From an uncultured archaeon (GTDB taxonomy: Archaea; Asgardarchaeota; Lokiarchaeia; Sigyniarchaeales; SOKP01): a stretch of DNA of 27,475 nt. The first letter of the stretch is position 1. The number at the start of each line of letters is the position of its first letter. A program made the position numbers and the translations under genes. Under the pieces are notes generated by a model, which was not told where the DNA came from, did not search any database, and saw nothing but the letters and a program-made list of their open reading frames with translations. Positions 1-27,475 of the stretch are shown here, piece after piece. The stretch is from NCBI GenBank assembly GCA_964447495.1, contig CAYUTF010000040.1, positions 1 through 27,475 on the forward strand. The letters are read 5' to 3'.

Positions 1-1
1 C

Positions 2-163
2 AATGTTATCTATAAAAGGAAGAAAGTTTATGTTATCCCAAGCGAAATGATTGAATTGACCATTAATTTCGAGAAACTTGAGAAAAAGCCCGAATCTGAT
101 AATATTATAGTTGAAGTGATTCCCCGACCAGAAGTATTAATTGAAGAAGACGAGGAGTTGTAA
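2..163 (+). CDS. Partial CDS (3' end only); probably the C-terminus of an NAD(P)/FAD-dependent oxidoreductase
   Basis: Open frame from the window edge (NVIYKRKKSYVIPSEMIELTI...EEDEEL*) ending TAA at 161-163, 3 nt before the next ATG. The product is guessed from the P-x-EM motif and the usual position upstream of DUF1667 genes. Confidence 0.5.
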   Translation, partial: NVIYKRKKVYVIPSEMIELTINFEKLEKKPESDNIIVEVIPRPEVLIEEDEEL

Positions 164-166
164 AAA

Positions 167-550
167 ATGGCAGAAAGTAGTAAAAGCGTAATTAAAGTTA
201 TAAGATGTATTGTCTGTCCGACTGGATGTTCAATAAAAGTTATTGGAAAGGATAAAAAGAATGTGACTTTTGAAGGATATACCTGCAATAGAGGATTAGA
301 ATATGCTGAACAAGAATTTCATGAACCAAAAAGAATTCTTACTACTACAATGAAAGTAGAAAATGGAACTCTTCCCTTAATACCTGTAAGAACGGATAAA
401 CCCTTATTAAAAGACAAATTAACAGATGCTTTAAAAATAATTGCTCAAAGACAAATTAAGGCACCCATTAAGATGGGAGATGTTTTAATTGAGAATATTT
501 TAGATTTGGGAGTAAATGTAATAGCAAGTAGAGATTTGATAAAAGTCTAA
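167..550 (+). CDS. DUF1667 family CxxC metal/Fe-S-binding protein
   Basis: CIVCPTGC...GYTCNRGLEYAEQE..EPKRILTTT...PVRTDKP...APIKMGDV: the DUF1667 motif pattern. Confidence 0.85.
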   Translation: MAESSKSVIKVIRCIVCPTGCSIKVIGKDKKNVTFEGYTCNRGLEYAEQEFHEPKRILTTTMKVENGTLPLIPVRTDKPLLKDKLTDALKIIAQRQIKAPIKMGDVLIENILDLGVNVIASRDLIKV

Positions 551-761
551 AAATTCCTTTTCAAATTGTATAAAATTCTATAAATCAAGATTATTTAATT
601 ATATATAAATGTTAAATCCGTTAATTATTTACATTTTAATTAAAGAATTCAACATTTTTCAATATGATTTTTAATACTATTCATAGAAATTAAAAAATTA
701 TATGAAATCTGTTTCATTTGCTTTTATATTGAATTGACTTTGATATTTCAAATTTTTTATT

Positions 762-1214
762 ATGGTAGAATTAGACCAAATCTATGAAGTTCATAATAAT
801 CTCTTTATTGGAGCTTATTGGCCTCGATTAAATTTCAAAAAGTTTAAAGAATTAGGAATAACTGCGATTGTAAATTTGATGGAGGATGATCTCTATGATC
901 CAACGCCTGATGGATTTGAATATTTGTATCGTGGCTTCCCTGATGATTGGTATCCTCCACATAGTTATCTAAAAGAAATACTCGAATTCATTGATAGGCA
1001 TATTTGCAAAGGGAAAGTCTTGGTGCATTGTGCAATGGGTGTGAGTCGTTCAGGCGGTATTATCGTAGCATGGCTTCTAAAAGAACATCCAGATTGGACT
1101 TGGAATGATGCCATAAGTTATGTTTGGAAATCACGATTAATTTATCCTGCTATCGAAATTAGACAATCAATTTTAGATTATTTTCAAAGTAAAGAGGGCA
1201 AAAGACGAGAATAA
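762..1214 (+). CDS. Dual-specificity protein phosphatase (PTP/DSP superfamily)
   Basis: Active-site loop VLVHCAMGVSRSG (HCxxGxxRS), general-acid region FPDD, and N-terminal LFIG and GITAIVNL elements. Confidence 0.9.
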   Translation: MVELDQIYEVHNNLFIGAYWPRLNFKKFKELGITAIVNLMEDDLYDPTPDGFEYLYRGFPDDWYPPHSYLKEILEFIDRHICKGKVLVHCAMGVSRSGGIIVAWLLKEHPDWTWNDAISYVWKSRLIYPAIEIRQSILDYFQSKEGKRRE

Positions 1215-1246
1215 GGAACTTTTTGAGTCATGAAGTAAATTCTTAA

Positions 1247-3538
1247 GTGATTGAAATGAGAGTATTAAATGTTTTAATCGCAGGGCACGCCCAGCATGGC
1301 AAATCCAGTCTAATTGAAGCCATTAGTGGTAAATTCCCCGATAATTTAGATTTTGAATTAAATCATGGTACAACTGTATCTTTAAAAGTAATTCAATTTC
1401 TACTACCTTCCAAACAGCTTATGATCAATTTCTTAGATTCTCCGGGTCATGCTGACTTTAAAGGAGGAATTGCGTTAGGATTAGAATTTGCAGACTTTTT
1501 AGTTATTGTGGTATCTGGATCTGAGGGGTTTCAAGCAAGAACCTATTGGCTAATAGAAAAAGCGATTGAGAAGAATCTATCTGTAATATTTGCCATTACA
1601 AAAATGGATTTACCTCATATAAACGTAGAAAAAATTCTTAAGGATATTAAAAATTATGATAATTTAAAAACCAGCTCAATAGTAAAAACCTCATCAAAAA
1701 TGCTTCTTGGGATTGATGAATTAATCGATAAAATTGCAATTCAAGTTAAAAAAAGAGAAAAATCTAATGATGATCTATCATTTATAACACTTGGATTTAA
1801 CAATAAGAGAGGGATCGGAGAACTCTTATATGTTGGTATTATTTCAGGACATATCAATAACAATCTATGGATCTCAGATAAAATAAAAATAAAAAATATA
1901 TTTTCGCTGGAAGGGGCACCTCAAAAGGAAGCTCAGGAGGGTGATATTGTTCAAATCCAATTAAATGTAATGAATAATATCGATTTGGGAACAAAATATT
2001 ATAAGGGCAAATTTATATCGCCTAAATTAATAGGAACATTGTCTGAAATAGTCGCTAGAAAAGAATTTTACATTGCGATTAATGATCCTATCAAATTTAA
2101 AATAGCAATTGAAGTTCTTGAATCGATTAAAAAAGTAATTCCTATTTTTGATTATTATTACGATAGAAATGAAATAACTATCCTTACTTTGGGCGACTTA
2201 CAGTTTAAATTTTTGAAGGAACGATTAGAAGACCTAATTGATTTTGAGATTGTAGGTTCAAAAGTTAAAGGAATTATTACCATCAACCAAGCCATGAAAG
2301 CCCATCATAAATCTGCATCTGTACGGATAGTTCCACGTGTGAAAAATAAGTTAACAATTAATCGCAATGGTGTCCAAGCTACAAAATTGTATGATGTTTT
2401 AGGCGCTTCTGTGGCTTATGATGCATTTCATTTAGATGGGTTGCATGTTGATATACATTCTGGTAAAAATGAAGAAGATATTGCTCAAGCAATTACTCAT
2501 GCTATTGAAAAAGTAAAAATCATTAAAATCGTACCTTATCAAGACGTTATCGTAAAAGTTTCGAACCACCATGAACTTTTTACGCTAATTGAAAGATATG
2601 ACATAGATATTTTATATCAGTCTAAAATCAACTCCTTTTTCCTCCAAGTTAAAAATAGTTCATTCGAATCCTTTTTTAATTCACTCATGAAACTTTCTAG
2701 TGGGCAAGCTGATATCAGTTTAATCAAATTTGATTTTGAAGAAAAAGTATTATCTATAGATCCCGGAACGCGACATTTTGGCTTTTGTTTAATTGAGCGA
2801 GGGGCTTTACCATCATTGTGGCATGTTAATTTAAAGAAAAACATTGATGATAAGAGATCTCATTCAATTTCGGAAAACCAAATTAAAGATGACTTAGATA
2901 TTTTTTTAGGTAATGATAAAGAGCTAATCACAAAAATATTCATAGGTAATGGTCCTGGATCCTCTTTCATAGCAAATGTAATGATTGAGTATTTTAACAT
3001 TACTGCGGAAGAGATTGTTGGGACTGAAGCGACATTTTCTTCTAAAAATCTCCCTTCCCCTGATATTTATTTGGTAGATGAGTTCAAAACTAGTAAGGAA
3101 GCGTTATTTCACCTTCAAAAAGGAGAAATAGTTAACGAAGTTCAAGCAAAAGGATTTGTAGACCATGCTATTGCTGCTTTGTTAATTGCTCGCCGAGGAA
3201 TCAAAGGAGAAGTCTTAACAATAGATAAAAAACCCATGACAAAATTATTTGATTACATCGTTGAAAATTATTCTGGAACCCACTCCTTCTCTAGTATTCA
3301 TAATGTGAATACTCTAGCAGATCTTAAACCTGGCATGTATTTGCGTGTCAAAGATTCTTCTAAATTAGATTCTAAATTTAAAAATGGAGACATATTCTTA
3401 TTTTCTGGTTTTGGAAGAGAATATAATATTTTGTACGCAACCACACTTACAGGAAACAAAATAATCGTAAAATTTCAAGGCCTTTCGAAGTTAAAAAAAG
3501 ACTTCTTCAATATTTTTGTTCCCGTGAAACAACGCTGA
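1247..3538 (+). CDS. EF-G/EF-2-like translational GTPase fused to a YqgF/Tex-like RNase H-fold domain
   Basis: G1 GHAQHGKSS, G2 HGTTV, G3 DSPGHADF, G4 TKMD. EF-G domain II/III/V-like motifs (EAQEGDIV; LGDLQFKFLKERL; LMKLSSGQADIS). C-terminal VLSIDPG...IFIGNG...LVDEFKTS...VDHAIAALLIARR. The start may be ATG at 1256. Confidence 0.8.
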   Translation: MIEMRVLNVLIAGHAQHGKSSLIEAISGKFPDNLDFELNHGTTVSLKVIQFLLPSKQLMINFLDSPGHADFKGGIALGLEFADFLVIVVSGSEGFQARTYWLIEKAIEKNLSVIFAITKMDLPHINVEKILKDIKNYDNLKTSSIVKTSSKMLLGIDELIDKIAIQVKKREKSNDDLSFITLGFNNKRGIGELLYVGIISGHINNNLWISDKIKIKNIFSLEGAPQKEAQEGDIVQIQLNVMNNIDLGTKYYKGKFISPKLIGTLSEIVARKEFYIAINDPIKFKIAIEVLESIKKVIPIFDYYYDRNEITILTLGDLQFKFLKERLEDLIDFEIVGSKVKGIITINQAMKAHHKSASVRIVPRVKNKLTINRNGVQATKLYDVLGASVAYDAFHLDGLHVDIHSGKNEEDIAQAITHAIEKVKIIKIVPYQDVIVKVSNHHELFTLIERYDIDILYQSKINSFFLQVKNSSFESFFNSLMKLSSGQADISLIKFDFEEKVLSIDPGTRHFGFCLIERGALPSLWHVNLKKNIDDKRSHSISENQIKDDLDIFLGNDKELITKIFIGNGPGSSFIANVMIEYFNITAEEIVGTEATFSSKNLPSPDIYLVDEFKTSKEALFHLQKGEIVNEVQAKGFVDHAIAALLIARRGIKGEVLTIDKKPMTKLFDYIVENYSGTHSFSSIHNVNTLADLKPGMYLRVKDSSKLDSKFKNGDIFLFSGFGREYNILYATTLTGNKIIVKFQGLSKLKKDFFNIFVPVKQR

Positions 3539-3645
3539 TAACGTAAAACTATATTTACCTCTCGGTAGGGAATTTTTCTTTTACATAAGTTTATAATAAC
3601 CATTTTAGATTATATAATAAATTAAATATACACTTAAGAAGAGAA

Positions 3646-3987
3646 GTGAATTACTTGACTGATTTTGAAGAGAAAGTTCTTAATTTACTTGAAACGATAA
3701 ATAAAAAGCTTGATGCAATTCTAAACACAAATCCTTCTGAGATGGCTCATTTAAAGACCGAAAAGCATCAAGAAGGCTATGTAAAACCTTCTGCGGTTGT
3801 AGAAAAGCAGGAGGAAGAAGAAAAAGCTCTTGAGAAACCTCCTGTTGAAGGAAGAAGAGTTTGTCCTGAATGTGGAAATACAGACTTCAGAAATGAGGAA
3901 GACAAGTCGCAAATTATGTTTCAGCAAGGCGGGTTGAAGATTTTTAAAAAGCGCTACATATGTAAGAGATGCGGATTTGAGATGTAG
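3646..3987 (+). CDS. Small protein with an N-terminal helical segment and a C-terminal CxxC...CxxC zinc ribbon
   Basis: GRRVCPECGN...KKRYICKRCGFEM; GTG start preceded by a purine-rich tract. Confidence 0.75.
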   Translation: MNYLTDFEEKVLNLLETINKKLDAILNTNPSEMAHLKTEKHQEGYVKPSAVVEKQEEEEKALEKPPVEGRRVCPECGNTDFRNEEDKSQIMFQQGGLKIFKKRYICKRCGFEM

Positions 3988-4103
3988 TATTAGGACACCT
4001 ATCTTTTGCTGGATGAGTAGTGTTCTACATTATTAATAGAATATAATTAAATATTTTGTTTTTTACTTGGATTATATACAAGATTAAGTTAAAAGATCAT
4101 CTT

Positions 4104-4673
4104 ATGAAAAAAGAGAGAGTAATTATCTTAAGAACAGAGAAAGTCCAAAACATAAGAAACCAATTTAGGATAATATTGAAGATGTGGGTGGAGGATTTTC
4201 GAACCTCATTACGGAAGAGGGGTTTATATTTCTCTAAGAGAGGGGATTTAATTAGAGCGAGGAAATTTCAAAGTGAGTCTTCGAAATATGATTTATTAGA
4301 AGACCTTTCTATTTTAGTTTGTTTGTTTTGCGGGCACAGGGATAAGGATATGGTTTTTGTACCGAAAATGAGACAATGGCTATGTCTTGACTGTTACGCA
4401 GAGGAAATGTATTATGAAAATTTGCGAAATGAACTTGATATAAGCGAGCTTGAGTTAAGAGAGTTCTTCGATAGATTAACCAGTGATGAGGGAATTTCAT
4501 TATCTCGTTCTGGTTCAAGATGCCATGAATATCATTATTCTAAGTTAATTTTGGATCGCATGGGTATTGCAGGCGAGACGCAAAAACAATTTTTCGAATT
4601 GTGTAAACATTATGGAGGGTACTGTGACTGCGAAATATTCTTTAATGTAAAACCCCGATTCTTTGAAGATTGA
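4104..4673 (+). CDS. DUF2695-like protein with an extra central zinc finger
   Basis: C-terminal CHEY...YGGYCDCEIFFNV matches the DUF2695 GG[YF]CDCE motif; central CLFC...CLDC. ATG at 4104 preferred over the upstream TTG at 4056. Confidence 0.7.
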   Translation: MKKERVIILRTEKVQNIRNQFRIILKMWVEDFRTSLRKRGLYFSKRGDLIRARKFQSESSKYDLLEDLSILVCLFCGHRDKDMVFVPKMRQWLCLDCYAEEMYYENLRNELDISELELREFFDRLTSDEGISLSRSGSRCHEYHYSKLILDRMGIAGETQKQFFELCKHYGGYCDCEIFFNVKPRFFED

Positions 4674-4690
4674 ATTATTTTTCTGAAATA

Positions 4691-6595
4691 TTAAAAGAAT
4701 CTAGGAAATCGGCTTTTCTCGTCAAAGTCATCATCAATTGACTCAATCTCAATAATTTCTTCTTCACTTTTTTCCTTTTTATAAGGATCTTTAAACTGCA
4801 TTTTGTAGAGATGATTATATAAGCCATTAAGTTTTACTAATTCTTTATGAGAACCTTCTTCTATAATCTTTCCTTTATCCAAGACGATTATCCGATCAGA
4901 ATTTATTATTGTTGATAATCTATGAGCAATTGAAATACTTGTCCTTCCTTTTAATAAAGTCTCTAATGCTTGTTGAATTAATAGTTCACTATAAGGATCG
5001 ATTGAAGATGTTGCTTCATCTAAAATAAGAATTGGAGGATTAGATATTAAAGCTCTTGCGAATGATATTAATTGACGCTGGCCTTCAGAAAGTTTAGCTC
5101 CCCTTTCCCCTACTATGGTATCATACCCTCTTTCTAAATTCATAATAAAGTCATGAGCACTGACATTTTTTGCCGCTTCTATAATCTCATCATCAGTCGC
5201 ATTTATCTTACCATATTTAATATTATCCTTAATACTTCCAGAAAATAGAAAGTTATCTTGAAGAACAACTCCCATCGTTCGTCGTAAACTTTTGATTTTT
5301 ATGTCTTTTAGATTAATTCCATCAATTTTAATTTCACCGATAGTTGGATCATAAAATCTACTTAAAAGTTTTATGAACGTGGTTTTACCAGCTCCAGTAT
5401 ATCCTACTAAAGCTAACCGTTCATTTTCCTTTATATTTATAGTAATATCTTCTAAAACAGGATTACCCTTTTCATAAGAAAAACCTATACCTTGATATTC
5501 GATTTTTCCTTGAATATTATTAAGTTCAACGGGGTTTCTTATTTCATTTATAGATATATCTTCCTCCAATAGAGATAATATCCTTCTACCTGCAGCTATA
5601 GAATTTTGTAGCATTGTAATGAAACTTATAAGCGAAAATAAAGGTTCAAAAAACATAAATATGTAAAATATGAATGCGATTAAAGTTCCTTGAGTTAAAG
5701 ATCCTTCTCGTATCAAGACACCCGAAGCAAGAAGAAGTAATGAGATGCCAAAAGTAATTACTAAAATGATAGTACCGGGGATAAAAGCGTTTAATTTGGC
5801 AGTCTTCATTGTTGTATTTCTCTCTAATTCAGTTGCATTATTAAACTCTTCATAATTTTCATCCTCGACTGCATATGATTGGATAATTTTCATTCCCATA
5901 ATTGATTCATCCAATATACTCGTTACAGTTGCAACTCGTTCTCTCAACTCTTTATAATACTTTCTAGCTTTTCTAAATAATAAACCCGCAATTCCAAAAA
6001 AGGCAGGCACAATCAGAAACGATACCAATGTGAGCTTTGGGCTAAGAATAATCATGAACAATAGAGAACCAAAAACTAAAAAAATATTAGGTAATGAGAC
6101 TAATAAACCAGATTGGATGAGTTGTTGGATGGTATTCACATCTCCAGTTAAATAATTAATCTTTTTTCCAGTAGTACGTTTAGGACTATCATGATAATCT
6201 AATCCTAAAGCTTGAAATTTAATAAATAATTCATACCGTAAATTATACATAGTTAAAGTAGCTAATTTCGAAATGATATAGCCTTGGATGATTCGTGTTA
6301 AAACCCCTGAAATAGTAAGGATAAAAAAAAGAGTGCCAAGGGTTAAAACAACTTCAATATCGCCTCCTGTTGCGCCTATACCTCCCCCTAATCCATCATC
6401 AACAAGAATACCAAAGATTAATGGAGTAAACCAATTAACAATCACATTTAAAATAATAATTATAATTAGGATGAACATTAAATTTTTATTACTGTGGCCA
6501 ATAAAGCTAAAAAGCTTTCTAATAACTTTTAATGAACTGGTGTTATAAAGTTCCTCTCCATTTGATGAGATCTCTCTTTTTTTCTTCCATTTCAT
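4691..6595 (-). CDS. ABC exporter, fused TMD-NBD half-transporter (multidrug/lipid exporter type), subunit B
   Basis: About 6 hydrophobic segments; Walker A GYTGAGKTT, signature LSEGQRQ, Walker B ILILDEATS, H-loop IAHRLST. Confidence 0.95.
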   Translation of the reverse strand: MKWKKKREISSNGEELYNTSSLKVIRKLFSFIGHSNKNLMFILIIIIILNVIVNWFTPLIFGILVDDGLGGGIGATGGDIEVVLTLGTLFFILTISGVLTRIIQGYIISKLATLTMYNLRYELFIKFQALGLDYHDSPKRTTGKKINYLTGDVNTIQQLIQSGLLVSLPNIFLVFGSLLFMIILSPKLTLVSFLIVPAFFGIAGLLFRKARKYYKELRERVATVTSILDESIMGMKIIQSYAVEDENYEEFNNATELERNTTMKTAKLNAFIPGTIILVITFGISLLLLASGVLIREGSLTQGTLIAFIFYIFMFFEPLFSLISFITMLQNSIAAGRRILSLLEEDISINEIRNPVELNNIQGKIEYQGIGFSYEKGNPVLEDITINIKENERLALVGYTGAGKTTFIKLLSRFYDPTIGEIKIDGINLKDIKIKSLRRTMGVVLQDNFLFSGSIKDNIKYGKINATDDEIIEAAKNVSAHDFIMNLERGYDTIVGERGAKLSEGQRQLISFARALISNPPILILDEATSSIDPYSELLIQQALETLLKGRTSISIAHRLSTIINSDRIIVLDKGKIIEEGSHKELVKLNGLYNHLYKMQFKDPYKKEKSEEEIIEIESIDDDFDEKSRFPRFF

Positions 6596-6596
6596 T

Positions 6597-8405
6597 TTAT
6601 GCTCGCTCCTCCACCTTCAGAGTTAAATACATTTTTTTATAAATTCCACTTTCTTGAGCCATTAATTCCTCATGAGTCCCAATTTGAGCAATTTCACCAT
6701 TATCCAATACGATTATCCTATCTGCATTTCTTATACTTGATAGCCTCTGTGTTATTAAAAACGTTGTAGCACCTTTAAAAACTTCTTGGAAATGACTTTG
6801 TATTTTATACTCTGTGTCCACATCTACAGAGGATGTAGCATCATCTAATATTAAGATCTTCGGTTTAATTGCAAGTGCTCTAGCAATAGATATCCTTTGT
6901 TTTTGTCCCCCAGATAAAGAAGTACCTCTTTCGCTCACTTCTGTATCATATTTCTCTAATAACTCCTCTTCAATAAAGGAATGAATATCTGATGCAATAG
7001 CTGCCTTTTTAATGGCCTCTAATTCAAGTGATTTGTTTCCAAAGGTGATATTTTCTTTAATTGTGCGAGAGAACAGCATCCTGTCCTGTGAAACATATCC
7101 AATTTGTTTTCTTAGTGATTTAAAGCTAACTTTTTTAATATTTATCCCATCAATAAAAATATCTCCCATTGTAGTATCATAAAAACGTGGAATTAACTTC
7201 ACCAGTGTAGACTTTCCTGAACCTGTTGGTCCTAAAATAGCAATATTTTCTCCCGGTTTCACTTTGAAGTTAACATTTTTTAAAACATAATTTTCACTAT
7301 CTTTTTCATATTTAAAACTAACATTTTTAAATTCAATCTCTCCCTTAATAGGAGGTATGTTTATGGCATTGTTTTCTTCTCTTACAATAACTTCTGAATT
7401 GAGAACGTAAACAACTCTATCGCACGTTTCAGAAATTTGGGGCATATTACCAAGAAATCTTGATATAAAGTATAGTGGTTCAACAGAAAAATTTAAGACC
7501 ATGACAAAAGCAAACAAATCTCCAAATGTAATATCACCTTCAAGAACAAGAATACCCCCTAACAATAATACTATCAAAAATGCAATGTTATCAATAAGAT
7601 AAATAATGGGATCGAAAATTGCCTGTAATTTAATAATTTTAATAGAGTCTTTATAATAACTATCATTCTCACTTGAGAATTTCTCCAATTCATATGATTC
7701 TCTACCAAATGACTTTATAATATTAATCCCTTGAACACTCTCTTGAATAACATGCGTTAAATCAGCATATTTTTCACGAGATTTCTTAAATACTGGCCTT
7801 AACTTTCTTCGGAATTTTAATAACACATAAAACAAAGCAGGAGATATTATCAGTACAAAAAAAGCTAATTCCGCATTAATTATAAAAAGAATAATAAAAC
7901 TAAACGAAAAGGTAACACATTGTCCTATAAAGTACTGAAAATTATTACCAAGAAATTCTTTAAGAAGATTCACATCACTTGTACATTTTGAAATTAATTC
8001 TCCAGTTTTATTTTCATCAAGCCATTTAAAACTCATTATCTGAATTGTGTGGAATAAATCATTTCGTAAATTATAAATTACATTTGCGCCAATCCATCTA
8101 TTGATATAAATCCTAATTCCAAAGAGAATACCCACGATCGATTGGATTATCACTATAGTATAAAAAATAGGCAAGATATTTTCGAGTGGAATGCTCGGAT
8201 TCACTAATACATCCATTGCAGGTCCTAGAAATAACGGAAACGTTAAAAATAGAATGGATTGAATTACTCCAAATACCAAAACAATACTAAAAATAGTCTT
8301 ATATTCCCATAAATACGATAGAATTTGACGTAAGGGCGTTTTAAATTGATAAGTAAGGAACTTTTCTCTTCTTTCAAAAAAAGTAGTACTCTTCTTTATC
8401 CCCAT
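6597..8405 (-). CDS. ABC exporter, fused TMD-NBD half-transporter, subunit A (degenerate Walker B and switch)
   Basis: Walker A GPTGSGKST, signature LSGGQKQ, Walker B ILILDDATS, switch TQRL. Its stop is 1 nt from the partner's ATG. Confidence 0.95.
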   Translation of the reverse strand: MGIKKSTTFFERREKFLTYQFKTPLRQILSYLWEYKTIFSIVLVFGVIQSILFLTFPLFLGPAMDVLVNPSIPLENILPIFYTIVIIQSIVGILFGIRIYINRWIGANVIYNLRNDLFHTIQIMSFKWLDENKTGELISKCTSDVNLLKEFLGNNFQYFIGQCVTFSFSFIILFIINAELAFFVLIISPALFYVLLKFRRKLRPVFKKSREKYADLTHVIQESVQGINIIKSFGRESYELEKFSSENDSYYKDSIKIIKLQAIFDPIIYLIDNIAFLIVLLLGGILVLEGDITFGDLFAFVMVLNFSVEPLYFISRFLGNMPQISETCDRVVYVLNSEVIVREENNAINIPPIKGEIEFKNVSFKYEKDSENYVLKNVNFKVKPGENIAILGPTGSGKSTLVKLIPRFYDTTMGDIFIDGINIKKVSFKSLRKQIGYVSQDRMLFSRTIKENITFGNKSLELEAIKKAAIASDIHSFIEEELLEKYDTEVSERGTSLSGGQKQRISIARALAIKPKILILDDATSSVDVDTEYKIQSHFQEVFKGATTFLITQRLSSIRNADRIIVLDNGEIAQIGTHEELMAQESGIYKKMYLTLKVEERA

Positions 8406-8517
8406 AGATAAGTAAATTATTCATATAAGAAATATTTTATTAGTATATCAGTTCGATCATAACTGTAATTAAATTGTTAGCTAATTATAACAGATAGATA
8501 TCATCTTAAATTAAAAG

Positions 8518-9615
8518 TTGAAAGCAATGCCGCCGATGAGAATTAATAATTGGCTTAGATATCTCAGAAATTTTACTTTAAACAAATTCACAGATAAAAA
8601 GAAACCCTATTCAGCTCAAATTGAAGTAACCTTAAAATGTAACGCATCTTGTCCTTTTTGTTCAATACCAAACCTCCCTTCTTCTTTCAAGTCAAATGAA
8701 ATGAGTACAGAACAGATTAAATATTTAATTGACGAACTTGCCCAATTAGGAGTCAATGCACTCTCATTCACTGGAGGGGAACCAACACTGCGTAATGATT
8801 TGCCTGAACTTATCTATCATGCTGGAGTGAAGCATGATTTAATAAATGGCATTGCGACTAATGGTTATTTAATGCCAAAATTATTTCGAGAGAATGGTCG
8901 ATTAGAGGGATTGGATTACATCTTACTCTCTTTAGATTACCCTAACGCAACAATGCATAACAAAAAACGTGGTCTAAATGTATTTGACAAAGTCCTTAAA
9001 ACTATTAATTATGCAAATAATCGAGACGTTAAAGTAATTATTAGTACAGTTGTAATGAAAGATAATCTTCATTTACTTGAAGAAATGTGCAATTTAGCCG
9101 AAAGAAATAATTGTTCAATCGAATTATATCCCTGCGAAAACATTATACGAGATTTCCATGATAAACAATACAGCATAGAAGATATTGACGATTTAATCCC
9201 TTCAATACCCATCTGGGCTAATATGATTCGGGCTTTAAGGAGGCAATATAAAAATATTTTAACTGATCCTCTCAGTCTTCAAATTATTGAGAAAGGAGGT
9301 TTTGGGGGATTTCCGAATTATAATCAGGAAATCCTCCGTTGTCATGTTGCTCAATCTTATCTCTTCATAAGAAATGATGGATTTATTGATTTTCCTTGTA
9401 AAATCCATCCTATGGTGAGCATTGATGGATTTAAATATCCAATATCAAAGATCTATGATTTTTATGAGGTAAGGAAGATTTTAAAAAAGCATGATGATTT
9501 TGATTTTTGTAAAGACTGTAGACTTGGATGTGCTATTGCCTCATCTATGCCTGCTAGATGGAAAACTCTTGCATCAAAATATATTCAAGGGTACCTAAAT
9601 GGAAATCTTAAATAA
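8518..9615 (+). CDS. Radical SAM protein with a C-terminal SPASM/twitch-like Cys domain
   Basis: CNASCPFC (CxxxCxxC), FTGGEPTLR, ATNG, LSLD; C-terminal C..., PCKIH, CKDCRLGC. The start could be ATG at 8527 or 8536. Confidence 0.9.
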   Translation: MKAMPPMRINNWLRYLRNFTLNKFTDKKKPYSAQIEVTLKCNASCPFCSIPNLPSSFKSNEMSTEQIKYLIDELAQLGVNALSFTGGEPTLRNDLPELIYHAGVKHDLINGIATNGYLMPKLFRENGRLEGLDYILLSLDYPNATMHNKKRGLNVFDKVLKTINYANNRDVKVIISTVVMKDNLHLLEEMCNLAERNNCSIELYPCENIIRDFHDKQYSIEDIDDLIPSIPIWANMIRALRRQYKNILTDPLSLQIIEKGGFGGFPNYNQEILRCHVAQSYLFIRNDGFIDFPCKIHPMVSIDGFKYPISKIYDFYEVRKILKKHDDFDFCKDCRLGCAIASSMPARWKTLASKYIQGYLNGNLK

Positions 9616-9789
9616 ACCTATGAAATGCGAATCATTCATTTATTTTGATTTTCATTATCCTTTTTCGAATTATTTAAGACCTTTTTATCCATGAATATAT
9701 ACAAAGGATATAACAAAATTTAATTGAAATGATATTTTAATTAATTTGGTGATCAAACTATAACAAATGAAGCAATAATACTTCAAATT

Positions 9790-10296
9790 ATGTTTATAAC
9801 TCTTGGAATGGTATCTTTAGGCTTAATCTTAAATAAAATTTTAGGTATAAATCCTGATGTAGCGAAACATATTCAAGAAGAAGCAAAAAATCTTCAGGAT
9901 CGAATGCGAACGGCTCAGACGCTCGGAGACTTTCAAATGATGCGAAATTTACAGCAAGAATCGATGCAATTAACAAAGCAGATGATGACTAAGCAATTTT
10001 TCCCTCAATGTTTGAGATTAATTCTTTTTTTGATTATTTATGCTATTATTGGGTTTGTTTATGCAGAATATAATACAGGACTTCTACCTTTTAAAATATT
10101 CAATAACGATGGCTGGTTTTCAGTTTATCTTATATTTTCAATTGCATTCTCTTTACTGTATTCACTAATTAAGAGAATTTATAAATATAAGAAAGAATAT
10201 GATGATGAATGGAAGTTAAATCAAATGGGACTAATTAAATTATATACTAGTAAGATTGATATTAATGAAACTCCTTTAAAAGTTGATATATCTTAA
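9790..10296 (+). CDS. DUF106 / EMC3-TMCO1 (Oxa1 superfamily)-like membrane protein
   Basis: TM, then a Q/M-rich coiled coil (LQQESMQLTKQMMTKQFFP), then TM, LLPF, and GWFSVYLIFSIAFS (GW-x-x-x-Y motif typical of DUF106). Confidence 0.7.
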   Translation: MFITLGMVSLGLILNKILGINPDVAKHIQEEAKNLQDRMRTAQTLGDFQMMRNLQQESMQLTKQMMTKQFFPQCLRLILFLIIYAIIGFVYAEYNTGLLPFKIFNNDGWFSVYLIFSIAFSLLYSLIKRIYKYKKEYDDEWKLNQMGLIKLYTSKIDINETPLKVDIS

Positions 10297-10332
10297 AATT
10301 ATACACATATAAAATAATCTTTCGATATAAAT

Positions 10333-10647
10333 ATGAAAAAACAATATATTTATCTTATCATATCCGTTGTGTTATTGGTAATTAGCCTAATATTTCTTCC
10401 GATTCTTGGCGAACTTTTATTCTTTCCCTTTATTTATATCTTTCAATATTCATGTCGTTCTTCCAATCGAGAACGACAAAATCAACAACAAACTCAACAG
10501 ATTTCGCAAAACCATGCGGAACTTCTCTCGAATATTCAAGAAAAAGAATATGTTAATAAACAAGAAAAAACATGCAATATTTGTGGAAATAAAATAGCCG
10601 AAAAAAACCTTAGATTTTGTACATTTTGTGGAGCAAAATTAAATTAG
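10333..10647 (+). CDS. Membrane-anchored protein with a C-terminal zinc ribbon
   Basis: Hydrophobic N-terminus, Q-rich linker, CNICG...FCTFCGAKL. Confidence 0.75.
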   Translation: MKKQYIYLIISVVLLVISLIFLPILGELLFFPFIYIFQYSCRSSNRERQNQQQTQQISQNHAELLSNIQEKEYVNKQEKTCNICGNKIAEKNLRFCTFCGAKLN

Positions 10648-10652
10648 TTTAG

Positions 10653-11138
10653 GTGATGATGATGGAGAATCACAATATTAAGAGACAAATGGCGCTTTAT
10701 TTTATTTTTGCTGTATGTATGATTCTTTTAAATTATGGCATTCAAAAAGCAAATCAAATTATATTCTCGCCTTTTATTTGTAATAATTGGGGTTCTATTG
10801 AATTAATCCAAGCACTTTATTGCTCCACCAGCCCATTCAATATGTCTGAATTGATGGGATCTCTCCTAGCTGTGGGTATTACTTATATAATAAAATTCTT
10901 TTTAGATAAATACGTCGTTTTCAAAAAAAAAGGCTCCAATTTAAAAGATACATCAAAAGAATTTGCTAAATATTTTCTATTTGCGATTTTAACAACAATA
11001 GAAAACATAGGGATTCAATTTCTCCTGACAAATTTTTTGCACTCTCCTTTAGAACTAAGTTTTGTTATAGCTCTTTCAATTGGATACATAACTAAGTTCT
11101 TCTTGGATAAAAAATATGTTTTTAATAGATACTATTAA
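10653..11138 (+). CDS. GtrA-like membrane protein (putative lipid-linked sugar translocase family)
   Basis: Four hydrophobic segments with an internal duplication ending KFFLDKYVVF / KFFLDKKYVF, and FAKYFLFA. The start is probably ATG 10662 after AGGTGA. Confidence 0.7.
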   Translation: MMMMENHNIKRQMALYFIFAVCMILLNYGIQKANQIIFSPFICNNWGSIELIQALYCSTSPFNMSELMGSLLAVGITYIIKFFLDKYVVFKKKGSNLKDTSKEFAKYFLFAILTTIENIGIQFLLTNFLHSPLELSFVIALSIGYITKFFLDKKYVFNRYY

Positions 11139-11248
11139 TACAAATTTTCCTTGAGTAGCTTTTTTTATTGTTAGAGCACTTATTATTTAGCATTTTGATT
11201 TTATTTTAAGTAGTAAAATTTAATAGAATTAAAAGCGTCTTTAATATT

Positions 11249-12460
11249 ATGTCTGAAGAACATGGTAATCGTAAAGAGCAAGACGAATCAATAACAGACG
11301 CACTTAGCACTCTCGGTTGGATCGAAGAATCCGACGAAGAAGAGGTTCCCGTCGATGAGGAGGAAAATCTCTCAGAGCAGTTGAATTTCTTTATTGAACA
11401 AAATAAAGAATTAAATAATGAAATCCTCAACTTGAAAAAACAACTTGATACCCTTGTTAGTGAAAATGAAAATAATATTCATGAAAAAGAGAAACTCCAA
11501 TCACTAACAGAAAAAAATAATGATACTATTGAAAATCTCCTTCAAAGTATTGTACAAAAAGATGATTTAGTTAAAGATCTCGAGCAAGAAATTGAAATTT
11601 TCTCACAAAAAGCTCAGGATGGCGAATTACAAATTCAAAATATTTCTCAACTAGAAAAGTCGATTACTACTAAAAATCAAGAGAATGAAGACTTAAGTTT
11701 ACAAATTCAAGAAAAAGAGACGATGATTCAAAGTCAATTAAAGGAGATTGAAAAACTTAATGAAGTTATAGAAAATTTAAAAGTAAACCAAGATGCAAAT
11801 AAAGAAATACTTGATCAACTCCAGCAAAAAGAAGAAAAGGTAAAAGAGTTATTAACTCAAATAGAATATCTTGAAAAAGATACCATTCAAAAATCAAAAT
11901 TCGAAAAATTACAGCTATTAGTTGATAAAAAAGATGAGATCTTAACAGAAAAGGAAAAAAACATATTTGAATTGCAAAATACTAATGAAAAATCCAATCA
12001 AAAAATTAAAGAATTACAATCCCAATTAGAAACATTTAGTCTAATGAAAAAAGATATCAATAAAAAAGAAGATCGAATAAATGAACTAGTTTTAGAAATA
12101 GAAAAACTCACTCAAAAAAATAACACCAATGAAGAATTTCTCAAACGAATGGAAGAGAAATTAGAAGAATCGCAACAAAAGTCAGGAAATATAACGGGAA
12201 AGTTTGAATTAGAATTGGCTAATCTCCGTAATATTAATCAAGATAAAAGCAATGAAATTCAAGAATTAGTTGCTTCACAGAAAAAATTAAAAGATAAAAT
12301 ATATGAAGCAGAACAAATCGAAGACAGAATCCTAACAGAAATGCAAAGAATTAAAGATGATAAGCTGAAATTAGATTCCGAAATCGAGAAAAAGGATGAG
12401 GAAATAATAGATTTAAAAAAGAAAATTAAACTCTTAAGAAGAGATCTCAAAAAATCTTAA
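11249..12460 (+). CDS. Long coiled-coil protein with an acidic N-terminal head
   Basis: About 360 aa of E/K/Q/L-rich heptad sequence lacking Pro after the head; recurring I-x-x-K-[DE]-x-x-I-x-[DE]-L units. Confidence 0.8.
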   Translation: MSEEHGNRKEQDESITDALSTLGWIEESDEEEVPVDEEENLSEQLNFFIEQNKELNNEILNLKKQLDTLVSENENNIHEKEKLQSLTEKNNDTIENLLQSIVQKDDLVKDLEQEIEIFSQKAQDGELQIQNISQLEKSITTKNQENEDLSLQIQEKETMIQSQLKEIEKLNEVIENLKVNQDANKEILDQLQQKEEKVKELLTQIEYLEKDTIQKSKFEKLQLLVDKKDEILTEKEKNIFELQNTNEKSNQKIKELQSQLETFSLMKKDINKKEDRINELVLEIEKLTQKNNTNEEFLKRMEEKLEESQQKSGNITGKFELELANLRNINQDKSNEIQELVASQKKLKDKIYEAEQIEDRILTEMQRIKDDKLKLDSEIEKKDEEIIDLKKKIKLLRRDLKKS

Positions 12461-12534
12461 AGTAATTATTCTATAATATATTTAGAGTGTTATTTTAAAA
12501 AAATATAAAAAATAAATGTAATTTTCAATTTATA

Positions 12535-13548
12535 TTACTTCTCTCTCCACTCTAATCCGCATTCACCACAGCGGTATTTTTTACCATAAAGCCTAGGATA
12601 GTCCATTATGATATTTCCCTTGTCAATACTTTCGTGGATGAGAGCCTTGTTTTCGTTGCCACATTGTGGACATTTTCTTCTACCTTCACCCTTCTCTATT
12701 GTTAAAAGATCATCTTTAGATCCCGGGATACCCGGTGCGGCACCCGAAGCACTTGCAACTTTTACCTCGTTAATATCTGCTTTAATATCTTCAGGAGTCA
12801 CTTCTTTTACTTTAGTTTTTAATTCTAGCTGAATAGATGCTGCAGCTATATCCGCTTCGGTTTCTGGCTCTAAGCTAGATTCTGCTCTTAATTGGACTGC
12901 ATCTGATTCTTTATAATACTCTCCTTTTTCTAAAGCACTTAAAAAGTCCGCATCGTCTCCCTCCTCAAATATAACTTCATTTTGCGATCCAGCTCGTTCG
13001 CTATCGATTTGACGTGCCCACTGGCCTGATTTAACTTTTTCTTTTACATTACACGCATTTCCTTGCCATACATAGACTTTATTTCCTAGATCTAACACAA
13101 AACAATCTTCAGTGTCTAATTCATCTTTATTATAGGGTACTTGCACCATTTTCATAGCATTTATACCCTCAAACTCTTCAGAAGATACTCTATATAATAC
13201 ATTTACGTGTTCAGAAAATTGAGCGTAATCTCCTGTAACTACATCTTTTAGCATTGTTTTTGCGACATTTTTCTCCACGACTTTCATTGCTCCCATAGTA
13301 TTTATTAATTTTAAAAAATCTGGCGTTTCTTGGTTTTGATCAACAGTAATGATTTTAGCAGCACCTCCTCTTTGTTGATCAAGTGTACGTGCTTGAGCTG
13401 CTCCTGCAGTTTTTTCATCGACACTACACTTATTTCCGATCCAAACATAGATTGTTTTATCGTCATCAACAAGATATACATCTCCAGTAGAAAAAATGGG
13501 ATTATTAATCTCATGCAGTTGGCCTTGATCGACCATAAAAATTTTCAT
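12535..13548 (-). CDS. Two-domain gelsolin-family actin regulator with a C-terminal zinc ribbon
   Basis: Domain 1 FSTGDVYLVD..IYVWIG..CSVDEKTAG; linker MLKDV; domain 2 LDTEDCFVLDLG.KVYVWQG..CNVKEK; C-terminal CPQC...CGEC. Confidence 0.9.
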   Translation of the reverse strand: MKIFMVDQGQLHEINNPIFSTGDVYLVDDDKTIYVWIGNKCSVDEKTAGAAQARTLDQQRGGAAKIITVDQNQETPDFLKLINTMGAMKVVEKNVAKTMLKDVVTGDYAQFSEHVNVLYRVSSEEFEGINAMKMVQVPYNKDELDTEDCFVLDLGNKVYVWQGNACNVKEKVKSGQWARQIDSERAGSQNEVIFEEGDDADFLSALEKGEYYKESDAVQLRAESSLEPETEADIAAASIQLELKTKVKEVTPEDIKADINEVKVASASGAAPGIPGSKDDLLTIEKGEGRRKCPQCGNENKALIHESIDKGNIIMDYPRLYGKKYRCGECGLEWREK

Positions 13549-13639
13549 ATTTAATCCTCAATTTTTTTTAAAAAGTTACAATGAATATAGGGTCAATATT
13601 TTTAAGTATTTATAAATAATATATGTGAAATATTATTAT

Positions 13640-15025
13640 TTACTTAAAATCCTTAAGGGCAAGAGTGATTCTTTTTATAAACTCTGGAATTAGATTGATA
13701 TCGATCGAACAATAGGCAATTCTGATGCCATTTATGTTCTCTTTTTGATTTTGAATTGGAATAACACCAACTTTGTAATGTTTTAGAAGATAATCTGCAA
13801 AATCATTTGCAGGAATGCTATCAGGATCTAGATTTAAGAAAACAAAAAACCCTCCCGCATTCGGATCGACTGAAACCTTCGGGTCATCGATAAGTTTTAA
13901 AAGATCATTAATCTTTTCAAACCGTATCCGCAAAATTTCAAGGACTCTTTTTCTATTTTCTAAAACTTTCTGAATATTATTATTTTCTAACAGTTTCTTA
14001 GCAATAGCTTGATAGAAATGATTACAATTCGATATTGTACTCCTATTAATGGCAGAGAGTTTATTATCAATCTCACTTTTCAATATTTCTAATTCTTGGT
14101 CATCTTTAACCCATTTTTTTTTTAAACCAATTGTTGCAAATCCAATTCTCCCTCCATACATCAGTAATTCTTTAGTAATTCCATCCAATTTGATAGGAAT
14201 GATATCTTCTTCTAATTGTTGAAGGTCATAAAAAATTGAACGTTGGCAGGCATCGTCTTTAAAGACATATGGTTCATAAGCATCATCAACGAGAACAACA
14301 ATCGGTACTTTTTTCTCTAAATATACATCTTTTAAACAATCAACTATTTCGCTCATTTCTTTTCTTGTTGGGATATACCCTGTGGGATTATTTGGAAAGC
14401 TTAGCATTATGACTAGTTTATTCTGCTTTTTAAGAACGGCGTACATCGCATTTTTAAAACCAGTTACATTAAATCTATTGTTAACAAAGAATTCGAAAGA
14501 GTGAATTTTAGCCCCTAACATTCTTGAAATTGTATTATCATAATTTCCCCATCTTTTATTTGGAAGAATAATATAATCTGTAGGATTAAGTACCATAGCA
14601 CAACTTAAAAATATCGCATTAGTGACTCCTGCAGTAATAATAGGCGTTGTGATATATTTTTCTAGCTTTGAGATTTCTTGATTTTGGGAAGTTGGATCAT
14701 ACAGTGATTTCTTAATAATCCAATTTTTCCAGCATTCTCTTAATTTTTGGATTCCGGGGATAGAAGCATAAGTTACTAAATCACTGATTTCAACATTTTG
14801 AAAATAGTCTTTAATATTTTCTAAATAACAAGGACTCCAGGCTGGAGAGCCCCCATTTATGAAATCTTTTTCATACGCATATGCTACTCCTATAGTTCCA
14901 ATTAATTCGGCTTCATTTTTTGCTCTCCCCGACCAATAGAATATTCCATCAGGTAAATAAATTCTTTTCCCTCTTTCTGAAAAAGCTTTATAAAGAGAAG
15001 TGCTACTTATTATCTTAAATTCCAT
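13640..15025 (-). CDS. PLP-dependent aminotransferase class I/II
   Basis: FPNNPTGY, VDDAY, DGITKELLMYGGRIGF (PLP lysine), GGFF, IRIAYCS. Confidence 0.9.
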   Translation of the reverse strand: MEFKIISSTSLYKAFSERGKRIYLPDGIFYWSGRAKNEAELIGTIGVAYAYEKDFINGGSPAWSPCYLENIKDYFQNVEISDLVTYASIPGIQKLRECWKNWIIKKSLYDPTSQNQEISKLEKYITTPIITAGVTNAIFLSCAMVLNPTDYIILPNKRWGNYDNTISRMLGAKIHSFEFFVNNRFNVTGFKNAMYAVLKKQNKLVIMLSFPNNPTGYIPTRKEMSEIVDCLKDVYLEKKVPIVVLVDDAYEPYVFKDDACQRSIFYDLQQLEEDIIPIKLDGITKELLMYGGRIGFATIGLKKKWVKDDQELEILKSEIDNKLSAINRSTISNCNHFYQAIAKKLLENNNIQKVLENRKRVLEILRIRFEKINDLLKLIDDPKVSVDPNAGGFFVFLNLDPDSIPANDFADYLLKHYKVGVIPIQNQKENINGIRIAYCSIDINLIPEFIKRITLALKDFK

Positions 15026-15107
15026 GATATATTGCTACTATATATGTTTCATACTAAAAAGTTTACATAAAATAAATATTTAAGCATCTAACTCTTAATA
15101 ACAAATT

Positions 15108-15707
15108 ATGAGCCAAGAAAATAATCTTAATAATGAATCCCAAGAGAGTAAAAGAGACAATCTTTTAATAAAAGGTTGGAAGGATTTTATGGCGGAAATT
15201 ACCGAAGGTTATAAAAAATTCCAAACTTTTTATGAAGAACAAGCTAAGAAAAATCAAGAATCATGGAATGAAAACAAGGACCGAATAGTCAAATTTTTTA
15301 ATGATTCAAAGAGGAATTGGGATAGCATGTTGGAAGATTGGGATTCTGAGTTAGAAAAAATGCAATTAGAAAACAAAGAACAATGGATTAATAATAAAGA
15401 GAAAATAGATCAATTTTTTCAAGATTCGAAGAAAAATTGGGATACAAAATTAACAGAATGGACAACAGAAATTAAAAGAAGACAATCTGAAACGACAGCT
15501 CAATGGGAGGCACGAAAGCAAAAAGTAAGTGAAGATATCAAAACATGGCAAGAAAAGACAAAAAATAACTGGGAAAAAGGGTTAAAAGCTTGGCGCAGAG
15601 AAATGATCAAGGGTTCTTATATGTTTCTTGTATATATGATTCCAATCTTAGTTGTCTTAATAGTAATTGTATGGTTATTAAATTGGGCTATGAATGCCTT
15701 TTCATAA
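15108..15707 (+). CDS. Trp-periodic amphipathic helical repeat protein with a C-terminal transmembrane anchor
   Basis: Tandem 40-aa repeats (WNENKDRIVKFFNDSKRNWD / WINNKEKIDQFFQDSKKNWD); hydrophobic C-terminus MFLVYMIPILVVLIVIVWLL. Confidence 0.75.
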   Translation: MSQENNLNNESQESKRDNLLIKGWKDFMAEITEGYKKFQTFYEEQAKKNQESWNENKDRIVKFFNDSKRNWDSMLEDWDSELEKMQLENKEQWINNKEKIDQFFQDSKKNWDTKLTEWTTEIKRRQSETTAQWEARKQKVSEDIKTWQEKTKNNWEKGLKAWRREMIKGSYMFLVYMIPILVVLIVIVWLLNWAMNAFS

Positions 15708-15738
15708 AGTTTTTCTGACGCAACTTATTTAGATTATC

Positions 15739-16398
15739 ATGTTAGAGATTTTTATATTCTCTTTTTTAATCGCCCTCACAGGAGCATTATCTCCAGGACC
15801 ACTCCTTACTTATACGATATATAAATCTTTTAAAGAAAAAAGAGGTTATTTGGCAGGAATTTATATACTTTTAGGTCATGCTACTATTGAATTGGCACTA
15901 ATATTAATTTTACTTACAGGTGCCTCAATTTTCTTCCAGAATTTGATTATTTTAACGATAATTGGGATAGTAGGGGGTTCTTTCTTAGTACTTTTCGGTA
16001 TATTATCAATAAAAGGTGCTTTAAGCAAAACAAATGATCTTGATTTTACTAAACCACAAAATAATTATAATAGATTTAAAGGCAATAGCTATATAGGTGG
16101 TATTCTCGTCACTTTATCAAATCCTTTCTGGGAATTTTGGTGGGCTGTTGTGGGATTAGGGTTTATGGTCAATTTCAATATTAGTTTTGAAAATTTTACA
16201 GGTTTGATTTTATTTTTTATAGGACATGAGTTAGGAGATATTGTATGGTATCTTCCAATATCATTATTTGTCCATTTTGGAGGAAGATCATTAAACATTG
16301 AAGTATATAAGTATGTTTTATTAATTTGCAGCGCTTTTATGATTATCTTTGGCATTTATCTAACAATAAATATAATCTTTTTCCCTCCAATTATGTGA
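15739..16398 (+). CDS. LysE family translocator
   Basis: GALSPGP, GH..IE, G..VTLSNPFW..WW, and about 6 TM segments. Confidence 0.9.
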   Translation: MLEIFIFSFLIALTGALSPGPLLTYTIYKSFKEKRGYLAGIYILLGHATIELALILILLTGASIFFQNLIILTIIGIVGGSFLVLFGILSIKGALSKTNDLDFTKPQNNYNRFKGNSYIGGILVTLSNPFWEFWWAVVGLGFMVNFNISFENFTGLILFFIGHELGDIVWYLPISLFVHFGGRSLNIEVYKYVLLICSAFMIIFGIYLTINIIFFPPIM

Positions 16399-16555
16399 AT
16401 ATTACCACGTTCAATTTGAAAATTAGTAACAAAAAGATCCATCGATATAATATATGAATATTATTAATCAATATCAAGGATTTTAACATTTTTATTATGT
16501 GAAAAGAAAATAAGTATCTAGATATTGAAAATATAACTCACTAAATTTATGGATT

Positions 16556-17422
16556 ATGAAAGATAAGGAAATGATTAATTGCCCAGTTTGTGCCACTAAA
16601 TTTATTCCTAGAATATTTTATCCTGAGGAAGTTATTTTCTCTACTTCTGATGGGAAAAAGCTATCAGGATTCAGCGGGTATATCGGTAGCAAGGGGGTAA
16701 AACCACAAGAAGTAATCTTAAGCACATGGAAAACATATTGTCCAAATTGTAATTACATACTTAATTTTGTAAAGGAAATTGTGAGAAAAGAGAAACTACA
16801 CATTCAAAAAACATCTCCTAAGGATATATCAAGTAAATATAATAGTTATTATTTCGGGTTTCCATTCGGTGATTATACGCAATACTTAAAAGAGATAACA
16901 AAAAAGATGGAAGAAGGAATCGAGTCAATTTTAAAAGAATTAGATATAGAAACCTGGGAAAATCTTTACATAATAGACGATAGTTTTAAATTCTTGGTAA
17001 AATTCTATGCCAGTTTAGAAAATTACTGTGATACTAAGCTCGGGATGAAGGATGAAAAGGATATCATTGCTAAAGTGAGAAAATTAAAACTTTCTGAGGA
17101 ACTTGAAAATAATCTTTTAGACTTAAATATTATTAAGGATAAACTAATTACAGGCGATTATGAGCTTTCTTCAGGAGAAGAATCTAAAATTCGAACTGTC
17201 TTAGTGGAGTTTGTTCTTTTTTTACTTAAGAAACATCTCGAATCATTAATTAATACAAAACAATTACTTGAGGGTTATGAATTTCTTAATCGCAGTGATC
17301 TTGAATCAGAAATAAAAAGTTATATCAGCCAATATCTTTATTCTACTTTTAATAGTGATCCTAAATCTAAAAAACACATTAATGCTTTTATAGAAAATAT
17401 GTTTGAAGAAGCACACACTTAA
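16556..17422 (+). CDS. Hypothetical protein: N-terminal zinc ribbon plus a helical C-terminal domain
   Basis: CPVC ... CPNC pair at the N-terminus; 288-aa ORF with ATG start. Confidence 0.7.
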   Translation: MKDKEMINCPVCATKFIPRIFYPEEVIFSTSDGKKLSGFSGYIGSKGVKPQEVILSTWKTYCPNCNYILNFVKEIVRKEKLHIQKTSPKDISSKYNSYYFGFPFGDYTQYLKEITKKMEEGIESILKELDIETWENLYIIDDSFKFLVKFYASLENYCDTKLGMKDEKDIIAKVRKLKLSEELENNLLDLNIIKDKLITGDYELSSGEESKIRTVLVEFVLFLLKKHLESLINTKQLLEGYEFLNRSDLESEIKSYISQYLYSTFNSDPKSKKHINAFIENMFEEAHT

Positions 17423-17444
17423 AGTTATAATAATGAGATTTTAC

Positions 17445-19490
17445 TCAACTCTGAAATAAACCTAAATTAGGATCTAGAAATTGATTTTGACACATAGGAC
17501 ATGAATTGTATTTTGATAGCCAATCCGCTACACATAAATAATGGTAGGTACTTCCACAAAAAGGGCACGTTATAACCTGATTTTTTGTAAAATCAATGTT
17601 TTTATGGCACACCGTGCATTGGACATTAGATGCAGAGACTCCTGCTCTCATTTTAGCTTTATTAGATAAGATTTCGTCTAATTTTGCTTTTTCTACTTGA
17701 TACAACCCCAAACTAGAGGTTAATTGGTTTATCTTTGCTTCAATTTCTCCAATCCGTTCCCTCAACTCATCTTCTGTTAAACGTTCAGCAAGAAATGCAG
17801 ATAGTGCGAAATTAATAGGAAGGCCCTCAAAATTCTCAGCTTGCTTTGTAATTTCGGTTATTTCTGCAAATAAAATGGATTCCTGATCAATTAATTCCTT
17901 AAAGCTTTTGAATATTTTATTAACTAAAACAGATAGTAAGAATGTAAGCTGTTGTTTCTTTCTATTAAAGTTCCTCTCCCAGTATCGAATGATATTATAC
18001 ATATCAACATTACTATCTTTATACTTATCAAGTTCGATATAAACTTCCTCTTTAATTATCTCTATTTGCTTCTTGTAATTTGTTAAAATATCTTTAACTT
18101 TCCTTAATTGGGGTAATTCTTCTTTAAGGATTAAAGAAGTCTCATCTTCATAAGAACTAATGATTTTATTTACTTCAGAAATCTTCTTATCCACAATATT
18201 TCTAATTTCTAATCTTAAGCCCTCATCTTTTATACTTATTAAATAATTCGAATACTCTTCTTTTCTACGGAAGATATCAGAGCTTAAACTTGACAACGTC
18301 TTCTTTATAGAAGCAGTGATATTTTCATACGGTTTTAAAAATTTTTCCAAATTCAAAAGCCAAGTATCAAATTCATCAATAATAGATGATAAATAATCAA
18401 TTTTGGTGTAGAACGAATTTATAATCTTTACAAATTTATTCGTTTCTTGCTCATTGAGATTATTAATCATACCCTGAAATGTTTTATCTAATCCATTAAA
18501 ATACAGAGTTATAATTTTAGGAAGTAAATCTGAAAATTTCTCTTTCAATAGTACATTCGTATCGAATGTTCCTTTTTGTTGAGTTTCATCAATATCAAAT
18601 TCTTTATCAAATCTAATTATGTCATTTAGAATTTTCTCAAATTTATCTGTGATATATGATGAAATAACAGGACGAATCTCCTGTTTTAGGGATTTCAGAA
18701 CTTCTTTTCGTTCTAATACATTAATGAATTCTTCTTCCTTCTCGTATTCTTCGAAAAATCCATTTTTATACAGAAAATAAACTAATTCTTCATGTATACT
18801 CAACTTTTTTGATTCCTTACTTAATAAAAATTGATATAACTCATCAAAATGAAAGGAGTATACCTTTTCTTTTCGAGATCTTGTTTTTTTTGACTCCGCT
18901 GCTTCATTTAAACTGATTATAAATACATTTAACTCCTTAATTTCTTCCCATATTAATAATTCATTTGGTATAGGGTTCAATTTATAATTTAGGTTTTTAA
19001 CTTTATTTGCTCGAACCCATATCCTTATCTCATTCTCATATTCTTTTTCAATCTTTACGATATTGGGCGTTAAATTGGAAAGGATATCGTTAATATCGTT
19101 TTTAATTTTTTTTGCTAATACTATAAAATTATCAAGAAAAGTGTTATGTTTCAAATTTCGCTTAACAGTTGCTGCATTCGAAATAAGATTAGCTAAATTT
19201 TGCGAAATTAAGTTTAATTCTTCTTTCACATTTAACTTAAGTTCATAATATTTACCATTGGGAATGTTTAACATATATTTATGAATAAATGATATAATCT
19301 CAAGTACGTAATTTGAATATTCATCAAGAATCTGATACTGGAATTTACTTTCAAGGTAATCATTTAATTCAACTGAATTTTCCTCATCAGATTTAAGATT
19401 TGAGAGTTCTGTTTTTAGCTTAAGAATATCTGATTTAGTATAGCCCCTTATTTCTTTAGTCTCATCAAACGTATTGTCAAAAAAAAACAA
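17445..19490 (-). CDS. Helical/coiled-coil protein with a C-terminal C4HC3 RING finger (putative E3 ligase)
   Basis: C-terminus CTVC-x13-CPFC-x4-HYLC-VADWL-x5-CPMC (RING Trp and the Pro of CPxC present); long helical body; TTG start. Confidence 0.8.
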   Translation of the reverse strand: MFFFDNTFDETKEIRGYTKSDILKLKTELSNLKSDEENSVELNDYLESKFQYQILDEYSNYVLEIISFIHKYMLNIPNGKYYELKLNVKEELNLISQNLANLISNAATVKRNLKHNTFLDNFIVLAKKIKNDINDILSNLTPNIVKIEKEYENEIRIWVRANKVKNLNYKLNPIPNELLIWEEIKELNVFIISLNEAAESKKTRSRKEKVYSFHFDELYQFLLSKESKKLSIHEELVYFLYKNGFFEEYEKEEEFINVLERKEVLKSLKQEIRPVISSYITDKFEKILNDIIRFDKEFDIDETQQKGTFDTNVLLKEKFSDLLPKIITLYFNGLDKTFQGMINNLNEQETNKFVKIINSFYTKIDYLSSIIDEFDTWLLNLEKFLKPYENITASIKKTLSSLSSDIFRRKEEYSNYLISIKDEGLRLEIRNIVDKKISEVNKIISSYEDETSLILKEELPQLRKVKDILTNYKKQIEIIKEEVYIELDKYKDSNVDMYNIIRYWERNFNRKKQQLTFLLSVLVNKIFKSFKELIDQESILFAEITEITKQAENFEGLPINFALSAFLAERLTEDELRERIGEIEAKINQLTSSLGLYQVEKAKLDEILSNKAKMRAGVSASNVQCTVCHKNIDFTKNQVITCPFCGSTYHYLCVADWLSKYNSCPMCQNQFLDPNLGLFQS

Positions 19491-19636
19491 TGAATAACAC
19501 CAAATTAAATAACATTAATTCACAAGCAAATGAAATATGCATTTTTTAAAATTTTTTGTAATTATTCCTACGATATTTCGAATATTATGAAATTATCTCG
19601 ACTTTTAGGTTACAAAATAAAATAAAGAATAATTAG

Positions 19637-20254
19637 CTATTCTCCTAGCTCATCAATTTCAATAAATTTTTCTTTTGCACCATCTTTGGTAATGATCAAG
19701 AGATCAATTCCATTTCCACTCATCGCGTCTCGCTTAATCGCATTTCGAATCGCTTTTTCGACTAGTTTAACCCCTTGCTCAATTGTCATATCTGGTTTAT
19801 AATCTGCTTCAAGAATCCCTACAGACATTAGCATACCGGTACCTGTTACTCCATAATCATCTGGTATTAAGGAGCCTATCGCATCTAAAGTATATAATTT
19901 AGGACCGTCCATATCTATACCCGCAACTATGATGTTCGTATATAATGGCGCCATTTTTCGAGAATAGAGAAAATTGGAAATTAATTTCGCTAGACTTTTT
20001 GTATTAATCCTGTGCCCCGCATCTAGTTCATATAAATTTGCTTGAGCCCTCATGATTCGAACAAGAATCTGAAAGTCCCCAATAAGCCCATATGCTGCCA
20101 ATCCAATATGATCCGTTATTTTAAATACTTTCTGGGTTGACTTATTCGTCACAGTGTAGCCCCAAGTGGCTCTTCTATCGTTTCCCAAGATTACTCCATC
20201 TTTACATTTGATAGCGACACCGCAAGCTCCTGGAACCATTATTTGTTGAGACAT
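19637..20254 (-). CDS. psmB: 20S proteasome beta subunit (non-catalytic type, lacks Thr1)
   Basis: VAIKCKDGVILGNDRRAT, KVFKITDHIG, GLIGDFQ, LYTLDAIGS, GTG, RDAMSGNG. PGACG stands in place of GTTT. Confidence 0.92.
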   Translation of the reverse strand: MSQQIMVPGACGVAIKCKDGVILGNDRRATWGYTVTNKSTQKVFKITDHIGLAAYGLIGDFQILVRIMRAQANLYELDAGHRINTKSLAKLISNFLYSRKMAPLYTNIIVAGIDMDGPKLYTLDAIGSLIPDDYGVTGTGMLMSVGILEADYKPDMTIEQGVKLVEKAIRNAIKRDAMSGNGIDLLIITKDGAKEKFIEIDELGE

Positions 20255-20712
20255 TTTTCTGTACCTTTCAAAAATTAATAAATTGTATTATTTTAATTCT
20301 TAATAGTTATAAGAAAATAAGAATTAATTAAAATTTTTGTTTTAAAATATAAAACCTTACAAATTGTGGAAATAATTAACAAGCATTTATTTCAAGTGAT
20401 TTTGAAACCTTTAAAAAACAGTTTTAGTATCTGATAATATTAACTTTTTATCATTCCGTTCTTGTTTAGATAAAAATACTTACGATCTTAATATAAGATT
20501 AAGAATTACAACAATTTCGCACTTAAGTAATATTTTTTTATTAAAAATTAATTAATGCAAAAAATTGGTATCATAATCCCATCACTATTACTTTTCATAT
20601 CATAATTATTATTGTGATCTCTAAAATAACATTATTATTCACTAATTAATTCGCTTATAACTTACTAAGTATGATCAGAAAATTGATGGGATCATATTCA
20701 TAGGGGATAATA

Positions 20713-20835
20713 AAAATTCATTCAAATTTTTTTCCTTCCCCTTTAAGTCATAAAAAAAACAATATTAAAGACCATTTCCTCAAAATTGATATTTGAATTA
20801 TTGTGATGATACTAAAATTCATTCATATTTTTTTC
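20713..20835. repeat. 22-bp direct repeat pair in the psmB-histone intergenic region
   Basis: AAAATTCATTCAAATTTTTTTC (20713-20734) and AAAATTCATTCATATTTTTTTC (20814-20835): 1 mismatch, 101 bp apart. Confidence 0.7.
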
Positions 20836-20940
20836 AATGATCACCTACCAAACTATCATGACTCATTAACCTTTAATCCAAATAATAATTTTTTGTCGTA
20901 ATTTTTGATACAATTAACTTCTCATCTTCTTCTCAATTGC

Positions 20941-20955
20941 CAAAACATTTAAATA
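20941..20955 (+). promoter_or_regulatory. Candidate BRE/TATA box for the histone gene
   Basis: CAAAACA-TTTAAATA about 100 bp upstream of the ATG. The AT-rich background makes this weak evidence. Confidence 0.3.
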
Positions 20956-21040
20956 ACTCTTCGGATATATAACTATCTAAGAAACTTTAAAAATAACTAT
21001 TAAAAAAATTAAAAACTACAATTTTAAAAATTTTATAAGT

Positions 21041-21045
21041 GGAGG
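21041..21045 (+). promoter_or_regulatory. Shine-Dalgarno site of the histone gene
   Basis: GGAGG 8 nt upstream of ATG 21054. Confidence 0.7.
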
Positions 21046-21053
21046 AATAAAAA

Positions 21054-21272
21054 ATGGCTAAAAAGAAACATAGCTTTGCATGGTCACCAATTAGAAGACT
21101 CATGAAACAACAAGGTGCAAGCATCGTAGCCAGAAATGCTGTAGATTTATTAATTGATCATCTTGAAAAGACAGCAACTGGCCTTACCGAACAAGCTCGA
21201 GCCTTTACCATGCATGCTAACAGAAAAAAGATTACTAAGAATGATTTAGTATTAGCAATTAAGTACAAATAA
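21054..21272 (+). CDS. Archaeal histone (HMf-like histone fold)
   Basis: 72 aa: SPIRRLMKQQGA.IVARNA ... HANRKKITKNDL, which aligns with HMf API.RIIK.AGA.RVS..A ... HAGRKTIKAEDI. Confidence 0.92.
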   Translation: MAKKKHSFAWSPIRRLMKQQGASIVARNAVDLLIDHLEKTATGLTEQARAFTMHANRKKITKNDLVLAIKYK

Positions 21273-21301
21273 ACTGAGAATAATAACTCCAATAGTCAAA
21301 C

Positions 21302-21318
21302 TTTTTTTTTCTTTTTTT
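21302..21318 (+). terminator. Archaeal poly-T terminator after the histone gene
   Basis: T9-C-T7 tract 30 nt after the stop codon. Confidence 0.6.
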
Positions 21319-21561
21319 ATAAATTTTGTTTTTAAAAAACTTGAGATATATATTGTATTGACTAATTAAATCTAATAATAAGAAATAATCACTCATAGCT
21401 TTGAAAAGCAAGTTATAGCATTTCATTTCATATATTAATTGATAATTAATCCCTTGATATATTAATTAAAAATTTAAAAGAAAATAATTAATAACCAAAA
21501 TGTATATTTTATTTCCGGACTTAATATTATTATAGAACTATTAACTTTTTGTTGATGATAT

Positions 21562-22221
21562 ATGGTCTCTAATGACAAAATTAAACCGGATAATGAGGAA
21601 AAGGTCAATGGAAAAGCCCGTGAAATTTTATTTCAATCCATGGAATTAATTATGAATAATCTTCAAGAAAACATTGATCATCTAAATAAGACGAAACATT
21701 TTAAGCATACCCAAAAGTTCATTGAATTGGTGTATAATGCGTTGATGAATAAAAGGAAATTTTTTCTTCTTGCATCAGGGCGTTCTGCTTTCATATTACA
21801 ATGTTTTGCTACAAGATTAGTTCACCTCGGTGCGGAGGTCTATATAGTGACAAATCTCGCAAGTATGCCTGCGCTTACAAAAGAAGATATTTTAATTGTA
21901 TTATCTGGCTCAGGAACAACGGCTATTGTAGTAAGCTTGCTAAAAAATTATGTGAATACGGTAAAACCCTATGGCATCGTAACAATTACTTCTCATCCTG
22001 AAACAATAATCGGACGAGTTGGAGATATAACTATCAAACTTAAAGGAAGAACTAAGAGAGATAAAGAAGCAGGGCATTCTGATACTGCCGTCCTAACTCC
22101 TGAGGGCACACAATTTGAAATTGCTGCTTTTGTGTATCTCGATGCGATAATAGCGGAATTAGCTATTAAAATGGGTAAAACTAATGAAGATTTGTTAAGA
22201 GCGCATTCAGAGGCAACATAA
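21562..22221 (+). CDS. hxlB: 6-phospho-3-hexuloisomerase-like SIS-domain protein
   Basis: GRSAF..FATRLVHLG, VLSGSGTT, ITSHPET, PEGTQFE, LDAIIAEL, and a C-terminal H. Confidence 0.8.
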   Translation: MVSNDKIKPDNEEKVNGKAREILFQSMELIMNNLQENIDHLNKTKHFKHTQKFIELVYNALMNKRKFFLLASGRSAFILQCFATRLVHLGAEVYIVTNLASMPALTKEDILIVLSGSGTTAIVVSLLKNYVNTVKPYGIVTITSHPETIIGRVGDITIKLKGRTKRDKEAGHSDTAVLTPEGTQFEIAAFVYLDAIIAELAIKMGKTNEDLLRAHSEAT

Positions 22222-22262
22222 ATAAGCTTAAATTTAATAGGTTAATTAAATTTTTCAGTATT

Positions 22263-22339
22263 TGTGCCCATTTATAGTGTGTCTATGAGAATAAATTCCA
22301 AACTAATTATCTATGAATAGATATCTCCAAATGGGCACA
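22263..22339. repeat. 77-bp element bounded by perfect 11-bp inverted repeats
   Basis: TGTGCCCATTT (22263-22273) ... AAATGGGCACA (22329-22339), lying between convergent genes. Confidence 0.7.
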
Positions 22340-22356
22340 CATTTTATAATTTATAT

Positions 22357-23202
22357 TTAAGTTAATAGAGCCCCTATTGCTCCAGCAAATTCTGAATTCT
22401 TAAGAAAAATAGCTTTTTTATTTCTGAGTTTGCTCATCATTGATAACATATTTTTTAAGATTTTATTATCAATTAATAACCCACCACAAAATATGATCTC
22501 TTGTATACTATAGATATCAGCTAATTGACTAGAAATCATCCCAATATTTTCACCTATAATGCAAAGAATAGACTGAATTACATCTTCCTTATTTAATAAT
22601 TCTACATTTTGCCTATTACTTATTTTTCCAAGAGATGCGGCAGTATATTCACGAAAAAGATCATCTATCCTATTATCATCTATTGGATATATATCTGATA
22701 CTTTTAAATCAACATTATACCTATTTCCTTTACTTGCTAACTCAATAATAGCCTGATAATCATCCATCTTATAAAGTAGTTTCATGAGTGCCATAAACAT
22801 GCCACCTCCCATAGCTGTTCCTCCGATATGTTCAAATGTTTTGTCTTTAAGTATGATTGATGTTCCAGTTCCTATTGTAACAATTAAAGAAGATAGTACA
22901 TCTCTTTTTTTTTCCCATTTATATAAAAAGGCAATACCATTCATATTGGCTTCAAATTCATCCAATATGGTTGTATTGTAATCTTGGGCATATTTCTTAT
23001 ATAATGGAAAAGCTCTACCACCAGTAAAGTGAATTGATTTGATTCTTTCCAAATTATTATGTATTTCTTCAAGCATAGCATCTATTTTATCATCGGTTTT
23101 CTTCATTAAAAGCCAAAATTCATTTCCATTATAATATGCTAATTTTGTTAGACTTTGCCCAATATCAATTCCAAGAGTATTTTTGGAAAATAGGACTCCC
23201 AC
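22357..23202 (-). CDS. coaW: Type II pantothenate kinase (Fumble/CoaW family)
   Basis: GIDIGQSLTKLAY, TGGRA, EFEA..G, IGTGTSI, GGTAMGGG, VDLKVSDIY, AASLGK, FAGAIGAL. Confidence 0.88.
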   Translation of the reverse strand: MGVLFSKNTLGIDIGQSLTKLAYYNGNEFWLLMKKTDDKIDAMLEEIHNNLERIKSIHFTGGRAFPLYKKYAQDYNTTILDEFEANMNGIAFLYKWEKKRDVLSSLIVTIGTGTSIILKDKTFEHIGGTAMGGGMFMALMKLLYKMDDYQAIIELASKGNRYNVDLKVSDIYPIDDNRIDDLFREYTAASLGKISNRQNVELLNKEDVIQSILCIIGENIGMISSQLADIYSIQEIIFCGGLLIDNKILKNMLSMMSKLRNKKAIFLKNSEFAGAIGALLT

Positions 23203-23332
23203 ATCGTCAGATTCAATCTTAATTTTTTGGAGATTGAAAATTAATAATCACTTCTTATGGTTTTACCACTTAAAATTTATTAAACTATATAATTTAAACA
23301 ATATATTGTATTTGAAATTTTAATTTTTTATT

Positions 23333-24724
23333 ATGTCTGAAAGATCAGATAATTATCTTACTGATGTGGCGTTAATAAGAGCAGACAATCCTATTGAGTC
23401 ACTAGTAAAGGGATTTGATATATTAGGAGGAATTAATAGATTTATTCAAGAAAATGATCATGTCTTTATTAAGATTACATTAAAATTACCTTATGGCTAT
23501 CCAACAAATATCAATTATGATACTCTAGGAAAGATTATTGATTTATGTCAAGATGCTGGTGCTAAACAAGTATATGTTGGAGATTATCCCGTGGATTATA
23601 CAAAATCAGAATTAATTGGGGATATAACAGGGTTAAAAACATTTATAGAGAGTAAAGGTGCTATGTTTACGAATTTAGATATGGAAGAAAAATTTCCCAC
23701 TAAAGAGATATTATTAGAAAACAAGAAAGTAAATGTTCCTTCTGTAATTCTTAACGCCGATAAATTTATTATAATTAATCAGATTAATGTAGATCCTTTA
23801 TTTATCTGCACTTTATCTTATTTAAATACTTATTCTATTATTTCAAAAAGATATCAAAAAATACATAAAAATGAGATGCCAGAAAAAGAATATCTCTACC
23901 AAGATCAATATAAACAAAATTTAATATCACATATTCTTGCTATTTCAGACATAAAACCTCCGAATTTAGTAATAAATGATCTTTTTTATATTCTAGACGG
24001 TGCTGGACCACTTATCTATAAAGACTCGAGATGTAAAAAAACTAATTTAATTGTGATGGGAGAAAATGCATTTGCAGTTGATTATGTTACCTTAAAACTT
24101 ATGGATATAGATATTTCAGAAAGTGAGCTATTATTAAAAGCGCAAAAACATCAATTTGGAATAAGTAATCTAAATAAAATTAATATATTAGGAGAAAATA
24201 TATCGGATGCGAAAATACAAATCCGACATTGTGTAAATGAACTCGAGGATATTAATGTGAAGAACTGTTTTCCAAGAATAGGACGATATTGTTCAGGATG
24301 TTATAGTCAAGCATATCATCTATTGAATTTTCTAAAAAGTAGTATGATAAAAGATCTCAAGTATATGGGATATTTTTCTTTTCTAATAGGGGATAATCCC
24401 CCTGAACCCGATTTAAATTCTGATATCATGATTTTTGGTGACTGCGCTATAAGTAGTACAAAGGATCGAAGTTATAGGAAATTAAAAAAACAGAAAAAGC
24501 AAAAAATGAAGAAAAAAATTACAAAGAGATTAAAAAATCAACAACCCCCATCATCTAAAAAAAATAAAATTGTTGATAATAAGCATATTTTAGAATTTCC
24601 TGGGTGTCCGCCCGATCTCAATAAATGTTGTGAGTCATTAATAAAGTATTATGGTAAAGCAAATTTACCAAACCTGAGTTTATTGGATGTAATTAATAAA
24701 AGTTTCATTATTGATAAGAATTGA
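23333..24724 (+). CDS. DUF362 family protein with a C-terminal Fe-S motif (divergent)
   Basis: LGGI..FI...D.VFIK, DAGA..V.VGD, ADKFI, DGAGP, AVD; C-terminal CSGC, FGDC, PGCPP. Confidence 0.78.
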   Translation: MSERSDNYLTDVALIRADNPIESLVKGFDILGGINRFIQENDHVFIKITLKLPYGYPTNINYDTLGKIIDLCQDAGAKQVYVGDYPVDYTKSELIGDITGLKTFIESKGAMFTNLDMEEKFPTKEILLENKKVNVPSVILNADKFIIINQINVDPLFICTLSYLNTYSIISKRYQKIHKNEMPEKEYLYQDQYKQNLISHILAISDIKPPNLVINDLFYILDGAGPLIYKDSRCKKTNLIVMGENAFAVDYVTLKLMDIDISESELLLKAQKHQFGISNLNKINILGENISDAKIQIRHCVNELEDINVKNCFPRIGRYCSGCYSQAYHLLNFLKSSMIKDLKYMGYFSFLIGDNPPEPDLNSDIMIFGDCAISSTKDRSYRKLKKQKKQKMKKKITKRLKNQQPPSSKKNKIVDNKHILEFPGCPPDLNKCCESLIKYYGKANLPNLSLLDVINKSFIIDKN

Positions 24725-24749
24725 ATGTTGAAATAAGGTTAGTATTCCC

Positions 24750-26288
24750 ATGATTAATAAAAGATTTCAGGAAGATTGGTTAAAAATGTTAAATTTAAAT
24801 TACGAAATCAATCATTCAGAAAATCCTGAAATAATTAATAAAACACTAAAGATTCCTTTCACTCATTTAGAAGTAGATGGTTATCTTCTTTATTTCCTTT
24901 TCGAATATCTTTATCCAAAATTTATAAATGACCAAAAAAACGTAGTAGATATAATTATTTCTGATTACGATATCGATAATATTACTACAGATGCTTATCT
25001 TTATAAAACTAGTAGATTGGGAATTTATGATTCAATAGTTAAATTACCAACGAAATCAATCACTATTAAACAATCAGATATGAAACATTTAGATGATCTG
25101 TTTATTAAAGTTCAATCAACACTCTTGACTACTAATAATATAAGAATAGCTTCTATTCGTTTCTTTAGAAGGAGAACCATTGATTTAATTAATCGATATT
25201 ATGAGGAAATGGAAAAATATTCAAATTTAGAATATTTACAACATTTAATTGATTTGATTCAGAAACTAATTAAAGAAAATTTAATAGTTATTTACCCTGA
25301 GCCTAATTTAGTTCAATTCTTAAAAAATATATTTCTCTTAATTGGTGACTTAAAGTTCTCTAACTTTTTTAACTTATTTTTCGAAATATTGCCGAATTTC
25401 AATCAAACTATAGTCTTTCATTCAAATAATCTAATCTTTACGTTAAATACACAAAAAATAGCAAGAAAGCAAAATAAACCTGAGCTGTTATTGACCCTTA
25501 AGAGATCAGATAATGAAAACTTCCCTATGGATTTTGATTTAAATAAAGAAGAACTGAGTCAAATACGGAAAGTATTCAAAAGTGATAACGTACTCTCTCT
25601 TAGGTTTGAACCCCTAATTAATTATATGTTAGAGTTATCGGAATTGCGAATCCCTCTAGAAAAGAAAAGAATTGAGTTATTACTTCAAAAATTGTTGTAT
25701 GCCGTTAAAAGCTTAGGTATTCATTGGAATATTATTCCTCGACCAAAAATATACAATACAATTTTTAGATTTTTAATTCGCCTTATAGGGTTCAATCTCA
25801 ACCCTATGAAAATCTCATATTGGGCTATTCCTGGGTTTATTTCTAATATGGTTGATACGTATTTAGGATTAAATTATAGAATAACTTTAATTATAGCAGA
25901 TAAAGAAAAACCTCTGAGTATAATGATGTTAGGATTTCAAGACAGCTCCTTGATAGAAATTAAATCTATTCAACAAAAAGAAATAATTGTTACAGAAAAC
26001 ATAAGCACGCTTAGTTCTGCTTGGAATAATATTAATATTAAATATGGATTTAACGTATTGATCGTCAAAATTGATATAAAGATTATTGAAAAGATATTTG
26101 AGACATTCGTATTTAGGCTTAATAAGTTAAATATCTTTACACTATATTCCCTTATGAGGATGCTCAAGCAATCAAAATATCTTGAAATTTATCCAGAACT
26201 CCCTCCATTTCAACTTATCAAGAAAAAGAACAGTTTCTCATTGATTAAGCTTCTATTAAATGTTCTCATTGATAAGTATGAATTTTGA
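24750..26288 (+). CDS. Hypothetical protein
   Basis: 512-aa ORF with ATG start, 25 nt downstream of the DUF362 gene; no recognised motif. Confidence 0.7.
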   Translation: MINKRFQEDWLKMLNLNYEINHSENPEIINKTLKIPFTHLEVDGYLLYFLFEYLYPKFINDQKNVVDIIISDYDIDNITTDAYLYKTSRLGIYDSIVKLPTKSITIKQSDMKHLDDLFIKVQSTLLTTNNIRIASIRFFRRRTIDLINRYYEEMEKYSNLEYLQHLIDLIQKLIKENLIVIYPEPNLVQFLKNIFLLIGDLKFSNFFNLFFEILPNFNQTIVFHSNNLIFTLNTQKIARKQNKPELLLTLKRSDNENFPMDFDLNKEELSQIRKVFKSDNVLSLRFEPLINYMLELSELRIPLEKKRIELLLQKLLYAVKSLGIHWNIIPRPKIYNTIFRFLIRLIGFNLNPMKISYWAIPGFISNMVDTYLGLNYRITLIIADKEKPLSIMMLGFQDSSLIEIKSIQQKEIIVTENISTLSSAWNNINIKYGFNVLIVKIDIKIIEKIFETFVFRLNKLNIFTLYSLMRMLKQSKYLEIYPELPPFQLIKKKNSFSLIKLLLNVLIDKYEF

Positions 26289-26289
26289 C

Positions 26290-27387
26290 CTAGTTTTTCG
26301 TAAAAAAACCTTCTGCTTTAAGTAACTCCGCATTCAATATGGCTCCTCCCGCAGCGCCTCTAACTGTGTTATGGCTTAACGCCACGAACTTATAATCTAA
26401 TACAGAATCTTTTCTTAAGCGTCCTATGGTTACAGCCATTCCTTTATCATTATCTCTATCTTTTTTTGGTTGGGGTCTGTCGAGGTTATCTAAATAAATG
26501 ATTGGATGCACAGGCGCGAAAGGGAGATTTAATTTTTGAGGAAGTGATTTAAAATTTCTCCAGATATCAATAATTTCTCCTACATCAGGCGCAGTATCTT
26601 TAAATTTAAAATTGACTGAAGCAGTATGGCCATCAGTAACTGGCACACGAATGCATGTAGCTCCAAATTTAATTGAATCTCTATTAATAATCCCATCTTC
26701 TGTGATTTTGCCAAATATCTTTAAAGGTTCCTTTTCTGATTTTTCTTCTTCCCCACCTATAAATGGAACAATATTATCAATAATGTCTAATGCAGGCACT
26801 CCCGGATATCCTGCTCCTGAGACAGCCTGTAGTGTTGTTACTATCACATTCTCAATTAAGAATCCCGCTTGTTCTAGAGCATGGATAGGAACCATGTAAC
26901 TTTGAATAGAACAATTTGGTTTAACCACAACAAAACCATGAGAAAAATTCCTCCTCTTTTGTTGAATATGGATCATTTTAATATGGTCGTAATTAATTTC
27001 AGGTATGATCATTGGGACATCTGGTGTCCATCTATTTGCTGAATTATTACTAATTACAGGAATGCCCCTTTTAGCATACTGAAATTCTAACGATTTAACT
27101 TCTTCTTTATTCGGTAATGAAATCGCTGAAAACACAAAATCTAAATCCTTATTAATTGAATCGAAATCATAGACATTTCTCACAGTTAGATTTTTAACAT
27201 TCTCTGGAATATCAATGTTCATTTGCCATCTATTTCTAACCGCTTCAGAGTATTTCTTCCCTTCGGATTTCGAAGATGCCGCAACATGAACAATTTCAAA
27301 CCATGGATGGTTTTTTAGGAGTTTGATATAATTCTGGCCTACAATCCCAGTGGCTCCTAAAATCCCACAGAATAGCTTTTTTAACAA
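26290..27387 (-). CDS. asd: Aspartate-semialdehyde dehydrogenase
   Basis: GILGATGIVGQ, SNNSANR..PDVPMIIPEIN, KPNCS (catalytic Cys), TLQAVSGAG, CIRVPVTDGH, HNTVRGAAGG. Confidence 0.97.
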   Translation of the reverse strand: MLKKLFCGILGATGIVGQNYIKLLKNHPWFEIVHVAASSKSEGKKYSEAVRNRWQMNIDIPENVKNLTVRNVYDFDSINKDLDFVFSAISLPNKEEVKSLEFQYAKRGIPVISNNSANRWTPDVPMIIPEINYDHIKMIHIQQKRRNFSHGFVVVKPNCSIQSYMVPIHALEQAGFLIENVIVTTLQAVSGAGYPGVPALDIIDNIVPFIGGEEEKSEKEPLKIFGKITEDGIINRDSIKFGATCIRVPVTDGHTASVNFKFKDTAPDVGEIIDIWRNFKSLPQKLNLPFAPVHPIIYLDNLDRPQPKKDRDNDKGMAVTIGRLRKDSVLDYKFVALSHNTVRGAAGGAILNAELLKAEGFFTKN

Positions 27388-27475
27388 AATCCTATACTAA
27401 AAATTAAATTATTTTTAATCCTATTTAATAAGGAATTATTGAATAATTTTATTATATTTTTTTAGTTTCATTATA

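What the first reader, a model, noticed from the sequence alone, without database searches (positions are those of the whole stretch)
1247..3538. EF-G/EF-2-like GTPase fused to a YqgF/Tex-type RNase H-fold domain: candidate ribosome-targeted nuclease
Seen in sequence: the N-terminal ~500 aa follow the EF-G/EF-2/TetM domain order in compact form. There is a G domain (GHAQHGKSS, HGTTV, DSPGHADF, TKMD, no room for a large G' insert), a domain II barrel (VGIISGHI...EAQEGDIVQI), and domain III (LGDLQFKFLKERL, compare EF-G GELHL..RL and RF3 GVLQF..RL). A shortened domain IV (KVKGIITI..ASVRIVP..LHVDIHSG) and domain V (KIVPYQDVIVKV...LMKLSSGQADIS, compare LLEP..VEV...LRS.T.G.A.FS) follow. Next, at about nt 2747-3199, comes an RNase H-fold domain with the YqgF/Tex pattern (SIDPG, IFIGNG, VDE.KTS, D..AALLIARR) that retains acidic residues at the expected catalytic positions. 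The protein ends in a small beta-rich, SH3/KOW-like tail (DLKPGMYLRV). Established knowledge: EF-G-family GTPases dock in the ribosomal factor-binding site, and bacterial YqgF trims pre-16S rRNA. I know of no described translational GTPase with this fusion. Inference: a GTP-gated nuclease delivered to ribosomes for rRNA maturation, stalled-ribosome/mRNA quality control or ribosome decay.
Basis: partly seen in the sequence, partly recalled or inferred. Interest (0 to 1): 0.88.

Follow-up and report, generated by a model that had tools for sequence, protein, structure and literature searches.

The report
EF-G-like GTPase fused to YqgF nuclease
This archaeal gene joins a ribosome-factor-type GTP switch to an apparently active RNA-cutting domain in one protein, an undescribed combination that may deliver a nuclease to ribosomes, though it is an optional gene and not part of the core machinery.

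Summary
The ORF at 1247-3538 (likely start ATG 1256; 760 aa) encodes an intact translational-type G domain. Domains II, III, a short IV and V follow in EF-G order, then a YqgF/RuvX-type RNase H-fold domain and a small beta-rich tail.

Evidence for the EF-G-like part:
- Pfam GTP_EFTU, E 6e-25.
- The top Foldseek hits of the AlphaFold model are all LepA, aEF-2, EF-G, TetM or Snu114 (E 1e-25 to 1e-21).
- hhalign aligns the family to EF-G through domain V (E 3e-17).

Evidence for the nuclease part:
- hhalign to bacterial RuvX: probability 96%, E 4e-9.
- Pfam RuvX reaches its cut-off in 3 distant members.
- The three YqgF carboxylates are invariant in 36 of 36 members.

The fusion is not a chimera. 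About 90 homologs carry it, and 27 of 28 metagenome contigs with enough upstream sequence show one unbroken frame.

The family is a separate clade of the EF-G superfamily, confined to Asgard lineages and Methanopyrus. It is accessory: 36 of 400 Asgard genomes have it, and complete congeners lack it cleanly at the same locus. That argues against an essential rRNA-maturation role.

Ribosome docking and RNA cleavage are inferred, not shown.

The parts
1256..3538 (+). Whole gene: 760 codons plus a TGA stop. The longest ORF begins at GTG 1247.
   Evidence: The database record P0002 is 760 aa, and homologs align from this Met.
1256..1759 (+). Translational-type G domain (residues 1-168, numbered from Met 1256). 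It has no G' insert.
   Evidence: Pfam GTP_EFTU, E 6.4e-25. The best PDB sequence hits are LepA, IF2 and SelB G domains. G1-G5 are invariant in 36 of 36 members.
1448..1450 (+). Codon of His65 in the D-x-P-G-H motif. This is the histidine that, in translational GTPases, is positioned by the ribosomal sarcin-ricin loop (that role is recalled knowledge).
   Evidence: His in 36 of 36 members. Codon checked.
1769..2029 (+). Domain II beta-barrel (residues 172-258).
   Evidence: All-beta in the model. Pfam EF-G_D2 scores 31.4 bits (cut-off 27) in the Methanopyrus member P0128. It lies within the hhalign matches to LepA and EF-G.
2048..2266 (+). Domain III (residues 265-337), with beta-alpha-beta-beta-alpha-beta order.
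   Evidence: Secondary structure. RF3 is the only PDB hit of the middle-region profile (5 of 5 hits, E 0.022-0.046). Pfam RF3_C matches 3 of 30 members. The hhalign match to LepA ends here (probability 99.8).
2267..2539 (+). Short domain IV (residues 338-428), lacking the long tip loops of EF-G.
   Evidence: Aligned to EF-G domain IV in register but with modest confidence. Model pLDDT is 79-92.
2540..2725 (+). Domain V (residues 429-490), with beta-alpha-beta-beta-alpha-beta order.
   Evidence: Secondary structure (pLDDT 56-77). The hhalign match to EF-G runs to EF-G residue 669 of 692. Pfam EFG_C is weak in P0128 at 426-485 (E 0.013).
2738..3220 (+). YqgF/RuvX-type RNase H-fold nuclease domain (residues 495-655). 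It contains a variable insert at 2993-3058.
   Evidence: hhalign against 7 bacterial RuvX: probability 96.0, E 4.2e-9. Pfam RuvX covers profile positions 2-128 of 134 in distant members. The model shows beta-beta-beta-alpha-beta-alpha-beta-alpha order but low pLDDT.
2759..2761 (+). Codon of Asp502, the strand-1 carboxylate.
   Evidence: Asp in 36 of 36 members. It aligns with the RuvX strand-1 Asp.
3077..3082 (+). Codons of Asp608 and Glu609, at the end of strand 5.
   Evidence: Glu in 36 of 36 members; Asp in 33 of 36, with Asn in the other 3. They align with the RuvX D-E pair.
3161..3166 (+). Codons of Asp636 and His637, on the last catalytic helix.
   Evidence: Both are invariant in 36 of 36 members. 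The Asp aligns with the RuvX helix Asp. The position after that Asp varies in the 6 correctly framed RuvX sequences printed, so the His is specific to this family.
3221..3535 (+). C-terminal tail (residues 656-760): one helix, then a small beta-rich module of unidentified fold.
   Evidence: Model pLDDT is 62-86, with five strands. It is conserved in 19 of 19 aligned homologs. There was no hit in Pfam, in PDB sequences or in the Atlas.
762..1214 (+). Upstream neighbour, a dual-specificity phosphatase. It is context only, and no functional link is shown.
   Evidence: Pfam DSPc, E 1.4e-16. It lies immediately upstream in 11 of 17 Loki-family loci and is also present where the target is absent.
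3646..3987 (+). Downstream neighbour, a small zinc-ribbon protein. It is context only.
   Evidence: Weak zinc-ribbon Pfam hits. It lies immediately downstream in 12 of 17 Loki-family loci and is present in 4 of 5 congeners that lack the target.

Best explanation
The gene encodes a member of a small, previously undescribed subfamily of the EF-G superfamily of translational GTPases. The G domain and domains II, III, a shortened IV and V are followed, in the same polypeptide, by a catalytically equipped YqgF/RuvX-type ribonuclease domain and a small beta-rich tail. This part is shown.

The mechanism is inferred. The GTP-bound protein docks in the ribosomal factor-binding site like its relatives, with the invariant PGH histidine activated there. 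This places the nuclease domain in the intersubunit, A-site-side space. The nuclease is attached after domain V, where LepA and BipA carry the C-terminal domains that reach into the ribosome (recalled knowledge). There it cleaves RNA (mRNA, tRNA or rRNA), and GTP hydrolysis releases the factor.

Because the gene is optional, the role is most likely conditional. Examples are clearing or inactivating particular ribosomes under stress, stalling or infection. A housekeeping role is less likely.
For: Architecture: (G domain, confident model of residues 1-425, exclusively EF-G-superfamily top Foldseek hits, profile alignment to EF-G through domain V).

Nuclease identity.

Active-site retention: PMC9601230 (passages read) defines the YqgF signature as three carboxylates, on strand 1, at the end of strand 5, and one on helix 3. 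Mutating them impaired (strand-1 Asp) or abolished (strand-5 Glu, helix-3 Asp) RNase activity. Asp502, Glu609 and Asp636 are invariant in 36 of 36 members.

GTPase retention: G1-G5 and the catalytic His are invariant.

Both enzymatic ends are the most conserved parts. Identity to the 7 distant members is 45.5% for the G domain and 43.2% for the YqgF domain, against 21-29% for domains II-V.

The fusion is real:
- 94 of the 120 rows listed are family members.
- 27 of 28 metagenome contigs with enough upstream sequence have one unbroken frame.
- Contigs of 3 of 4 independent runs bridge the junction without an indel.

Precedent for a ribosome-context YqgF: the same paper states that E. coli YqgF processed pre-16S rRNA only within the 70S ribosome.
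Against: Nothing here shows ribosome binding, GTPase activity or nuclease activity.

The window protein itself is below Pfam's RuvX cut-off (13.1 against 29.2 bits), and the RuvX model finds nothing in a six-frame scan of the genome at E <= 1.

Domains IV and V are not independently significant by sequence.

An EF-G-like body does not guarantee a ribosomal target. Snu114 works in the spliceosome (recalled), and it is among the Foldseek hits.

In the Loki clade the P-loop Asp that is canonical in translational GTPases is replaced (Gln in 27, His in 1, Ser in 1 of the 36 rows; Asp is kept in the 7 non-Loki rows). This could alter the catalytic mechanism.

Gene context gives no support. No neighbour is shared with the two distant loci.
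Confidence: 0.5

Rival explanations
1. It is a dedicated rRNA-maturation factor. The EF-G-like body proof-reads a nearly mature subunit or 70S-like particle, and the YqgF domain trims a pre-rRNA end. This would be analogous to bacterial YqgF on pre-16S rRNA, and to the GTPase-stimulated Nob1 cleavage in eukaryotes (the latter is recalled).
For: YqgF/RuvX homology. PMC9601230 (passages) reports that E. coli YqgF acts on pre-16S rRNA only in 70S ribosomes and that D. radiodurans YqgF digests 16S and 23S rRNA. LepA and BipA, which are in an unresolved trichotomy with this family, are linked to ribosome biogenesis (recalled).
Against: The gene is optional:
- 36 of 400 Asgard genomes have it.
- 11 of 90 high-quality genomes have it.
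- 10 of 41 in its own genus have it.
- The syntenic site is empty in 5 of 5 complete congeners examined.

An essential maturation step should not be dispensable within a genus, unless a redundant nuclease exists.
Confidence: 0.12
2. It is a conflict or defence module. The same ribosome-docked nuclease is used to shut down translation on virus infection (abortive-infection-like), or it acts as a toxin. This shares the mechanism of the main explanation but differs in biological role.
For: Patchy presence/absence distribution, and a truncated remnant copy in a different context (L192). A GTPase plus nuclease is a common logic in immune systems (general knowledge).
Against: No PADLOC model matches the window protein or its three neighbours. 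The distant members give only G-domain-level LeoA matches.

The family was not found on viral contigs: 0 of 136 pattern matches were confirmed.

The gene sits at one fixed syntenic locus in 17 of 17 Loki-family loci, among housekeeping-type genes and not in a variable island. That fits vertical descent with repeated loss.

No candidate antitoxin or immunity partner co-varies with it. The flanking phosphatase and zinc-ribbon genes remain where it is absent.
Confidence: 0.15
3. It is a DNA-directed enzyme, a Holliday-junction or branched-DNA nuclease of the RuvX kind. A GTPase switch that no longer works on ribosomes would regulate it.
For: NCBI names one partial member 'Holliday junction resolvase RuvX'. 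PMC9601230 (introduction passage) cites reports of junction cleavage by some YqgF homologs. Snu114 shows that EF-G-like proteins can leave the ribosome (recalled).
Against: The active site has the YqgF three-carboxylate pattern, not the RuvC pattern. No conserved acidic residue follows strand 4, and only one Asp lies on the helix (criterion from PMC9601230).

In that paper D. radiodurans YqgF had no junction-resolving activity and preferred RNA.

The translational-GTPase histidine is invariant. No DNA-repair neighbours recur.
Confidence: 0.08
4. The YqgF-like domain is only an RNA-binding module, as in Tex or Spt6 (recalled). The protein would be a non-cleaving ribosome or RNP factor.
For: The domain is sub-threshold for Pfam RuvX in the window protein and poorly modelled. 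YqgF-like domains without catalysis exist (recalled).
Against: All three catalytic carboxylates, and an extra adjacent His, are invariant in 36 of 36 members spanning 30-77% identity. No Tex_YqgF model appears among the matches listed.
Confidence: 0.1

Closest known systems
EF-G / aEF-2 (translocases of the EF-G superfamily)
   Same: Same order of G domain, II, III, IV and V. The profile alignment runs to EF-G residue 669 of 692. aEF-2 and EF-G are among the best Foldseek hits. The catalytic PGH histidine is kept.
   Different: It has no G' insert, and domain IV is about 90 residues without the tip loops. It scores 24.6 bits against the 738-bit aEF-2 cut-off and 60.5 bits against the 583-bit EF-G cut-off. 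It forms a separate clade (100/99). The host genome has its own aEF-2. It carries a C-terminal nuclease that no EF-G has.
LepA (EF4) and BipA/TypA
   Same: LepA gives the best NCBIfam score (79.7 bits), the best PDB sequence hit and the top Foldseek hit. Like them, the G domain is compact with no G' insert, and an extra C-terminal module follows domain V. The family is in an unresolved trichotomy with LepA and with BipA plus EF-G.
   Different: It is far below the LepA cut-off (533.9 bits). The hhalign match to LepA stops at domain III. The C-terminal module is a nuclease, not the LepA or BipA C-terminal domain. LepA and BipA are bacterial or organellar, while this family is archaeal.
YqgF / RuvX (Pfam PF03652)
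   Same: Profile-profile match over RuvX positions 2-129 of 139. Pfam matches cover positions 2-128 of 134 in distant members. It has the same three-carboxylate signature (criterion from PMC9601230).
   Different: YqgF is a standalone bacterial protein of about 140 aa. Here the domain is embedded in a 760-aa archaeal protein. It carries a variable 20-45-residue insert before strand 5 and an invariant His next to the helix Asp. It is below the Pfam cut-off in the window protein.
Two-component or trans-acting ribosome-targeted nucleases (RelE, Cue2/SmrB/NONU-1, Nob1 with eIF5B, CDI toxins that use EF-Tu)
   Same: The same concept applies: an RNA-cleaving activity brought to a defined ribosomal site, in some cases with help from a translational GTPase. 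These examples are recalled. The EF-Tu-dependent toxin appeared only as a listing.
   Different: In those systems the nuclease and the GTPase are separate proteins with unrelated nuclease folds. Here both are in one chain, and the nuclease is YqgF-type. No functional data exist for this family.

Membership tests
Translational GTPase superfamily (Pfam GTP_EFTU) | G1-G5 motifs, including the D-x-P-G-H motif with the catalytic His | tested here: met
   PF00009 scores 88.3 bits against a cut-off of 26.5. The motifs are invariant in 36 of 36 members. G4 is T-K-x-D in most members and N-K-M-D in the Methanopyrus member.
Translational GTPase superfamily (Pfam GTP_EFTU) | Beta-barrel domain II directly after the G domain | tested here: met
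   An all-beta segment at 175-254 in the model. EF-G_D2 is above its cut-off in P0128. The segment is covered by the hhalign matches.
Translational GTPase superfamily (Pfam GTP_EFTU) | GTPase activity stimulated by the ribosome | not testable with these tools
   This needs biochemistry.
EF-G superfamily (the 'EF2 family' of PMC4342817) | Ferredoxin-like domains III and V after domain II | tested here: met
   Beta-alpha-beta-beta-alpha-beta order at 269-337 and at 431-489. The top Foldseek hits are exclusively EF-G-superfamily proteins. The hhalign match to EF-G runs through domain V. Caveat: domain V is weak by sequence alone (EFG_C, E 0.013, in one member).
EF-G superfamily (the 'EF2 family' of PMC4342817) | Elongated domain IV reaching the decoding site | tested here: inconclusive
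   A shortened domain of about 90 residues aligns in register with EF-G domain IV but lacks the tip-loop segment. LepA lacks domain IV altogether (recalled), so this feature varies within the superfamily.
Named orthologous groups (EF-G, aEF-2, LepA, BipA, RF3, Tet) | Score above the curated NCBIfam cut-off, or clustering with the group in a tree | tested here: not met
   All NCBIfam scores are 24-80 bits against cut-offs of 467-1425 bits. The family is a separate clade (100/99) in a tree of 29 rows and 279 columns. RF3, Tet, IF2 and SelB were not in that tree.
YqgF/RuvX (PF03652) | Pfam gathering score of 29.2 bits | tested here: inconclusive
   The window protein scores 13.1 bits, so the cut-off is not met. 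P0122 (30.7), P0123 (31.1) and P0124 (29.2) meet it, which is 3 of the 9 proteins scanned. RuvX matches 11 of 30 members at E <= 0.1.
YqgF/RuvX (PF03652) | Three conserved carboxylates: an Asp on strand 1, a Glu at the end of strand 5, and one Asp on helix 3 (PMC9601230, passages) | tested here: met
   Asp502, Glu609 and Asp636 align with the RuvX positions and are invariant in 36 of 36 members.
YqgF/RuvX (PF03652) | RNase H-like fold (five strands, three helices) | tested here: inconclusive
   The order of secondary-structure elements in the model fits, but pLDDT is below 50 over 585-598 and 608-651. The domain-only prediction and the fold search could not be run.
RuvC | A Glu after strand 4 and two acidic residues on helix 3 (PMC9601230, passages) | tested here: not met
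   The strand-4 segment has no conserved acidic residue, and the helix has a single Asp followed by His.
Tex/Spt6 YqgF-like domain | Match to the Pfam Tex_YqgF model | tested here: not met
   The model is not among the families listed for the 30 members (which shows the first 25 of 27 families) or for the 9 proteins at E <= 0.1.
Known anti-phage defence proteins (PADLOC 2.0) | Match to a PADLOC model beyond the generic G domain | tested here: not met
   0 families for the window protein and its three neighbours. P0128 and P0095 give only LeoA/LeoBC G-domain matches.

The most novel reading that the evidence does not exclude
This would be the first translational GTPase that carries its own nuclease. 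It would be a GTP-gated endonuclease that uses the universal factor-binding site to reach the inside of the ribosome and cut mRNA, tRNA or rRNA there. That would give some Asgard archaea and Methanopyrus a one-protein system for destroying or resetting selected ribosomes.
Probability: 0.4. Interest if true: 0.85.

Novelty: new variant of a known kind. Interest (0 to 1): 0.72.

Why it matters
Translational GTPases are among the best-studied proteins. The 2015 survey (PMC4342817, passages read) describes the EF2 family's common theme as driving conformational change in the ribosome to displace another molecule, not catalysis on RNA. Known ribosome-directed nucleases are separate proteins.

A natural single-chain fusion of an EF-G-like body to an apparently active YqgF nuclease would be a new way of coupling GTP-dependent ribosome recognition to RNA cleavage.

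It occurs in the archaeal lineages closest to eukaryotes, where ribosome quality-control pathways are of evolutionary interest.

It is also directly testable. The Methanopyrus ortholog should be thermostable, and clear point mutants are defined: His65, Asp502, Glu609 and Asp636.

If the target is not the ribosome, it would be a second example, after Snu114, of an EF-G-like switch recruited elsewhere.

Tried and rejected
Searches that led nowhere:
- the genome-contig scan chose the generic G-domain motif and returned 80 bacterial IF2/LepA-type loci. It was useless for the family. The loci were later reused only as entry points to bacterial genomes for reference RuvX, LepA, EF-G and BipA genes.
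- the C-terminal profile against PDB sequences gave nothing credible (best E 0.54, a kinase).
- the tail profile against PDB sequences gave nothing (best E 0.29).
- the ESM Atlas had no usable hit for the tail or for the C-terminal half.
- the C-terminal profile against 5.8 billion proteins of 134-496 aa returned only 14 fragments of the same family. No standalone or differently fused relative was found in that length range. Longer and shorter length classes were not searched.
- the Pfam RuvX model found nothing in the six-frame host genome at E <= 1.
- no RF3 was found in the five bacterial genomes, so RF3 is missing from the tree.

Jobs that gave no verdict:
- the complex prediction of residues 1-337 with the C-terminal 45 residues of the genome's stalk protein aP1 returned 'no answer' (score 0.00, mark 0.32). 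It counts neither way.
- no RNA holder was listed among the sequencing runs, so expression is untested.
- parts of the gene had no contig cover in some runs, which means nothing.

Ideas rejected:
- Assembly chimera.
- aEF-2 paralog of the kind discussed for Asgard in PMC6143161, seen only in the search listing.
- An operon-level link to the upstream phosphatase or the downstream zinc-ribbon gene.

Limits on the novelty claim:
- Literature searches found no description of the fusion.
- Supplementary tables were closed. These include the Asgard orthologous-group tables of 10.1101/2020.10.19.343400 and the additional files of PMC4342817. They may list the family without my seeing it.


Full report
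THE OBSERVATION

The window has one long open frame at 1247..3538 on the + strand. The longest ORF starts at a GTG. The database copy of this protein (P0002, 760 aa) and the alignment of homologs begin at the ATG at 1256. I number residues from that Met.

THE GTPase PART

Pfam finds only the translational G domain in the window protein: GTP_EFTU, E 6.4e-25, residues 5-164. PDB sequence searches likewise hit only G domains, with LepA, IF2 and SelB best. NCBIfam scores are 24-80 bits against cut-offs of 467-1425 bits for LepA, IF-2, SelB, EF-G, Tet, BipA, RF3 and aEF-2. The protein therefore belongs to none of the named orthologous groups.

The full-length AlphaFold model was built on an alignment of 36 sequences (mean pLDDT 76.5, pTM 0.63). 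It is confident over residues 1-425.

Its Foldseek search of the PDB gives 1475 matches at E <= 0.001. The top-ranked entries are all EF-G-superfamily proteins:
- LepA, 3.3e-25.
- Archaeal EF-2, 4.5e-24 (TM-score 0.44 normalised by the query).
- EF-G, EF-G2 and mitochondrial EF-G.
- TetM and Snu114.

The alignments are 601-774 columns long, which spans the whole targets. No EF-Tu, IF2 or SelB appears among the listed top ranks.

I ran hhalign locally between the 36-sequence family profile and small reference profiles:
- Against LepA (5 sequences): probability 99.8, E 3.6e-29, over family residues 2-334.
- Against EF-G (5 sequences): probability 98.9, E 3.3e-17, over 480 columns, family 2-489 to EF-G 9-669 of 692.

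The EF-G alignment is in register with the hallmark segments of EF-G domains III, IV and V. It also agrees with the model's secondary structure, which is beta-alpha-beta-beta-alpha-beta at 269-337 and again at 431-489.

The evidence against must be stated as well. The middle region alone (residues 170-498) is weak:
- RF3 is its only PDB sequence hit (5 of 5 hits, E 0.022-0.046).
- hhalign gives only E 1.3e-3 (EF-G) and 7e-3 (LepA), with low probabilities.
- Pfam RF3_C matches 3 of 30 members.
- EFG_C matches one member at E 0.013.

So domains II and III have independent, if modest, sequence support. Domains IV and V rest on the model and on the extended alignment. Domain IV is short, about 90 residues, and lacks the tip-loop segment of EF-G.

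THE NUCLEASE PART

In the window protein Pfam RuvX is sub-threshold: 13.1 bits, E 0.13. A six-frame scan of the genome with that model finds nothing at E <= 1.

Across the family the signal is clear:
- RuvX matches 11 of 30 members.
- In the distant members it aligns over profile positions 2-128 of 134.
- It reaches the 29.2-bit cut-off in P0122, P0123 and P0124, which is 3 of the 9 proteins scanned. Eight of those 9 match at E <= 0.1.
- The 19-sequence profile of the C-terminal half matches a profile of 7 bacterial RuvX genes with probability 96.0, E 4.2e-9, over 120 columns covering RuvX 2-129 of 139.

PMC9601230 (passages read) gives the criterion that separates YqgF from RuvC. YqgF has three carboxylates: on strand 1, at the end of strand 5, and one on helix 3. 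In D. radiodurans YqgF, alanine substitution of the strand-1 Asp impaired RNase activity, and substitution of the other two abolished it.

The aligned residues here, Asp502, Glu609 and Asp636, are invariant in 36 of 36 members. Those members span 30-77% identity to the window protein. Asp608 is Asp in 33 and Asn in 3. An invariant His637 follows the helix Asp, at a position that varies in the bacterial RuvX sequences printed.

The model shows the expected beta-beta-beta-alpha-beta-alpha-beta-alpha order, but with pLDDT below 50 over 585-598 and 608-651. I could not obtain a domain-only prediction or a fold search.

The tail (656-760) is conserved and beta-rich in the model. It matched nothing, so its SH3/KOW assignment stays open.

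THE FUSION IS REAL

- Of the 120 rows listed, 94 are family members, including the window's own record. They have E <= 1.5e-117, and most are 744-786 aa with 96-100% coverage. The other 26 rows match only the G domain.
- Of 47 metagenome loci found with the C-terminal profile, 28 have at least 1560 nt upstream of the match. In 27 of these 28 the frame stays open for at least 480 residues upstream. In all 19 shorter loci the frame is open to the contig edge.
- The exception, L192, holds only the last 183 residues in an unrelated context.
- Contigs of 3 of 4 independent DNA runs bridge the domain V-nuclease junction without an indel.

HOW LARGE THE FAMILY IS AND WHERE IT OCCURS

An exhaustive phmmer search of 1.84 billion cluster representatives finds 10 proteins at E <= 1e-30. 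Six are full-length representatives (P0079 at 60% identity; P0122-P0125 and P0128 at 31-36%). Four are fragments. Everything beyond them matches only the G domain.

Source names place the members in these groups:
- Promethearchaeota/Lokiarchaeia and Hermodarchaeota.
- 'Asgardarchaeia', Asgardarchaeum and Odinarchaeota.
- Baldrarchaeia (a partial record).
- Methanopyrus sp. (two RefSeq records).

In a tree of the G domain plus domain II (29 rows, 279 columns) the family is one clade (100/99). I chose 11 family rows for it. IF2, SelB, RF3 and Tet were not included. The family is separated from the EF1A-type outgroup (100/98). It sits in an unresolved trichotomy with LepA and with BipA plus EF-G/aEF-2. 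The Methanopyrus protein branches first.

That member is also the most canonical. It has N-K-M-D in G4, and Pfam EF-G_D2 above its cut-off. The host genome has an ordinary aEF-2 as well.

IT IS AN OPTIONAL GENE

Searching 400 genomes of the phylum with the C-terminal 269 residues gave these counts:
- 36 of 400 genomes have a match.
- 11 of 90 high-quality genomes have a match.
- 33 of 134 in the window's own family, not counting the window's genome.
- 10 of 41 in its own genus.
- Two single genomes in other families.

Within the Loki family the locus is syntenic in 17 of 17 loci examined. The dual-specificity phosphatase lies immediately upstream in 11 of 17, and the zinc-ribbon gene immediately downstream in 12 of 17.

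In five 99-100% complete congeners without a hit, the phosphatase and the DUF1667 gene are present in 5 of 5. The zinc-ribbon gene follows within 0.5-0.75 kb in 4 of 5. There is no tblastn trace of the target in any of the 5.

This is a clean presence/absence polymorphism at a fixed site, best read as vertical descent with repeated loss. The truncated remnant in L192 fits that reading.

The two distant loci share no neighbour with the Loki locus or with each other. The family was not found on viral contigs (0 of 136 pattern matches confirmed). It has no PADLOC match beyond generic G-domain hits.

WHAT IT MOST LIKELY DOES

Shown:
- An intact translational-GTPase active site.
- An EF-G-type body.
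- A YqgF-type domain with its catalytic triad.
- Strongest constraint on the two enzymatic ends: 45.5% and 43.2% identity to the distant members, against 21-29% for domains II-V.

Inferred:
- The protein docks in the ribosomal factor site in its GTP form.
- The nuclease is presented inside the ribosome. It hangs from domain V, where LepA and BipA carry their ribosome-penetrating C-terminal domains (recalled).
- RNA is cleaved there.
- GTP hydrolysis releases the factor.

The statement in PMC9601230 that E. coli YqgF processes pre-16S rRNA only inside 70S ribosomes shows that this nuclease family can work in a ribosomal context.

Because the gene is dispensable within a genus, I favour a conditional role, such as quality control, stress or conflict, over housekeeping rRNA maturation.

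Points against this reading:
- There are no functional data.
- Snu114 shows that EF-G-like proteins can leave the ribosome.
- The Loki clade, including this window, has replaced the canonical P-loop Asp: Gln in 27, His in 1 and Ser in 1 of the 36 rows, with Asp kept in the 7 non-Loki rows. That residue is reported to bind a catalytic monovalent cation in translational GTPases (recalled), so the chemistry may differ.

I put the full mechanistic reading at about 0.5. The architecture itself I put at about 0.9.

COMPARISON AND NOVELTY

The closest known relatives are listed here with the respects in which this protein is not a member:
- EF-G/aEF-2: same domain order.
- LepA/BipA: compact G domain and an extra C-terminal module.
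- YqgF/RuvX: the nuclease.

The 2015 trGTPase survey lists only aEF2 for archaea in the EF2 family. Its main text does not contain 'nuclease', 'RNase H' or 'Methanopyrus' (passages only).

The Asgard census preprint does not mention RuvX, YqgF or EF-G in its main text (passages only). The searches found no description of the fusion.

Supplementary tables were closed and may hold an orthologous-group entry. Public records call these proteins 'GTP-binding protein'.

I rate it a new variant of a known kind. Both modules are known, and the single-chain combination is not.

LIMITS

- Only one structure model was obtained, and the fold of the nuclease half is untested.
- No RNA data were found.
- The complex job with stalk protein aP1 gave no verdict.
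- The alignments used hand-picked subsets: 30, then 36, of about 100 homologs.

Noticed in passing
window 12535-13548 (-), 17445-19490 (-), 9790-10296 (+): Three eukaryote-like genes typical of Asgard genomes lie in the same window. They are a gelsolin-repeat protein (Pfam Gelsolin, E 1.3e-27), a 681-aa protein ending in a RING finger (zf-RING_2, E 1.5e-6) and an EMC3/TMCO1-like membrane protein (E 1.8e-6).
   Followed up: no
window 762-1214; L114 5451-6356; L115 2325-2864: A phosphatase of a different family lies next to or near the gene in each of three distant lineages. These are a dual-specificity phosphatase in the Loki loci, an ARMT1-like damage-control phosphatase in L114, and a calcineurin-like phosphoesterase one gene away in L115. 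The Loki phosphatase stays in place where the target is absent, so this may be coincidence.
   Followed up: partly
window 1292-1294 (P-loop position 13, numbered from Met 1256): The Loki clade has Gln (27 rows), His (1) or Ser (1) where the 7 non-Loki rows keep the canonical P-loop Asp of translational GTPases. The G4 motif is T-K-x-D except in Methanopyrus, which has N-K-M-D. The consequence for GTP hydrolysis is unknown.
   Followed up: partly
L192 2869-3453: One metagenome contig carries only the last 183 residues of the protein (61% identity). More than 2.8 kb upstream shows no similarity to the rest of the gene or to its usual neighbours. It looks like a truncated remnant. Short 'hypothetical protein' records of 156-196 aa may be similar remnants or contig-end fragments.
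   Followed up: partly
window 20255-21561: A 1.3-kb stretch has no ORF of 90 aa or more on either strand, no tRNA and no Rfam match at gathering thresholds. I did not examine it further.
   Followed up: no
window 11249-12460 (+), 15108-15707 (+), 16556-17422 (+): Three ORFs of 403, 199 and 288 aa have no Pfam match at E <= 1e-4.
   Followed up: no
G000 contig C19, ORF of 492 aa starting near 43527 (+): The host genome holds a further divergent translational-GTPase paralog (E 1.3e-6 to the target's G domain). It has a very long branch next to EF1A in the tree. I did not identify it.
   Followed up: no
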